In this document: positions 1 through 64,000 of the stretch, piece after piece
Numbering within the stretch: position 1 is the stretch's first letter
How the letters are laid out: every line of letters starts with the position of its first letter
Assembly: GCA_045807765.1 (NCBI GenBank)
Contig: JBJMGU010000011.1
Location: forward strand, 25,398 to 89,397
DNA length: 64,000 nucleotides
Direction: 5' to 3'
Source: Blastocatellia bacterium
Lineage (GTDB): Bacteria; Acidobacteriota; Blastocatellia; UBA7656
The notes under the pieces: model-generated
The model's input: the letters and a program-made list of their open reading frames with translations, nothing else
Told to the model about the DNA's origin: nothing
The model's database searches: none
Program-made: the position numbers and the translations under genes

Positions 1-830
1 TCGATGCCGTCGCGCGTCTGATCGAGCGACGGTCGCTCAATCACCAGCTCGCCATCGCGCAGGCGACCGATGCTATAGCCTACCTGTCCATTACGATTCT
101 CAAAGACGATGCAGGTGGCGACGCGGTCGCGGCCCGCATTGTTGATCGCCAGCCGATTGCCGTCGAGCCTGACCGTGAGCGGCAGGTCGAACTGGCCGAC
201 GCCGCGATAAAAGAGAAACTTTTCGATCTCCTGATTCTGCTGGCCGCAAACCCGAACCAGCGCCGCATCCGTTTCGCGCGCCGCATAATAATGACTGGCG
301 CTGGCTTCGACCGGCAGCACCTGTGTGGCGTCGGGAACGACCGTGATGCGCCCCCAGGTAACGCTGCCGCCCGAGTCAACGTTCACAGTGCCGCGCGCCT
401 GCGGATACCATTCGGTGATCTTGCCCTGCGGAAACCAGACGCTGACCGATAGCGTCGTTTCGCGCGCCGCATAAAAATAAAGCACCGGCGTTTCCATGCG
501 AATCGTCGCCTCTTCGCATTTGAAACACTGGCGACCGTGGCGCAAGCCTTTGCCTTCGCGTTCGCTGTTGAGGTCATAGACGAACGACGGCAGGTCGCTT
601 GGCCCGGTCAGCGGACGCCATTCGACCGGCTTGCCGTCGCGCCCCGCAATCGATGTGAAGGTTCCCCATTCGTGAACCGTCAGCCGGCGGGCCGACAGGT
701 TCCACGACTTGCTGCTCGGCTGGCGCTGTGGCGCGCCGGGCGTGCGGCTTTCGGGCTGCGCCGCGACCAAGACCATCAGCATCATCGCCGCAAACAGCGG
801 CGCGAATCGGCGCGAAGGCTTATGCTTCAT
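1..830 (-). CDS. Secreted hypothetical protein (5' portion only; C-terminus lies beyond the window start)
   Basis: Manual translation of the minus strand from the ATG at 828-830 (RBS GGAGGAAAC upstream) gives MKHKPSRRFAPLFAAMMLMVLVAAQPESRTPG..., a signal peptide. The frame stays open to position 1 (more than 275 codons). It is missing from the ORF track because it is truncated by the window edge. It lies downstream of the ECF sigma/anti-sigma pair on the same strand. Confidence 0.6.
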   Translation of the reverse strand, partial: MKHKPSRRFAPLFAAMMLMVLVAAQPESRTPGAPQRQPSSKSWNLSARRLTVHEWGTFTSIAGRDGKPVEWRPLTGPSDLPSFVYDLNSEREGKGLRHGRQCFKCEEATIRMETPVLYFYAARETTLSVSVWFPQGKITEWYPQARGTVNVDSGGSVTWGRITVVPDATQVLPVEASASHYYAARETDAALVRVCGQQNQEIEKFLFYRGVGQFDLPLTVRLDGNRLAINNAGRDRVATCIVFENRNGQVGYSIGRLRDGELVIERPSLDQTRDGI

Positions 831-857
831 AGGTGTTTCCTCCTATTGGCAGGGTGG

Positions 858-1997
858 TTAAAACCACACCAGATCCAGCTCTTCTTTCCAGCAGTCGAGC
901 ATCTCGCGGTCGAGCTTGAGGATGCCTTTGCGAGTGACGCAGCGCGGCTTGCCGACGAGGGCGATCATGCGATTCAGCACGACGGCGCGCGTCGACGAGC
1001 CGACGCGCTGCAACAGGTGCCAGAGCGTCAGCGTGTCGCGGTCGCGCGCTTCCTGAAGCACGGCGCGCAAAGCCGCGTCGCCGCCATTCTCGAAGTCGTA
1101 ATGCGACAGCGCCGCTTTGAAGGCATCCGAGGCGTCTTCAAAAAACGGCGTGCCCGGCCCGACGCCGGGGCGCGTTTCGCACATCGCGTCAACCGGCACA
1201 TAAGACTCGCGCCCGTCGCGCACCAGCATCACCCAACCGAGCGTCACGTGTAACAGGCCAATGCCGGCGTCATCCACGGCGAGCGTATATTCGCAGCCCA
1301 GGTCAATGGCTTCCGCCGACGGCGTGTCAACGAAGAATAAGCGCGGCGGCGCGGTGATCAAGGCGTGCAGCTTGCCGCGCTCAAGCGCCATGCGGTGCTC
1401 GTTCTGATTTGTCGTCACCAGCCGCACACGCGAGTTCGGCGCAATCTCGACTTCGCCGATCTGCGGGATATCGATGTTGACGCGCGCCGTGTCATCGGTT
1501 TCAAGCAGCTCGCCCATTTCAAAGCAGCCGGTGGATTTAATGCGGTGGCCGTCAATGCGCGGCGCGCCCGCAAGGCTGGTGACCGGCCACGCCATGCAGG
1601 TCGTCGGCACAGGGTCAGTAATCGGAACGGGAGTCGTCCGCAGCCGGCGATAGATCATGAAGCTGCCGACGCCGATGAAGAGAACCAGCGCCGCCGCGGT
1701 CGCCCACTGAAGCGGTCTGCCGTAGGGAAGCCATGTGTCGGTCTTGGCCTTCACCGCCGGCTGACGGTCGCGAGCATCGAGCAGTGCTTCGATATCGCTC
1801 CACATCTCGGCGGGCGCGACGACCTGCGGCAACTGTTCGGCAAGCCGCACGCCGAGCCGTATGCGCTCGTATTCCTGGTTGCATCGCTCACATTTCAGCA
1901 GGTGCGCGGCGACGCGGCGCACCTGATCGTCGCCAAGCTCGCCGTTGCAGTAGGCCGAAAGTTTTTTGATAACGTGCTCGGTAAACATCTCTCTCAC
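858..1997 (-). CDS. Anti-sigma factor (zf-HC2 N-terminus, one TM segment, periplasmic FecR-like domain)
   Basis: N-terminal Cys/His motif (CNGEL...HLLKCERCNQE), a TM helix (AAALVLFIGVGSFMIY) and a C-terminal FecR-like beta-rich region. The start overlaps the sigma gene stop (ATGA coupling at 1994-1997). Confidence 0.7.
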   Translation of the reverse strand: MREMFTEHVIKKLSAYCNGELGDDQVRRVAAHLLKCERCNQEYERIRLGVRLAEQLPQVVAPAEMWSDIEALLDARDRQPAVKAKTDTWLPYGRPLQWATAAALVLFIGVGSFMIYRRLRTTPVPITDPVPTTCMAWPVTSLAGAPRIDGHRIKSTGCFEMGELLETDDTARVNIDIPQIGEVEIAPNSRVRLVTTNQNEHRMALERGKLHALITAPPRLFFVDTPSAEAIDLGCEYTLAVDDAGIGLLHVTLGWVMLVRDGRESYVPVDAMCETRPGVGPGTPFFEDASDAFKAALSHYDFENGGDAALRAVLQEARDRDTLTLWHLLQRVGSSTRAVVLNRMIALVGKPRCVTRKGILKLDREMLDCWKEELDLVWF

Positions 1998-2581
1998 TCA
2001 CTTCCGATGATTTCGCCGCGCAGGTGCTCAAGCTTTGCCGCAAGCTGTTTGTGGCCGCGATTGAGCCGCGACGACACCGTGCCAATCGAGCAATTCAAGG
2101 CCGCGGCGATCTCTTCGTAAGACAATCCCTCGACGTACTTCAACAGGATGGGCAGGCGCAGCTTCGGGCTCAGCTCGCTGATGGCGGCGCGCACCGAAGC
2201 GGCCAGTTGCCGGCGCTGATAAGTGTTTTCTTGTCCGCCTCCGGTCGTCATCGTCTTGACCTCAAGCTGCGGGCTGAACGGCACGAAGCGGCGGCGGCGG
2301 CGCTGTTCGTCTGTGCAGCAGTTGGCAACGATGCGATAGAGCCAGGTGGCGAATCCCGCATCGTGGCGGAACTGCGTGATGACCGTAAAGAGCTTTAAGA
2401 AGACCTGCTGGGTCACGTCGTGCGCCATCGCCTCGTCATTGCTGAAATGATAGGCGATGCTGTAGACGCGATCCTTATACTGTTCAAACAGCGCATGAAA
2501 TGCGTCGCGGTCGCCGGCCTTGCAGGCTTCGATAATTTGAGCTTCCGTCATGCGCTCGCTCATGCTGACCGCTTGCTCCAT
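1994..2581 (-). CDS. ECF (group IV) RNA polymerase sigma-70 factor
   Basis: 195 aa with sigma-70 region 2 (DAFHALFEQYKDRVYSIAYHF...VTQQVFLKLF) and a region 4 HTH (LSYEEIAAALNCSIGTVSSRLNRG). It is translationally coupled to the anti-sigma gene. Confidence 0.85.
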   Translation of the reverse strand: MEQAVSMSERMTEAQIIEACKAGDRDAFHALFEQYKDRVYSIAYHFSNDEAMAHDVTQQVFLKLFTVITQFRHDAGFATWLYRIVANCCTDEQRRRRRFVPFSPQLEVKTMTTGGGQENTYQRRQLAASVRAAISELSPKLRLPILLKYVEGLSYEEIAAALNCSIGTVSSRLNRGHKQLAAKLEHLRGEIIGSE

Positions 2582-2750
2582 CGCCTTGCCGTCCGTCGCG
2601 CTTCAGCACTTAGACGCGCGCGGCGGAGATTTTCTTCCGTTTACCCGCGAGGTCGCCATATCCCAGACCCGCATTGTATAATCACCGTCTTTTGTAGCAA
2701 ATGGTCACGCTGGAACGGACTACTATATTTGATTTCGATCAAGGGGAGCT

Positions 2751-5054
2751 ATGACGAAGGCAGTATTGCTGCGCGGCGGCCTGGCCGTCGCCCTTTTTTT
2801 GTCGCTGTTATTGCCGCCGGTGGCGTTTCGCGCCACGGCGGAGAGCGATGCGATTCAACTCGCCGTTGACACGGCGAATTTCAATCAAGACGGGCTGCTG
2901 GTGCTGTTCGGCAGCACCCGGCGACAGGGCGAGATCGGCTTACCGGTCGCTGCCGGCGACGTCACCGGCGATGGCCGCGCCGATGTGCTGTTTGGCGGCA
3001 TGTATGGCAGCAGCGACCCGTTCACCAATAACGGCACCGTCAACGTCTACCTGAGCGATGGCCGTGACAGCGGCTTCATCAATCAAGCCGACCACCCGGC
3101 CAATCTTTTTCGCATCCTCGGCAGCGGCTCAGGTGACCTGCTCGGCACCTCTTCTTCAATCAATGCGGACGTCAACCACGACGGCCTGCGCGACATCCTG
3201 ACCTGCGCGGCGTTGCAGGATGGGCCGAATGGTTTTAATGCCGGCGCCGCGTATGTCGTCTATGGCAAGCCGAATTTCAGCGGCGACATCAACCTTGCCT
3301 CATCGCCGGCGGGCGTTACTGCCATCTACGGCCCGCAGGCCGAGGGGCGCATGGGCATCTGGTGTGACGAAGGCGATGTGGACGGCGACGGCTTTGCCGA
3401 CATCGTGATCGGCTCGGATCAGATCAACACCGCCGCGGGCCATCACGTCGGCGGCGCGTATATCGTTTTCGGCGCGGCCAACCTGCCTGCTGAAATTAAT
3501 CTCGCCTCACCGCCCGCCGGTGTGCGGACGGCGCGCATCGTTGGCGTCCGCGAAGAAGATCACTGGGGCGGCGCCCTGCAAGTCGGCGACGTCAACAATG
3601 ACGGTATCAGCGACATCATCATCGGCGCTTCGATAGACCGTGACTCCGGCTCGTACGTCACCGTGCAAGACCAGGTGAGCGGGCATAACTTTTTTGCCGC
3701 AGGCAACAATGGCAGCCGACCGCTGTGCGGCGAAGTCTATGTCATCTACGGCCAGCGCAACTGGCCGGCTACGACCGACCTCGGCGCGCCGCCGGCGAAC
3801 GCCACGCACGTCATCGGCGCGCACGCCCATGACTTCCTCGGCTCGCAGGTGCATTTCGGCGACCTCAATGGCGATGGTCGCACAGACCTGGTGCTGGGAG
3901 CGTTGCTGGCGCTGGCGCCGGACGACCGCGGCCAGACCGGCGCGGTCTATGTCATCTATGGCTCGGCCAGCTTGCCGGGCGCAACGATTGATCTGCTGAA
4001 CCCGGATGCGTCGGGCCAGCGCGTCGCGACCGTCTACGGCGTCCATGCGCTCGACTGCGCCGGCGACTCTGTGCGCAGCTTTGACATCAACAAAGACGGA
4101 TTGTCTGACCTGTTCATCGGTAGCCCGGAGCGCACCTTTGAGCTAAACGGCGAAGACCGCGACGACGCAGGCATGACCGAACTCATCTTTGGGCGGCGCG
4201 ACTTTCTGCCGTCGGTCATCAAGCTCTATGATCCGCCGGCGGGCCTGCCGATCTATCAACTGGCCGGCGCGCACGGCGAAGACCAGGGCCTAGAGGGCGG
4301 CGACGAGTTCTCTTATCGCCTGACCGGCGGTGACGTCGACGGCGACGGTTATGTGGATTACATCGCCAACGCCATGCACGGCGACGGCTTGAACAACAGC
4401 GTGCTCAACGCCGGCAACGTTTACATCTTCAGCGGCAAGAAACTGTCGGCGCGGCTCGGTCAACTGGCGCAGGACCCAAGCCCGGCGCCGCAGCTTAGCG
4501 GCGCCACGCTGACCTTGAATGGCCAGCCGGTGCAGCAAGCGAACGCCGGACAGACAGGATTGCGGATCACCATCAGCGGCACCAACCTGCGCAGCGATAC
4601 CGAGATCACGATCAATGGCACAGTCGCCGTGTCGCACCTGCAAGCCGGGACGCCGGCGACGATCACCGTCGAGCTGGACGAAAACCCGAGCATCAGAAAC
4701 AGCGCCGGGCAGCTCGTCGTCAGCGCCCGCAACACGGCGCCGCCGGCTTCCGGCGCTTCCAATCAAGTGATAGCCGGCACGCTCGTTGGGCCGCACATCG
4801 ATTCAGTAAAGATCAAGAAGAAAGGCTCGGGAGCGCTGGTGCTGAAAATCTTCGGCTCGAACTTCCCGGCCAACGTCACCGTCGAGGTGCGCGGCGACAA
4901 CTTCAGCTCGAACATCGCCGTGTTTGGCGAAACCGATTTCATTTCGCTGAAGATCCCCGCCGCCGTGGCGCCGTCATCGGGTACTGTGCTGCGCATCATT
5001 GTGCGCACCCCCGCCGGCATCGCCTCGAACGAAGTGACGAAGACGGTTCCTTAA
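2751..5054 (+). CDS. Secreted FG-GAP/integrin-alpha-like beta-propeller repeat protein with C-terminal IPT/TIG-like domains
   Basis: Signal peptide followed by many repeats of the GDVxGDGxxDxxxG type (FG-GAP). The C-terminal region (ITISGTNL...TINGT; KIFGSNF) is IPT/TIG-like. 767 aa. Confidence 0.75.
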   Translation: MTKAVLLRGGLAVALFLSLLLPPVAFRATAESDAIQLAVDTANFNQDGLLVLFGSTRRQGEIGLPVAAGDVTGDGRADVLFGGMYGSSDPFTNNGTVNVYLSDGRDSGFINQADHPANLFRILGSGSGDLLGTSSSINADVNHDGLRDILTCAALQDGPNGFNAGAAYVVYGKPNFSGDINLASSPAGVTAIYGPQAEGRMGIWCDEGDVDGDGFADIVIGSDQINTAAGHHVGGAYIVFGAANLPAEINLASPPAGVRTARIVGVREEDHWGGALQVGDVNNDGISDIIIGASIDRDSGSYVTVQDQVSGHNFFAAGNNGSRPLCGEVYVIYGQRNWPATTDLGAPPANATHVIGAHAHDFLGSQVHFGDLNGDGRTDLVLGALLALAPDDRGQTGAVYVIYGSASLPGATIDLLNPDASGQRVATVYGVHALDCAGDSVRSFDINKDGLSDLFIGSPERTFELNGEDRDDAGMTELIFGRRDFLPSVIKLYDPPAGLPIYQLAGAHGEDQGLEGGDEFSYRLTGGDVDGDGYVDYIANAMHGDGLNNSVLNAGNVYIFSGKKLSARLGQLAQDPSPAPQLSGATLTLNGQPVQQANAGQTGLRITISGTNLRSDTEITINGTVAVSHLQAGTPATITVELDENPSIRNSAGQLVVSARNTAPPASGASNQVIAGTLVGPHIDSVKIKKKGSGALVLKIFGSNFPANVTVEVRGDNFSSNIAVFGETDFISLKIPAAVAPSSGTVLRIIVRTPAGIASNEVTKTVP

Positions 5055-5167
5055 ATGATGAACGATGAATGATGGATGATGAATTAAGAGAGGAAACGGC
5101 AGGGGATTGTCTATAGATAATCCGGCTTCCGCTTCCTCTTCCGTTCATCATTCATCATTCATCATTA
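5055..5167. repeat. Hairpin element, family A, copy A1 (more divergent)
   Basis: Left arm aatgatgaacgatgaatgatggatgatgaattaag begins 1 nt after the TAA stop of the FG-GAP gene. Right arm is ccgttcatcattcatcattcatcatt. Confidence 0.75.
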
Positions 5168-5175
5168 GCTTTCAG

Positions 5176-5204
5176 TTGACAGTATGGGAAGCGATGTGTA
5201 GGAT
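5176..5204 (+). promoter_or_regulatory. Putative sigma-70 promoter of cspA (-35 TTGACA, 17-bp spacer, -10 TAGGAT), giving a 5' UTR of about 150 nt
   Basis: The hexamers were read directly. Cold-shock genes typically have a long 5' UTR. Confidence 0.4.
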
Positions 5205-5351
5205 GTGCGAGTTTTGATTCGCAGTAGTGTGAGGAGGACTGAAGTGGAAGTTAAGGTTTTGCGCGTTTGGCAGTTTGACCGCAGACGCTCTTTGCTTTAG
5301 CTCCGATCATCCACGCTGCAACTCACTTCAGATGAAAAGGAGAAGAAAGCA

Positions 5352-5561
5352 TTGAGAGAATTAGGTACAGTTAAGTGGTTCAACGCGACAAAAGGGTATG
5401 GGTTCATCACGCGCTCGACGGGCGACGACGTCTTCGTCCACTATTCGGCGATCCAGGCCGATGGCTACAAGACGCTGAACGAAGGCCAGCAGGTCGAGTT
5501 CACGCTCATTGAAGGCCCCAAGGGCCTGGCGGCGCAGAACGTCACCGCTAGCGCTAGTTAA
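5352..5561 (+). CDS. cspA: Cold-shock protein, CspA family (TTG start)
   Basis: 69 aa with RNP motifs ([20 protein letters not shown]). SD AAAGGAGAAG lies upstream. Confidence 0.9.
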
Positions 5562-5576
5562 TCGATAAAATTTGGG

Positions 5577-5612
5577 GCGAGTCCGGGCGCATCGGACTCG
5601 CCTTTATCTTTT
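5577..5612 (+). terminator. Rho-independent terminator after cspA
   Basis: Hairpin GGCGAGTCCG-ggcgcat-CGGACTCGCC followed by TTTATCTTTT. Confidence 0.6.
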
Positions 5613-5725
5613 CCCTCCCACACCACCCGCATGCACGCAACACCCCGCCACGGCTGCTCATCCCCTCACTGATTGTGATAGACTTGTGGAGCGTTCAATC
5701 AGCAACCAACAAGGGGAGAGAATCG

Positions 5726-6145
5726 ATGATGGCAGATCAAGAGAACGACAAATTCATTGATGCAGGAAATGCCGAGAGCGAACTGGTCGAGGCCGACGCC
5801 GAGGTCTTGGAAGAGTTCGCTGAGGCGCAGCGCCTGGCTTCGGGCGGCCAGTTGTTGAGCCGCGAGCTGCGCGAACACCATTCGCGCACGCCCGAAGACA
5901 CCGCCGGCGACATTGACGCCGACTGGCGTCGCTCGGACATCGGCGAAGAGACGCCCGGCGGCTCGACGCCGACGCCCGACCAAGACGTTGTCGAAGAGCT
6001 TGGCGAAGCCGTCGGCCTGCGCTACGAAGACAACGAGCCGCTCGACACCGCTGAGAAGATCGCCGAGCGCGACCGCCATCGCTGGGAGCTTGACCCGGCA
6101 TCGTCGGAGGATTACAACAAGCGCGTCAATCACGAGGGCGAGTAG
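5726..6145 (+). CDS. Acidic hypothetical protein (about 140 aa, 30% or more Asp/Glu)
   Basis: ORF with RBS AAGGGGAGAG upstream of ATGATG. The composition is strongly acidic and I recognise no domain. Confidence 0.5.
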   Translation: MMADQENDKFIDAGNAESELVEADAEVLEEFAEAQRLASGGQLLSRELREHHSRTPEDTAGDIDADWRRSDIGEETPGGSTPTPDQDVVEELGEAVGLRYEDNEPLDTAEKIAERDRHRWELDPASSEDYNKRVNHEGE

Positions 6146-6318
6146 CCGGCATTACGAAAAGCAGGCGAGGGTTCAAAAAATGATCGGCGGCGCCAGCGGC
6201 GCGTGCCACGCCGGCTTTTGCCGCCGGCGCGCCTTGTTTCCTCGGCAAACCGGCGTTTGCTATAATACGCGCCCGTGAGCGAACCAATCCTTGATCCAAT
6301 TCCAGAAGCGGAGGCTTC

Positions 6319-7296
6319 ATGATGCATAAGCGGCAATTGATCCTACTGATGGTGCTGGCACTGCTGGCGCCTGTGGCCCAGGCTGACACCATTCACCTGA
6401 AAAACGGCAGTGTGCTCAAGGGCAAGGTGGCGAGCTTTGCCGACGATCAGTTCATCGTCATGCTCGACACCGGCTCTGGACGTTATCTGAGCCGGGCGAT
6501 GGTCTATGTCGGCGACGTGGCGCGCATCGAGTTCGAGGGTGCGCCCGCGGGAAGCGCCGAAGGTGCCATGCGGGACGCGTCGCCGGTGCGCCCGAGCGAA
6601 ACCAACAGCACGCGCCCGAGCGACGCCGTGCCCGTCCGCGACACACCGACCGAAGCCCGCGAAACGGCGCGCCCGACGGTCTTGCCGGACCTGCCGCGCA
6701 ACACGCAGCCAGAGCGGCCTACGCGCAACCCAGAAACCACCGAGGCCCAACCGACCGCCCAGCCCGATGTGACGCCTGCTGAAAAGCCTGCCGAGAGCAA
6801 GTCCACGAAACCGTTCGACCGCACTACGGATGCCGATAAGCCCGCGGCCAACCCGCCCGCCGACCAGCCGCCCGCCGAAACCGAGCGGCCCCCGGCGCGC
6901 AAGCTGACCGGCCAGGTGCGCTCGGCAACGATTGACGTGATCGGCAAGCGCGACTGGACGAGCACCGGCCTGATCGTCAAGCGCGGCGACCGCATCCGCA
7001 TTAACGCCAGTGGCGCGGTGACGCTCGACCCGGCAAGCGGACGCACGACGGGGCCGGAAGGCACCACCGATATCACAGACGGCAAGAAGCTGATGGCCGA
7101 ACAGCCTACGGGCGCGCTGATCGGTGTCATCGGCGCCGATAACGACGATTTCATCTTTATCGGCAAATCGTCGGAGTTCACGGCGACGCGCGACGGCCTG
7201 CTCTTCCTGTCGGTGAACGAAGGCAACCTCGGCGACAACGTCGGCTCTTTCAAAGCGCTCATCGAAGTGCAGTCGCAGAGCAAAGGTAGGCAGTAG
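6319..7296 (+). CDS. Secreted protein: N-terminal small domain, Pro/Thr/Glu-rich linker, C-terminal LecA/PA-IL-like lectin beta-sandwich
   Basis: Signal peptide (LILLMVLALLAPVAQA) and a low-complexity PT-rich linker of about 120 aa. The C-terminal region (GDRIRINASG...GALIGVIGADND...NLGDNVGSFKALI) matches the spacing of conserved residues in the PA-IL (LecA) fold. The stop codon TAG lies inside the repeat element at 7286. Confidence 0.6.
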   Translation: MMHKRQLILLMVLALLAPVAQADTIHLKNGSVLKGKVASFADDQFIVMLDTGSGRYLSRAMVYVGDVARIEFEGAPAGSAEGAMRDASPVRPSETNSTRPSDAVPVRDTPTEARETARPTVLPDLPRNTQPERPTRNPETTEAQPTAQPDVTPAEKPAESKSTKPFDRTTDADKPAANPPADQPPAETERPPARKLTGQVRSATIDVIGKRDWTSTGLIVKRGDRIRINASGAVTLDPASGRTTGPEGTTDITDGKKLMAEQPTGALIGVIGADNDDFIFIGKSSEFTATRDGLLFLSVNEGNLGDNVGSFKALIEVQSQSKGRQ

Positions 7297-7392
7297 GCGG
7301 TAGGCAGTTCGTAATGCACACCTGGATGGCGGCGACGCGGCGGAACGATTAAGGATCGGAAAACTGCCTACCGCCTACCGCCTACTGCCTAC
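7286..7392. repeat. Hairpin element, family B (tandem GTAGGCAG / CTGCCTAC arms), copy B1
   Basis: Left arm gtaggcagtaggcggtaggcag (7286-7308) and right arm ctgcctaccgcctaccgcctactgcctac (7365-7392) are inverted tandem 7-8-mers. The left arm supplies the last codons and the stop of the upstream gene. Confidence 0.8.
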
Positions 7393-7789
7393 TTCTCTGT
7401 AACACCTATTTTGCTTGACTTGCTCCATCCCTTAAAGTAGCCTGTGCTTCTCGCATTCCCTTTCTCAGATCTTTGCTGCGCCACGGGCCGGATGAGTTGA
7501 ATAGTTGCGCCGGTTGCGGCACGACAAACGGCAAGCTTCGGCTGCCGCTTTGAAGAAGGGGATTGTGGGACTGCTCATTATCAGGTTGTTTCGATTTCAC
7601 TCATGCTCGCACGACCGCAACGGCGTTGCCGTGCGCCAGGAGTGTCGGATCGGCGAGAGGCGGTCGCGCTGCTTCCATTCGTATGGCCCGCAACCTCGCG
7701 CGTCTCTCCCCGCGCCATCCGCCGGGTGGAGCGCGCACGCTTCACGTTGGAACCAGTGAGAAACATTTACATCACAGAGAGGCAGGAAT

Positions 7790-10700
7790 ATGTCGAGAAT
7801 AAAACCATTCCATTCACTAGGCGCGCTGCTCATGGCGCTCTGTCTGAGTCTGGCAAGCGTTCCGGCGTTTGCGCAGTCGCAGGCGAGTTCCGGACAAATC
7901 GCCGGCGCAGTCGTTGACAACCAGGGCGCGATTGTCGCAAACGCCTCGGTCAAGGCAGTCAACACGCAGACCGGTCTCGAACGCACGGTCACTAGCGGCG
8001 ACGATGGGCTCTACAGCCTCATCTTGTTGCCGCCGGGCGTCTACCGCGTCACGGCCACGGCCCAGGGCTTTACGGCGGTCACCGTCGATAATGTCGAAGT
8101 CGCCGTCGGGCGCACGATTGACGTCAAGATCACCCTCGGCGTCAGCGGCGTTACGGAAGTCGTCAACGTCACCGCCGGCACCATCCAGGTGCAGACGACG
8201 CGCTCGGAAGCCGACGCCGTCGTCAACGAGCGGGCGATTGAGAATTTGCCGATCAACGGTCGCCGCTTCCAGGACTTTGTCACCCTGACGCCGGCGGCCC
8301 AGGTTGACCCGCGCCGCCAGCAGATTTCGCTCTCCGGGCAGCTCGGCATTCACACCAACGTCAGCATTGACGGCGCCGACTATAACAACCCGTTTTTCGG
8401 CGGCATCCGCGGCGGCGAGCGCTCGAACAACGCTTACACCGTGCCGCAGGAAGCCATCAAAGAGTTCCAGGTCGTCGCTTCGGGCTACACCGCAGAATTC
8501 GGGCGCTCGACCGGCGGCATCGTCAACGCCGTGACCAAGTCGGGCACCAATGCCTATCACGGCTCGGGCTTCTACCTCTACCGGCCCAAAGACCTGTCGC
8601 GCAGCAACAACTTCATTGACGCCATCGAGCTGAGCCTGCGCAACAACCTGCTGCCCGGGCAGACGCCGCGCGAGATCACCGTGGCGCCGACCCAGCACCA
8701 GTGGGGCGCGTCGTTTGGTGGTCCGATCAAGAAAGATAAGCTCTTCTTCTTCGGCGCCTACGAACAGCAGCGCCAGCGCCAGAGCCGCGAAGTCTTCTTT
8801 GACACCATTGGCAGCGTCGCTTCGACCCCTGCCATCTCCGAGGCGCTCAGCTTCTATCACTCACTGGAAGGTCCGTTCACGCAGACCAATGACGCCATTG
8901 CCTTCATCGGTCGCGCCGACTACATCGTCAATGATCGTCACAATCTGAACGTCCGCTACAGCTACAGCCACAACGAGGCGCAGAACGCCGTCTCCAACGG
9001 CGTGCCGCTGTTCCCGACGATCACCAACGCGCTTTCCAACAACGGTACAGAGCTCGACACCACCAACACGGTGGTCGGACAGCTCAACAGCTTCTTCACG
9101 CCGACCGTGGTCAACGAATTCCGCGGCCAGTACTCGCGTGAAAAGCGACCGCGCCCGGCGAACGCCCAGCAGCCGCTGGTGACCGATTCCATCGGCAACT
9201 TCGGCACGGTATCGTTCCTCGGCGAAAACGTCGAGCTGGACTGGCGCGCGCAGATCATCGATAACATCACTTGGTCGCGCGGCAACCACACCTTCAAGGT
9301 CGGCGGCGAATACAATCACATCTTCGCCAACCAGACCTTCGGCTTCAACCAGTATGGCACCTACGGCGTCAGCGGCTCGGCGGGAACGCCAGCACAGGCC
9401 GCCGCGCTGCTCGCCCTGCTGAGCCACCCGGCTGGCGCCACCACCAACCGCTTCGACAGCACGGCGGTGACGCTGGCCCGCCAGATTGGCAACCTCCAGG
9501 CGACGCTGCCGGACAATGAGGGCGCCGCCTTCATTCAGGACTCATGGCGCATTCGTCCGAACTTCACGCTGAACGCCGGCCTGCGCTGGGAAGGTCAGTA
9601 CAATCCGCAGCCGGAAGTCGGCAACAATGCTCTGATCAACTTGATCAAAGGCTTCCGCTTCCCCTCGGGCCACGTCGTTGACCCGACCGAGATTCCCAGC
9701 GACACCAACAACTTTGGCCCGCGCCTCGGCTTCGCCTGGGACCCGTGGAGCGATGGCAAGACGGTCGTTCGCGGCTACAGCGGCATCTACTACTCGCGCA
9801 CGCCGGCGCTGTTGTTTGCCGCGCCGATCAACAACTTCCGCGACCCGGCGGGCGATCTCTCGGTGACCCTGCCGCTGCGCGCCGCGCCCCTCAACCCGAA
9901 TGCCTCGGCCAACACGGTCTACAAACAGTTGAAGCTGATCGGCATCGATCTGAACAACTTCACGCTCGACAAGCTGCCGGTGATCACCGGCGAGCAGGTG
10001 CAGCAGATCGCTAAGCTGCTCGGCGTTGACCCGCTGACCGCGGGCCTGGCACCGATCCTGATGGCGCCCGATTTCCAGAACCCGACCTCCGTGCAGTACG
10101 GCATCGGCATCGAGCGCGAGCTCAATCGCAGCCTGACGGTGGGCGCCGACTTCAGCTACGTCCACACGACGCACCTGCAACAGAATCGCGACATCAACCT
10201 GCCGCTGCCCTTCACCCGGACGACGGCTCCCGACCCATCGCAAAGGCCGTTCTTCGGGCTGCTGCTGCCGGTGGCTGACAAGGATCACCGCGACCGCCCG
10301 ATTGCGAACCTCAACAGCGTGCAGATTCGTGAATCAACCGGCAAGGCGCTCTTCCGCGCCCTGACGCTGCGCGCCAAGTTCCAGCGCCGCTGGGGCCAGT
10401 TCAATGCTTTCTACGTGCGCTCGAAGAATCTCTCGACGGTTGATAACGAGCGCGAGGCGGGCGGCGTTCTCTTCGAGAACGCTTTCAACACCGATAGCGA
10501 GTACAGCCTGTCGAACCTCGACATCAAGCACCAGTTCGTCGTCAACCCGGTCTTCTTCCTGCCGTTCGGGATTGACGTATCGAGCGCCGTTCGCCTGCGC
10601 TCGGGCCGTCCGATTGACGCTCGCATCGGCTCGGACGTTAACCAGGATCGCACCAACCTCGACCGTCCGTACCGCGCGCCGGGCATCCCGTTCGAGCGCA

Positions 10701-11023
10701 ATGCCTTCCGCAACCGCCCGGTCTACAACGTTGACATGCGCGTGCAGAAGCACTTCCAGGTGGGCGAGGGCCGTCGCCTGCTCTTCACCGCCGAGTTCTT
10801 CAATATCTTCAACATTGAGAACATCGAGTTGGCGGGCAGCCAAGTGACGAACTACTGCTCGAACACCGCCGACCTGACCTGCGGCTTTACCGGGCCGACC
10901 AACCCGAACTTCTTGCAGCTATATGATCGCAACCCGACCTCAACGCGCGTCGGGAGCCTGCTGCTCAACAACAACCCGGGCCAACCGTTCCAGGTGCAGC
11001 TCGGCGCGCGCTTCCAGTTCTAG
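7790..11023 (+). CDS. TonB-dependent receptor-like outer-membrane protein with N-terminal carboxypeptidase-regulatory-like (CarbopepD_reg) domain
   Basis: 1077 aa. Signal peptide, then an N-terminal CarbopepD_reg region (GxVVDxQGAxVANASVKAVNTQTG...DGLYSLILLPPGVYRVTATAQGF), then a plug/barrel region, with a C-terminal aromatic residue (...ARFQF). This architecture is typical of Acidobacteria. Confidence 0.8.
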   Translation: MSRIKPFHSLGALLMALCLSLASVPAFAQSQASSGQIAGAVVDNQGAIVANASVKAVNTQTGLERTVTSGDDGLYSLILLPPGVYRVTATAQGFTAVTVDNVEVAVGRTIDVKITLGVSGVTEVVNVTAGTIQVQTTRSEADAVVNERAIENLPINGRRFQDFVTLTPAAQVDPRRQQISLSGQLGIHTNVSIDGADYNNPFFGGIRGGERSNNAYTVPQEAIKEFQVVASGYTAEFGRSTGGIVNAVTKSGTNAYHGSGFYLYRPKDLSRSNNFIDAIELSLRNNLLPGQTPREITVAPTQHQWGASFGGPIKKDKLFFFGAYEQQRQRQSREVFFDTIGSVASTPAISEALSFYHSLEGPFTQTNDAIAFIGRADYIVNDRHNLNVRYSYSHNEAQNAVSNGVPLFPTITNALSNNGTELDTTNTVVGQLNSFFTPTVVNEFRGQYSREKRPRPANAQQPLVTDSIGNFGTVSFLGENVELDWRAQIIDNITWSRGNHTFKVGGEYNHIFANQTFGFNQYGTYGVSGSAGTPAQAAALLALLSHPAGATTNRFDSTAVTLARQIGNLQATLPDNEGAAFIQDSWRIRPNFTLNAGLRWEGQYNPQPEVGNNALINLIKGFRFPSGHVVDPTEIPSDTNNFGPRLGFAWDPWSDGKTVVRGYSGIYYSRTPALLFAAPINNFRDPAGDLSVTLPLRAAPLNPNASANTVYKQLKLIGIDLNNFTLDKLPVITGEQVQQIAKLLGVDPLTAGLAPILMAPDFQNPTSVQYGIGIERELNRSLTVGADFSYVHTTHLQQNRDINLPLPFTRTTAPDPSQRPFFGLLLPVADKDHRDRPIANLNSVQIRESTGKALFRALTLRAKFQRRWGQFNAFYVRSKNLSTVDNEREAGGVLFENAFNTDSEYSLSNLDIKHQFVVNPVFFLPFGIDVSSAVRLRSGRPIDARIGSDVNQDRTNLDRPYRAPGIPFERNAFRNRPVYNVDMRVQKHFQVGEGRRLLFTAEFFNIFNIENIELAGSQVTNYCSNTADLTCGFTGPTNPNFLQLYDRNPTSTRVGSLLLNNNPGQPFQVQLGARFQF

Positions 11024-11048
11024 ACGCAAGCGCAACTGACATTCACAG

Positions 11049-11089
11049 GCGGCGGCGAGAGTAGGTCTCGCCGCCGCTTTTTTGTTTTT
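11049..11089 (+). terminator. Rho-independent terminator after the TonB-receptor gene
   Basis: GGCGGCGGCGAGA-gtag-GTCTCGCCGCCGC followed by TTTTTTGTTTTT. Confidence 0.75.
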
Positions 11090-11205
11090 CCTGCAAGCTC
11101 GCCTTCGCGCTCCATTCCCTCACTCGTAAAGATTCCGGAACTCATGACCGGTTTCGGTGTCTAATCGATTAGCGCCGGCCTAATGCTCCATCCCTAGCGC
11201 TACCC

Positions 11206-13815
11206 GTGGCGCGCAAGATTCTAAGGAGGTGCGGACTGCAAGGAGAACACTTCGCAGTCCGACTGAAACATATGCAACGCAGGCTCGTCTTGTCATTCGC
11301 CATCTTGGCGGCACTTTGTATTGCAGGTTACATCGTGCTTGCCAAAGCCAGTAAACATTCGGGCACCGGCTTTGTCGCCGGCGCCGATACCTCTGCCGGT
11401 CAGGGGGCGCTTCAGATCATTGATCCCGAAAAAGGCGCCGTCGCCGGCTCGTGCCCGCTCAAACATACGGATGTCAAAGCCGAGATCAGCGGCTTTCTGT
11501 CGCGCGTCGTCGTGACACAGGAATTCGAGAACCCTTTCAAAGATAAGATCGAAGCGGTCTACACCTTCCCGCTGCCGCAGAACGCCGCGGTTGACGACAT
11601 GACCTTGCGCGTCGGCGACCACACGGTGCGCGGCAAGATCAAGCTGCGCGAAGAGGCGCGGGCGATTTATGAAGCGGCGCGCACGGCGGGCCACGTCGCC
11701 GGCCTGCTCGATCAAGAGCGGCCTAACATCTTCACGCAGTCGGTCGCCAACATCATGCCTGGCGAACGCGTCACCGTGACCATCAGCTACGTCGAGACTT
11801 TGAAGTATCAAGATGGCGCCTACGAGTTCGTCTTCCCGATGGTCGTCGGACCGCGTTACATTCCCGGCACGCCCACAGGCCAGCAAGCCGGAGGCTGGTC
11901 GCCCGACACCACGCAAGTGCCCGACGCCTCGCGCATCACGCCGCCGGTCGCGCCGCGCGGACTGCGCGCCGGCCACGACATCGCGCTCGAAGTGGCGCTC
12001 GATGCCGGCGTGCCGATTGATGAGCTGAAGGCGATCAATCACGAAGTCAATCTTGAGCGGCCTTCGGCTCACAGCGCCATTATCCGGCTCAAGAGCCAGA
12101 GCGAAATTCCGAATAAAGATTTCGTGCTGCGCTATGACGTTGCCGGTCGGCGTGTCGAAGACGCGCTGCTCTTGCACCGCGCCCCGCACGGCAACAATGC
12201 GGACGGCTTCTTCACTTTTATCCTGCAACCGCCCGACCGGGTCGCGGCTGAAGACGTGATGCCGAAAGAGATCGTCTTTGTGCTAGACACCTCCGGCTCG
12301 ATGGACGGCTTTCCAATCGAGAAAGCCAAAGAGTCTATGAAGCTGGCGCTCGACGGGCTCTACCCGCAGGACACCTTTAACCTGATTACCTTCGCCGGCG
12401 ACACGCACATCCTCTTCCCGCAGCCGGTGCCGGCAACCCGCGCGAACCTGCAAAAAGCGCAAGCGTTTCTCGCCACGCGCAGCGGCGCGGGCGGCACAGA
12501 GATGATGAAAGCCATCAAGGCGGCGCTCGATCCGTCGGATGCGCAGGATCATGTTCGCATCGTCTGCTTCATGACAGACGGTTACGTCGGCAACGATATG
12601 GAAATCGTCGGCGAAGTGCAGAAGCATCCCAATGCGCGGGTGTTTTCCTTCGGCATCGGCTCGTCGATCAACCGCTACCTGCTTGACAAGATGGCCGAAG
12701 AAGGGCGCGGCGAAGTCGAATATGTTTCGCTCAATGACAACGGCTCGGCGGCAGCGAAACGCTTCCACGAGCGCATTCGCAATCCGTTGCTGACCGACGT
12801 GGTGATTGACTGGGGTGGCTTGCCGGTGACCGACGTTTATCCGAAGCGCATCCCCGACCTTTTCAGCGCCAAGCCGGTCGTCGTCTGCGGTCGCTACGCG
12901 CAGGGCGGGCGCGGCACGATCAAGCTGAAAGGCCGAGTCGCCGGCCACGACTATGTCAGAGAAATTCCGGTCGAGTTGCCCGACGCCGAAGCGCGCCACG
13001 ACGTGCTGGCGACGCTGTGGGCGCGCACCAAGATTGACGACTTGATGAGCCAGGATTACACCGGCATGCAATATGGCGTGACGCGGCCCGACGTCAAAGA
13101 GCAGATCACGCAACTCGGATTGGATTACCGCTTGATGACGCAGTTCACATCGTTCGTCGCCGTCGAAGAAATGACCGTGACGGATGGCGGCGCGCCGCGG
13201 CGCGTCGAAGTACCGGTCGAGATGCCGGAAGGCGTCAGCCACGACGGCGTCTTCGGGAAAGAGGAAACCGAAAGCAGGGCCGTCGACTCGGTGGCCGTGA
13301 AGACAGCGCAGCCCTACATAGCGCCACCGCCACCGTCCCGGCCCGCCGACCCGCGAGGCGCGATTGGCGGCACTGACAATGGTACAGGTGTCGGCCCCGG
13401 TCGCGGCTATGGCACTGGCACCGCATCGCCCACGGTGGTGAATGCCGAAGCGCCGAAATCTAAGCGCGACGTTGACGAACAGCAGCGCAACCGACCATTG
13501 TCCGCGGAAGAGCAGAAGCGGCAGCAATTACTTGCCAAGCTGCACCCGGCCATCGCCGCGCTCGTCGAACGGTTGCAGAAGAGCGGCACGCCAGCCGCCG
13601 CCGAAGCCCGCTTCGTACGCGACGGCAAGGCCGAAATTCAAGTCTGGCTGACCGTGAAATCCGATGCCCTGATGGCTCGGCTCAAGTCGCTCGGCTTTGA
13701 AGTCGTGGCCGATCCGAAATCGGCGAAGCTGGTCATTGGTCGTATCGCACTCGATAAGCTCGCGGCGCTCGCCGAACTTGGCGAGGTGCGATACATCGCC
13801 CCGCAAACGCAGTAA
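11206..13815 (+). CDS. VIT (vault/inter-alpha-trypsin) plus von Willebrand factor type A domain protein, membrane-anchored or secreted
   Basis: N-terminal TM/signal segment, a VIT-like region and a vWA domain with MIDAS motif (VLDTSGSMDG). 869 aa. The GTG at 11206 and the ATG at 11272 are alternative starts. Confidence 0.8.
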   Translation: MARKILRRCGLQGEHFAVRLKHMQRRLVLSFAILAALCIAGYIVLAKASKHSGTGFVAGADTSAGQGALQIIDPEKGAVAGSCPLKHTDVKAEISGFLSRVVVTQEFENPFKDKIEAVYTFPLPQNAAVDDMTLRVGDHTVRGKIKLREEARAIYEAARTAGHVAGLLDQERPNIFTQSVANIMPGERVTVTISYVETLKYQDGAYEFVFPMVVGPRYIPGTPTGQQAGGWSPDTTQVPDASRITPPVAPRGLRAGHDIALEVALDAGVPIDELKAINHEVNLERPSAHSAIIRLKSQSEIPNKDFVLRYDVAGRRVEDALLLHRAPHGNNADGFFTFILQPPDRVAAEDVMPKEIVFVLDTSGSMDGFPIEKAKESMKLALDGLYPQDTFNLITFAGDTHILFPQPVPATRANLQKAQAFLATRSGAGGTEMMKAIKAALDPSDAQDHVRIVCFMTDGYVGNDMEIVGEVQKHPNARVFSFGIGSSINRYLLDKMAEEGRGEVEYVSLNDNGSAAAKRFHERIRNPLLTDVVIDWGGLPVTDVYPKRIPDLFSAKPVVVCGRYAQGGRGTIKLKGRVAGHDYVREIPVELPDAEARHDVLATLWARTKIDDLMSQDYTGMQYGVTRPDVKEQITQLGLDYRLMTQFTSFVAVEEMTVTDGGAPRRVEVPVEMPEGVSHDGVFGKEETESRAVDSVAVKTAQPYIAPPPPSRPADPRGAIGGTDNGTGVGPGRGYGTGTASPTVVNAEAPKSKRDVDEQQRNRPLSAEEQKRQQLLAKLHPAIAALVERLQKSGTPAAAEARFVRDGKAEIQVWLTVKSDALMARLKSLGFEVVADPKSAKLVIGRIALDKLAALAELGEVRYIAPQTQ

Positions 13816-13823
13816 AAAAGCCC

Positions 13824-13933
13824 GACGCGGCGACGCGGGGACGCGGGGACGCGGCGAGGGAAAGAGACAGAGCTAACCGCTTGTCTTCCTTTCCCTGCGT
13901 CCCCGCGTCCCCGCGTCACTCTTCCCGCGTCAC
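13824..13933. repeat. Hairpin element, family C (tandem GACGCGGG / CCCGCGTC arms)
   Basis: gacgcggcgacgcggggacgcggggacgcggcgagggaaag ... ctttccctgcgtccccgcgtccccgcgtcac. It follows the VIT-vWA stop directly and probably acts as a terminator before gltX. Confidence 0.8.
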
Positions 13934-13985
13934 TCCAGCCTTTTGCCTTGCGACGCAGCCGCCGGGTCGCTGATAATTTCAGTTT

Positions 13986-15470
13986 ATGGCTGAAACGGTC
14001 AGAGTTCGTTTTGCACCCTCGCCCACCGGTTATCTGCATGTCGGCGGCGCGCGCACGGCGTTGTTTAACTGGCTCTTTGCGCGCAAGCACAATGGCGTCT
14101 TCATCCTGCGTATCGAAGACACAGACGTGCAGCGCTCGTCTGAGGCGATGGTGCAGGGCATCCTCGCGGGGCTGCACTGGCTCAGGCTTGACGCCGACGA
14201 GGGGCCGTTCTTCCAATCGTCGTTCGGCGAAGCGCATCGCGCCGCCGCCCTCCGCCTCGTCGAAGAAGGCAAAGCGTATTACGACTTCACGCCGAAAGAA
14301 CAGGGTGACGACCGCACTGTCAAAGAGCGCATACGCGAGCAGGCGCGCGAAGGCCGTGAGCCCAACCCCTACCGCGACCTGCCGCTTACGGAAGCGCGCA
14401 CGCGCCTTCAGGCAGGCGAGACGGCGGCGATCCGCTTGAAGGTTCCCGAATCGGGTGTGTCGCGCTTTGATGATATGGTCTATGGCCCGCAGGAGCGCGA
14501 TTACACAGACATTGAAGACCTCGTGCTGATTCGCTCCGACGGCCACCCGCTCTATAACCTGTCGGTGGTCGTTGACGACATCGAGATGGGCATCACCCAT
14601 GTGATTCGCGGCCAGGATCATCTGACCAACACCCACAAGCAGGTTTTAATTTACAGTGCGCTTGGGGCCGCTGTGCCGCGCTTCGGCCACCTGCCGCTGA
14701 TCAACGCGCCGGGTAAAGAGAAGCTCTCGAAGCGCAAGCACGGCGAGATCGTTTCGGTGACGACCTACAGGGATCGCGGCTTTCTGCCCGACGCCTTTGT
14801 GAATTTCCTCGCCTTGCTCGGCTGGTCGCCGGGTGGCGATCAAGAGATCATGTCGCGCCAGGAATTGATTGAGCAATTCTCGCTCGACGGCGTCAACAAA
14901 GCGGCGGCGATCTTCAACTTCAAAGAGAGCGATCCCCTTGATTGGACCGACCCGAAGGCGCTGTGGATGAACGGCGAATACCTGCGCCGCATGCCGATAG
15001 ACGATCTGCTGCCGCTGGTCGCCGAGCAGTTGAAGAAGCACGGCATCTGGCGCGACGAGTTTGCAACCAATGAGCGCGACTGGTTCGCTCGCACAGCCGA
15101 GTTGTTGCGGGCGCGCTATCGCACGGCGGTTGATTTTGCCATACTGGGGCGGCCTTACTTTTCAGATGACTTTGAATACGAGCCGGCGGCGATAAAGAAG
15201 AATTTGAAAGACGAGCGGCTGAAAGACCTGCTGCCCGGCCTCGCCGACCAGCTTGCGGCGCTCGACACGTTCACGCACGACAGCGCCGAAGCGGCTCTCA
15301 GAGCCTATTCCGAGGCACAGGGCGTCAAGGCGGGGCTGTTGATTAACGCCTCACGCACGGCGCTCACGGGACAGGCGGTCGGGCCGGGGATGTTCGACAT
15401 TATGGTCGCGCTCGGTCGCGAGAAGAGCGTCGAGCGGCTGCGCCGCGCCGTCGAACAGGTCGGCAAATGA
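13986..15470 (+). CDS. gltX: Glutamate--tRNA ligase
   Basis: Class I aaRS with PSPTGYLHVGGARTALFNW (HIGH-type motif) and KLSKRK (KMSKS). 494 aa. Confidence 0.9.
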   Translation: MAETVRVRFAPSPTGYLHVGGARTALFNWLFARKHNGVFILRIEDTDVQRSSEAMVQGILAGLHWLRLDADEGPFFQSSFGEAHRAAALRLVEEGKAYYDFTPKEQGDDRTVKERIREQAREGREPNPYRDLPLTEARTRLQAGETAAIRLKVPESGVSRFDDMVYGPQERDYTDIEDLVLIRSDGHPLYNLSVVVDDIEMGITHVIRGQDHLTNTHKQVLIYSALGAAVPRFGHLPLINAPGKEKLSKRKHGEIVSVTTYRDRGFLPDAFVNFLALLGWSPGGDQEIMSRQELIEQFSLDGVNKAAAIFNFKESDPLDWTDPKALWMNGEYLRRMPIDDLLPLVAEQLKKHGIWRDEFATNERDWFARTAELLRARYRTAVDFAILGRPYFSDDFEYEPAAIKKNLKDERLKDLLPGLADQLAALDTFTHDSAEAALRAYSEAQGVKAGLLINASRTALTGQAVGPGMFDIMVALGREKSVERLRRAVEQVGK

Positions 15471-15505
15471 CCATAGAGTTTTTGCACAGGAGATAAAAGA
15501 GACCA

Positions 15506-17221
15506 ATGAGTTCGGAGAAATCTGGCGCCGACGCACCAGCGGTCGAATCCGGCGGCGCGTCTAACTTTGTTCGCGACATCATCATTCAAGACCTCAAGGA
15601 AGGCAAACACGACGGGCGGGTGCAGACGCGCTTTCCCCCTGAGCCGAACGGCTACCTGCACATCGGCCATGCGAAGGCCATCTATCTCGACTTTGGGCTG
15701 GCGGCGGAATTCGGCGGCAAATGCAATCTGCGTTTCGACGACACCAACCCATCGAAAGAAGAAACCGAGTACGTCGATTCGATCATGGAAGACATTCGCT
15801 GGCTGGGTTACGAGTGGGACGCGCTGTTTTATGCGTCAGACTATTTCGGTCAGCTTTACGAGTGGGCCGTCCATCTCATCAAAGCCGGGAAGGCTTACGT
15901 TGACGATCTGAGCGCCGCAGAGATTCGCCAGTATCGCGGCACGCTGACTGAGCCGGGAAGGGAAAGCCCGTACCGCAATCGCTCTGTCGAAGAGAACCTC
16001 GACTTGTTTGAGCGCATGAAGAAAGGCGAATTCCCCGACGGCTCGCGGACGCTGCGCGCCAAGATTGACATGGCGTCGCCAAACCTCAACATGCGCGACC
16101 CGGTGATGTACCGCATCCTGCACATGGAGCATCATCGCACGGGCGGCGAGTGGTGCATCTATCCGATGTACGACTATGCTCACGGCCAGTCGGATTCAAT
16201 CGAGCAGGTGACGCATTCGATCTGCACGCTCGAATTCGAAGACCACCGCCCGCTCTATAACTGGTTCATCGAACAGCTTGGGATCTTCCCGTCGCGACAG
16301 ATCGAGTTCGACCGGCTCAACATCACCTACACGCTGTTGAGCAAGCGCAAGCTGCTCAAACTGGTGCAGGATGATCACGTTACCAGTTGGGACGACCCGC
16401 GCATGCCGACGCTGTCGGGAATGCGGCGGCGCGGCTATACGCCGGAAGCGATTCGTAATTTCTGCTCCAACCTGAGCGTTTCGAAGACCAACAACATTGT
16501 GCAGTTGTCGCTGCTCGAATACTTCCTGCGCGAAGACTTAAACAAACGCGCACCGCGCGTTATGGCGGTGCTGCGCCCGCTGCGCGTCGTTATCGAAAAC
16601 TATCCCGATGATCTTGTCGAAGAGATGGAGGCGGTCAACAATCCCGAAGACCAGAGCGCCGGCACCCGCCGTGTGCCGTTCTCTAAAGTTCTCTATATCG
16701 AGCAGGACGACTTTCGCGAAGACCCGCCCAAGCAGTATTACCGGCTGGCACCGGGCCGCGAAGTGCGCCTGCGCTATGGCTACTTCATCACTTGCAAGGA
16801 AGCCGTGAAAGACGCCGAAGGCAATGTCATCGAGCTGCGCTGCACCTACGATCCACAGACGCGCGGCGGCAATGCTCCCGACGGGCGCAAGGTCAAAGCC
16901 ACCATTCACTGGGTCTCTGCCGCGCACGCCATAGATTGCGAGGCGCGGCTCTATGACAATCTCTTCATGAAAGAGAATCCCAACGAGGTTGAAGAAGGGC
17001 AGGACTTCACCGCCAACCTGAACCCGAACTCGCTTGAGGTGTTGACCGGCTGCAAGGTCGAGCCGAGCCTGCGCGACGCGAAAGCCGGCGCTGGATATCA
17101 GTTCGAGCGGTTGGGTTACTTCTCGATTGACCCCGACTCCGAGTCTAATCGGCTGGTGGTCAACCGGACGATTGGCTTGCGTGATAGCTGGGCGAAGATC
17201 GAACAACGCGGCAAGAAATAA
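15506..17221 (+). CDS. glnS: Glutamine--tRNA ligase
   Basis: [20 protein letters not shown] (HIGH), LLSKRK (KMSKS) and a GlnRS-type C-terminal anticodon-binding region. 571 aa. Confidence 0.9.
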
Positions 17222-17356
17222 AAGAGACCGCTTCCAGTTCGCACCGCTTGGAACGGTTTTCAAATTGGTGTGGCCATGTGGCGCAAGGCGGTTAGCTTGC
17301 GCCACGCCCGATTGAAATCCGCCTTAGCGCGACGAGCCGGGAGCGGTCTCTTTTAA
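17222..17356. repeat. Structured convergent intergenic spacer (long inverted repeat AAAAGAGACCGCTTCC...GGGAGCGGTCTCTTTT with inner hairpin GGCGCAAG-N8-CTTGCGCC); probable bidirectional terminator
   Basis: The inverted repeats were read directly. The spacer lies between glnS (+) and the ADOP permease (-). Confidence 0.5.
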
Positions 17357-17358
17357 TT

Positions 17359-20205
17359 TTACTCGTGGCGCAGGGCTTCTAGCGGATCGACGCGCGCCGC
17401 CTTGCGCGCCGGCAGCCAGCAGGCGACCAGCGCCACTATCGTCAGCAGCGAGGCGATGACTGCGAAGGTTATCGGGTCTGTCCCTTGCACGCCGTAAAGC
17501 TGCTCGGCCATCTGCGTCTGCCAACTGTCGTGCGCGAAATACTGGCTGGCCAGCAGGCGCTTGATGATGTAGCCGCTCACTGCGCCGACCGCCAGCCCCA
17601 GCAGCACCAGCTTCATCCCTTGCCAGATGACCAGTCGCAAGACGTTGGCCGGTTGCGCGCCGAGCGCCATGCGGATGCCGATTTCGTTGGTGCGCTGCGC
17701 CACCGAATAGGCGAGCACGCCCGACAACCCGATGGCCGCAAGCAGCAACGCCAGGCCGCTAAAGAAGCTCAAGAGCCGCGCCGACAAACGTTCTGCCCCC
17801 AACGTTGCCTGCGCGCGGGCTGTCTGCGTACTGACTTCGGTGACCGGCAGATTGCTGTCCAGCTCGCCGACGACCTGGCGCACCGCTGTCACGAGCGCGG
17901 TCGGCTCGCCCGCCGTGCGCAAGGCGAAATACATCTCGCCGATCTCGCTGCCTTCCTGCCGCCACGGCGTGTAGAGCAGCGGCGTGATCTCTTCGCGCTG
18001 GTTCGTGTATTTGGTATCGGCGACGACGCCGACGATCTCGACTTCGCGTTTACCCAGCCTGATGCGCTGGCCTAGCACGTCGGCGTTGGGAAAATACTTC
18101 TGTACGAAGCACTGATTGACAATGCCCACCTGGGGCGCGTGCTCATCATCTTGCGCCGTGAAGTCGCGCCCGCCGAGCCGCGGGATTTCCATCGTCGCGA
18201 AATAGTTCTCGCGCGCTATCTGGCGGTTGGCAGCGTGCCCCTCGGCTGTCTTTTCCATCTCGCCGGGCAGCAAAAAGCCGCTGACATGGTTTTCATCTGC
18301 GATAAGCGGGACGCGCCCAAAGGTCGCCGCGCGCACGCCCGGCAGGTTGTCCAATCGCGCAAAGAGCTGTTGATAAAACTGCGTCAACCGCTCGTCTTTG
18401 TAGCCGCCTTGCTGCGGCTGCAAGCGGAAGAGCAAGAGGTTCTCTTGATTGAAGCCCAGGTTGACGCGTTGCAAGTTGTCGAGGGTGCGAATGAACAGAC
18501 CGGCGCCGATTAATAACAACAACGAGAGCGCTACCTGCGCGACGATCAGCCCCTTGCTCAGCCGCGAGACGACGCCGGTCGTGCGGCGGCTCTGTTTGAG
18601 CGAGGAGGCGAGATCGGGGCGGGTGGCGCGCCACGCCGGCACCAGTCCAAACAGCACGCCGGTCAGTAGCGAGACCGCAACCGTGAACGCCAACACGCGC
18701 AGGTTCAGATTGAGATCAAGCTCATTGGGCAAAATCCCTGTGTCCTTGTCGGTCAGCGCCACCAGCGCGCTCTTGCCCCAGAGCGCGACTAGCACACCGA
18801 CCGCGCCGCCGACTGCCGCAAGCAGCACACTTTCGGTCAGCAGTTGCCGCACCAGACGCAAGCGCCCGGCGCCGACCGCCAGCCGGATGCTGATTTCAGG
18901 GCCGCGCAAGGCTGCCCGCGCCAGCAACAGATTGGCGACGTTGGCGCAGGCAATCAGCAACACCAGCGCCACCACGATAAACAGCCCGTAGATGGTAGTT
19001 GAATAACGTCTGCGGCGGTCCAACATCCCACGGCTGCCGGATTCCGCAATCAGGCGCGGGTAATCTTTCGGTTCGAGTTGCGCGGGCTCGTTTTCTTTGC
19101 GCGGCGGCGGCATGACTTCGAGGGCAGCGGCTTGAAAGATGCCGTCGAGGCTCGCGCGAGCCTGTTCATAGGTTGCGCCCGGTTTGAGGCGGCCCATCAA
19201 GTCCAGCCACCAGAAGCCCGGCGCTTTCGCCGTGCCCAAACGGCTGCGCTCGCCTCGCAACAACGGCTCACAGGCCAGCGGGATGGCAACGGCGGGATGA
19301 AAATCCACCTGCAACGTGCCGGTGAAAGCGGGCGGCGTGACGCCGATGATCGTGAATGCTTGCTTGTTGAGCTTGAGCGTCTGCCCAATGACGGCAGGGT
19401 TAGCGCCAAAGCGCTCCTGCCAAAACTGATGGCTTAGCACGACCACGGGCGCGGCACCTGGCTTGTCGTCTTCGCCGGTGATTGCGCGTCCCAGGCTCGG
19501 TTGCAATCTCAGCCCGGCGAAATAGCCGCCGGTCACGGCTTGCCCGTTGATGAGCTCTGCTTGATCGCCCACCGCCGCCGTCAATTGACTCAGCGGCGCG
19601 AAGGCGAAGAGGTCGCTGAGCGGGCTGTCCGGCGCTTGCGCCTGCGCCTGGCGCATCTTGTCGAAGACCTCGTAGCGAAACAGCGAAAGCCCGCGCGTGC
19701 CCGGCGGCGTCGGCACGTTCGACGTGCCGCTCATGCCATCTACCCTGAACGGCTGACCGGCCTGCCAGGCAAAGACCACCAACTGTTCCGGCTCGGCGAC
19801 CGGCAAGCTCCTGAGCAGCACAGCATCGACGACACTGAAGATAGCGGTGTTGGCGCCAATGCCTAAAGCGAGCGACAGCACGGCGACCAGGGTGAAGCCT
19901 TTGTGCTTGAGCAGCATGCGCATGCCATAGCGCAGGTCTTGAATCATGTCGTCCTCCCAGCGATAACTTTGCATCCAGAGCGCGTCCCAGAAAGCGCCGG
20001 TGCTGCGCCGCAGCAGTCCGAGTCGGGCGCGCCAGTTGAGCCGATGCCAGTCGGCCAACATCTGTTCGCGATATTGCAGCTCCGCCTGCCACTCCTGGCG
20101 CCAGTCGGCGCGCACGCGCCGAGGCACGATCAGGCCCAGGAATCGAATGAGCCAGAGCCAGAAGCGAAAACGTGGTGTGCGCGGCGGCTGCGCCATCGGT
20201 TTCAT
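17359..20205 (-). CDS. ADOP-family ABC transporter permease (MacB-like, duplicated FtsX domains, N-terminal permease-prefix domain), paralog 1
   Basis: 948 aa. Has the conserved N-terminal prefix ([21 protein letters not shown]), a MacB periplasmic core domain and two FtsX-like 4-TM modules. Its start overlaps the stop of paralog 2 (ATGA). Confidence 0.85.
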
Positions 20206-23039
20206 TCGTGGCGCAGGGCTTCGAGCGGATCAACGCGCGCCGCCTTGCGCGCCGGCAGCCAGCAAGCCACCAGCGCCACCAGCGCCAGTAGCCCCGCGAT
20301 CACCCCCAGGGTTACCGGGTCCATCCCTTTCACCCCGTAAAGCTGTTCGGCCATCTGCGCCTGCCAGGAGCTTTCCTCAAAGTACTGGCTGGCCAGCAGG
20401 CGCTTGATGATGTAGCCGCTCACTGCGCCGACCGCCAGCCCCAGCAGCACCAGCTTCATCCCTTGCCAGATGACCAGTCGCAAGACGTTGGCCGGTTGCG
20501 CGCCGAGCGCCATGCGGATGCCGATTTCGTTGGTGCGCTGCGCCACCGAATAGGCGAGCACGCCCGACAACCCGATGGCCGCAAGCAGCAACGCCAGGCC
20601 GCTAAAGAAGCTCAAGAGTCGCGCATACAACCGCTCCTGTCCGAGCGCTGCCTGCGAGCGCGCGGTTTGCGTATCGACTTGCGTAATCGGCAGCGTGTTG
20701 TCTAGCTCGCTAATGACCTGGCGCACGGTGGTCGCAAGCGCAGTCGGCTCGCCGAGGGTGCGCAGGGCGAAATTCATCTCGCCGATATTTTTCACTTCCT
20801 GTTGCCACGGCGTGTAGAGCAGCGGCTCAAGGTCGCTGCGCTGGCTATCATACTTGGCATCGGCAACGACGCCGACGATTTCGACCTGGTCTTTGCCGTC
20901 ACTGTCGCTGATGCGCTTGCCGAGCACCTCTTCATCGGGGAAGAATTTCTGCGCGAAGATTTGATTGACGATAGCGACTTTGGGGGCGCGCGCGTCATCC
21001 TGCTCGGTGAAAGCCCGCCCGCGCAGCAGTGGGATTTCCAGGGCCGCGAAATAGTTGCCGCGCACCATCTGGCGGTTGGTGATGTGTTCGCCGGCGGACT
21101 TTGCCGTTTCGCCGGGCAGCAGGAAATCAGTATTCCACATGTTGTGAGAGATGAGCGGGATGCGCCCAAAGGTCGCCGCGCGCACGCCCGGCAGGTTGTC
21201 CAATCGCGCAAAGAGCTGTTGATAAAACTGCGTCAACCGCTCGTCTTTATAACCGCCCTGCTGCGGCTGCAAAGTGAAGAGTAAGAGGTTCTCCTGATTG
21301 AACCCAAGATTGACGTGTTGCAGATTGTTGAGCGTACGAATGAACAGGCCGGCGCCGATCAGCAACAATAAAGAGAGCGCTACCTGTGCGATGACCAGCC
21401 CTTTGCTCAGCCGCGAGACGACGCCGGTCGTGCGGCGGCTCTGTTTAAGCGAGGAGGCGAGATCGGGGCGGGTGGCGCGCCACGCCGGCACCAGTCCAAA
21501 CAGCACGCCGGTCAGTAGCGAGACCGCAACCGTGAACCCCAGCACACGCAGGTTCAGACTGAGGTCAACATCTTTAGGCAGGAATTGCGTATCCGATTCG
21601 GTGATCGCCACCAGCGCGCTCTTGCCCCAGAGAGCGACTAGCACGCCGACCGCGCCGCCGACTGCCGAGAGCAGCACGCTCTCGGTCAGCAGTTGCCGCA
21701 CCAGCCGCAAGCGCCCGGCGCCGACCGCCAGCCGGATGCTGATTTCAGGGCCGCGCAAAGCTGCCCGCGCCAGCAACAGATTGGCGACGTTGGCGCAGGC
21801 AATCAGCAGCACGAGACCGACGACGATCAACAGCCCGTAGATCGTCGCCGAATAAGATTTGCGATGCTCCAGCAAACCGCGGCTGCCGGATTGCGCGACC
21901 AGATGCGGAAAATCTTTCGGGTCGAGCTGTGCCGGCTCATTGTCTCTGCGCGGCGGCGGCATGACTTCGAGGGCAGCGGCTTGAAAGATGCCGTCGAGGC
22001 TCTCGCGCGCTTGCTCGCGGGTCACACCGGGTTTGAGGCGGCCCATCAAGTTCAGCCACCAGATTTCGGGCCTGTCGGTTCTGGCCATGCCGCTACGATC
22101 ACCCAGCAGCAAGGGCTCGGCGACGACGGGGACGGTGACCGCCGGGTGATAATCAACTTGCAGCGTGCCGGCAAAGGCCGGCGGTGTCACGCCGATGATC
22201 GTGAAGGATAATTTGTTGAGCTTGAGCGTCTGCCCGATGACGGCGGTGTTGGCGCCAAAGCGCTCCTGCCAGAACTGGTGGCTCAGCACGACGACGGGCG
22301 GCGCGCCCGGCTGATTGTCTTCGTCGGTAATCACGCGCCCGGCAATCGGCTGCACGCCGAGCCCTGCGTAATAACCACCGGTCACGGCTTGCCCGTTGAC
22401 GATCTCTGCCTGTTCGTCGGTCATCGCCGTCACGCCATAGATCGGGCCGAAGGCGAAGAAATCCGTAAGCGGGCTGTCCGGCGCTTGCGCCTGGCGCAAC
22501 TTTTCAAAGATGTCGTGGCGGAATACCGAAGAATGGCGGGTGCCCGGCGGACTGGCAACGCCCGAGCCGCGCATGCCATTTGTTCTGAAGGCGCGCCCGG
22601 AATGCCATTCAAATAGCACCAGGCGGTCGGGCTCTTTGACCGGCAGGCTCCTGAGCAGCACGGCATCCATAACACTGAAGATGGCGGTGTTGGCGCCAAT
22701 GCCTAAAGCGAGCGACAGCACAGCGACCAGGGTGAAGCCTTTGTGCTTGAGCAGCATGCGCATGCCATAGCGCAGGTCTTGAAACATTTCGTCCTCCAGT
22801 CTGTAGGGTTGCAACCAGAGCGCGTCCCAGAAGGCCGCGAGACTGAGCCGCAATAAGTGCAGTTTGGTGCGCCAATCAAGGCGCTGCCAATCGGCGAGAA
22901 GCAACTCGCGGTACTGCAATTCGGCCTGCCACTCCTGGCGCCAGTCGGCGCGCAAGCGGCGCGGCACGATCAGGCCAACGAGCGCGATCAGCCGCAGATG
23001 CGGTTTCACGAAGAGGCGTTTGCAGCGAGCGAGCAAGGT
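20202..23039 (-). CDS. ADOP-family ABC transporter permease, paralog 2 (the ORF-track start at 23078 is probably too long; the GTG at 23037-23039, VTLLARCK, aligns with the paralog-3 start VSLLARCK)
   Basis: Same architecture as paralog 1, with stretches of 100% nucleotide identity to paralog 1 of more than 200 bp. Confidence 0.85.
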
Positions 23040-23082
23040 CACGCTTACGACCTCGGGCGCGAGAGAATTGTCGGGCACACTT

Positions 23083-23133
23083 CTATAGAATCCTATCTAG
23101 TCAGGATTCTACATAGGGTAGCACGAACGGTCA
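23083..23133 (-). promoter_or_regulatory. Promoter/operator for the ADOP pair: -35 TTGACC, 17-bp spacer, -10 TAGAAT overlapping palindrome TAGAATCCT-N8-AGGATTCTA (putative PadR operator)
   Basis: The 40-bp sequence is the reverse complement, with about 95% identity, of the sequence upstream of padR at 26043-26080. Confidence 0.6.
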
Positions 23134-23467
23134 AGCGACTTCTTTGGCATGGGCAGGGCTGTGGTCGGCCAGCCTTGATGCCGCGCCCCGGCGACCGGGC
23201 AGGCCCGGAGCGCGGCGGGCAACTGTCGGCTTTGCGGCCTTGACACTCGCTCGGCTTTTCGTTGAGATTCAAGTTCATGCTGTCGCCTTCTCACCCGTTC
23301 GGGTTAATCCTGGTATATCGCGCACATTCTCTATTTTATCAGGATGCGTGGTCAGATCGTTCAGTCTGCGCCCGATGAATGGCAAGCGAAACCACGACCG
23401 CAAATGGGTAATGAGCCGGGCGCGGCAATTCATGGCAAAGCCAGCCGGGTGGTGCGTTCAAAGAAAA

Positions 23468-25981
23468 ATGGATACGAAAGCCCCAAACCTGATTCCCAGC
23501 GGCATTGAGCCGGTTGATAAGTTACTGGGCGGCCTCGAAAGCGGCCAGTTGTATCTGGTTCACGGCGAGGGCGCGGGCAAGTCCCTATTCGGCATCAAGT
23601 TCCTCATTGAAGGTCTCAAGCGCGGCGAGCACGGCGCGCTGGTCATCCGCTATTCGCCCGAAGACGCCGTGCGCCGCTTCGCCCGCCTCGGCTACGATTG
23701 CCTCGAAGACGTTTACAGCGGGCGACTGGTCATCCTCGAATACTCGGACGACATCATTCAGCAGGTTTCGCGGCTGCGCGAGATGACGCCGGTGCTGCGT
23801 GAGCTGGAATGGCTGCTCGGCGAAACCAAGCCGCAACGATTGATCTTCGACCCGGTCACCAGCCTGATTGCCGGCGTCGGCAATCTGCAATCACGCGCCG
23901 GCGAGTTCACCGCCTGGTCGCGCTCATTCGGCGCAACGGTCGTCTACATCGCCAATGGTGACGCCGATGTGGTCGAAGCCGTCAAGCCGCAGACGGCGGA
24001 AGTTGTGCGCTTCGAAGTTAAAGACATCGGCGAGCGAGCCGCGCGCTTTATCAATTTTGAGAAGGCGGGCATCGCCGACCAGCCGATTGAAGTAGACCCG
24101 TCGCGCGGCATCTTTTTGCTCGACCGCGGGCGCGGCCCCGATCATTTCTTCTCGATCTTCCAGGCGACGCCGCCGGCAACCAGCGCGGCAACGCCTGAGC
24201 AAAAGCCAGCCGCGCCAATCGCGCCGCCGGTTTCAGAGATCACCGCGCCGCCTGTTGAAACCAGCGCGCCGGAGCCGGTCGTTGAATCTCCGGCGCTCGG
24301 CAAGCTAAGCGATTTCGATCTCGATAAGTTGCTTGAGCCCTTCGCTGAGATGGCTAGAACCGCTACGCACGCGACGATGGAGGCGACTAAGGAGACGACA
24401 GAGAGCGCGCCGCCAACCGAGCCAACGCCACGCGCCGCTGATGCACCGTCTGAGTCACAAACGACCACGCCGCAAGCCGACGCGCCGCAAGCCGCAGACA
24501 TCCAGACTCTACCGCAAGTGGCAGACACGACACCGCTGCCGCCGGCTGTGCCGCCTGTCGCCGTCGCGACGCCTGTGCAAGCCGTGAGCGATGCGCCAGC
24601 CGATCTCTTCGCCGATTTGATTGACGAATTATCCAAGTCCGAGTCACCGCTCGACATCGAAGTACCTGAAGCGGCGGCGACTCAGTCTGCCGGCCAGCCC
24701 CCAGCCCCCACGCTGCCGGCGGGCAAAGACCCGCGCGCAACCGGCGAGCTGACTTATCCGCCGGCGGCCTTCTCTGCCGACGAGCCGGCGACTGCCGACG
24801 AAGCAGCGTCTGCCGAAGCCTCAGCGCCTGCGACAGACGAAACGTCTGCAAGCGCCCCCGACGAAGCACCGCCGATGCCACATCGCCGCGCTGCCGACCT
24901 CAAGCTCGATTCGGCTCTGGCCGCGCACGCCACCGAAGCGCTATTGCGCCCACCCGACGCGCCGAGCGAGCCGCCTGCCGAAGCGATTGCCATCGAGCCG
25001 GTCGCGGAAGCCGCCGAGCCGGTCGCGGTTCAGCCAAAAGATTGCAAGGTGCTGGTCATCGATGATGACCTGGCCTCGTGTGCTCAGGTCGCGCAGACGC
25101 TCGACAGCTACACGCTCGATATCGTTCACGACGGCATGAGCGGGCTGGCCAAGCTGATCTCTTATAAGCCCGATCTCGTCGTCTTGAGCCTCGACCTGCC
25201 GATCATTGATGGCTTCAAGGTGCTGGAGCATATTCGCCAGGGCTTGAACGTGCCGGTTATTCTGACCACGGCGACGCGGATGCGCGCCGGTGACCGCGTG
25301 CTGGCGGCGGAACTGGGCGCAGACTACTACCTGGCGAAGCCTTACAGCCAGAACGAGCTGCGCCACAAAGCGCGGCAGTTGATCGCGCGCTATCGCGGCA
25401 TCAGCTCGTGGATCGCGGGCGCAGCGGCGACCGGCAAGACAGCGGAGCCGGCCACAGAGCCACAGCCCGAGCCGATGGGCGCTCCCGCCGCTGTTGATCA
25501 CTTCACTTCTTATCAGCAATTCACCGCGCAGGTCGAAGAGCGTGTGCGCGCGACACTGGAAAACAACGCCACCTTTGCCATCGTCGGCTGCCGGGTTCCG
25601 CAGATGACCGCCAAAGGCGGGCACGTTGCCTTGCGGTTGTATGATCTGGTGCGCCGGCTGGTGCGCGAGAACGATCTGCTATCAACCAACCCGCGCAATG
25701 ACATTGTGATCTTACTGACCGACGCCAACGCCAACGGCGCGCGGGCCTTCATCAACCGCCTGCGTGAGCGCGTCGTCAACGACCTGCACCAGGAGCCGGG
25801 CATCTGGCTGCGCAGCTTCCCTGACCTTGAAGAAGCGGCGGGCGCCAAAGACTGGACCTACCATTCGGGCAACGGCGGCAGCGCCAGCCGCCGCGCCAGC
25901 GACCGTTCCGCGGCCTCTGATGCTGCGCACACCGAAGACCACACAGAAGCGCCGCACCGTGATTTCTCCGAGACGCTGTGA
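23468..25981 (+). CDS. Multidomain signalling protein: KaiC/RecA-superfamily ATPase domain, about 300-aa Pro/Ala/Thr/Glu-rich disordered linker, CheY-like receiver, degenerate (inactive) GGDEF domain
   Basis: Walker A GEGAGKS and Walker B LVILE in a KaiC/RadA-like fold (IPSGIEPVDKLLGGLESGQLYLVHG). The REC domain has KVLVIDDD...DLVVLSLDLP...KPY. The C-terminal region matches GGDEF topology but has NPRNDIV in place of GGDEF. The start is uncertain: alternative ATGs at 23375 and 23411, and the ORF-track ORF begins at 23144. Confidence 0.65.
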   Translation: MDTKAPNLIPSGIEPVDKLLGGLESGQLYLVHGEGAGKSLFGIKFLIEGLKRGEHGALVIRYSPEDAVRRFARLGYDCLEDVYSGRLVILEYSDDIIQQVSRLREMTPVLRELEWLLGETKPQRLIFDPVTSLIAGVGNLQSRAGEFTAWSRSFGATVVYIANGDADVVEAVKPQTAEVVRFEVKDIGERAARFINFEKAGIADQPIEVDPSRGIFLLDRGRGPDHFFSIFQATPPATSAATPEQKPAAPIAPPVSEITAPPVETSAPEPVVESPALGKLSDFDLDKLLEPFAEMARTATHATMEATKETTESAPPTEPTPRAADAPSESQTTTPQADAPQAADIQTLPQVADTTPLPPAVPPVAVATPVQAVSDAPADLFADLIDELSKSESPLDIEVPEAAATQSAGQPPAPTLPAGKDPRATGELTYPPAAFSADEPATADEAASAEASAPATDETSASAPDEAPPMPHRRAADLKLDSALAAHATEALLRPPDAPSEPPAEAIAIEPVAEAAEPVAVQPKDCKVLVIDDDLASCAQVAQTLDSYTLDIVHDGMSGLAKLISYKPDLVVLSLDLPIIDGFKVLEHIRQGLNVPVILTTATRMRAGDRVLAAELGADYYLAKPYSQNELRHKARQLIARYRGISSWIAGAAATGKTAEPATEPQPEPMGAPAAVDHFTSYQQFTAQVEERVRATLENNATFAIVGCRVPQMTAKGGHVALRLYDLVRRLVRENDLLSTNPRNDIVILLTDANANGARAFINRLRERVVNDLHQEPGIWLRSFPDLEEAAGAKDWTYHSGNGGSASRRASDRSAASDAAHTEDHTEAPHRDFSETL

Positions 25982-26030
25982 ACTGAACCCGCCCGCACCG
26001 CGAAATCTTAGCGGCTGCCTTGACCCGCCA

Positions 26031-26080
26031 AGCTACCCTATGTAGAATCCTGACTAGATAGAATTCTATCTGCGAAATCT
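26031..26080 (+). promoter_or_regulatory. padR promoter/operator: -35 TTGACC (26031-36), -10 TAGAAT (26054-59), palindrome TAGAATCCT-N8-AGAATTCTA
   Basis: The hexamers and 17-bp spacing were read directly. The palindrome overlaps the -10 and the transcription start region, which is the classic arrangement for an autorepressor. Confidence 0.6.
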
Positions 26081-26094
26081 CTAAGGAGCAGGCA

Positions 26095-26421
26095 ATGGGC
26101 AAAGGCTTCCTCACTCATGCGACCGCGATTATCTTGCAAGCGGTCGCCAACGATTATCTCTACGGCTTCGACATCATTGACATCACAGGGCTGCCCGGCG
26201 GCACCGTCTACCCGGCGCTGCGCCGCCTGGAAGAGGCTGGCTATCTCGCCTCCAAATGGGAGAAGCCGGCGCTCGCGCAGCAGCAACAGCGCCCGCCGCG
26301 TAAGTACTACGAGCTGACCCGCGAAGGCCGTGAGGCGCTCGCCGAAGCCGTCAAACGTTTTCGCCTGCTCGAGCTGGCGCAGCCCCGGCGTGCCCGCCAA
26401 CCGCGCCCCTCGCGTGCCTGA
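26095..26421 (+). CDS. padR: PadR-family transcriptional regulator
   Basis: 108 aa winged-HTH protein (YGFDIIDITGLPGGTVYPALRRLEEAGYL...RKYYELTREG). Found immediately upstream of an ADOP permease, as is usual in Acidobacteria. Confidence 0.85.
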   Translation: MGKGFLTHATAIILQAVANDYLYGFDIIDITGLPGGTVYPALRRLEEAGYLASKWEKPALAQQQQRPPRKYYELTREGREALAEAVKRFRLLELAQPRRARQPRPSRA

Positions 26422-26432
26422 GGTCGTTCGCC

Positions 26433-29189
26433 GTGTCGTTGCTCGCCCGCTGCAAACATTTTTTCGATAAGCCGCACCTGCGCTTGATCGCGCTCGTCGG
26501 CCTGATCGTGCCGCGCCGCTTGCGCGCCGACTGGCGCCAGGAGTGGCAGGCCGAATTGCAGTACCGCGAACTGCTTCTCGCCGATTGGCAGCGGCTGGAT
26601 TGGCAGATGCGGTTCGGTTTATTGAGGCGGAGCCTGGGCGCGTTCTGGGACGCGCTCTGGATGCAAAGTTATCGCTGGGAGGATGACATGATTCAAGACC
26701 TGCGTTACGGCATACGAATATTGTTGAAGCAACCCGCCTTCACGCTGATCGCCGTGCTGTCGCTCGCCTTAGGCATCGGCGCCAACACCGCCATCTTCAG
26801 CCTGCTCGATGCCGTGCTGCTTAAATCGCTGCCGGTGCAAGAGCCGGACAAGCTGGTGCTATTCGGCAAAGGCGAGAGCGCCGGCTTAACCAACGGCTTC
26901 CCGAATCAGAGCAGCGATCTCTTTTCTTATCCCTTTTATCAAGAAGTGCGGCAGCGCAACGAAGTCTTTTCCGATGTGGTGGCGCTCTTGAGCATGACTT
27001 GGAACGTGCATGGCACAATCAGCGGCGACGGGGCAGGTGACATGCAGCCGATTCAGGTTCAACCGGTCTCGGGCACCTACTTCTCGACGCTCGGAGTCAA
27101 CGCCGGCCTCGGTCGCGTGTTTACGGAAGCCGACGATCTGATGCCCGGCGGCCATCCGGTTGCCGTCGTCAGCTACGCCTGGTGGCAGAGCCGCATGGGC
27201 GGCGACCCGGCAGCGCTCGGCAAGCTCATCACAATAGAGCAGACGGCTTACACCATCGTCGGGATTGCGCCGCGAGAGTTTTTCGGCACGTCCGTCGGGG
27301 TAGCTCCCGACATCTATGTGCCGCTGGCGATGCAAGCCGAATTGCCGCCGGCGCACTGGAACGGGCGTGACGACAAACTCTTCCAATCGCTCTACCTCAT
27401 CGGGCGGCTCAAAAACGATGTCAGCGCCGAGCAGGCCAACGCTGCCGTCAATCTGCTCTTCAAACAGTCCTTGCAAGAGCAGGCCGGGCTACAGCCTGCC
27501 GCCGACCGATTGCAGGACATCGAGCGGGCGAGCATCGAATTGACGCCGGCGGGCAAAGGCGTCTCGGAACTGCGGCGCGAGTTCTCGTTGTCGCTACGCA
27601 TCCTGATGGCGGTCGTCGGCGTCGTGCTGCTGATCGCCTGCGCCAACATCGCCAACCTGTTGCTGGCGCGCGCCGCCAACCGCAAGAAAGAGTTCGCCGT
27701 GCGCATGGCGATGGGCGCCGGGCGCATACGGTTGATTCGCCAGTTGCTCACCGAAAGCATCCTGCTGGCGAGCGTCGGCGGCCTGGCCGGCGTGATGCTG
27801 GCATGGTGGGGCAGCCGTTTGCTGATCGGCATGGCGTCTTCGAGCGCCGAGCCTTTGCCGCTCGACGTGACGCCGAATCTGCGCATCCTCGGCTTCACGT
27901 TGCTGGCGTCTTTGCTCTCGGCGGTGATCTTCGGGACAGCCCCGGCGTTGCGCGCTGCGCGCATCGAGCCGAACGCCGCGCTCAAAAGCGGCAGAGGCAC
28001 AGTACAGGCTGGGTCGCAGAGCCCGCTTGGCAAGGCGCTCGTAGTCGGGCAAGTGGCGCTTTCGCTTTTGCTGCTGGTCGGCGCGGGCCTCTTCGTGCGC
28101 ACGCTGATTAATTTGCAGAACGTGCCGACGGGATTCAATCAACAGAACGCCATGGTCTTTGAGATTGACACGGCGGCGACCGGTTACAAAGACGAGCAGT
28201 TTCCTGCTTTGCTGCGCGAGGTCGAAGAGAAAGTCAAAACGGTGCCGGGCGTTCAGGCCGACGGCTTTTCATTCTTGCTTTTCAATCAAGGCGGCTGGAC
28301 GAGCCTGGTGACGACCCGCGACCAGACGGCGACCGACATTGAGCGCCCCATCGTCAGGCAGAATGTGGTCGGCCCGGACTATTTCGCCGCAATGGGAATC
28401 CCGCTGCTGCTCGGTCGCGGCTTTGGCCCGCAAGACACCGAAAAATCGCAGAAGGTCGCCGTCATCAGCGAAACGATGGCGCAGCGCTTCTTCCCTGAGG
28501 GCTCGCCGCTCGGCAGACGTTTCGGCGTCAAGGGCCCGCAATCTCGCGACGACATCGAAGTCATCGGCGTCGTCAAAGACTCCAAGTACATCAGCCTGAC
28601 CGAGCAGGCGCAACCGCTGGCTTTCTACCCGTATTCGCAGCACGCCCAGCCGCTCGGCAACTTCGTCGTGCGCTATACGGGCGCGCCCGAAGCGGTCATC
28701 GCGCAGGTGCGGCAAGCGATACGTGAGGTCAATCGCAATCTGCCGATTAATGAAGTCGTCAGCCTTTCGGATCACATTGGGCGCTCGCTGGTTCAGCAAA
28801 AGCTGGTGGCGCGGCTCGCCGCCTTTTTTGGTCTGCTCGCCCTGCTGCTCGCCTGTATCGGGCTGTACGGCGTTCTGTCGTATGCGGTGGCGCGGCGCAC
28901 CAACGAGATCGGCATTCGTATGGCGCTCGGGGCGCAGAGTCGTGACGTGCTATGGCTGATGCTGCGCGAAGCGCTGACGCTCGTCATCATCGGCGTCGTC
29001 ATTGGTCTGGTGGCTTCACTGGCGGCAACGCAGACGGCTTCGAGCCTGCTCTTTAACCTGAAGCCAAACGACCCGCTGACGATTATCCTGGCGACGTTGC
29101 TGTTGCTGACCATCGCTATACTGGCGGGTTACCTGCCGGCTCGCCGGGCCGCCCGCCTCGACCCGATGGTAGCGCTGCGCGAGGAATAG
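26433..29189 (+). CDS. ADOP-family ABC transporter permease, paralog 3 (GTG start)
   Basis: 918 aa with the permease-prefix motif ([32 protein letters not shown]), a MacB periplasmic domain and two FtsX modules. Confidence 0.85.
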   Translation: MSLLARCKHFFDKPHLRLIALVGLIVPRRLRADWRQEWQAELQYRELLLADWQRLDWQMRFGLLRRSLGAFWDALWMQSYRWEDDMIQDLRYGIRILLKQPAFTLIAVLSLALGIGANTAIFSLLDAVLLKSLPVQEPDKLVLFGKGESAGLTNGFPNQSSDLFSYPFYQEVRQRNEVFSDVVALLSMTWNVHGTISGDGAGDMQPIQVQPVSGTYFSTLGVNAGLGRVFTEADDLMPGGHPVAVVSYAWWQSRMGGDPAALGKLITIEQTAYTIVGIAPREFFGTSVGVAPDIYVPLAMQAELPPAHWNGRDDKLFQSLYLIGRLKNDVSAEQANAAVNLLFKQSLQEQAGLQPAADRLQDIERASIELTPAGKGVSELRREFSLSLRILMAVVGVVLLIACANIANLLLARAANRKKEFAVRMAMGAGRIRLIRQLLTESILLASVGGLAGVMLAWWGSRLLIGMASSSAEPLPLDVTPNLRILGFTLLASLLSAVIFGTAPALRAARIEPNAALKSGRGTVQAGSQSPLGKALVVGQVALSLLLLVGAGLFVRTLINLQNVPTGFNQQNAMVFEIDTAATGYKDEQFPALLREVEEKVKTVPGVQADGFSFLLFNQGGWTSLVTTRDQTATDIERPIVRQNVVGPDYFAAMGIPLLLGRGFGPQDTEKSQKVAVISETMAQRFFPEGSPLGRRFGVKGPQSRDDIEVIGVVKDSKYISLTEQAQPLAFYPYSQHAQPLGNFVVRYTGAPEAVIAQVRQAIREVNRNLPINEVVSLSDHIGRSLVQQKLVARLAAFFGLLALLLACIGLYGVLSYAVARRTNEIGIRMALGAQSRDVLWLMLREALTLVIIGVVIGLVASLAATQTASSLLFNLKPNDPLTIILATLLLLTIAILAGYLPARRAARLDPMVALREE

Positions 29190-29197
29190 GTAAATCA

Positions 29198-29432
29198 GTA
29201 GCAGTAGGCAGTAGGCAGGCGATTTCTAAGCTCCGTTAGGAGCGTAATGTTTATAGTCGTCGCGGCGCTTAAACAATCAAGCTCCGTAGGAGCGGAATGT
29301 CAACATCGCGCTCCTACGGAGCTTGATCTTTATTGGAATGTCTTGACTATAAACATGGCGTCCCTACGGGACTAGGTAACTGCCTACTGCCTACTGCCTA
29401 CTGCGTACTGCCTGCTGCCTACTGCCTACTAC
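29198..29432. repeat. Hairpin element, family B, copy B2 with nested inner palindromes (gctccgtaggagcg motif three times)
   Basis: Outer arms are gtagcagtaggcagtaggcag (29198-29218) and ctgcctactgcctactgcctactgcgtactgcctgctgcctactgcctactacc (29380-29432). There is an inner perfect palindrome gatcaagctccgtaggagcg...cgctcctacggagcttgatc. The right arm overlaps the stop of the convergent gene at 29429. Confidence 0.8.
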
Positions 29433-31165
29433 CTCGTCACATTGCCGCAATCCATTTCGGTGCCGTTGTCGGTGCTGCTCCAGTGCAGGCGATTCCAGCC
29501 GCCATTGTTCTGCTCGGAGAAAGTCATTCCATAAAAGTAACAGGTGCCGTCGTTGCGTTTGACGGCGACCGCGCCGTTGATGGCGCGGCGCGTGATGATG
29601 CCGCTGATCGGATGACGGTAGAGCGTCCACTCGCGCTCGGTGATGACGGCGCGCACAGGTACGCCGGGCTTGCCCTGGTCGGTCAACATGCCGCGCGTCG
29701 CCTCGACCATGGCGCGCTCAAGAACCGGGTCGCTCTTGACCGCCCTGGGCAAAAAGACATTCTTCAATGCGATCTTGTGATAAGCGATGGCGCGCTCAGC
29801 CATCTTCTCTTGGCCGTTCGAGCAATCAATCTCGAACTCGCCTTCGGCAAGGTCGTGGCGGGAACTCATATAGATGGCGCTGACGCGGAAGCCGAGCGTG
29901 TGGCTGCGCGGTGAGCATTCGGCGAGCAGCCTGGCGTAACGTGACGAGCCTTCGCATTCTTTCGCCGTCTCAAGTGCCGGCAGCACCTCAATCGGCATGA
30001 ACGTCCACTGCTCCATTGGCTTAGTCATTGGATAATTGAAGCTGGTCATCTCGTTGCCGTCGAGGAAGACGGTCATCTGCATTTCGGTATCACCGGAATG
30101 CGCGCCGTCGGCCATCTCGGCAATCGTCCCTTTGAAGTAGGCCGTCGCATAAACTGTATCGGCGAGCGAAAACGTTTTGGCGACTGCCGACACCTCTTCC
30201 TGGCCGGCGACCAGCGGCTTGCGGCTGTAGACGACCTTCCCGGTGTTCTGCTTGTGGAATGCGCCGGCGTAGACTTTGCTGCCGAGATCGCGCTCGACCG
30301 CGCCGACAATAGCTTCGGCATCCTTGCGAATCCTGAGCGCCTGCGATTGATCGGGGAACGACAACAGCACGCCGTTGGCAAGCATCAGGGCGATGTCTGC
30401 GGCCTCGGTCGCTGCGCCGACTGCGCCGGCACCCTTCTTCTTTTCAACGTAGGCTTTCTCGATGGTGGCGTTGATCTCGCCGATCAAAAAGCTACGCACG
30501 AACTCGTCGTACTCTTTCGGGAATTTCGTCAGCAGTTGCTCGACGTGGTCGCTGATCTCGTTGTCGGTGCGCAGGCCGGGATGTTTGGCGAGCGCGTCCT
30601 TGACCTTCTTGATGGTCTCGCCATAGCCCAGCTCTTTGCACGATTCAAAATAGCGCTCGGCGTCGCCCTTCGTCTGTGTGTAGATGCCTTTCCAATAGGT
30701 CTGCGGAATCAGGTGCTCTGACGCGTAGGCCATTTTGCTGATGAAGGCTTTGATCTCGTCGAGCGAGTCGTCGTCGGCCTTGCGATCATTGGTCCGGCTG
30801 TCATTCGCCTTGCGGTCATTGACTGCGCTGTCATTCTCGTCTTCGCTCAACAACCGGCTGTAACCGGCGATCTCATGCTCATATGCCGCGGTCGAATAAT
30901 CGCGGTAGAGACTTTTGATGCCACCGATCAGCTCTTTGGCGTACTTCGCCGCGGCGCGTGCGCCTTCGATGTCGGGCGGATTCTCTTTTAGCTCTTTCCG
31001 CAGATCACTCATAGCCTGTTCGAGGCGGCGCACTTCGATGCGGCTGTCGGTTGAAATGCTTGGCTTGCGCTTTGGCACCGATACTTCGATCTTGATCTGT
31101 GTGGCGGCGAGCGGCTCTAAGGCGAACAGCACCGTCAGCGTCCAGATAGCAAATAAGCGTGTCAT
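29429..31165 (-). CDS. Hypothetical secreted protein (Lys/Glu-rich, lower GC than neighbours)
   Basis: The ORF spans 29429..31180. The probable start is MTRLFAIWTLTVLFALEPLAA, a signal peptide. I recognise no domain. Codon usage is AT-richer than the surrounding genes. Confidence 0.55.
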   Translation of the reverse strand: MTRLFAIWTLTVLFALEPLAATQIKIEVSVPKRKPSISTDSRIEVRRLEQAMSDLRKELKENPPDIEGARAAAKYAKELIGGIKSLYRDYSTAAYEHEIAGYSRLLSEDENDSAVNDRKANDSRTNDRKADDDSLDEIKAFISKMAYASEHLIPQTYWKGIYTQTKGDAERYFESCKELGYGETIKKVKDALAKHPGLRTDNEISDHVEQLLTKFPKEYDEFVRSFLIGEINATIEKAYVEKKKGAGAVGAATEAADIALMLANGVLLSFPDQSQALRIRKDAEAIVGAVERDLGSKVYAGAFHKQNTGKVVYSRKPLVAGQEEVSAVAKTFSLADTVYATAYFKGTIAEMADGAHSGDTEMQMTVFLDGNEMTSFNYPMTKPMEQWTFMPIEVLPALETAKECEGSSRYARLLAECSPRSHTLGFRVSAIYMSSRHDLAEGEFEIDCSNGQEKMAERAIAYHKIALKNVFLPRAVKSDPVLERAMVEATRGMLTDQGKPGVPVRAVITEREWTLYRHPISGIITRRAINGAVAVKRNDGTCYFYGMTFSEQNNGGWNRLHWSSTDNGTEMDCGNVTR

Positions 31166-31349
31166 TATCGTTTCCTCCAAAAAGTCGTTTTATCCATCCG
31201 TTTGATTGCGCCCCGAGGCGCAACGCGTTTTAACTGCACGCCGGTTGAAGGTGGCGCTCGCGGCGCGGTATTACTGGCGGGCAAAAAAAGTTTGGCAGTT
31301 GGGCGCGGCGCTAAGGCGGCGAAACGCTGTGCGCGCTTCAGGCGAATGG

Positions 31350-31379
31350 TTGACAATGGCAGAAGCGGCGCGGTCAAAT
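31350..31379 (+). promoter_or_regulatory. Putative promoter of the sigma gene (-35 TTGACA, 18-bp spacer, -10 TCAAAT)
   Basis: The hexamers were read directly. The call is weak. Confidence 0.3.
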
Positions 31380-31419
31380 CAGCTTCAGCGTTTTATCAGT
31401 GAGCGCATTGTGAGGGGCT

Positions 31420-32469
31420 GTGGCGATCCGAGAGCTTGACGACATTCTTCTGCCGCTGGTCGAAGCCGGCGACACGGATGAGGCCGACACGCGGCTGGCG
31501 GCGGTATTGGCCGAGCATGCCGCGCCGGTCATTCGCGGCGTCGTCAAGAGCAAGCTGCGCGTGTCGCTAAGCCCCGCAGATGGCAGCGCCGCCAATCAAG
31601 ATGCGCTTGAGCTTGCAAACGACGTGCAGGCCGCGCTCGTCACCGAGTTGCGGCGATTGCGGAGCGCCGAGTCGCGGGAGCCGATCAGCGACTTTCGCGG
31701 TTATGTCGCGGTGCTCGCCTTCCACGCCTGCTACCGCTACCTGCGCCGCCGCAACCCCGAGCGCCACTCGCTGAAAAGTAAGATACGTTATATCCTTTCG
31801 CACGCCCCTGAGTTCGCACTGTGGCAGGATGCAAACGGCGCATGGCTGTGCGACAGCGCGGCGCGGCGCCGTTCGCCAACTCAGGCGGCGCGCGCAAAGC
31901 CGAGCGACGAAGCGTTGTCGGCGCGCCTGTTGTCGCGGCTGACCGATCCGGCCAGCACAGGACTCACTGACCTGCTCGCCGCCATCGTCGAAGAAGCGGC
32001 GGGCGCGATGGAGCTTGACGAGGTGGTCAGCTTGGTGGCCGCCTTGCAGGGCATTCGCCCTATAGCGGAACAGGGCGAAGGCGACGCAGAGGGCGAAGAC
32101 CGGCAGCGCCAGGAGCTAGCTGACCCGCGCGCAGACGTGGCCGCGGAAGTTGACCATCGCCTCTACCTTGAGCAACTGTGGCGGGAGATTGGCGATCTGC
32201 CGCCGCGCCAGCGCCTCGCCCTGTTGTTGAACCTGCGCGACGCGCAGGGGCGCGACGTGATCGCCTTATTGCCCATCACCGGCGTCGCCAGCCTGCGGCA
32301 GATCGCCGACGTGCTCGGCATACCCGCCGAAGAATTTGCCGCGCTGTGGAACGACTTGCCGATGGATGATGCGCGCATTGCCGAACGACTGGGCATCACG
32401 CGACAGCAGGTCATCAATCTGCGCAAGTCGGCACGTGAACGATTGATGCGGCGGATGAAATATCATTGA
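31420..32469 (+). CDS. ECF-like sigma-70 family factor with extended linker (GTG start)
   Basis: Region-2-like N-terminus and a C-terminal region 4 HTH (DLPPRQRLALLLNL...SLRQIADVLGIPAEEFAALWNDLP...RQQVINLRKSARERL). 349 aa. Confidence 0.6.
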   Translation: MAIRELDDILLPLVEAGDTDEADTRLAAVLAEHAAPVIRGVVKSKLRVSLSPADGSAANQDALELANDVQAALVTELRRLRSAESREPISDFRGYVAVLAFHACYRYLRRRNPERHSLKSKIRYILSHAPEFALWQDANGAWLCDSAARRRSPTQAARAKPSDEALSARLLSRLTDPASTGLTDLLAAIVEEAAGAMELDEVVSLVAALQGIRPIAEQGEGDAEGEDRQRQELADPRADVAAEVDHRLYLEQLWREIGDLPPRQRLALLLNLRDAQGRDVIALLPITGVASLRQIADVLGIPAEEFAALWNDLPMDDARIAERLGITRQQVINLRKSARERLMRRMKYH

Positions 32470-32529
32470 AGCCGCAGGCCGCGCGGTAATATGCGAAGCG
32501 CGGCGCGCCCTTAACCAGATGGGGAACTG

Positions 32530-33903
32530 ATGGCAGAGCACCTTTCACAAGAGACGCTGACGCGCTACGCGGGCCGTGCCCTGTCGGCGACCGAGTTGCT
32601 GGCGGCGGACGATCATCTCGCTGCCTGCGCGGCGTGTCGCGAGCGCCTTGAAGTTAAGAGCGAGGCTCGCGCCGTCGTTCAGGCGTTGCGCGCCGAATCT
32701 GCCGCGACTCCTTTCATGCACCTCGACTACGAGCAACTGGAAGCGGTCGTTGACGGCACTGCTGCCGAGGTCGAGCGCGAGATCGTCAGCAGCCACACAC
32801 AGCTCTGCGCGGCGTGCGCCGACGAGTTGAATGAGCTGATGGCGTTGAAGTCCCAGTTGCAAGCCCGCAGCGCGTCGCGACACGCCGCGGACGATGCAGT
32901 GAGTCAGCCGGGACGAGACGGCAATGCAGAACCTGCGCCGGTGGTCTCTTTGAAGGCATATCGGCAACAGCGCGAGGTGCGTCGTCAGCCGCGCGCCTGG
33001 CTAACGCGATGGGCGGCGGTGGCGGCGGTGCTGGCTGTCTGCGCGCTGGTCGCGTGGATGGTGTGGCGTCCGTCGCCGTCTGAGCAGGTGGCCGGCGTGA
33101 ATCAGAATTCCGGCGTGAGCGAACCGGCAACGACCGGCACATCAACCAACGATCAGAAAGCAGCGGCGAATCACAATGCTTCGTCGGGAACCGCAGAGCC
33201 GCAGCCGCCGGCTTCGCCATCTGCGGTTGTCGCGCTTAACGATGGAGCGCGACGTGTAACGCTCGACGCCGAAGGCAGGCTTGCGGGTTTCGATGGTCTT
33301 GCGCCTGAAGCGGCGGAGGCTGTGCGGCTCGCGCTTAAGCGGCAACGGGTCGAAGCGCCCGCTGGCTTAGCGGCTATCACTGAGAACGCCGGCACGTTGA
33401 TGAGCGGGGGCGGTGACGGCATCGCTTTCAAACTCATCAGCCCCATCGGCACCGCCGTGCAGAGCGCGCGGCCCGTATTCCGCTGGCAACCGCTCGCGGG
33501 CGCAACAAGCTATGTCGTGAAGGTGTTCGACGCAAACTTCAACCGCGTGGCGATGAGCGAGCCGCTCGCGACAACGACGTGGACGCCGAGCCAACCGCTT
33601 GCCGTTGGAGCAATCTATTCGTGGCAGGTGACGGCGGCGAAGGATGGCGGCGAAACGACTTCGCCTGCGCCGCCTGCGCCGCAAGCCCGCTTCAAAGTGA
33701 TCGAGCGCGCAAGGCTCGCCGAGCTGCGCCGCGCCGAACAGAGCTACCCGGATTCGCACCTGCTGCGCGGCGTCCTCTATGCGCGGGCCGGATTGTTAGA
33801 CGACGCCGAGCGCGAGCTGCAAGCATTGCTCAAGGCCAACCCCGCGAACGAAGCCGCGAGAAAACTGCTGGCCAGTGTGCATGCGCTGCGGCAGAAGCGA
33901 TAG
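32530..33903 (+). CDS. Putative anti-sigma factor (zf-HC2-like N-terminus, single TM, extracytoplasmic Fn3-like and TPR-like C-terminus)
   Basis: The Cys/His pattern is HLAACAACRERL...CAACADEL. There is a TM segment (WAAVAAVLAVCALVAWMVW) and a C-terminal TPR-like helix pair. It is adjacent to the sigma gene. Confidence 0.55.
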   Translation: MAEHLSQETLTRYAGRALSATELLAADDHLAACAACRERLEVKSEARAVVQALRAESAATPFMHLDYEQLEAVVDGTAAEVEREIVSSHTQLCAACADELNELMALKSQLQARSASRHAADDAVSQPGRDGNAEPAPVVSLKAYRQQREVRRQPRAWLTRWAAVAAVLAVCALVAWMVWRPSPSEQVAGVNQNSGVSEPATTGTSTNDQKAAANHNASSGTAEPQPPASPSAVVALNDGARRVTLDAEGRLAGFDGLAPEAAEAVRLALKRQRVEAPAGLAAITENAGTLMSGGGDGIAFKLISPIGTAVQSARPVFRWQPLAGATSYVVKVFDANFNRVAMSEPLATTTWTPSQPLAVGAIYSWQVTAAKDGGETTSPAPPAPQARFKVIERARLAELRRAEQSYPDSHLLRGVLYARAGLLDDAERELQALLKANPANEAARKLLASVHALRQKR

Positions 33904-33917
33904 GTTCTGTTACCTGC

Positions 33918-36900
33918 TCATTGCGGATCACCGACGACGACGAAGCCTGCCCAGTAAAAGGGGTGCTTCCAGCGCTCGCCGCGCAGGACTTTCAACATTG
34001 CCTGCCGTAACGCCTGCGCCTTGCCTTCGCCATTCATGGCGCGGCGGTGGAACTCGACCATCAAATCGTTGGTGCTGGCCGCGTCTACTTTCCACTGGCT
34101 GACGACAGTGGTCGGGCTGCCGGCGACGAAGACCGACCAGGTCAGGCCGATGACGCCTTCGCCGGCGCCGACGCGACCGCGCGCCGTCTCGCACGCCGAC
34201 AACACGACCATCTCTGCCGGCAGGTCGAGGTTCATGATCTCCCACGCTTCGAGCAGTCCGTCTTCCTTGCTGTTGTTCTCATCCTGCGCCAGCACAAGCC
34301 GCGAATACATCGGGCTGTCATTGTCGAGAATGCCATGCGTCGCCAGATGCAGGACGCGGTACTTCGCGGCTTCGGCTTTGACGCGCGCCTCGCTCGCCTC
34401 GCGGCCCGTGTAGACGCGGCTATTCGCGACGCCATAAATCTGACTGAGCGTCTTGACCTGTGCTTCGGTCTCCGGCAAGGCGGCAAGCGGGCCGCCGAGC
34501 GTCGTCGCCTGGCCGGCGTGCCCGCTGAATGCCGGGTTGCCAATGGCCAACAGCGTCGGTGCCGATGTCTGCGCCCGCCGTTTATGTTGCCGGCGCATCT
34601 CGGACAGCGCCGTGAGCGAAGGCGCATAGGCGACCGCCTGACGCTCAATCAAGTAAGCCTCTTTCGTCATCAACGCTTGAAAGGGAAGATTCCAGAGCGC
34701 GCCGTCGGGGATGATGACGAGCGCATCTTTGCCGGCGAGTTGCTCCTGCGCCGGGCCGAGTAACAAATTGTAAAGCTCGCGCGCCGGGCCGCGGAATTCC
34801 AGATCGCGACTGGCGAGTTGATGGCGGAATTGCTCAGCGCGTGCTGTCAGCTCCGTCTCTTTGATGTTGAGCGTGTAGCTGCGCACATCGCTTGTGCCAT
34901 CGGCCTTGCGCGTGATGACGAAGAGAAATGTCTTTGCAGAAGTCACGACATATTCGAGCAAGGCACTGTGCGAATCAACCAGTAGGGCACCCGCCTGATC
35001 GGCGCTTAAGGCAGGCGATTGGCCGCGCTGGGTCTTCAGCTCGGGGTGCGAGGCATAGAGCGTGATCTGGAAGGCTTCATATTCAACACGCGCCTGCTGC
35101 AAGCGCGATTTGAGGTCGGCCAGTCGCGCCGCGTTCGGCTTACTGCTCGCCGACTCGCGAGCCACCTGCGCGTTGAGCAACGCGAGCGAGCCGGCCAAAC
35201 TGCTTTCGCGCTCGCGCTCTTCGCGGGTCATCGCTTTGGTGATGTTGGCCCGCCCGCCGCGCAACACGTCTAGCAGCACGCGCGCCTTGGCGCGCTCGGC
35301 ATAGGCGAGCGCTTCACCCGTCCGGTTGTCGCGCAACAACAATTCGATCATGTCGTGATAGGGGTCGAGCTTGTCTTCAAAGAATCGCTGCTGTTCTTGC
35401 TCGCCGCCCGCGACGCGCGCCCGCAGCGATTCGATGGCGCGGATCGCTTCGTCGAGCGACTGCCGCGCGCTTGTCGTTTGATTCAGCGCGCGGTACGCAT
35501 CGGCCATGTACTTTTCAGCGCGCCACAGCGTATCGGGGCTCTCGGTCTCGCGGGCCAGTTGGGCGGCGCGCCCGGCGGCTGTGAGCGCCGGTTCGGGACG
35601 GCTCGCGGCGAGATGTGCTTCGGCGATGTCGAGCAGCGCGCCCGCCATTGCGACTTTGTTCTTCATGCCTTCGGCGACCGCCAAGCTCTTTTCATAACTG
35701 GCGAGCGCCGCCGCCGGCGCGTTTTGCAGACGGTAACAGTTGCCGATGTTCTTCAGCGTGCCGGCAACGCCATCTTTGAAGTTGAGCGATTCGTAGAGCG
35801 AAAGGTTTGCTTCAAACTGCTTGAGCGCGGCGTCAACCTGACCCTGGACCATCAGGACGTTGGCGATGTTGCCTCGCAAGTCAGCGACCAGGCGCGGCTC
35901 GCCGAGCGGTTCGACAAGCGCGAGGCTCTTGCGATAAGCGGCGAGCGCCTGCTCGTAGTTCTGCTGGCGCAGCATCACGTCGCCCATATTCATCAAGGCC
36001 GTCGCCTGGCTGCGCACGTTCTTGACCGACTCGGCGAACTTCATGCTTTTTTCATAAAGCTCAAGCGCTTCGGCGTGGCGGCCCTGTTCGAGATAGATGC
36101 TGGCGATGTTATTCATCTGCTGAGCGCGCCCGGCGGCTGCCGTCGGGCCGCCGATGGCTTCGTACATCGCCAGGCTCTGCTGCCAGAGCGCCAGCGCTTG
36201 CTGAAAGTCGCCCTGATTCCAATACAGGTAGCCGACATTATTCAGCGTGTTGGCGACACCGAGATCGTCTTTCAATTGCTCGCAGAGCGCCAGCGCCAGT
36301 TGGTAAGCGTCCATCGCCGTCGCGTAGTCGCCCGCCTCCTGATACTGATTGCCGACGAGCTTAATCTCGTAAGGCAGCCGCAGCGTGATGAGGTTTTCTT
36401 CCTGCTTGAGCAAGGCGACGCGCTCAGCGCTGCTTTTCATCTTGACGAGCGCCGCCGCCAAATCTCTTTCGGCAGGCGAGTCGCTCCACAGCCGCCACTC
36501 GCCGGCCTCTTTGACGAACCGCATCGAACGCTGCATGCGATGAAACGGCGCGATCTCCTTGCCGCTCTCGGCATCGATCACGGTCAGGTCAGCGGCGACA
36601 CGAACCCGCGCGCCGTCAGCGCCGAACGTCACCCGCATCACGTTCAGATGATTCACCGTGATGCTCCGCGCGTCCTCGAACAGGCCGCCGATTGCATGGC
36701 GTATCGCCACATAGTCGGGCGACTGCGCGCTCCAGAGCGCGGCGACTGCATCGATCTCTTTGCGGGCGAAGGCGGCAAAGTATCGCTGCACCAGATCGCG
36801 CAGCCCCGCTTCGTCCGCTGCCTCTTGCATCACAAGGCGCGAAGGGGCGCGTGCGGCTTGCACGGGCAGCGCGCCGACGAGCGCCAGGATGATGATCGCT

Positions 36901-37007
36901 GAGATGATTCTTCGATGAGACACAGTAGCCCCCCGGTCATGCGCTTGCGAATCGGTCGCCGCGCAAGACTCACTTCTAAATGATTGGTTGGGATGGAGCG
37001 CCAACAT
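33918..37007 (-). CDS. TPR-repeat plus CHAT (caspase-like peptidase) domain protein with N-terminal NTF2/SnoaL-like domain
   Basis: Multiple TPR units (LNNVGYLYWNQGDFQQALALWQQSL and others). The C-terminal CHAT region has a His/Cys dyad context (VLHLATHG ... VVLSACETA). 1029 aa. A possible signal peptide follows an internal GTG (VSHRRIISAIIILALVGALPVQA). Confidence 0.8.
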   Translation of the reverse strand: MLALHPNQSFRSESCAATDSQAHDRGATVSHRRIISAIIILALVGALPVQAARAPSRLVMQEAADEAGLRDLVQRYFAAFARKEIDAVAALWSAQSPDYVAIRHAIGGLFEDARSITVNHLNVMRVTFGADGARVRVAADLTVIDAESGKEIAPFHRMQRSMRFVKEAGEWRLWSDSPAERDLAAALVKMKSSAERVALLKQEENLITLRLPYEIKLVGNQYQEAGDYATAMDAYQLALALCEQLKDDLGVANTLNNVGYLYWNQGDFQQALALWQQSLAMYEAIGGPTAAAGRAQQMNNIASIYLEQGRHAEALELYEKSMKFAESVKNVRSQATALMNMGDVMLRQQNYEQALAAYRKSLALVEPLGEPRLVADLRGNIANVLMVQGQVDAALKQFEANLSLYESLNFKDGVAGTLKNIGNCYRLQNAPAAALASYEKSLAVAEGMKNKVAMAGALLDIAEAHLAASRPEPALTAAGRAAQLARETESPDTLWRAEKYMADAYRALNQTTSARQSLDEAIRAIESLRARVAGGEQEQQRFFEDKLDPYHDMIELLLRDNRTGEALAYAERAKARVLLDVLRGGRANITKAMTREERERESSLAGSLALLNAQVARESASSKPNAARLADLKSRLQQARVEYEAFQITLYASHPELKTQRGQSPALSADQAGALLVDSHSALLEYVVTSAKTFLFVITRKADGTSDVRSYTLNIKETELTARAEQFRHQLASRDLEFRGPARELYNLLLGPAQEQLAGKDALVIIPDGALWNLPFQALMTKEAYLIERQAVAYAPSLTALSEMRRQHKRRAQTSAPTLLAIGNPAFSGHAGQATTLGGPLAALPETEAQVKTLSQIYGVANSRVYTGREASEARVKAEAAKYRVLHLATHGILDNDSPMYSRLVLAQDENNSKEDGLLEAWEIMNLDLPAEMVVLSACETARGRVGAGEGVIGLTWSVFVAGSPTTVVSQWKVDAASTNDLMVEFHRRAMNGEGKAQALRQAMLKVLRGERWKHPFYWAGFVVVGDPQ

Positions 37008-37246
37008 TCTAGCACGCCGGCGCTCTGCCGTGAACCGCTGAGCGCCCGCCTTTCATCAGTCGAAACGGACAAAAATCTTTTCTCGGCGGCGCCGGTAATA
37101 TCGCCTCGCCGCGCGCCCCTTACCTGATTGTGACGAGGTCAGCGCGGCGGCAGTGCAAACGGTTCACTAGGGATGGAGCGCCGTTTCACGCCTGCCGCGC
37201 CCTCTTTTTCCGCAGCGACGCTGTTCACCCAAGGAGAGTGTGACGC

Positions 37247-37423
37247 ATGGGGGAATACGATCTGCAACCCGGACTTGAATCATCAGACGGCGGCGGTCGG
37301 CCAGCGAATATCCGCCGACCTTGTAACGCCTCAGACGGCTTTTGCTATTGCGCCGGTATTGCCGGCAAAAACTTCACCGGCCCCTGTCTGCTTTATTCAA
37401 CCCCGTTAGAAAGGAACTGCTGA
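37247..37423 (+). CDS. Small Cys-rich peptide ORF (58 aa) with good SD (AAGGAGAG, 8 nt spacing)
   Basis: MGEYDLQPGLESSDGGGRPANIRRPCNASDGFCYCAGIAGKNFTGPCLLYSTPLERNC. Five Cys and no signal peptide. It is below the ORF-track size cutoff. Confidence 0.3.
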   Translation: MGEYDLQPGLESSDGGGRPANIRRPCNASDGFCYCAGIAGKNFTGPCLLYSTPLERNC

Positions 37424-37424
37424 A

Positions 37425-37493
37425 ATGTCTATGTCAAAGAGAATCGTCATCGCGACAGGTTTAATCGTCGCCAGTACGTTGCTGGCGGATTGA
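37425..37493 (+). CDS. Tiny hydrophobic peptide ORF (22 aa), start overlapping the stop of the previous ORF (TGAAATG)
   Basis: MSMSKRIVIATGLIVASTLLAD is a single-TM-like peptide. RBS AAAGGAAC lies upstream. Confidence 0.25.
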   Translation: MSMSKRIVIATGLIVASTLLAD

Positions 37494-37539
37494 TCGCGAT
37501 ATCTGCCCCTATAGCGGTTTGCAAATGCATGGAGCCTTA

Positions 37540-37611
37540 GCCACGAAGGCACGAAGCCACAAAGCCACACAATCTTTTTTGTGTTTCTTGGTGTCTTCGT
37601 GGCTTGGTGGC
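37540..37611. repeat. Hairpin element, family E (tandem GCCACGAAG/CACAAAG units), copy E1
   Basis: gccacgaaggcacgaagccacaaagccacacaa-tctttt-ttgtgtttcttggtgtcttcgtggcttggtggc. It lies between convergent genes and is a probable bidirectional terminator. Confidence 0.75.
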
Positions 37612-37644
37612 GATTCCTCTCACTAAGCTCATAGGAAATCCGCT

Positions 37645-38943
37645 TTAGGTGCGGTTGAAGCGCCGCGCTTTGAATTCGTAGCGCGGCAGCGAATTGGGCG
37701 CCGCTTGCTCAAGGCTGACGCGAATGCCAAACTGGCGGCGGAAGCCTGCGAGCAGGGCGCGGGCGGTTTCGGCAAACGGCGCGGCGTCTGCGGTTTCCAG
37801 GCGAATCAGCAGATCATCCATGCCGGCGACACGGTGGACGCGGACTTCGTATTCGATGACTTCGGGCAAGCCGCGGATCAGGTTATCAATGGCGCTCGGA
37901 TAAAGGTTGACGCCACGCACGATCAGCATATCGTCGGCTCGGCCCAGCACGCCGCCGCGAATGCGCGCAAAGCCGCGCCCGCAGGCGCACGGCTCGCGCG
38001 TCAGCTCGACCAGATCGCCCGTGCGATAGCGCAGCACAGGCATGCAGCCGCGCCCGAGGTTGGTGATGACCAGCTCGCCCCGCTCACCTTCTGCGACCGC
38101 CGCGCTGTTTGCCGGATCGATGACGTCAAAGATGAACTCGGCTTCGTTTAGATGAATCGCGCCCGCCTGCGCTTCGCAATCGAAAGCCCACGCGCCGACC
38201 TCTGTAGCGCCCGCGTGGTCGAAGCAGGTCGCGCCCCACGCCGTTTCAATCGCCTGCTTGACGGCGGGAAGACTCGCGCCCGGCTCGCCCGCGTGAATCA
38301 TCCGCCGAATCATTGAAGCGCGCAGATTGATGCCCTGCCGTTTGGCGACTTCGGCGAGGTGCAGCGCGTAAGTCGGCGTCGAGATCAACACCGTGCAGCC
38401 GTTATCAATCAATGCCTGTAAGCGTTGCTCGGAATTCATGCCGCCGCCCGCAACCGCCATCGCGCCGACGTGCCACGCGCTGGCAATCGCCGTCCAGTGA
38501 CTGATGAACGGCCCAAACGAAAAGGCGCAGAAGACGACATCGCCCGCATTGATTCCCGCACCGCGATAGACCATGCCCCAGCAGCGCGTCCACCAGTCCC
38601 AGCTCTCCTGCGTGTCGAGCCATCGCAGAGCGCGGCCTGTCGTTCCCGATGTCTGGTGAAGGTAACGATAGCGCGTCAGCGGATAGGTCAAGAGCCTGCC
38701 GAACGGCGGGTGCGCGGCCTGCTCTTCGACCAGCTCGGCTTTGGTCGTGAAGGGCAGGGCATCGAGGTCTTCGGGCTGCTCGATGCGCGCCAGCTCGACG
38801 CCTGCGGCGCGCGCTTTGGCTTGATAAAACTCGTTCGTTGCCAGCTCAGCCATCAGCAAGCGCAGCCGCTCGCTCTGCCACTGGCGCAGGCCGTCGCGTC
38901 CAAGCGTTTCAAGCTCGCGGTTGTAAAACTGTGACCCGTTCAT
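37645..38943 (-). CDS. Phenylacetate--CoA ligase family (PaaK-like / coenzyme F390 synthetase-like adenylate-forming enzyme)
   Basis: Adenylation motifs are YLHQTSGTTGRALRW and AGEPGASLP, with a C-terminal PaaK-type domain. 432 aa. Confidence 0.8.
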   Translation of the reverse strand: MNGSQFYNRELETLGRDGLRQWQSERLRLLMAELATNEFYQAKARAAGVELARIEQPEDLDALPFTTKAELVEEQAAHPPFGRLLTYPLTRYRYLHQTSGTTGRALRWLDTQESWDWWTRCWGMVYRGAGINAGDVVFCAFSFGPFISHWTAIASAWHVGAMAVAGGGMNSEQRLQALIDNGCTVLISTPTYALHLAEVAKRQGINLRASMIRRMIHAGEPGASLPAVKQAIETAWGATCFDHAGATEVGAWAFDCEAQAGAIHLNEAEFIFDVIDPANSAAVAEGERGELVITNLGRGCMPVLRYRTGDLVELTREPCACGRGFARIRGGVLGRADDMLIVRGVNLYPSAIDNLIRGLPEVIEYEVRVHRVAGMDDLLIRLETADAAPFAETARALLAGFRRQFGIRVSLEQAAPNSLPRYEFKARRFNRT

Positions 38944-39005
38944 GGCGATTTCGATTCAATCACAGGTCGGCTGAATTTGGCGAGGCTGGAAGCCGAATGG
39001 CGGGG

Positions 39006-39767
39006 TCATCCGCCTTTTGAAAGATCGCCGAGCCGATGCTGGATCAAGGTGACGGCGACAATGGCGGCGGTCTCGGTTCTCAGGATGCGCGGGCCAAGCG
39101 TGATCATTCGCGCGCCGCGCGCCGCCAGCAGGTCAAGCTCGCCGTCGGCCCAGCCGCCTTCAGGGCCGACCAGAACGATGACCTGCTGCGTGTGTTCCAT
39201 GTCACTGAGAGCATAGCTGACCGCCGCGCCGCCACGCTCGCTGAAGACCAGCAGCGCGGCGGCTTGTTCGTTTTGCGCAATGGCGGCGATGAAGTCAGCA
39301 AGCGTCACCGGTTGCCGTATATCAACCAGGCGGCGGCCCCCGGATTGTTTCAAGGCTTCAAGCGAAATGCGCCGCCAGCGTTCGGCGCGCTTCTCGGCGC
39401 GCTCGTCGCTCAACTTGACGTCGGCGTTTGCCGTGACGAGCGGCGCAATGGCGCGCACGCCAAGCTCTGTGGCTTTCTGCACAATCAGGTCGAACTTTTC
39501 GCCTTTCGCGAGCGCCTGTCCGAGCGTCAGGTCGAGCGATGATTCGATCTCGTTTGTAAGCCTTTCGACAATTTCAAGCTGCGCCTGCTGCGCGTGAACT
39601 ATGGCAACGCGGCAGCGGTACTCATGCCCGCAGCCGTCAAACGCAAATGCCTCGTCACCAGTGCGCAGCCGCAGCACACGCGCCAGATGATGGCTCTCTT
39701 CGCTTGAGAGTTGAATGATAGATTCGCCGATGACCGCAGGCGCGGCATAAAAGCGGCGGCGCTGCAT
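39006..39767 (-). CDS. rsmE: 16S rRNA (uracil1498-N3)-methyltransferase RsmE
   Basis: RsmE-family SPOUT fold (FYAAPAVIGESIIQLSSEESHHLARVLRLRTGD...QKATELGV). The start is probably MQRRRFY, overlapping the prmA stop. Confidence 0.85.
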   Translation of the reverse strand: MQRRRFYAAPAVIGESIIQLSSEESHHLARVLRLRTGDEAFAFDGCGHEYRCRVAIVHAQQAQLEIVERLTNEIESSLDLTLGQALAKGEKFDLIVQKATELGVRAIAPLVTANADVKLSDERAEKRAERWRRISLEALKQSGGRRLVDIRQPVTLADFIAAIAQNEQAAALLVFSERGGAAVSYALSDMEHTQQVIVLVGPEGGWADGELDLLAARGARMITLGPRILRTETAAIVAVTLIQHRLGDLSKGG

Positions 39768-40654
39768 CAGGCTTCTCCTCGCGCAGCGGCAATCGCCGTC
39801 CATTCGCCGGCGGTGCGCCGCTCGATGAGCCGCAGCCCCACGCCCTCAAGGGCCAGCTCAACGTCTGCGGCGAGCGTCGTCAGGATTCCCGAAAGAATCA
39901 TTCTGCCCGGCGTCGCCATACAATCGGCAAGGTCAGCCATCAACGCGATAATCACTTCGGCGGTGAGGTTGGCGACGACCACATCAAACGCGCCGAGCCT
40001 GTAGTCGGCTGGCTGGCCTTCGCGGATGGTAATCGTGTCAGCCGCCTGATTGATCTCGATGTTTTCGCGCGCCACGTCGACGGCGAGCGGGTCGATGTCA
40101 ATGGCAATGATGGCAGAGCTGAGTGCGAGCTTGCTTGCGGCAATCGCCAGAATGCCTGTTCCTGTGCCGACATCAAGCAAGCGCCCGCCGCGCCAGTAGA
40201 CTTCGAGCAGCTCAAGGCACATTCGCGTCGTTTCGTGGGTGCCGGTGCCGAATGCCATGCCCGGATCGATCTGAATGACAAGACGCTCGCTCGATTCGGG
40301 CAATTTCCATGATGGCGCAATCATCAGCCGCTCGCCGATATTGATAGCCGCGAAGCCCTCTTTCCACTTCTGCATCCAGTCCTGATCGGCGATGGTGGTG
40401 ATGGCAACGCTTGCAAGCGCCGACCGAATGCTGGCCCGCGCAAACGCCGCTTCGATGTCGCGGGCAATCGCTGCGGCGTCGGCTGCGGCGTCAAAGTAAG
40501 CGCCGAGCTTCACCGTGTCGTCGCTCTCTTCGAGCGTGATGACGCCGTTGGTGCCGGCCTCAAAGAGCAAGGCGCTGGCCATCTCTTCGGCGTCGCGCGC
40601 GATGGTCAGCGCCACTAGTTGCCAGGTTGTTTCAGTCGAGTCGTCGTTTGTCAT
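39767..40654 (-). CDS. prmA: Ribosomal protein L11 methyltransferase
   Basis: PrmA family with SAM-binding motif LDVGTGTGILAIAASKL. 295 aa. Confidence 0.85.
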   Translation of the reverse strand: MTNDDSTETTWQLVALTIARDAEEMASALLFEAGTNGVITLEESDDTVKLGAYFDAAADAAAIARDIEAAFARASIRSALASVAITTIADQDWMQKWKEGFAAINIGERLMIAPSWKLPESSERLVIQIDPGMAFGTGTHETTRMCLELLEVYWRGGRLLDVGTGTGILAIAASKLALSSAIIAIDIDPLAVDVARENIEINQAADTITIREGQPADYRLGAFDVVVANLTAEVIIALMADLADCMATPGRMILSGILTTLAADVELALEGVGLRLIERRTAGEWTAIAAARGEA

Positions 40655-40721
40655 GATGCTTCGTCGAAGCGATTATGACAGAACCGCGCTGCGCCACGCA
40701 TCCCGGCAGAATCGCAGCGAT

Positions 40722-40750
40722 AAAAAAAGCCCGCCACTTATGCGGCGGGC
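40722..40750 (-). terminator. Rho-independent terminator after era (reads GCCCGCCGCATAAGTGGCGGGCTTTTTTT on the minus strand)
   Basis: The GC-rich hairpin and a 7-T tract were read directly. Confidence 0.75.
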
Positions 40751-40779
40751 GGAGCGCGGGATGAATCAGTGAGCCGTGA

Positions 40780-41712
40780 CTAGCTTTGAATGCCAAGCTC
40801 GTCGAGAGTACGCTCGTCGTCGCGCCAGTGCTCGCGCACTTTGACGAACAGGCCGAGAAAAACATGGCGACCGAGCAGATGCTCAATGTCGTGACGCGCG
40901 CGGGTGCCGATCTCTTTCAGGAGCGCGCCGCCTCTGCCGATGATGATGGCGCGGTGCGACGGTCGCTCGACATAAATCAGGCAATGGATGCGCGTCACCT
41001 CTTCGCTCTCGTCCCATCTTTCAGTCACCACCGCCGTGACGTAAGGAAGCTCATCGCCGGTCGCTTCGAGAATCTTTTCGCGCACCAGCTCGGCGACGAT
41101 AGCGCGCTCGGGCTGGTCCGTCAGCTCGTCTTCGGGATAGAGCGGCGGCCCTTCGGGCAGGTACGGGAGTGCCTTCTCAATCAACAGCTCGACGCCGTCG
41201 CCGGTGAGCGCCGAGAGCGGAATGACTTCGGCGAACTCGCGCTCGCCTGTGTAAGCGGCGATGCGCGGCAGCAGGTGCGACTTGTCGGCGAGCGCATCCA
41301 CTTTGTTGAGGATCAAAAAGGCCGGCGTCGCGACCGGCTTCAGCATGTTCAGGACGAAGCGGTCGCCGGCGCCCATCGGCACCGAAGCGTCCACCATCAG
41401 CAGGATCAAATCAACCGTGGCGAGCGCGTCGCTGACGATGCTCATCATGCGGCGGTTGAGCCGATAGCCGGGCTTGTGAATGCCGGGCGTATCTAAAAAA
41501 ACGATCTGCCCCGTGGGCCGCGTCAGAACGCCGCTGATGCGCGTCCGCGTCGTCTGCGGCTTCGAGCTGACGATGGCGATCTTCTCGCCGATCAGGTGAT
41601 TGAGCAAAGTGGATTTGCCGGCGTTCGGGCGACCGATCAGCGCAACGACGCCCGATTTGTAGCCCGGTTTACTTTCGGAGGGTTGATTATCCTGGCTCTC
41701 CTGATTCGACAT
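40780..41712 (-). CDS. era: GTPase Era
   Basis: G1 GRPNAGKST, G3 DTPG and G4 NKVD motifs, plus a C-terminal KH domain (RAIIIGRGGALLKEIG). The start is at MSNQESQ; the ORF track extends upstream to 41781. Confidence 0.9.
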   Translation of the reverse strand: MSNQESQDNQPSESKPGYKSGVVALIGRPNAGKSTLLNHLIGEKIAIVSSKPQTTRTRISGVLTRPTGQIVFLDTPGIHKPGYRLNRRMMSIVSDALATVDLILLMVDASVPMGAGDRFVLNMLKPVATPAFLILNKVDALADKSHLLPRIAAYTGEREFAEVIPLSALTGDGVELLIEKALPYLPEGPPLYPEDELTDQPERAIVAELVREKILEATGDELPYVTAVVTERWDESEEVTRIHCLIYVERPSHRAIIIGRGGALLKEIGTRARHDIEHLLGRHVFLGLFVKVREHWRDDERTLDELGIQS

Positions 41713-41719
41713 AACTCGG

Positions 41720-43030
41720 CTATCCCTCGACCGGCTCGCGCCCCTGGATTTCAGTTTCACCGGCTGGCGTCGTGGCGTCAACCTCGCGCAGCCCGACGCG
41801 ATTGACGCGGTGCGCGTCGGCTTCGACGACTTCGAACTGGATGCCGGCGAAGTCGATCTTTTCGCCGGCTGCCGGCACGCGCCCCAGCTTACGGATCAGC
41901 AGCCCGGCGACGGTCGTAAAATCGTCAGCCTCGATCTCTTGGTGAAACAGCTCCTCGACCTTCTTGATCTCGGCGCTGCCATCGATCAGGTACGAGCCGT
42001 CTTCGTTGCGGATGATCTGGGTGTCGGCGGCGGCGCGGTCTTCGTCTTCGATCTCGCCGACGATCTCTTCGATGATGTCTTCGACCGTCACCAGTCCGGC
42101 GACTCCGCCGTACTCGTCAATGACGATGGCGATCTGCACGTTGGCCTTCTGCATGTCTTCGAGCAGGTCTTGAATCGTCTTGCTCTCCGGCACGCAATAG
42201 GCCGGGCGCATGCATTCGGTGACCGGGCGATTGATCTTTTCGTCTTCGCAAAAGGCGAGCAGGTCACGAACGTAGACGACGCCTTCGATGTTATCGATCT
42301 GCGCGCCGTAGACGGGAATGCGCGAATGCTTCGACTCAATGATGAGGCGGCGGGCCTCGGCGACTGTGGCCGTGGCTTCGATGGCCACCATCTGCAAGCG
42401 CGGGCGCATGATCTCAGAAACCAGTGTGTCGCGGAACTCGATGATCGACTGAATCAGCTCGCCTTCCGACTCTTCGATGATGCCTTCCTCTTCGCCGACA
42501 TCAAGGAAAGCCTGAATCTCGTCGAAGCTCTCTTCTTCGTCTGCTTCGGCGCTCGGCTCTTCTTCGGGCTCCGGCTTGCGCATGCGCTCAAGCAGCGCGG
42601 CGATGGGGCCGACAAAGATCGAGAAGAGGCGATAAAAGATTTTGAAGGGCGGCAGCAGTGCCCACAGCACGCCTTCGGGGTGATTGAGCGCAAGCAAGCG
42701 GGGCACGAACTGGCGGAACAGCACGATGACCAGAAAGACCGCGCCGAGCGTGAGCGGCACAACGCCGTGTGCCACGACGCTCGCCAGCATGTCGGCGACC
42801 ATGATGGCGATGGCGGCGATGGAAAGCTGCGTGCCGAGAATCAGCATCAGCTCGAAGCGCTGCCGATGTTCAAGCAACTCGTTGAAGAAGCGTCCGCGCC
42901 GCTGTGCTTCACGCTCGGCGGCCATCACCCGTCGCGCCACTTCGCTGAGCGATTCATAGGCGCTCTCGATGGTCGAAAGAAAGACCAGCACCACGAGCGC
43001 CGTGCCGGTCACAATTAACTCAGTCAACAT
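41720..43030 (-). CDS. corC: HlyC/CorC-family (CNNM-type) transporter: DUF21 membrane domain, CBS pair, CorC_HlyC domain
   Basis: 436 aa with an N-terminal 4-TM DUF21, tandem CBS domains and a C-terminal transporter-associated domain. Operon position ybeY-corC-era. Confidence 0.85.
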
Positions 43031-43043
43031 AACGCTTCGCTCA

Positions 43044-43122
43044 GGGGCTGGGGATTAGGGACTAGGGGCTAGTAAGAAAGAAGCGTTGAACGGCTGCTTT
43101 CCCGCTAGTCCCCAGCCCCTAG
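43044..43122. repeat. Hairpin element, family D (tandem GGGGCTN/ CTAG units)
   Basis: ggggctggggattagggactaggggctag ... cgctagtccccagcccctag. The right arm contains the ybeY stop codon (TAG). Confidence 0.75.
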
Positions 43123-43557
43123 AATCTTCTTCCGCAGTCGCAACTCCAGCCGATTCATCTCACCGTCGTCGGTTTCGTGGTCGTAACCGCAAAGGTGGAG
43201 CGTACCGTGGATGACCAGCTCGCTCAGTTCGCGGGCGAGCCCGTGGCCGGCTTCCCTGGCCTGACGCTGCGCCGTGTCGGTGGCGATCACAATGTCGCCG
43301 AGAAAGTCGGCGCTTTCAGATAAGCTGAAGCCCGCCTCGTCCTGCGCGTTTGCGACCGGGAACGATAGCACGTCGGTTGCGTAACCTTTGCCTCGGAATT
43401 CCCGATTCATTTTGCGGATGGCGCGGTCGCGCACAAAGGCGACGGTGAGTGCTGCCCCGCGCCAGCCCATCCCTTCGAGCGCGGCGGCGGCGACCCGCGC
43501 GATCTGCTCTGCATCTATGGCGCAGAGGCGTTGTCGGTTGACGACTTCAATCGCCAC
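43105..43557 (-). CDS. ybeY: rRNA maturation endoribonuclease YbeY
   Basis: 150 aa with the metal-binding motif HGTLHLCGYDH. Confidence 0.9.
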   Translation of the reverse strand: MAIEVVNRQRLCAIDAEQIARVAAAALEGMGWRGAALTVAFVRDRAIRKMNREFRGKGYATDVLSFPVANAQDEAGFSLSESADFLGDIVIATDTAQRQAREAGHGLARELSELVIHGTLHLCGYDHETDDGEMNRLELRLRKKILGAGD

Positions 43558-45907
43558 TGGCTTCCTTCAACGGCGCGACGGGCAACGCTTCGCTGCGTGT
43601 CGCCGCCGCCACATCAGCGGGCGTCACCTGCGACAGCACGGCGGGCGCGCCGGCGCGGTTGAAATCATAGCCCGGATAGGCGATGCGGTGATGATGAATG
43701 CCCATCAAAACTTTGACGAAGCTGTCGGCGATCATCTTCAACTCGCGTTGCGTGATGTCGCATTCATCGAACTGGCCGTCGTCGCGGATGCGCCCGATGA
43801 TCATCTCGATCATGTTGCGCAGCTTCGATGGGTTCGGCTCCTGCACCGTGCGCGCGGCGGCTTCGACCGAGTCGGCGATCATGATGATGGCGGCTTCCCT
43901 GGTTTGCGGCTTCGGGCCGGGATAACGGAACTCGCGCTCAAGCGCTGCATTGTCCATATCGCCGATCTGCTTGCGCGCCTTGTAGTAAAAATATTTCATC
44001 AGCCCGGTGCCGTGGTGCTGCGGAATGATGGCGATAATGCGCGGCGGCAGCTTGTGCTTGCGGGCCAGATCAACACCTTGCTTGACATGGTTGACCAGCA
44101 CAATCGATGACATCTTCGGCGATAACTGATCGTGACGGTTCTCCATGTAGGTCTGGTTTTCGACGAAGTAGGTGGGGCGCACGCTCTTGCCGATGTCGTG
44201 ATAATAGCAAGCGACGCGCGCAAACAGCGCGTCTGCGCCGATGGCTTCGGCCCCGGCTTCGGCCAGCAGTCCGACCATAATCGAGTGGTGATAGGTTCCC
44301 GGCGCACGCTCGGCCAGTTGCTTCAACAACGGCAGGTTGAGGTTTGATAGCTCCAGCAGCTTGATGCTCGTGGTAATCTCAAACAACCACTCGAACAGCG
44401 GCAGCAACAGCGACGCCACCATCGTCGCCAGCACGCCGCCCATAAAGCCGCAGACGACGTCGAAAAGCACCAGCCAGAAGCGCGCTTCGTTGGCGCCCAG
44501 CAGGTCGAGCGCCAGCGCCGTCGTCGCGTTGACGCCGCCGATCCATAAGCCCGCCCAGACCAGCGCCGTGCGGTCGCGGCAATCTTTCAGGTAATAGATT
44601 GCTCCGGCGCTCGACATCAGCGTGAACGCCGCCAGGTAGACATTGCCCGAATACATGCCGACGAAGACGGTCAGAAGCGCAGAGAAGACGAAGGCCGCGT
44701 GGGCGTCCGTAAGAATCGTCACCAGCACCGCGCCGACCGCCATCGGCGCGAGGTACTTGTAAGCGATCGGCGAATTGAACGGTGCGGTTGTCGCCCAACT
44801 GCTCATCGCCGCCGCCACCGCAAAGTATATCCGCCCGAGGCCCAGCGTGATGACGAAGCAGGCGATTTGCAAAAGGAAGTGGCGGCGCACGCGCAGATGT
44901 TGGCGCTGATAACGAACAAGGTACTGCCACAGCACCAGCGTTAGCATCATGACAATGATCACTGTGCCGCCGAATTCCAGGGCGCGCTGACCGATGGGCC
45001 GCGTGCGCGCCGCTTCCGCGAGCAGCAAGGCTTTTGCCGGGCTGACCGTTTCGCCGCGCGCAACAATCGGCTCGCCTTTTTTGGCGACGACGACGACCGG
45101 CTTGATCTGTTCGCGCGCGGCATCGCGGCGGCGTTGCGTTTCGCTTTCGTTGTACTCGATGTTCGGGACGATGAGCGAGCCGAGGATTTCGCCCATCAGC
45201 TTGCGCTCGCGCGGCTCGTAATCGGCGGGCCAGATGAGCTTCTCCGAGCGCAGCGAGGCGCTCGCCGTGAGCTTGTCGTTAATGCTGCCGAGATCGCTAA
45301 CGACGGTCTCCTGATCGTTACGCACGTCGCGGCGCATAATGGCGACGGCGCCGAGGCGGCGGAACTGGCTGCGGCTGCTGATGATCGGCGACATCGCCAC
45401 AGATTCCAGATGCTCGATCATCAGTTGTTCGAGCTCTGGGCTGAAGCGGTGGCGGGCGAGCACGGCGATCTGCTCGGGCTCAAGTGCGATGCCGCTGCGC
45501 TCTTCGATCTGGCCGTGCAGGTCGTCTATCGAAACGCCAGCCCCGGCTTCGCGCCCGGCGGTGAATAGCTCTTGCAGGCTGGCGACAGCGTCGCGGGCGC
45601 CCTTGGGATTGAAGTCAAAGACCAGCAGCATGGAGGCGGCAGCCTGATCGCGCAGCCGCCGGGTCTCGGCGGTGTCTTCGATCTTCACGTCTTCGGGCGC
45701 AATGATGTCGGCGGCGGCGACGCTGCCGACGGGAAGCTGTTGGATGAGTGGCCGCTGATAATCTCTGAGCAGCAGCATCGACAGCGCGACGATGATAAAC
45801 AACCCGACGCTGGCATCAATGATCGCCTGATCGGAAAGGCCCGCCGAAAAGCGTTTGACGCCATTGACGACCTCGCGCGGCTTCGATCTGGAAGATGCCT
45901 TTCGCAT
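43547..45907 (-). CDS. pgpH: Membrane-anchored HD-domain phosphohydrolase of the PgpH/YqfF (7TM receptor with intracellular HD hydrolase) family
   Basis: 7TM region followed by an HD/HDIG domain (HHSIMVGLLAEAG...YYHDIGK...IIPQHHGT). The true start is probably MRKASSRS at 45905-45907, because the ORF-track N-terminal extension runs into IS sequence. Confidence 0.8.
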   Translation of the reverse strand: MRKASSRSKPREVVNGVKRFSAGLSDQAIIDASVGLFIIVALSMLLLRDYQRPLIQQLPVGSVAAADIIAPEDVKIEDTAETRRLRDQAAASMLLVFDFNPKGARDAVASLQELFTAGREAGAGVSIDDLHGQIEERSGIALEPEQIAVLARHRFSPELEQLMIEHLESVAMSPIISSRSQFRRLGAVAIMRRDVRNDQETVVSDLGSINDKLTASASLRSEKLIWPADYEPRERKLMGEILGSLIVPNIEYNESETQRRRDAAREQIKPVVVVAKKGEPIVARGETVSPAKALLLAEAARTRPIGQRALEFGGTVIIVMMLTLVLWQYLVRYQRQHLRVRRHFLLQIACFVITLGLGRIYFAVAAAMSSWATTAPFNSPIAYKYLAPMAVGAVLVTILTDAHAAFVFSALLTVFVGMYSGNVYLAAFTLMSSAGAIYYLKDCRDRTALVWAGLWIGGVNATTALALDLLGANEARFWLVLFDVVCGFMGGVLATMVASLLLPLFEWLFEITTSIKLLELSNLNLPLLKQLAERAPGTYHHSIMVGLLAEAGAEAIGADALFARVACYYHDIGKSVRPTYFVENQTYMENRHDQLSPKMSSIVLVNHVKQGVDLARKHKLPPRIIAIIPQHHGTGLMKYFYYKARKQIGDMDNAALEREFRYPGPKPQTREAAIIMIADSVEAAARTVQEPNPSKLRNMIEMIIGRIRDDGQFDECDITQRELKMIADSFVKVLMGIHHHRIAYPGYDFNRAGAPAVLSQVTPADVAAATRSEALPVAPLKEASGD

Positions 45908-45919
45908 AAAATGATGAAT

Positions 45920-46984
45920 AGACCTCGTGCGCAGTAAGAATGACGGAGGCCCCAGCCTCACTAGTGGAGCATCAATCACTCAGGCTGCTGCTTGCATCAG
46001 TCGCTCCTGCGTCCGTAGATTCGCCAACCCGCACACCGTGCGGCAGACTTGATCGTATGCTTTTTCTCGATGCCGATACTTGCTGCCCATCACTTGATAC
46101 TTCTTCACTCGCGAGATCGCATGCTCAACGACGATTCGCCGCTTCGCCAGTCGCCGATTCCGCCGCTTCTGGCTGGCCGTCAATGGATGATGCTTACTTG
46201 GCTTCTTCGGCAATTCCACGGCCCGTTGCGGATAATGTTTGGCCAAGCCCATATATCCCTTGTCGGCAGCAATCTGCCAGTCGTCGGGCAAGGCGGCCTC
46301 CACCCCGGAGCGGTGAAACAAACTCAGGTCGTGGGTCCGCCCACCGACGCTCTTCGACACATGGCCAATCCAGCCGTTGGCCAAGACCGTCATCTGCACC
46401 TTGCGCGTATGCCGCTTCTTCTTGCCCGAATAGCGATGCTTGCGCTTGGTCTTGTTTTGCGGGCGGTTTATGGGCTGTTCGGTGGCATCAACAATGACCT
46501 CGCGCAACTCTGGATATTGCTTGAAAAGCTCGTCCAGGCTGCCAATCTTACGGCGGCGCTGGGCGGCGGGCGGCTTAGGGGCCAAGTGTCGGCGGGGCTG
46601 GGCTGGCACGGGCAACTGTTGTTCAAGAAGCGGCAAGAGCGTGCGCAGGTTGCGGGAGATGTTACTGGCATCAAGGCCAAAGAGATAGCCGAGCAGATCG
46701 TTGGTCAAGTAAAGACGCAAAAAGACCAGGGTGAGCAGGGTGCGGTCAGGCAGCGACAAGCGGAAGCCGCAGCCGCCACCGACTTGGCGCTGACGGTCTG
46801 GGCGGGCCAGGCGCTGGGCATTGAACTGTGGGTAGGCCTTGTGCATCTGGCTAAGCAAGCGATCAAACTGCGAGATGGACAGGCCCGCAAAGCGGAGAAA
46901 GTGCGGCGGACGTTTACGGAGCTTTTCGACGTTGAGCATGATTTTGTCAGTATGCAATAAGTTCGCTTATTGCGCACGAGGTCT
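45920..46984 (-). mobile_element. IS5-family (IS4/IS5 superfamily) insertion sequence, about 1065 bp, 19/20-bp terminal inverted repeats (TAGACCTCGTGCGCAGTAAG / CTTATTGCGCACGAGGTCTA), 3-bp AAT target duplication
   Basis: The TIRs and flanking AAT direct repeats were read directly. A single transposase ORF spans the element. The inner right end has the palindrome GCAATAAG-ttcg-CTTATTGC. Confidence 0.8.
45980..46957 (-). CDS. IS5-family DDE transposase
   Basis: 325 aa. The C-terminal signature RRNRRLAKRRIVVEHAISRVKKY (Y-R-E-K region) is typical of IS5/IS4 DDE transposases. The protein is basic and includes GKKKRHTRK. Confidence 0.8.
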   Translation of the reverse strand: MHTDKIMLNVEKLRKRPPHFLRFAGLSISQFDRLLSQMHKAYPQFNAQRLARPDRQRQVGGGCGFRLSLPDRTLLTLVFLRLYLTNDLLGYLFGLDASNISRNLRTLLPLLEQQLPVPAQPRRHLAPKPPAAQRRRKIGSLDELFKQYPELREVIVDATEQPINRPQNKTKRKHRYSGKKKRHTRKVQMTVLANGWIGHVSKSVGGRTHDLSLFHRSGVEAALPDDWQIAADKGYMGLAKHYPQRAVELPKKPSKHHPLTASQKRRNRRLAKRRIVVEHAISRVKKYQVMGSKYRHREKAYDQVCRTVCGLANLRTQERLMQAAA

Positions 46985-46985
46985 A

Positions 46986-47078
46986 ATGATGAATGATGAA
47001 TGATGAACTGCCGGAGCTAGCGCCTATTGCGGTGCCACCCGTCTCCTTAATTCATCATTCATCATTTCTCATTCATCG
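46986..47078. repeat. Hairpin element, family A (tandem ATGATGA / TCATCAT arms), copy A2; the outermost part of the left arm is displaced to 45901-45919 by the IS insertion
   Basis: aatgatgaatgatgaatgatgaactgccggagctagcgcc...ttaattcatcattcatcatttctcattcatcg. The loop and arm are near-identical, in reverse orientation, to copy A3 at about 62826-62924. Confidence 0.85.
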
Positions 47079-47331
47079 TTTTTCCCAGATGCCGGCGGCG
47101 CACCACTGCTCGTCTACCTTTGATTCAGCGGCCATCTTCTTCACATCATCGCTCGGCAGCCGGCGGCCAAAGCGCTTCTCCCGGTCAGCAATCAAAAATG
47201 TCGTTGCCGCCACCGTCGCCACACAGGTCGCGTAATCGCGCGCGTCGGCCTGAGCGGTTTCGCCGAGCGAATACGCATGTACAGGTGGACGGAGAGAATC
47301 TTAGCGGCGTGCCGCTGCGCGAGGAGGATTC

Positions 47332-47586
47332 ATGCTCAACACGCCTTATCCTTACCTGCAAGCGTCGGGCAATCACCTGGTTGATATGCTCGAAACCTTA
47401 ATTGATATGTATGCCAATGCCGCCGCCATCATCGGCGCGGTGTTGTTGATCGTGCTCGTGTGGCTTTGCCTTTCCGAATTGCAGCGGTCATCAATAGCAA
47501 AGCGCGCCGGCGGCTCTTTAGCTAAGCGTCCGCCCGCCCCGCGACGATTAGGCGAGCGGCGCTGGCTTGAAGAATCTTCGACCTGA
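47332..47586 (+). CDS. Small hypothetical membrane protein (84 aa, one TM helix)
   Basis: Strong SD GAGGAGG 4 nt before the ATG. Has a hydrophobic segment AAAIIGAVLLIVLVWLCL. It lies upstream of the ECF-STK pair. Confidence 0.35.
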   Translation: MLNTPYPYLQASGNHLVDMLETLIDMYANAAAIIGAVLLIVLVWLCLSELQRSSIAKRAGGSLAKRPPAPRRLGERRWLEESST

Positions 47587-47675
47587 GCAGCGGGCGGCGG
47601 GTTGTTGACTTCGACCCGGCCAGTGAATATGCTCTGGCAGGCTCAAGCCCCCTACTCGACACCACCTGTGAGGAG

Positions 47676-48248
47676 ATGATGCCCACACGGTCGCCGGCTG
47701 ATATCACCCAACTGCTCGCCGACTGGCGCAATGGCGACCGCGGCGCGCTCGACCGCCTGACGCCGCTCGTCTATGACGAGCTCAGGCGGCTGGCGAACGG
47801 TTACCTGCGCGGCGAGCGCCGCAATCACACGCTACAGGGGACGGCGCTGGTTAACGAAGCTTACATACGGCTGCTCGGTCATGGGAATCAGGACTGGCAG
47901 AACCGCGCGCATTTCTTCGGCGTCGCGGCACGCTTGATGCGCGAAATTCTGGTTGACCACGCGCGCCGTCACAACGCGGCCAAGCGCGGCAGCGGCCAGT
48001 CGCCTGTGTCGCTCAGCGAGGCGGCCATCTTTTCGGTCGAGCGCGCCTCTGAACTGGTCGCCCTTGATGATGCTTTGCAGAGGCTTGCCGAGCTTGACCC
48101 GGAGCGCAGCCGCATCGTCGAGCTGCGTTACTTCGGCGGCTTGAGCATCGAAGAGATTGGCGAAGTCGAGCATATCTCTGTGGCCACCGTGCGCCGCCGA
48201 CTGCGCATGGCTGAAGCCTGGCTACACCGCGAGATGAATCAAACGTAA
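47676..48248 (+). CDS. ECF sigma factor of the Sigma70_ECF (PF07638-like, kinase-associated) type
   Basis: 190 aa with N-terminal ITQLLADWRNGDRGALDRLTPLVYDELRRLA and a C-terminal region 4 (RSRIVELRYFGGLSIEEIGEVEHISVATVRRRLRMAEAWL). A Ser/Thr kinase gene follows it. Confidence 0.8.
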   Translation: MMPTRSPADITQLLADWRNGDRGALDRLTPLVYDELRRLANGYLRGERRNHTLQGTALVNEAYIRLLGHGNQDWQNRAHFFGVAARLMREILVDHARRHNAAKRGSGQSPVSLSEAAIFSVERASELVALDDALQRLAELDPERSRIVELRYFGGLSIEEIGEVEHISVATVRRRLRMAEAWLHREMNQT

Positions 48249-48332
48249 TCCCAGAGCCGTTCCCAATTGCATTTGCCATGTAGGGCAATCTAACGGATTG
48301 CCCTACACCGGATTGAAAATCGCTATAAGCGC

Positions 48333-51092
48333 ATGATGACACCGGAACAATGGAAACAAGTCGAAGCGCTCTTTGAAGCAGCGCTTGAGCACGAGCCTGA
48401 AGCGCGCGCCGCTTTTCTTGACGACGCCTGCGGCGATGACGCGGCATTGCGCCGCGAAGTCGAATCGCTGCTCGCGCATCAGCAGCCGACCGGCCACTTC
48501 ATCTCGACGCTCGTGCATGACGCGGTCAAGCTCTTTCCGCCGCCACCTGCTGCCGGCGAAGCGCGCTTCATCCCCGGCACGATTCTGGCTACTCGTTATC
48601 GCATCATCGGATTGCTCGGGCGTGGCGGCATGGGCGAAGTCTATCGCGCCGACGACCTGAAGCTGGGCCAGCCGGTCGCCCTTAAATTTTTGCCCGAAAG
48701 CGTCGCCAAAGATGTGGCCATGCTGGAACGCTTTCACCGCGAGGTGCGTATCGCGCGGCAGATTTCGCACCCGAACGTCTGTCGCGTCTTTGACATCGGC
48801 GAGGTCGGCGGTCATCACTTCCTGAGCATGGAATACATTGACGGCGAAGACCTGTCGTCGCTGTTGCGCCGCATCGGGCGATTGCCCGCCGACAAAGCGA
48901 TTGAGATCGCCCGCCAGCTCTGCGCAGGGCTCCAGGCGGCGCACGACGAAGGCGTGCTGCATCGCGATCTTAAGCCGGCCAACGTTATGATCGATGGGCG
49001 CGGCAAGGCGCGTATCACTGACTTTGGCCTGGCCGGGCTGGCCGACGAGTTTCACGGCAACGAAGTGCGCGCCGGCACACCCGCTTACATGGCTCCCGAA
49101 CAGCTCGCCGGGCGCGAAGTCACCAAGCGCAGCGACCTCTACGCGCTTGGCCTCGTACTTTACGAAATCTTCACCGGCAAGAAAGCCTTCGAAGCGGCGA
49201 CCGTCGAAGAGCTGATGCGCCAGCAGCAGACCAGCTCGCCGCCGAGCATCTCTGATTATGTGAAAGATGTAGACCCGCTAGTCGAGCGCGTCATCCGACG
49301 CTGTCTGGAGCGCGACCCGTTATCGCGCCCGCCGTCTGTCGCCCAGATAGCCGTGGCGTTGCCGGGCAGCGATCCGCTGGCGGCGGCGCTGGCGGCGGGC
49401 GAAACCCCTTCGCCGGAGATGGTCGCCGCCGCGCCTCGCGAAGGCGCATTGCGGCCAGCCGTCGCAATCATCTGCCTGACACTGTTTGTGCTTGAGCTGG
49501 CCGCGGTCATCTGGCTTTCGGGCAAGATCGCTTTGCACAACCGCGTGCCGCTCGAAAAGTCGCCCGAAGTGCTGGCCGACCGCGCTCGCGGCATCGTCGG
49601 CAAATTGGAATACGGCGGCGCTGTTGATACAGCCTACGGCATGGGCGACGACTTGAGCGCCTACCGTTATGCCACGGCGATGCCGGCGCTCGGACTTGCG
49701 GACAATCTCGACAGCGGCCAGCCGGCGGTTTATTACTTCTGGTATCGGCAAAGCCCGCGTCCGCTCGAAGCGTTCGGCGATAACGGAGTGGGGCCGGCGG
49801 ACCCGCCGCTTGAAGTCGCCGGCATGGTCAATGTCATTCTCGATACACGCGGGCGGCTACTCGAATTTCATGCCGCGCCGCCGCAGCTCGAACCGTACGC
49901 GCCGCAGAGCGCCGCGCCCGACTGGGGCGGGCTGTTTGCCGACGCCGGGCTCGACCCTGCCCGGTTGACCGCGACCGATTCCGAGTGGACGCCGCAGGGC
50001 TTTGCCGACACGCGAATGGCCTGGGCGGGGACATTCGCTGAGCGCCCGGAGCTACCCATCCGCGTCGAGGCGGCGGCTTACCGCGGACGGCTGGTTTACT
50101 TCCAGGTGATCTTTCCGTGGACGACGGCGACGCGGCAGGCAGAGGTCACGGCGCGGGCCAGCCGCCAGGCCGCCGGCGTGATTCTGGCGGCGGTCTTTTT
50201 CGCTTCGCTCATCGCCGCCACGTTGCTGGCGCGGCGCAACCTGCGATTGGGGCGCGGCGACCGGCGCGGCGCGTCCAGGGTGGCGCTCGCCGTTTTTGTG
50301 GCCACCTTGATCGGCTTGCTTTGTGGCGCGCACCACATTCCGACGCTCGGCGGTGAGCTGCGCATCTTAGCGAAAGCCACCGGCTGGTCGCTGCTGGTGG
50401 CGGCCTTCTTATGGATGATCTATGTGGCGCTTGAGCCTTATGTGCGGCGGCGCTGGCCGCGCTTGCTGATCTCCTGGAGCCGGCTGCTGGCGGGCGACTT
50501 CCGCGACCCGATGGTCGGGCGCGACGTGCTGGTCGGCAGCCTTCTGGGGCTCGGCCATGTGCTGTGCATCTATTCAGGAATCATGATTCTCAATCTGATG
50601 GGGCTGAAGGGAAAATCGGCGCCGGGGGCGGACGGGGTAATGCTCGAAGGGCCGCGCCGGCTGGCCATGCTGCTCCTGAGCGACAGCCTCTTGCAATGGC
50701 TGTTAAGCGGGCTGGGACTTCTCTTTCTGCTCTTGTTGCTCTACATCCTGCTGCGCCGGCAATGGCTGGCCATCGCGGTATTATGGACGTTAATTGCCAC
50801 GGTAGATGGCCTGGCGTTTATCGGGCCCGGCCCGCTCATCCTATGGCTAACACCGCTGGGGATTGCGACACTGATCGTCATCGCGGTGGCGCGATTTGGG
50901 TTGCTGACGACAATCGCGTTTCAATTCTTCTTCAACCTGAGCTTTCATTACGTGGTCACGACAAACTGGTCGAGCTGGTACGCTCAGGGCATGTACATCA
51001 CGCTCGGGCTGGTGGTGGCGGTGGCGGTTTACAGCTTCTCTGTGGCGCTCGCCGGCCAGCCGCTGTTTCGCAACGCTGTGCTTCAAGAATGA
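48333..51092 (+). CDS. Serine/threonine protein kinase with large C-terminal polytopic membrane domain
   Basis: Hanks kinase motifs GRGGMGEVY, VALK, HRDLKPANVM, DFG and TPAYMAPE, followed by about 550 aa containing at least 8 predicted TM helices. Confidence 0.85.
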   Translation: MMTPEQWKQVEALFEAALEHEPEARAAFLDDACGDDAALRREVESLLAHQQPTGHFISTLVHDAVKLFPPPPAAGEARFIPGTILATRYRIIGLLGRGGMGEVYRADDLKLGQPVALKFLPESVAKDVAMLERFHREVRIARQISHPNVCRVFDIGEVGGHHFLSMEYIDGEDLSSLLRRIGRLPADKAIEIARQLCAGLQAAHDEGVLHRDLKPANVMIDGRGKARITDFGLAGLADEFHGNEVRAGTPAYMAPEQLAGREVTKRSDLYALGLVLYEIFTGKKAFEAATVEELMRQQQTSSPPSISDYVKDVDPLVERVIRRCLERDPLSRPPSVAQIAVALPGSDPLAAALAAGETPSPEMVAAAPREGALRPAVAIICLTLFVLELAAVIWLSGKIALHNRVPLEKSPEVLADRARGIVGKLEYGGAVDTAYGMGDDLSAYRYATAMPALGLADNLDSGQPAVYYFWYRQSPRPLEAFGDNGVGPADPPLEVAGMVNVILDTRGRLLEFHAAPPQLEPYAPQSAAPDWGGLFADAGLDPARLTATDSEWTPQGFADTRMAWAGTFAERPELPIRVEAAAYRGRLVYFQVIFPWTTATRQAEVTARASRQAAGVILAAVFFASLIAATLLARRNLRLGRGDRRGASRVALAVFVATLIGLLCGAHHIPTLGGELRILAKATGWSLLVAAFLWMIYVALEPYVRRRWPRLLISWSRLLAGDFRDPMVGRDVLVGSLLGLGHVLCIYSGIMILNLMGLKGKSAPGADGVMLEGPRRLAMLLLSDSLLQWLLSGLGLLFLLLLLYILLRRQWLAIAVLWTLIATVDGLAFIGPGPLILWLTPLGIATLIVIAVARFGLLTTIAFQFFFNLSFHYVVTTNWSSWYAQGMYITLGLVVAVAVYSFSVALAGQPLFRNAVLQE

Positions 51093-51143
51093 AGCGCGAC
51101 ACCGAAAGCGAGCGACGAAAGGCAGCATCTCTCCCGCCGCTTT

Positions 51144-52361
51144 TTAATGACCAGGAACGATGGACGAAGGACGAGTGTCCTTTAACTGCTGGGCTTCATC
51201 GCGCACCAGCGGGTCGGGATCATTCAGGGCGCGCTCGATGAGCGGCGCGGCTTTGTCTGCCGCGAGCCGCGCCAGCGCCCACAACCCATGAGCGCGGATC
51301 AGCGGCTCAGCATCACACGTCACGCGCTCGTCAAGTGCCCGAACTGCCGCTGTGCAGCCGACATTGGCCGCGACGACTGCCGCATTGCGCAGCAGGCCGC
51401 GCCGCTTTGGGCGCAGAAGCGGCGTGCCTTTGAAGCGGGCGCGGAACTCGGCGTCGGTGGCGATGGACAGGACTTCGACCAGATCAAGGCGCGGCCCGAC
51501 ACCGGCTTCAGGGTGAAACTCTCGCCACTCAGTTTCGCTCGCGAAACGGTTGAAGGGACAGACCGATTCTGATTCTCCCCTCACGATCACCGGCAGCGAA
51601 CCCCGTCTGCCGGTTTCGGGACGCATCTCCTGGCAGGCGTCACAGCCGAACACCCATTCGCCGAGGCCGGCGCGCAACTTTGGCGGGATCGCTCCCCTAT
51701 GCTCAATCGTCAGGTAGGAGATGCAGCGGCGCGCGTCCAACTGGTACGGCCCGGCAAAGGCATTGGTCGGACAGGCGTCGAGACAGCGATGACAGGTGCC
51801 GCAACTGACGCGGACAGGTTGGTCGTCTGCGGGCAATTCCAGGTCGAGAAGAATCTCTGAGAGAAAGAACCACGAGCCGCGCCGCGGGTCTAGCAGATTT
51901 GTATTTTTGCCTACGAAGCCGATGCCGGCGCGCGCCGCCGCCGCGCGCTCAAGCAATGGCACGGCGTCCACGAAGCAGCGCGTGTGCAAGGGCCGCCCGG
52001 CCAGCGCTTCGATCTCTGTCGCAAGCGCGAGCAGCCGCGATTTGACGACATCGTGGTAATCGAGTCCCCAGGCGTAACGCGCCACGCGACCGTAACGGCT
52101 CTCGTGGATAAAAGGTGGCGCATCGGCGTAATAATTCACCGCCAGGGTGACGAGCGAGCGGGCGTCGGGCACAAGCGCACAGGGATGCGCCAGCAGCTCG
52201 GGCCGTCGCGTCATATAGCCCATGTCGGCAGCAAAGCCGGCTTCCATCCATGAATGATAACGTCGCTCGTCGTCCGCAAGCGGCGCGACCGAAGTGATGC
52301 CGGCGACTTCGAAGCCGAGCCGGCGAGCGGCCTCTTTGATCTGCGCGACGAGATGGCTCAC
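51144..52361 (-). CDS. queG: Epoxyqueuosine reductase QueG
   Basis: 4Fe-4S ferredoxin motifs (CGTCHRCLDACPT; CISYLTIE) and a C-terminal HEAT-like region. 405 aa. Confidence 0.85.
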   Translation of the reverse strand: MSHLVAQIKEAARRLGFEVAGITSVAPLADDERRYHSWMEAGFAADMGYMTRRPELLAHPCALVPDARSLVTLAVNYYADAPPFIHESRYGRVARYAWGLDYHDVVKSRLLALATEIEALAGRPLHTRCFVDAVPLLERAAAARAGIGFVGKNTNLLDPRRGSWFFLSEILLDLELPADDQPVRVSCGTCHRCLDACPTNAFAGPYQLDARRCISYLTIEHRGAIPPKLRAGLGEWVFGCDACQEMRPETGRRGSLPVIVRGESESVCPFNRFASETEWREFHPEAGVGPRLDLVEVLSIATDAEFRARFKGTPLLRPKRRGLLRNAAVVAANVGCTAAVRALDERVTCDAEPLIRAHGLWALARLAADKAAPLIERALNDPDPLVRDEAQQLKDTRPSSIVPGH

Positions 52362-52414
52362 TCCTACAAGCTACCTAATCTGACCAGCAAAAAGCAAAAG
52401 CCGCCGCTCGGCGC

Positions 52415-55400
52415 TTACTGCTGATTCAGTGCGTTCGGTAATGCCACGTCGCCCGCCTGTCCCCACTGCTTGAAGATATAGTTGCTATAGTTGGCCGACG
52501 ACTGCGGAATGATCCAGACGCCTTGCGAGGCGCGCCAGATGCCGGGGTCGGCCTTGCCATCACCATCGTAATCGGTCACGACCGGCGTATCGCCGATTGA
52601 CGGGAAGCCGGCGGGCACAAACAGCGGCTGGCCCGCCGCAAAGCTGTAGCTGTGGCTCGACAGCAGAATCGCATAGCTCGCGCTCTGGTTGCCGGCGGGC
52701 GGCTCAATGTAAGCCAGATCACTCAGGCCATCGCCGTCAAAGTCAGCGATGATGGGCGCACGCTCCGCCCCGCCCCAGTTGAAGAAGCGCGGGCTGCCGT
52801 AGCTGTAGCCTTGCGAGGACTGCAAGAAAGCCCACACGCCATTGCGGTAGTACCCGAAGTCGGCGCGGCCATCACCATCGATGTCGCCGACAACTGGCGT
52901 GTCGCCCGCCTGTCCCCACTGGCTGAAGATGTAGGTCGCGTAATTGGACGATGAGGTTGGGATCATCCAGACGCCCTGCGAGGCGCGCCAGATGGCCGGG
53001 TCGGCCTTGCCGTCGCCATCAAAGTCACCGACGACCGGCATATCGCCGATTGACGGGAAGCCGGCGGGCACAAATAGCGGCTGCCCGGTTGCGAAGCTGT
53101 AGCTGTGGCTCGACAGCAGGATGGCGTAAGCCGCGCTCTGGCCGCCCGCCGGCGGCTCAATGTAGCCCAGGTCAACTTTGCCGTCGCCGTCGAAGTCGGC
53201 GATGATGGGCGCACGCCCCGCCCCGCCCCAGCTATAGAAGAACCCGACATTGAAGCTCTCCGACGATTTGAGGAAGCCCCACAGGCCGTTGCGGTAATAG
53301 CCGATCTCCGACTTCAGATCGTCGTCGAAGTTGAGCTTGATCGACGGGCCAGCCTGCGTGACGGTGAAGGTCTGCCCGGCAATCGTCAGAGTGCCGACTC
53401 GCTGAGAGCCCGTCGTGTTGGCCATGACCGAATAATTGACTGAGCCGTTGCCTGTGCCGCTCGCGCCCGAAGTGATGGTGATCCAGGGCGTGTTGCTGAC
53501 GGCGTTCCAGTTGCAACCGCTGGCGGCGTTGACCATAACCGAGTTCGCGCCGGCATATTTGTTGAACATCGCGCTGCTGGTCGCTGGCGCGGCACTGCAT
53601 GCCCCCGCCTGATTGACCGTAAAGGTCTGGCCGGCGATGGTCATCGTGCCCTGACGCGCCGCGCTGCTATTGCCCGCAACGTTATAGTTGACGAAGCCAT
53701 TGCCATAATTGCTGCTGTAGGTAATGGTGATCCACGGCGCATTGCTGCTCGCCGTCCAGTTACACCCGGTCCCACGATTAACGTTCAACGAGCCGCTGCC
53801 GCCGCCGACAGGGAACGTCTGACTGGTCGGCGTCAGCGACGGCGGCGGGTTGGTCGCCGTCGAGGTCGTCATTGCTGAGTTGTTGTCGGGCATGGGATCG
53901 CTGCCCGAAGAAGTCACACTCACCGTGTTGCTGAACGTCGTGTTATCTGCCACTGAGCAGTTGACATAGGTGTAGATCGACATCGTCGCCGAAGCGCCGG
54001 ACTCTAATGTGGCGAAGGTGAAGGTGACATTGTTGCCGGCATGCGAACAATTATACGACGACGAATCGCAAGAATTGTAGACCACCGCCGACGGCAGATC
54101 ATCGTTGACAACGACGGACGAGGCGCGCTCTGGACCATTGTTGGTCAGCGTGATGCTATACATGAGGCCGTTGCCGGCGCTGATGGGGCTTGCAGTCGCC
54201 GTCATCGTGATGGCCAGATCCGAGGTGATGCTCGGCACCGCCACGAATTTCGAGATGAAGGCGTCGGAATTATAGTTGCTGCCCAACGTCGCCTGAAACG
54301 CGCCGGGCGTGACCGGGAAGTTCTGCGATTGTGTATTGCCGGTGACGTAAGCGTTGCCCCCGGCATCAATGGCAATGCCATAGGCGACATCACCATCATA
54401 GCCGCCGAGGTAAGACGAATAGCTCAGGCCGCTCGCCGTCGGGCTCAGCTTACTGACAAAGGCGTCGGTGCTATAGCTTGAGCCATACGACTGGTAGCCG
54501 CCCGGCGTCGTCGGAAAGTTTAACGATTGCGTATAGCCGGTGACATAGACGTTGCCGGCGCTGTCAGCGGCGAGCGCCGTTCCCTGATCGAAATTGCTGC
54601 CGCCCAGATAAGTGGAATAGCCGAGCGCCGTGCCCGTCGCATTCAGCTTGGTGATGAAGGCATCCATCGCGCCGCTCTCGCTGCCCGAATAGATCGCCGT
54701 CGGGGTCACCGGATCAATAGCCAGCGTGTTGATCACCAGGCCGGCCAGCCCTGCGCCGGCAGCCGCCCAGAGGTTGCCGCCATCGGTGGATTTAAAAACC
54801 CCGTTGCCGGTGCCGGCATAAAGAATCATTGAGTCGGTCGAAGACTGGGCGAGCGCATTCACCGACCGGTTGGTCAGACCATTATTGCTGCCGTTCCAGC
54901 TCTGGCCGCCGTCCGTGCTCCTGAATAAGCCATTTGCCGTGCCGGCGTAGATGACCGAAGACGCCGACGAATCGATCATCAAGGGCTTGATCCCGACGTT
55001 GATAAGGCCGGTGGGGCTCCAGTTGGTGCCCCCATTGGTGCTCTTATAGACGCCGCCATAACTGAGACCGGCGTAAATCGTCGCCGGTGCCAACGGATCA
55101 ATGGCCAGCGCGTTGATGTACGTCCCCTGCGACAGGCCATTGATCTTGGCCGCCCAGTTGGCGCCGCCATTGGTGGTCTTGAAGACGCCCTGATCGGTGC
55201 CGGCGTAGATGATCGAAGAGTTGGTCGGATCGATCACCAGGCTGTTGACCGTCATGCCATTCTCGCCGGTGTTGATCGCCCGCCAACTGGTGCCGCCATC
55301 GGTGCTTCTAAAGACGCCGCGCGAGTTCGTGCCCAGATAGATGGTCGTCGCCGTATTGGGATCAATGGCCAGCGACCGGATAGTCAAGTCGGTCAGGCCG

Positions 55401-57358
55401 GAATTAATCGCATTCCAGGTAGCGCCGCCGTTCGTGCTCTTGAACGCTCCGCCATTGTTGCCGTTGCCTCCTAAGGTGCCTGCATAGACGGTCGTCGGCG
55501 CCGAAGGGTGAATCGCCAGCGCCAGTATCGTGAAGCTGTTGATGCCGGTGTTGATCGCCGCCCAGCTCGCGCCGCTGTTGGTGGTCTTGGCGATGCCGCC
55601 ATCGGCGACGCGCACCACGCCCGGCGTCGTCGGGAAATTGACCGAGCTGGTCTGCCCAATCACGTAGGCTTCGCCCGTGGCCGACACATCAATGCCAAAT
55701 CCGCCGTCATCGCCACGGCCTCCCAGGTACGTCGAGTAGGCGAGCGCCGTGCCGATGTTGTTCAGCTTGGTCACGAAACCGTCACCGAGATTCGAATAAT
55801 TGCCGGACGCGCCGCCATAGGTCGTCTGGAACGCCCCCGGCGTCGTCGGGAAGCCGGTCGAAAGGGTCGTGCCGGCGACGTAGGCATTGCCCGAAGCGTC
55901 TACCTTAACGCCGTTCGCCGTATCGGCGCTTGTGCCGCCAAGGTAGGTCGAATAGGCCAGCGCTGTGCCCGCGTTGTTAAGCTTGGTCACGAAGGCGTCG
56001 CCATAGGGATAACTGCCGCTGGCATAGGTCGTCTGAAAGGCTCCGGGGGTCGTCGGGAAGTTGCCCGAATAGGTGTAGCCGACGACATAAGCGTTTCCCG
56101 ATGAATCCAGGGCAATGCTGTTCGCCTGATCGGAAGACGAGCCGCCCAAATAAGTCGAATAGATCAGCGCCGTGCCTGTCGGGTTTAGCTTGGTGACGAA
56201 AGCATCGCCGGGATACGAACCGCCTTGCAGCACCGTTTGAAATGCGCCCGGCGTCGTCGGAAAGTCGGTCGAACTGGTCGAGCCGGTGACATAAGCGTTG
56301 CCTGACGAATCAACGACCAGGCCATAGCCCAGGTCTTCTGACGCGCCACCGAGATAGGTCGAATAGACCAGCGCCGTACCGTCCGTATTCAGCTTGGTGA
56401 CGTACACATCCGAGGCGTTGGCATAGGTCGAGTCATAACCATCAATCGTGACCGGGAAGTTAAACGAGGATGTCCGTCCGGTGACATAGACATTACCCGA
56501 TGAGTCTACGGCGATGCTCCGGCCATCGTCGACGCTGCTGCCGCCGAGATAAGTCGAATAGCTCAAGACCGGATCGATCACCAGCCGCTTGCTGTGATCG
56601 TAAGCGCCCAGGGCAAACCCCACCTCGCGCCGCCCCTTCAGTTGGTAGCGCGCCTCGACCATCCGTTTGCCGCCGTCCGTCTCCTGATAAGCCACCGGCT
56701 TATGGAAACGCATCTCGCCGCCAGCCACACGCAGCACCAGATCGCCTTCAGCGCTGATGCGCAGCCGCCGCGCGCCTGTAAAGCCCAGCTTGATCGGCCT
56801 GGGATCGCTGCCCGCCGCGACGACGAAGTCATATTCGAGCTGCCGCTGATTGCCATAGTAGACGAGGCTGATGCCGGGATAGACATCGCCGTACTGCACG
56901 CGGGCGAAAGTCGGCACATCGGTATGCCAGTGGTTCGGGTCGCGTCCCGTGAAGTAATTGGCCGTGGCCGCGAGCGGCTCCAAGCCTTCGGGGCGAGCTG
57001 CCGGGTTGGCCTTGAGCATCTTCATGCGCACGGCGGCAGTGGTGGCGTGCGGCGGCGACAGGGCGAGGACGGCTTCGTCAGCAGTGAGAAAAAGCGTCGC
57101 CGCGCTGCTGCGCGAGATGAACTGGACGCGCGAGTCAATCTGGCCGCGATTGGCTTCAAAGCTCAGCGGCAGCTTGCCGTAAGCTTCGTCCAGCCGGGCG
57201 CGGTTTTGCGCGGCATTTAATGAAGCGGCCCTGGCAGGTGGGTGATCGGCTGTGGCGCGGTCAGACGCTTTGCCATGCCAGGCGACGAAACCAGTCAGGC
57301 CAAACAGTGTAAGCACAAGCAGACTGACGCGCCGATTCCAACGTCTTGTATTAAACAT
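52415..57358 (-). CDS. Giant secreted surface protein (1647 aa): SBBP beta-propeller repeats, BNR/Asp-box (sortilin-like) propeller, DUF11 domain, two BACON/Ig-like beta-sandwich domains, C-terminal FG-GAP/VCBS-like repeats (internally duplicated)
   Basis: Signal peptide. Repeated YSTYLGG...SGN.YVTG (SBBP). Six Asp-box repeats (STNGGATW, STDGGTSW, TTNGGANW and others). A DUF11-like segment (SITLTNNGPERASSVVVND). Two homologous modules of about 90 aa (C.W.A.S..PWITIT...GTLTIAGQTFTV.QAG). GDFDGDGKxD repeats. Confidence 0.8.
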   Translation of the reverse strand: MFNTRRWNRRVSLLVLTLFGLTGFVAWHGKASDRATADHPPARAASLNAAQNRARLDEAYGKLPLSFEANRGQIDSRVQFISRSSAATLFLTADEAVLALSPPHATTAAVRMKMLKANPAARPEGLEPLAATANYFTGRDPNHWHTDVPTFARVQYGDVYPGISLVYYGNQRQLEYDFVVAAGSDPRPIKLGFTGARRLRISAEGDLVLRVAGGEMRFHKPVAYQETDGGKRMVEARYQLKGRREVGFALGAYDHSKRLVIDPVLSYSTYLGGSSVDDGRSIAVDSSGNVYVTGRTSSFNFPVTIDGYDSTYANASDVYVTKLNTDGTALVYSTYLGGASEDLGYGLVVDSSGNAYVTGSTSSTDFPTTPGAFQTVLQGGSYPGDAFVTKLNPTGTALIYSTYLGGSSSDQANSIALDSSGNAYVVGYTYSGNFPTTPGAFQTTYASGSYPYGDAFVTKLNNAGTALAYSTYLGGTSADTANGVKVDASGNAYVAGTTLSTGFPTTPGAFQTTYGGASGNYSNLGDGFVTKLNNIGTALAYSTYLGGRGDDGGFGIDVSATGEAYVIGQTSSVNFPTTPGVVRVADGGIAKTTNSGASWAAINTGINSFTILALAIHPSAPTTVYAGTLGGNGNNGGAFKSTNGGATWNAINSGLTDLTIRSLAIDPNTATTIYLGTNSRGVFRSTDGGTSWRAINTGENGMTVNSLVIDPTNSSIIYAGTDQGVFKTTNGGANWAAKINGLSQGTYINALAIDPLAPATIYAGLSYGGVYKSTNGGTNWSPTGLINVGIKPLMIDSSASSVIYAGTANGLFRSTDGGQSWNGSNNGLTNRSVNALAQSSTDSMILYAGTGNGVFKSTDGGNLWAAAGAGLAGLVINTLAIDPVTPTAIYSGSESGAMDAFITKLNATGTALGYSTYLGGSNFDQGTALAADSAGNVYVTGYTQSLNFPTTPGGYQSYGSSYSTDAFVSKLSPTASGLSYSSYLGGYDGDVAYGIAIDAGGNAYVTGNTQSQNFPVTPGAFQATLGSNYNSDAFISKFVAVPSITSDLAITMTATASPISAGNGLMYSITLTNNGPERASSVVVNDDLPSAVVYNSCDSSSYNCSHAGNNVTFTFATLESGASATMSIYTYVNCSVADNTTFSNTVSVTSSGSDPMPDNNSAMTTSTATNPPPSLTPTSQTFPVGGGSGSLNVNRGTGCNWTASSNAPWITITYSSNYGNGFVNYNVAGNSSAARQGTMTIAGQTFTVNQAGACSAAPATSSAMFNKYAGANSVMVNAASGCNWNAVSNTPWITITSGASGTGNGSVNYSVMANTTGSQRVGTLTIAGQTFTVTQAGPSIKLNFDDDLKSEIGYYRNGLWGFLKSSESFNVGFFYSWGGAGRAPIIADFDGDGKVDLGYIEPPAGGQSAAYAILLSSHSYSFATGQPLFVPAGFPSIGDMPVVGDFDGDGKADPAIWRASQGVWMIPTSSSNYATYIFSQWGQAGDTPVVGDIDGDGRADFGYYRNGVWAFLQSSQGYSYGSPRFFNWGGAERAPIIADFDGDGLSDLAYIEPPAGNQSASYAILLSSHSYSFAAGQPLFVPAGFPSIGDTPVVTDYDGDGKADPGIWRASQGVWIIPQSSANYSNYIFKQWGQAGDVALPNALNQQ
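52440..53345. repeat. Tandem direct duplication (about 453-bp period, 2 copies) inside the 3' end of the giant surface-protein gene
   Basis: Protein segments ...GYYRNGLWGFLKSS...ILLSSHSYSFATGQPLFVPAGFPSIGD... and ...GYYRNGVWAFLQSS...ILLSSHSYSFAAGQPLFVPAGFPSIGD... are about 85% identical. Antisense ORFs 52652..52954 and 53105..53443 mirror the duplication. Confidence 0.8.
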
Positions 57359-57569
57359 GAATGATTTACTCCTTCAGGGCCGTGTTGAGCAGCAGCAAAG
57401 GTAAAAGTCTCTCATTGAATTAAGTATCGCGTCAAGCATGGACTTTTGGTCAATAGCACTTGACGGCTCGGCAGCGGGAAGCGGCTGTGATGGCGCTTGC
57501 CAATGAAATATTTTGTGATAAAACTCATATGTTCATTGGAATCAAACGTGGCGAAAGGAGGAAGTCAGT

Positions 57570-58382
57570 ATGCAGACTTTACGGCGTGGAAATACCGGCG
57601 CGGCAGTTGCCCAGTTGCAACAGCGGCTCAAAGACCTGGGGTTCAATCTCGGCGTGGTTGACGGCAATTTCGGGCCAGGCACCTAAGCCGCGGTGATCGC
57701 TTTTCAGAAGAGCAAGCAGCTTGGGGCCGATGGCGTCGCCGGGTCGCAGACGCTTGCGGCGCTCGACCTGACGACTGATGCTCCCGGCGATGCTCCCATT
57801 GAAGTCGGCGCTTCGGTCATCCCGCAGGTGACGGTCGAGGTGGTCTCAAAGATGTTCCCGCAGACCCCCGTCACCAATATCCGCACCAATCTGCCTTTTG
57901 TTTTGCAGGCGCTCGACGAGGCGGGATTGGCAGACAAGAACATGGTATTGATGGCGCTGGGGACAATTCGCGCCGAGACCGAAAGCTTCGAACCGATCAG
58001 TGAATTCAAGTCGAAGTTCAACACCTCGCAGGGCGGCCAGCCCTTCGACCTCTACGACAAGCGCAGCGATCTCGGCAATCAAGGCCGACCGGATGGTCCG
58101 AATTTCAAGGGCCGGGGGTTTGTCCAATTGACTGGCCGCAGCAATTACAAAACTCACGGCGCCGCCATCGGCGTCGACTTGATCAGTGTGCCCGACCGCG
58201 CCAATGATCCGATGACCGCCGCCCGCTTGCTGGCCAGTTTCATCAAGAGCCAGGAGCCAAAAATCAGACAGGCGCTGAATGCGGGTGACTTGAGGACCGC
58301 CCGCAAGCTGGTCAATGGCGGCTCGCACGGCCTGGATCGCTTTAGCGACGCTTATAACATCGGCCAGGGGCTGATCGATTGA
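57570..58382 (+). pseudogene. Peptidoglycan-binding (PG_binding_1) plus GH19-like muramidase/lysozyme gene interrupted by an in-frame TAA at 57684-57686 (possible pseudogene, sequencing error or readthrough)
   Basis: ATG at 57570 with strong SD AAGGAGGAA. N-terminal [64 protein letters not shown] matches the PG-binding motif with a stop where Glu/Lys is expected. The downstream ORF (57693..58382) contains GRGFVQLTGRSNY...DLISVPD, resembling the GH19 catalytic core. Confidence 0.55.
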
Positions 58383-58389
58383 GGCGCAA

Positions 58390-59784
58390 TCAATAAGGGC
58401 CGTTGAAGGTGCCGCGGCGCAGGAATTGGCCGGCACCCTGACGGCCCCGATACTCGCCGTCTTCGATCACCACCTGACCACGCGACAAGACGGTGCGTGT
58501 GACGCCGCGCACCGTCATTCCTTCATAACAACTGTAGTCAACGTTCATGTGGTGCGTGGCCGCAGAGATCGTCTGCTCCTGTTCGGGATCGAAGATAACG
58601 ATGTCGGCGTCACTGCCTACGGCAATCGTGCCTTTGCGCGGGAACAGGCCGAAGAGCTTGGCGGCGGCGGTCGAAGTCATCTCGACGAAGCGGTTGACGC
58701 TGATCCGGCGGCCCACGACGCCGCCATTGTAGACCAGGCTCATGCGATGCTCGACGCCGGGGCCGCCGTTGGGAATCTTGGTGAAGTCGTCGAGGCCGAG
58801 CGTCTTCTGTTCCTTGAAACAGAACGGGCAGTGATCGGTCGAGATGACTTGCAGGTCATTGCCCGCCAGTCCCTGCCAGAGCTTGTCCTGATTCCACTTC
58901 TCGCGGAGCGGCGGCGTCATCACGTACTTCGCGCCCTCGAATCCTTCCTGCTCATAATGCATGTAATCGAGGAAGAGGTACTGCGGGCAGGTTTCGGCGA
59001 ACGCCGGAAGCCCGAGGTCGCGCGCCTCGCGCACTTCCTGGAGCGCGTCATAACAACTGAGATGGACGATGTAGACAGGGGCCGCGGCCATCTCGGCGAT
59101 GGCGATGGCCCGATGCACGCCCTCGGCTTCGGCTTTGGTCGGGCGGGTCAACGCATGGTACTTGGGCGCGGTGTGGCCTTCGGCGAGCGCATGGCGGATG
59201 ATCTCATTAATGACGATGCCGTTCTCGGCGTGCATGCAGATCAGGCCGCCGCTACTGCCTGCGACTTTCATGGCGCGGAAGATGGTCGCATCATCTACAA
59301 GAAAGACGCCGGGATAGGCCATAAACATTTTGAAGCTCGTCACGCCTTCGCGGATGAGCTGCTTCATCTCAGGAATCTTCTCGTCGGGTAGATCCGTGGT
59401 GATCAGGTGAAAGCCGTAATCGACGACCGGCTTGCCTTCGGCCTTCTGATGCCAGTTGTCGACGGCTTGAACGAGCGACTCGCCTTTGTACTGCACGGCG
59501 AAATCGATGATCGTCGTCGTCCCGCCGTGGGCGGCGGCCCGCGTGCCTGTGTGGAAGTCGTCCGACGAAGAGGTGCCGCCGAAAGGCAACTCCATGTGAG
59601 TATGCGGATCGATGCCGCCGGGGATGACCAGCATGCCTGTGGCATCAATCGTCTTGTCGACTTCGCCGACGATCTGGGCAAGGTTCTTGCCGATCACGGT
59701 GATGGTTTCGTCTTCGACAAGCACGTCGGCCAGATAATCATCGACCGCCGTAACGATGCGTCCGTTTTCAATCAAAAGTCTCAT
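58390..59784 (-). CDS. Dihydropyrimidinase / D-hydantoinase (cyclic amidohydrolase)
   Basis: Metal-binding signature GGIDPHTHMELPF, carboxylated-Lys region VTSFKMFMAY and a full-length amidohydrolase fold. The start is at MRLLIENGRIV; the ORF track extends to 59847. Confidence 0.85.
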   Translation of the reverse strand: MRLLIENGRIVTAVDDYLADVLVEDETITVIGKNLAQIVGEVDKTIDATGMLVIPGGIDPHTHMELPFGGTSSSDDFHTGTRAAAHGGTTTIIDFAVQYKGESLVQAVDNWHQKAEGKPVVDYGFHLITTDLPDEKIPEMKQLIREGVTSFKMFMAYPGVFLVDDATIFRAMKVAGSSGGLICMHAENGIVINEIIRHALAEGHTAPKYHALTRPTKAEAEGVHRAIAIAEMAAAPVYIVHLSCYDALQEVREARDLGLPAFAETCPQYLFLDYMHYEQEGFEGAKYVMTPPLREKWNQDKLWQGLAGNDLQVISTDHCPFCFKEQKTLGLDDFTKIPNGGPGVEHRMSLVYNGGVVGRRISVNRFVEMTSTAAAKLFGLFPRKGTIAVGSDADIVIFDPEQEQTISAATHHMNVDYSCYEGMTVRGVTRTVLSRGQVVIEDGEYRGRQGAGQFLRRGTFNGPY

Positions 59785-59806
59785 GGTCTGCCCTCGCCGA
59801 GAATTT

Positions 59807-60268
59807 GCCACAAAGGCACCAAGGCACAAAGATTCACAAAGATTCACATGATGAATCTTCTGATGCCGCTCTTAATGAAAGTCACTCTGAAGTTGATAAG
59901 AAAACCCAACCGTTTACCGGTGAGTTTAAGGTGACTGAGTACTTGCGCTTCCCAAACTGGATTGACTTGTTCAACGGCCTTCAATTCGCAGATAACCAGA
60001 TCATCTACTAGGACATCTAGCCGAAGCCCTTCGTTGAAAACGATCCCATCGTAAACAATCGGTATATCAACTTGTCTTTTGTATGGCAGTCCGCGCTTGC
60101 TCAATTCATGACAAAAGCATATTTCGTAAACCTTTTCCAACAAGCCAGGGTCTAGCTGCTTATGGACTGTATAAGCCGCCCCCACAATCGCTTTGCCGAC
60201 GTCTTCTTCTTGATGGGATAAAGGTATAAATCCCATAGTGATTCTTTGTGCCTTTGTGTCTTTGTGGC
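59807..60268. repeat. Hairpin element, family E, copy E2, whose about 390-bp loop is exactly the GxxExxY gene
   Basis: Left arm gccacaaaggcaccaaggcacaaagattcacaaagattcaca (59807-59848). Right arm tgattctttgtgcctttgtgtctttgtggc (60239-60268) is its imperfect reverse complement. The interior is AT-richer than the flanks. Confidence 0.75.
59844..60236 (-). CDS. GxxExxY protein (PD-(D/E)XK nuclease-like small protein family)
   Basis: 130 aa: MGFIPLSHQEEDVGKAIVGAAYTVHKQLDPGLLEKVYEICFCHELSKRGLPYKRQVDIPIVYDGIVFNEGLRLDVLVDDLVICELKAV... It contains the eponymous G-x-x-E-x-x-Y (GLLEKVY) and a D...(D/E)xK-like core. The ORF track extends the N-terminus to 60341 through the repeat arm. Confidence 0.7.
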   Translation of the reverse strand: MGFIPLSHQEEDVGKAIVGAAYTVHKQLDPGLLEKVYEICFCHELSKRGLPYKRQVDIPIVYDGIVFNEGLRLDVLVDDLVICELKAVEQVNPVWEAQVLSHLKLTGKRLGFLINFRVTFIKSGIRRFIM

Positions 60269-60276
60269 AAGCTGTT

Positions 60277-61587
60277 TTACAGCGCCGCGAACGCGCCGTC
60301 GAGCGCCGTGACCAGCTCGTCAATATCCGCTTTGCTCGCAATCAACGGCGGCCCCAGGCGGATGACGTTGCCGTAAAGGCCGCCCTTGCCAATCAGCACG
60401 CCGCGCCGCCGCGTTTCTTCAAAGACACGCACTACCGATTCGGCGTCAGGCTGTTTGGTCGTGCGGTCTTTGACGCATTCAATCGCCTGCATCAAGCCCA
60501 TGCCGCGCACATCGCCAATCACCTGATACTTGTCTTTCAGCTCTTCGAGCCGTGCGCGCAAGTAGCCGCCGACTTCGCGGGCGTTGCGCGGCAGGTCGTT
60601 CTCTTCGATGACGCGGATCGTCGCCAGCGCCGCCGCCGCTGTCACAGGGTTGCCGCCAAAAGTCGAAAACGTCAGCGACGGGTACTTGTCGGCGATCTCC
60701 GACAGCGCCGTCGTGCAGCCGATGGGCGAGCCGTTCGCCATGCCTTTGGCAAAGGTCATCACTTCGGGCTCGACTTCCCAATGCTCGATGCCGCACCAGT
60801 GATCGCCTGTGCGTCCCCAGCCGGTCTGCACTTCGTCGCAGATGTAGATGCCGCCGTAACGGCGAACGATTTCAGTGACCACTTTGAAATAATCTTTCGG
60901 CGGCGTGATGAAGCCGCCGACTCCCATGATCGGCTCGGCGATGAAGGCGGCGATCTCTCCCGTTGTCGAAGTCTGAATCAGCTCTTCGACATCGCGGGCG
61001 CATTCCAGGGCGCACGATTCGGGATTGAGGTTGAACGGGCAGCGATAACAATAAGGCGCATGGGCATGGACGATGCCGGGGACCAGCGACGGCCCGTGCT
61101 TCCACGTCGAATGCCCGGTCGCCGTCATGTTCATCACCGAGCGCCCGTGATAGGCGTGGCGCAGGGCGATGATTTCGGTGCGCCCGGTGTAGAGCCGCGC
61201 CAGCACCATCGCGGTCTCGTCGGCTTCGGTGCCGCTGCTGGTGAAGAAGCTCTTCTGCAAGCGGCCCGGCGTAATCTCGGCCACTTTCGCGGCCAGATCG
61301 GCTTGCGGGCGGTTGATGTAGAGCGTCGAGGTATGAGCGATGGCGCCGGCCTGACGGCTGATGGCTTCGACGACTTCCGGGCGCGCGTGGCCGACCGATG
61401 TCGTCAACACGCCGCCAAAGCAGTCGAGGTAGCGGTTGCCTTCGGTATCCCAGACCTGCATGCCTTCGCCGCGTTCGAGCGCGATTGGCTCTTTATAATA
61501 AGTCGCAGCGCAGGGCCAGATGTACTCTTTCTGTTTGGCAACGAGGTCGTCGGTTGCAGGTTGCGTCGTCGGATTTTGTGCGGCCAT
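60277..61587 (-). CDS. Class-III PLP-dependent aminotransferase (beta-alanine/omega-amino acid--pyruvate transaminase-like, AGXT2-like)
   Basis: 436 aa with the PLP-lysine region TFAKGMANGSP and conserved DEVQTGWGRTG. Confidence 0.85.
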   Translation of the reverse strand: MAAQNPTTQPATDDLVAKQKEYIWPCAATYYKEPIALERGEGMQVWDTEGNRYLDCFGGVLTTSVGHARPEVVEAISRQAGAIAHTSTLYINRPQADLAAKVAEITPGRLQKSFFTSSGTEADETAMVLARLYTGRTEIIALRHAYHGRSVMNMTATGHSTWKHGPSLVPGIVHAHAPYCYRCPFNLNPESCALECARDVEELIQTSTTGEIAAFIAEPIMGVGGFITPPKDYFKVVTEIVRRYGGIYICDEVQTGWGRTGDHWCGIEHWEVEPEVMTFAKGMANGSPIGCTTALSEIADKYPSLTFSTFGGNPVTAAAALATIRVIEENDLPRNAREVGGYLRARLEELKDKYQVIGDVRGMGLMQAIECVKDRTTKQPDAESVVRVFEETRRRGVLIGKGGLYGNVIRLGPPLIASKADIDELVTALDGAFAAL

Positions 61588-61669
61588 CGAATCCTCCAGT
61601 CTGATGATTAATGCGATATGTGAAAGCGCGATTATTTAACTACAGGCGATGGCAGGCGTCAATCTAGGG

Positions 61670-62824
61670 CTAGACCTTGTTGGCCTTCAGCTCGGCGAGC
61701 GAGTAATGCGTATCGCGCCAGTTGATGCCGTCATTCTGTATCGTCTTGCGCGTCGCGTTCCACATCAGGTAGAGGAACAGCAAAACCGCAAAAGGGAAGA
61801 GCAGGGCATACCGGCGGCGCGCGCCGACCAGCCGCGCGCCGCGCGCGTAGCCCGCCATCACGATCAACACAGAGGCCAGGTTCAGCCACCGCGTCGCGCC
61901 ATGCGTCACAAACACGCCGATGAAAGGCCAGAGGAACCAGACGAGTTGCAGCAGCGCCCCACCCGCCACGAGCGCCAGGCTGTATTCAAGCCCCGCGAAG
62001 AAATTCTTCTCCGTGCCGGCAATCAGCTCGCGCACGGATGCGTACCATTCGACAGAGATCATGCCGACGCCATGCAACACCTCTTGCCGGTAGCCGCTCT
62101 GCTTAAGCACCTTGCCGAGCTTCATGTCGTCATCAGGCCGCATGCGAATCTTTTGATGACCGCCGATCTGACGATAGGCTTCCGCCCGCACCAGATTGAA
62201 TGCGCCAATGCCGATGAAGCGCGAGCTGCGCGGGTCCGCCGCCTTCCAGGGTTTCGCGAAAAGCGCAAAGAACAGGCCGAAGACGCCGAGAAAAGCATTC
62301 AACATCACGCCCGGCATATGTCCTTCCGGCCCCATCGTAATGTGGTCGCGGCGTTCGCGCTCGGCATAGCTCACGGCTCGCCGGATCGCCGTCGGATGCA
62401 TGATGATGTCCGCATCGGTGAATAGAAGAAAGTCGCCCGTCGCCTGCCGCGCCGCGAAGTCGAGCGCGTGATTCTTGCCGAGCCAGCCCGGCGGCAGCTC
62501 CGTGATGTGCAGCGGGCGCAGCCGCACGTTGCGTGCGGCCATGCGGTCGAGGATGCCGCCCGTCTCGTCGGTCGAGCGGTCGTCGGCGACAATGACTTCG
62601 AGCGGGGAGTAATCTTGATTGAGCACTGACTGCAAGGCTTCTTCGATGTGGCGGGCCTCGTTGCGGGCGGCGATGACGACAGAGACGCGCGGCCAGACCG
62701 TTTGTTCGAGCGATGCGATATCTTTAAGTGAACGGATGCGCCGGTTGCCCTGCCATAGATCGATGGTCATGAGGACGTAAGCTACGACCGTGACGGCGGC
62801 GAGATAGAACAGAAATTTTCCCAT
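61670..62824 (-). CDS. Family 2 glycosyltransferase (membrane-associated)
   Basis: GT2 motifs VSVVIAARNEARHIEEALQSVLNQDY, DDRSTDET and DADIIMHP, with C-terminal TM helices. The start is at MGKFLFYL; the ORF-track extension to 62908 is read-through of repeat A3. Coordinates +/-1. Confidence 0.8.
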   Translation of the reverse strand: MGKFLFYLAAVTVVAYVLMTIDLWQGNRRIRSLKDIASLEQTVWPRVSVVIAARNEARHIEEALQSVLNQDYSPLEVIVADDRSTDETGGILDRMAARNVRLRPLHITELPPGWLGKNHALDFAARQATGDFLLFTDADIIMHPTAIRRAVSYAERERRDHITMGPEGHMPGVMLNAFLGVFGLFFALFAKPWKAADPRSSRFIGIGAFNLVRAEAYRQIGGHQKIRMRPDDDMKLGKVLKQSGYRQEVLHGVGMISVEWYASVRELIAGTEKNFFAGLEYSLALVAGGALLQLVWFLWPFIGVFVTHGATRWLNLASVLIVMAGYARGARLVGARRRYALLFPFAVLLFLYLMWNATRKTIQNDGINWRDTHYSLAELKANKV

Positions 62825-62918
<94 letters not shown>

Positions 62919-62924
<6 letters not shown>

Positions 62925-64000
62925 GTAGTTGATGTAAACGGTCTTGGCCTCTGTGTAGAAATCCAGCACCGCGTCGCCGACTTCGCGCCCGCCGTAACCG
63001 CTCTCTTTGATGCCGCCGAACGGCGCGTGCGAATAGCCGCCGACGCCTGGGCGGTTGACATGCACCATGCCCGATTCGATGCGCTCGGCGAACTGGAAGA
63101 CGCGCCCGACGTCGCGCGTGAAGATCGAAGCCGTCAGCCCATAGCGCACCGCGTTGGCAATCCGCAGCGCTTCGTCCAGGTCGGCGGCGCGGATCACCGC
63201 CAGCACCGGCCCGAAGATTTCTTCGCGGGCAATTTCCATGTCGGGCTGCGCTTCGATAACCGTCGGCGGAAAGAAGAAGCCGCGCTCCAGGCCATCGCCC
63301 TGCATCGCTTCACCGCCTGTGCAGAAGCGCGCCTGTTCGCGGCGGCCCGATTCGATGTAGCGCGCCACGCCCGCCATCGCCCGCTCGTCCACCAGCGGCC
63401 CCATCTCGATGCCCGTTTGCATGCCTGGCCCTGTGCGAAACGCGGCGGCGCGCGCGACCAGCCGCTCAAGGAACTGGTCATAAATATCACCGACGACGAT
63501 GGCGCGGCTGGTCGCCGTGCAGCGCTGGCCGGTTGCGCCAAAAGCGCCCGCCGCCGCTCCCGCCACCGCCATGTCGAGGTCGGCGTCTTCGAGGATGATC
63601 TGCGGGTTCTTGCCGCCCAGCTCCAATTGCAATTTTAATAAGCGGTCGCTCGCGGCTCGCGCGATCAGCTTGCCGACTTTGGTCGAGCCGGTAAACGACA
63701 CACCGCGTACCCTTTCGTTGGTAATCAATTCTTCGCCCGGCTCGGCATCGCCATGCACCAGATTGACGACGCCTGCCGGCAGGCCGACTTCTTCGAGGCC
63801 GCGCACCAGCATTGCCGCGGTCATCGGCGTCAGCGGCGACGGCTTCAACACGCAGGTATTGCCGGCAACCAGCGCCGGTGCCAGCTTCCACACAGGGATG
63901 GCCACAGGGAAATTCCACGGGCTGATCAAGCCGACGACGCCGAGCGGCTGAGTGTTCGTGTAGCAAAAGATACTGTCGTCTTCCGAAGGAAGGACGCGCC
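62919..64000 (-). CDS. NAD(P)-dependent aldehyde dehydrogenase (C-terminal portion; N-terminus beyond the window end), possibly malonate/methylmalonate-semialdehyde dehydrogenase
   Basis: ALDH motifs ELGGKNP, the catalytic Cys region GQRCTATSR, and EEIFGPV. The ORF-track start at 63929 is an internal TTG and the frame is open to the window edge. Confidence 0.85.

Follow-up and report, generated by a model that had tools for sequence, protein, structure and literature searches.

A 466-bp AT-rich insert carrying a GxxExxY gene was characterized in the window, the whole stretch of 64,000 nucleotides of Blastocatellia DNA that was analyzed. Comparison with related loci suggests that genes of the large "function unknown" GxxExxY family are carried by a compact selfish DNA element that had not been described, and we put at about even the chance that the insert is a copy of such an element, mobile now or formerly, of a kind that characterizes the GxxExxY family (TIGR04256/PF13366) as a whole. 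At ∼0.46 kb, such an element would begin with three or four short tandem repeats and end with their inverted counterparts, and a promoterless gene for a 130-aa PD-(D/E)XK nuclease would take up all of the interior.

A GxxExxY gene between inverted repeat arms

The insert occupies positions 59805 to 60270, between the stop codon of an aminotransferase gene (60277 to 60279) and the start codon of a dihydropyrimidinase gene (59784), and the aminotransferase, GxxExxY, and dihydropyrimidinase genes all lie on the minus strand (Table 1). The two arms (59805 to 59837 and 60238 to 60270) are 33 nt long each, are 91% complementary, lie 400 nt apart, and constitute the longest inverted repeat of the whole window. 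In the upstream arm, the inverted repeat spans 60238 to 60270 (TTGCCAC...AATCAC), and the 25-nt motif within it stops 7 nt before the ATG; a single base separates the ORF start codon from the 33-nt arm. At the other end, an inner 10-nt repeat, CACAAAGATT, present in 2.4 copies (59825 to 59848), represents two further inner units and overlaps the ORF stop codon. The initial annotation, made from the letters of the window, had described a GxxExxY ORF filling the interior of an inverted-arm element and an insert AT-richer than its neighbors. Both descriptions were accurate: the 130-aa ORF extends from 1 base off one arm to the inner repeat of the other, and the GC content of the element interior is 43.5%, compared with 60.1% for the dihydropyrimidinase gene and 62.2% for the class-III aminotransferase gene.

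Table 1. Coordinates of the element, its flanking genes, and the gene-less doublet in the window
Feature	Positions	Strand	Description
Whole element	59805..60270	-	Forward arm, promoterless GxxExxY ORF, and reverse arm
5' (upstream) arm	60244..60268	-	GCCACAAAGACACAAAGGCACAAAG, three 8-nt CACNAAGN units; perfect match to the 25-nt motif
3' (downstream) arm	59807..59831	+	Motif on the opposite strand, GCCACAAAGGCACCAAGGCACAAAG; perfect match
GxxExxY/PDDEXK_3 ORF, 130 aa	59844..60236	-	ATG at 60236-60234, TGA at 59846-59844
Upstream host gene, class-III aminotransferase	60277..61587	-	PF00202, 3.6e-101; stop codon 6 nt from arm
Downstream host gene, dihydropyrimidinase	58390..59784	-	TIGR02033, 629.8 bits versus cut-off of 393; ATG 20 nt from arm
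Gene-less doublet E1	37540..37611		Forward arm 37540-37572, 6-nt center TCTTTT, reverse arm 37579-37611

Exactly four sites in the window match the 25-nt arm motif perfectly, a pair in this element and a pair in the gene-less doublet E1, and 100 dinucleotide-preserving shuffles of the window gave an expectation of zero chance matches, even with three mismatches allowed. E1 is sited between two minus-strand genes. It had been presented as a copy with the same arms and a 6-nt loop; the loop and the common motif stood, but the variable bases differ and there are four units per arm. One of five variable positions of E1 is complementary. E1 is missing from the orthologous site in L251 and L252 (neighboring protein 95% identical), where a different palindrome is found.

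No terminator-like site was found within 59500 to 60600. A weak sigma-70-like match (TTGCCA-18-AAGAAT) inside the upstream arm was considered as a promoter belonging to the element and was rejected, since its hexamers are not conserved at other loci. Gene callers push ORFs into the arms, as in a 165-aa call at the window locus and a C-terminal extension in Sphingomonas. Further tandem-repeat pairs in the window (AATGATG, GTAGGCA, and CGACGCGG) depart from the CRCNRAG form of the arm units described below.

The GxxExxY protein and its family

The 130-aa protein matched TIGR04256 (GxxExxY; 134.6 bits versus a cut-off of 35, 1.9e-39, model positions 3 to 116 of 116) and PF13366 (PDDEXK_3; 127.7 bits versus a cut-off of 22, 3.7e-37, model positions 2 to 117 of 117), and these were its only matches in Pfam and NCBIfam. 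The residues of the GxxExxY motif are G31, E34, and Y37. The putative catalytic residues D74, E84, and K86, together with E34, are invariant in 30 close homologues, and eight members that share 36 to 55% identity show no variation at the corresponding D, E, K, and GxxExxY positions; in all, 49 residues are invariant across 30 GxxExxY homologues. Judged from these residues, the protein appears to have the catalytic motif of the PD-(D/E)XK superfamily, D ... (D/E)-x-K with a preceding helix glutamate.

An exact look-up of the window protein returned no record, PDB searches by sequence and by profile yielded only noise, and no family among the PADLOC and PHROGs models was found at an E value of ≤0.1. 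A tblastn search against 50,697 phage records gave no match, an Rfam search gave nothing below E = 6, and a literature search on the function of the GxxExxY family found no biochemical or genetic evidence. A family-profile search of the window and 80 loci detected no extra divergent GxxExxY paralogues.

The family comprises 16,340 clusters at 50% identity and is found across most bacterial phyla. Relatives with 66 to 79% protein identity (best segment) occur in Blastocatellia, Desulfobacterales, Bacteroidota, Planctomycetota, WOR-3, Ignavibacteria, Nitrospinota, Chloroflexota, and other groups. The GC3 of GxxExxY genes ranges from 12% to 64% and follows host GC (r = 0.84), which indicates that these genes are long-term residents under strong purifying selection and not recent transfers. 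At 76 of 80 loci, the gene is AT-richer than its flanks.

The arm motif in relatives and other subfamilies

In the 80 relatives of the close subfamily, which represent more than 10 phyla, the arm motif is GCCAC-N-AAG-N-CAC-N-AAG-N-CAC-N-AAG. It was present at a score of at least 17/20 upstream of the gene in 69 of the 80 and downstream, in reverse orientation, in 71; random 130-nt segments, which served as the control for this score, reached at most 13, two extra arms excepted. The most common positions were an arm ending 7 nt before the ATG and an arm starting 1 nt after the stop codon. In divergent GxxExxY members (30 to 50% identity), other units make up the arms (CACAGAGG, CGCAGAGGA, CGCGAAG, and ACAAATCG), and the general unit form is CRCNRAG with a period of 8 to 10 nt, represented by CACNAAG in the window subfamily. 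In a second, metagenomic subfamily, two or more forward CRCNRAG units were found upstream at 46 of 76 loci and reverse-oriented units downstream at 45 of 76, compared with 3 of 238 random segments. Both arms had the same dominant unit at 27 of 34 second-subfamily loci, whereas 6.1 were expected by permutation.

It had been proposed that arms be sought beside other GxxExxY genes, with their absence to be taken as a sign of coincidence. Inverted tandem-repeat arms are present there, and the counts in the close subfamily together with the divergent subfamilies strongly support a real association of gene and arms. That an ordinary horizontally acquired gene simply came to lie beside unrelated host repeats has a negligible probability, because ∼70 of the 80 independent loci, which span more than 10 phyla, have this architecture, as does the second subfamily, and no chance matches are expected in the window. 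Since the same 25-nt motif accompanies the subfamily in more than 10 phyla, the repeat arms are part of the GxxExxY gene's own unit and are not a genome-specific "family E" hairpin of the host that captured a gene, which was one of the options raised in the initial annotation.

Unit type is only weakly reflected in protein similarity (61% identity within a type and 56% between types; p = 0.0004), and GxxExxY proteins that are 82 to 89% identical may differ in unit type, so that some of the gene-arm correlation could be due to co-inheritance. Arms are sometimes tandemly amplified and nested, and forward arms also occur directly ahead of host genes (L090, L091, and a Prevotella locus). Unit spacing ranges from 8 to 12 nt and varies even within a single arm. 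Spacing this variable does not fit easily with a protein that binds double-stranded DNA cooperatively.

Operon position and expression

At close-subfamily loci, the upstream neighbor is co-directional with the gene in 71 of 78 cases and the downstream neighbor in 65 of 74; both neighbors are co-oriented with the gene at 56 loci and both are opposed at 1. The second subfamily has 28 loci with both neighbors co-directional and 3 with both opposed. Annotated operon insertions include fabD-X-fabG, radA-X, and ade-X (where X is GxxExxY), and insertions are found at many operon junctions that are unrelated to one another and whose flanking host genes have unrelated functions. The elements leave no room for a promoter of their own. 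GxxExxY would be expressed by read-through from the host operon, with the aminotransferase side as the presumed source of transcription at the window locus, and the last forward unit (AAGG/AAGGAG) would often double as the ribosome-binding site of the gene.

GxxExxY lies ahead of dihydropyrimidinase in four Blastocatellia lineages (the window, L001, L090, and L091). These syntenic copies are 76 to 85% identical, no more so than in comparisons with non-syntenic Blastocatellia copies (79 to 84%), which would suit repeated insertion upstream of dihydropyrimidinase as well as vertical inheritance. The synteny with dihydropyrimidinase in four lineages and the extreme conservation of the protein could instead signal a retained host function.

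Sequence conservation and pairing of the arms

In 53 gene-carrying elements, the rate at which one arm matches the other at its variable positions is 30.6%, compared with 30.6 ± 2.5% by permutation, and these positions thus do not covary; the conserved positions are fixed in sequence and never show a compensatory change. In gene-less doublets, complementarity at the variable positions is depleted (12% versus 31%). The predicted stability of the doublets is −13.9 kcal/mol, compared with −16.9 for randomly drawn variable bases and −29.4 for a perfect palindrome. The units CACNAAG and CRCNRAG are themselves non-palindromic, and the doublet stems are broken every fourth base. The lack of covariation and the anti-complementarity of the doublets show that selection acts on a sequence motif and not on a hairpin, and the "hairpin" of the initial annotation does not survive as a conserved property of the arms. 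Assembly bias was considered as a cause of the anti-complementarity and is unlikely, because the inverted arms of gene-carrying elements are not depleted.

These data bear on whether the insert is an RNA-level cassette, similar to 23S rRNA intervening sequences or Correia elements, in which the arms would pair in the transcript and the stem would be processed (for example, by RNase III) or would hide the ribosome-binding site, so that the host tolerates the insert and expression stays low. The window arms, with their 91% complementarity, are paired in the predicted fold of a 496-nt window transcript (z = −4.9), the elements are presumably co-transcribed with operons, and the putative ribosome-binding site falls within the last forward unit, all of which would suit such a cassette. 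We nevertheless consider it quite improbable, given variable positions that pair at chance, conserved positions that never compensate each other, doublets that are less stable than with random variable bases, and the lack of a matching Rfam family.

Empty sites, duplicate copies, and gene-less doublets

In the closest relatives, L086 and L089, the orthologous junctions are bare spacers of 19 and 17 nt without arms or any element sequence. The initial annotation had also offered insertion of the gene into pre-existing hairpins and had recommended a search for empty E-type hairpins at the orthologous position; the junctions found there are bare and lend no support to this reading at the window locus. 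Loci L004 and L005, which belong to one metagenome-assembled genome insofar as its binning is correct, are ∼96% identical over just the stretch that their terminal inverted repeats enclose, beyond which the flanks are unrelated, and L034 and L062 share an identical disabling internal duplication. The sample includes two loci from each of at least four assemblies (L004/L005, L015/L019, L034/L062, and L052/L063). Clean element ends read GCCAC...GTGGC, the inverted repeat usually stopping at GCCAC, and a longer terminal repeat, GTAACNGTTCAG, is confined to a Desulfobacterales group. No direct repeat indicative of a target-site duplication was found beside the ends of 41 elements with definable ends, and no recognizable target motif was found at the insertion sites.

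Arms also occur away from the gene, with 224 found in 76 contigs that have no nearby GxxExxY gene; doublet-rich contigs had no GxxExxY gene within the stretches examined. The centers of the doublets have a modal length of 17 nt (most are 13 to 24 nt) and are 79% AT, compared with 48% for the contigs, and other repeat hairpins are nested in some of them, including that of L017. Doublets are mostly intergenic (62 of 79) and lie between co-directional genes in 40 of 53 cases and between convergent genes in 4. A function as intrinsic terminators or REP-like mRNA stabilizers was rejected, since the doublets lack a T-run, are located mostly between co-directional genes, and have interrupted stems.

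One reading of the doublets is homing, in which the nuclease would bind both arms and cut the AT-rich center, and repair by arm homology from a gene-carrying copy would install the gene; gene-carrying copies, with arms 400 bp apart, would be immune. Homing would account for a gene that fills the exact center without ends of its own (7-nt and 1-nt spacers), for centers that are so tightly sized and AT-rich, for hairpins nested in these centers as if they were break-prone, and for arms being the sole sequence common to the copies. We judge it unlikely. At the one checkable locus, the empty alleles of L086 and L089 have no arms and it is the whole unit that differs; the variable positions differ freely between copies, which reduces the arm homology to ∼20 of 25 nt; and the spread of the doublets themselves is left unexplained.

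It is rather unlikely, too, that the protein, as the product of a domesticated host gene that is no longer mobile, acts as a nuclease or DNA-binding factor in processes such as repair, genome maintenance, or defense, with the arrays serving as operator and translation signals and the doublets as regulon-like or chromosome-structuring sites. Patchy occupancy among close relatives and near-identical copies, pseudogenes included, at unrelated sites would be surprising for such a factor, as would a gene AT-richer than its flanks at 76 of 80 loci, flanking host genes of unrelated functions, amplified and nested arms, and the lack of a PADLOC match. Domestication would fit better with the 49 residues that are invariant in 30 homologues despite a host-adjusted GC3 of 12 to 64%, with the place kept upstream of dihydropyrimidinase in four Blastocatellia lineages, with the forward arms directly before host genes (L090, L091, and the Prevotella locus), and with intergenic doublets between co-directional genes.

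A proposed mechanism of spread and its significance

For the selfish unit of gene and arms, which is the reading that we prefer, we infer a mechanism of spread from the sequence comparisons. The PD-(D/E)XK nuclease would bind, in a sequence-specific manner, the repeat units that form its own ends and would cut at or near these units or in the AT-rich center of a doublet. Host replication or repair would then copy the unit, or doublets in trans, to new intergenic sites, and the doublets would be non-autonomous partners of the gene-carrying element. The copying step is hypothetical because a hydrolytic PD-(D/E)XK nuclease alone is incapable of strand transfer. A broader proposal, which we advance tentatively and with the balance somewhat against it, is that the GxxExxY family and the doublets represent an unrecognized class of intragenomic replicator across bacteria, which mobilizes itself and the doublets by a nuclease-initiated, repair-dependent route unlike described transposase chemistry. 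If so, the anti-complementary variable positions would keep the ends readable and prevent palindrome toxicity, and the other inverted pairs of tandem heptamers, which are common in this genome as well as elsewhere (possibly the cyanobacterial STRR-like repeats among them), could be the ends of sister systems.

GxxExxY/PDDEXK_3 is a very large family of no known function that is automatically annotated in the middle of housekeeping operons, such as downstream of radA or in the fabD-fabG interval. Should the gene prove to be carried by an array-bounded element, thousands of puzzling small ORFs and many intergenic "tandem heptamer hairpins" would have a common explanation, and a second enzyme superfamily, beside the HUH transposases of REPIN/RAYT, would sustain long-lived populations of bacterial repeats. 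A 25-nt motif that is shared from Acidobacteriota to Bacteroidota and a 130-aa protein would then form an unusually clean protein-DNA recognition system, possibly a programmable binder or cutter, and the depleted complementarity at free positions would show directly, at the population level, that palindromes able to fold are selected against. In practical terms, annotators should treat GxxExxY units as insertions in operon reconstruction.

Comparison with known systems

Several known systems share parts of this architecture. Miniature inverted-repeat transposable elements (MITEs) and terminal-inverted-repeat insertion sequences (e.g., Correia) are likewise short and intergenic, have autonomous and gene-less forms, and are often co-transcribed; the GxxExxY unit differs in having no target-site duplication or DDE transposase, in ends made of tandem units, and in an autonomous form of only 0.46 kb. 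The ORF-containing 23S rRNA intervening sequences of Leptospira and Coxiella are located within helices of the rRNA, where their arms form a paired stem that RNase III cleaves. They resemble the GxxExxY unit in having a small ORF in the loop between terminal inverted repeats, in being co-transcribed, and in being tolerated within an essential host transcription unit, but GxxExxY resides in operon spacers, shows no pairing covariation, and belongs to a different ORF family.

Free-standing homing genes are also small nuclease genes that form discrete, AT-rich, presence/absence inserts, and I-Ssp6803I, a PD-(D/E)XK homing endonuclease, is a known precedent. Homing genes target one conserved sequence, usually in a gene, intron, or intein, and have no conserved inverted ends, whereas GxxExxY is found in many different operon spacers with conserved ends. 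Integron cassettes share with the GxxExxY unit a promoterless ORF in fixed orientation, expression from outside, and an imperfect inverted repeat (attC) whose mismatches matter; attC, however, is one-sided and is recognized by shape by the integron integrase, and cassettes are arrayed at attI. At those GxxExxY loci for which gene calls or annotations were available, neither an integrase nor a cassette array was noted. The omega repressor of inc18 plasmids is a small ribbon-helix-helix protein that similarly reads contiguous 7-bp units in direct or inverted arrays; there, the spacing is a strict 7 bp and the array serves regulation and does not bound an element.

The REPIN-RAYT system likewise pairs a small gene, flanked by an inverted short repeat, with gene-less doublets of that repeat dispersed between genes, and there, too, gene and repeat types go together and persist for long periods within lineages (PMC3116915, PMC3337134). 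The enzymes differ, RAYT being an HUH/Y1 transposase related to IS200/IS605 and GxxExxY being PD-(D/E)XK nuclease-like. So do the repeats: REP is an imperfect palindrome read as folded single-stranded DNA, whereas each GxxExxY arm repeats a non-palindromic 7-nt core in tandem, with freely varying spacers, and the doublets avoid complementarity, and REPs are lineage-specific, whereas the GxxExxY termini are conserved across phyla. RAYT is typically single-copy, unlike GxxExxY, which has two loci in at least four sampled assemblies and is co-oriented inside operons. By analogy, then, the GxxExxY system appears to resemble the REPIN/RAYT partnership in its logic, with a different enzyme and with repeat-array ends.

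Results

The longest inverted repeat of the 64-kb window encloses a GxxExxY gene almost exactly (see table). Each arm consists of GC followed by three 8-nt tandem units, (CACNAAGN)x3; the ORF starts 1 base past one arm, and its stop codon lies within the innermost repeat of the other. The predicted protein belongs to TIGR04256 (GxxExxY; 134.6 bits) and PF13366 (PDDEXK_3; 127.7 bits), matching each at full length; protein functions are throughout those predicted from sequence. The GC content of the element interior is 43.5%, versus 60 to 62% for the flanking genes, and the spacer of the aminotransferase-dihydropyrimidinase operon is ∼26 nt without the inserted unit. The window contains the 25-nt arm motif, GCCACNAAGNCACNAAGNCACNAAG, at four sites without a mismatch, all within this element and E1, a gene-less arm doublet; chance predicts none. 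The initial annotation, which described a low-GC ORF forming the loop of an arm pair that recurs without a gene at E1, was therefore correct in each of these respects.

Features of the window
Feature	Position	Strand	Description
Inverted-repeat arms	59805-59837 / 60238-60270		33 nt, 91% complementary, 400 nt between arms
GxxExxY ORF	ATG at 60236, TGA 59846-59844	minus	130 aa
Sigma-70-like match (weak)	60241-60270	minus	in upstream arm; TTGCCA, 18-nt spacer, AAGAAT; 9/12
Class-III aminotransferase gene	60277-61587	minus	same strand as ORF
Dihydropyrimidinase gene	58390-59784	minus	same strand as ORF; TIGR02033, 629.8 bits
E1	37540-37611		gene-less arm pair, 6-nt centre
AATGATG/TTCATCA pairs	5054-5166, 46985-47077, 62826-62933		common loop ...CTGCCGGAGCTAGCGCCTATTGC...
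GTAGGCA/ACTGCCT pairs	7286-7393, 29196-29434
CGACGCGG/TCCCCGCG pair	13823-13917
Insertion sequence	45919-46985		terminal repeats AGACCTCGTGCGCAGTAAG / CTTATTGCGCACGAGGTCT
Transposase-like ORF of insertion sequence	45980-46957	minus	325 aa

Three other families of inverted tandem-repeat pairs (AATGATG, GTAGGCA, and CGACGCGG) were found in the window, none of which has the CRCNRAG unit form general to GxxExxY subfamilies or encloses a gene there. The insertion sequence lies within the left arm of the AATGATG pair at 46985-47077, and an AATGATG pair also brackets an element with window-type (CACNAAG) arms in a KSB1 relative (L020; L numbers denote relatives' loci).

Thousands of relatives of the window protein exist. 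The best 120 are 68 to 99% identical to it, with assigned sources including WOR-3, Desulfobacterales, Cloacimonetes, and Marinimicrobia; an alignment of 30 relatives contained 49 invariant residues. One genome per species was scanned, yielding 80 loci from Blastocatellia, Calditrichota, Desulfobacterota, Bacteroidota, Planctomycetota, Ignavibacteriota, Nitrospinota, Nitrospirota, Chloroflexota, KSB1, Dadabacteria, and other groups. Nearly all carried the arm motif before the start codon and its reverse complement past the stop codon. Flanks were scored over the 20 motif bases that are specified; 69 of 80 upstream and 71 of 80 downstream flanks scored 17 or more. Segments of 130 nt drawn at random from these loci scored 13 or less, bar two that held additional arms. 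The forward arm most commonly ended 7 nt (second most commonly, 9 nt) before the ATG, and the reverse arm most commonly began 1 nt past the stop codon, leaving too little space for a promoter or terminator. The sigma-70-like hexamers of the window arm were not conserved at other loci. With these counts and the divergent subfamilies described below, the question raised by the initial annotation, whether other GxxExxY genes are arm flanked, is answered affirmatively: the arms go with the gene family, not with the host genome.

At several Bacteroidota loci (L013, L021, L031, L064, L080, and others), the arm opens with ATGCCACAAAG, and the region where the conserved protein should begin lacks a nearby ATG; therefore, translation may include the forward arm, giving an N-terminal extension (MPQ.H..TK...), or may initiate elsewhere. 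Annotations probably misplace the start codons of these genes.

The association extends to divergent subfamilies with other units. GxxExxY genes on plasmid or chromid records, 30 to 50% identical to the window protein, again lie between codirectional housekeeping genes (radA-X-FAD protein in Bacteroides finegoldii, ade-X-mannose-1-phosphate guanylyltransferase in Bernardetia, and fabD-X-fabG in Sphingomonas, X being GxxExxY). The divergent genes are flanked by inverted arrays of units unlike those of the window: CACAGAGG in Bacteroides and Bernardetia, CGCAGAGGA in Gemmatirosa, ACAAATCG in Prevotella, CGCGAAG in Sphingomonas (the reverse arm being concealed within an annotated C-terminal extension), and a single box, ACACGGATT, in Treponema and Fusobacteria. 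The family comprises 16,340 clusters at 50% identity, and the D...ExK residues were invariant even in the most divergent members compared. Some proteins of 240 to 295 aa (P0242, P0246, P0248, and others) contain two GxxExxY domains and are either genuine tandem fusions or gene calls that run through two adjacent elements.

A second subfamily was sampled as the best 80 metagenome loci around one seed, of which 76 were scored. At least two CRCNRAG units were present upstream in forward orientation in 46/76 and downstream in reverse orientation in 45/76, versus 3/238 random segments. Unit periods were, in order of frequency, 9, 10, and 8 nt, and the dominant units were CACAGAG, CACGAAG, CGCAAAG, CGCAGAG, CACGGAG, and CACAAAG. 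The dominant unit matched on both sides of the gene in 27 of 34 cases, versus 6.1 by permutation (maximum of 14 in 5,000 trials). Protein identity was 61% within and 56% between unit types (P = 0.0004), and proteins 82 to 89% identical were sometimes of different types. Given this weak tracking, the approximately six units within an element evidently evolve rapidly and as a group.

If arm pairing were selected, the variable (N) positions of the motif should covary between arms. Two good arms were present in 53 gene-carrying elements; over their five N positions, 81 of 265 cells were identical (30.6%), compared to 30.6 ± 2.5% by permutation, and the 20 fixed positions showed no compensatory changes; they were simply fixed. 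An RNA-level cassette, which would place the function of the arms in the transcript, is very improbable given N positions at chance and the lack of arm covariation.

When the arm was used as a DNA query pattern against a collection of viral contigs (the label is the collection's), 76 stretches were recovered, with 224 arms and no GxxExxY gene. Most of these arms were paired in gene-less doublets (forward arm, centre, and reverse arm), with centres of 13 to 24 nt (mode, 17) that were 79% A+T, versus 48% for the contigs. The N positions of these doublets matched in just 44/360 cells (12%; expected, 31 ± 2.5%), below all of 2,000 permutations. With mirrored duplicates removed, there were 15 core N matches (48.8 expected) and 23 spacer N matches (48.7 expected). 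N identity was 5/55 in an independent set (genome loci plus E1) and 6/50 in arm pairs of opposite arrangement. The mean doublet fold calculated with DNA energy parameters was −13.9 kcal/mol, compared to −16.9 kcal/mol with random N bases and −29.4 kcal/mol, about twice the doublet value, for a perfect palindrome. Closely spaced arms thus retain the motif while avoiding a good palindrome, apparently under selection against foldable ones. This argues for a motif that is read as sequence, most probably by a protein. That GxxExxY is a domesticated host factor and the arrays are operator-like seems unlikely to us.

The gene was AT-richer than its flanks at 76 of 80 loci (mean, 7 points). Its GC3 ranged from 12% to 64% and tracked host GC (r = 0.84); therefore, the 66 to 79% protein identity across phyla is not due to recent transfer. 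Selection maintains the protein and the 20 motif bases, and synonymous sites have shifted toward the composition of the host. Four Blastocatellia lineages (the window, L001, L090, and L091) have the gene ahead of dihydropyrimidinase, and four others (L086 to L089) lack it there. Syntenic copies were no more similar than nonsyntenic ones, a pattern compatible with both ancestral presence with precise losses and repeated insertion.

Elements lie within operons. With neighbors defined as crude stop-to-stop ORFs, the upstream gene was codirectional at 71/78 loci and the downstream gene at 65/74; both were codirectional at 56 loci and both opposed at 1 (28 versus 3 in the second subfamily). The upstream gene typically ended 40 to 60 nt ahead of the ATG, just beyond the arm. 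Paired copies were assigned to one genome by MAG bin membership: L004 and L005, from one Desulfobacterales MAG, are ∼96% identical between the terminal repeats and unrelated outside, and L034 and L062, from another, share an internal duplication and a premature stop, so a defective copy was evidently duplicated. The inverted repeat normally ends at GCCAC...GTGGC, and no target-site duplication was seen at element ends.

The initial annotation had proposed looking for empty hairpins at the orthologous site. The two relatives whose flanking genes are most similar to those of the window have instead bare spacers of 19 nt (L086; dihydropyrimidinase 90% and aminotransferase 94% identical) and 17 nt (L089). 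Homing of the gene into existing doublets is quite unlikely. In L087 (dihydropyrimidinase 89% identical), an unrelated hydrophobic 136-aa ORF without a Pfam match occupies the same junction (1825-2500), which seems insertion prone. E1 is absent from the orthologous site in L251 and L252 (neighboring protein 95% identical), where a different palindrome, TGTGGCGCAAGCTGTTAGATTGCGC...GCGCAATCTAACAGCTTGCGCCACA, was observed (∼2800-2880 and ∼2495-2570, respectively); therefore, strains differ in the palindromic element at this spot.

The arm sequences are recombinationally active, as shown by amplification, arrays, and nesting. Seven tandem 41-nt copies of forward arm plus leader precede one GxxExxY gene (L039, 2160-2431), and three forward and four reverse arms, forming nested ∼80-nt gene-less units, follow another (L017, 2900-3380). 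Palindromic elements nest within one another's centres: GAACCNT heptamer pairs or GC-rich hairpins occur in the centres of CACNAAG doublets (L125, 957-1100 and 4846-4990; L121; L131). In L062 (∼560-630), a GC-rich hairpin is inserted between forward arm and ATG. In L090 (2408-2500) and L091 (2402-2500), the reverse arm is followed by a 13-nt gap and a second forward arm whose end is a few bases short of the host dihydropyrimidinase ATG, and in Prevotella L169 (∼1580-1700), a duplicated ∼70-nt leader including the repeat array lies ahead of the next gene. Thus, host genes can come to use an arm as a leader.

Discussion

The comparisons establish the anatomy, conservation, and orientation of the element, its presence/absence differences, the existence of doublets, and a lack of selection for arm pairing. 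We give roughly even credence to a model, drawn from sequence comparison, in which gene and arms form a selfish element whose nuclease reads its own ends and whose copying is host assisted. The element would be expressed by read-through out of the host operon, its ribosome-binding site often being supplied by the last forward unit (AAGG/AAGGAG); a Shine-Dalgarno-like 4-mer is present in 25/60 elements. The putative nuclease would bind the units that make up the element's ends and cut there or in the AT-rich doublet centre, and host replication or repair would then copy the unit, and doublets in trans, to new spacers. Weak points of the model are that a hydrolytic nuclease alone is insufficient to explain integration and that the spacing of units ranges between 8 and 12 nt.

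The literature passages retrieved on GxxExxY or PF13366 are silent on flanking repeats and function. Like ORF-bearing rRNA intervening sequences, the element has an ORF in an inverted-repeat loop and presumed host cotranscription, but it lacks their stem covariation. Unlike MITEs and terminal-repeat insertion sequences, it has neither target duplication nor a DDE enzyme; unlike homing endonuclease genes, it occupies many unrelated sites and has conserved ends; and unlike integron cassettes, it is flanked by an arm on either side, with no integrase noted among neighboring genes at the loci with gene calls or annotation. The closest system in logic is REPIN/RAYT, defined by an HUH/Y1 transposase and a self-folding REP (PMC3116915, PMC3337134), both of which are lacking here. 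We place the present system among such intragenomic repeat-plus-enzyme replicators; there is a real chance that its chemistry is new.
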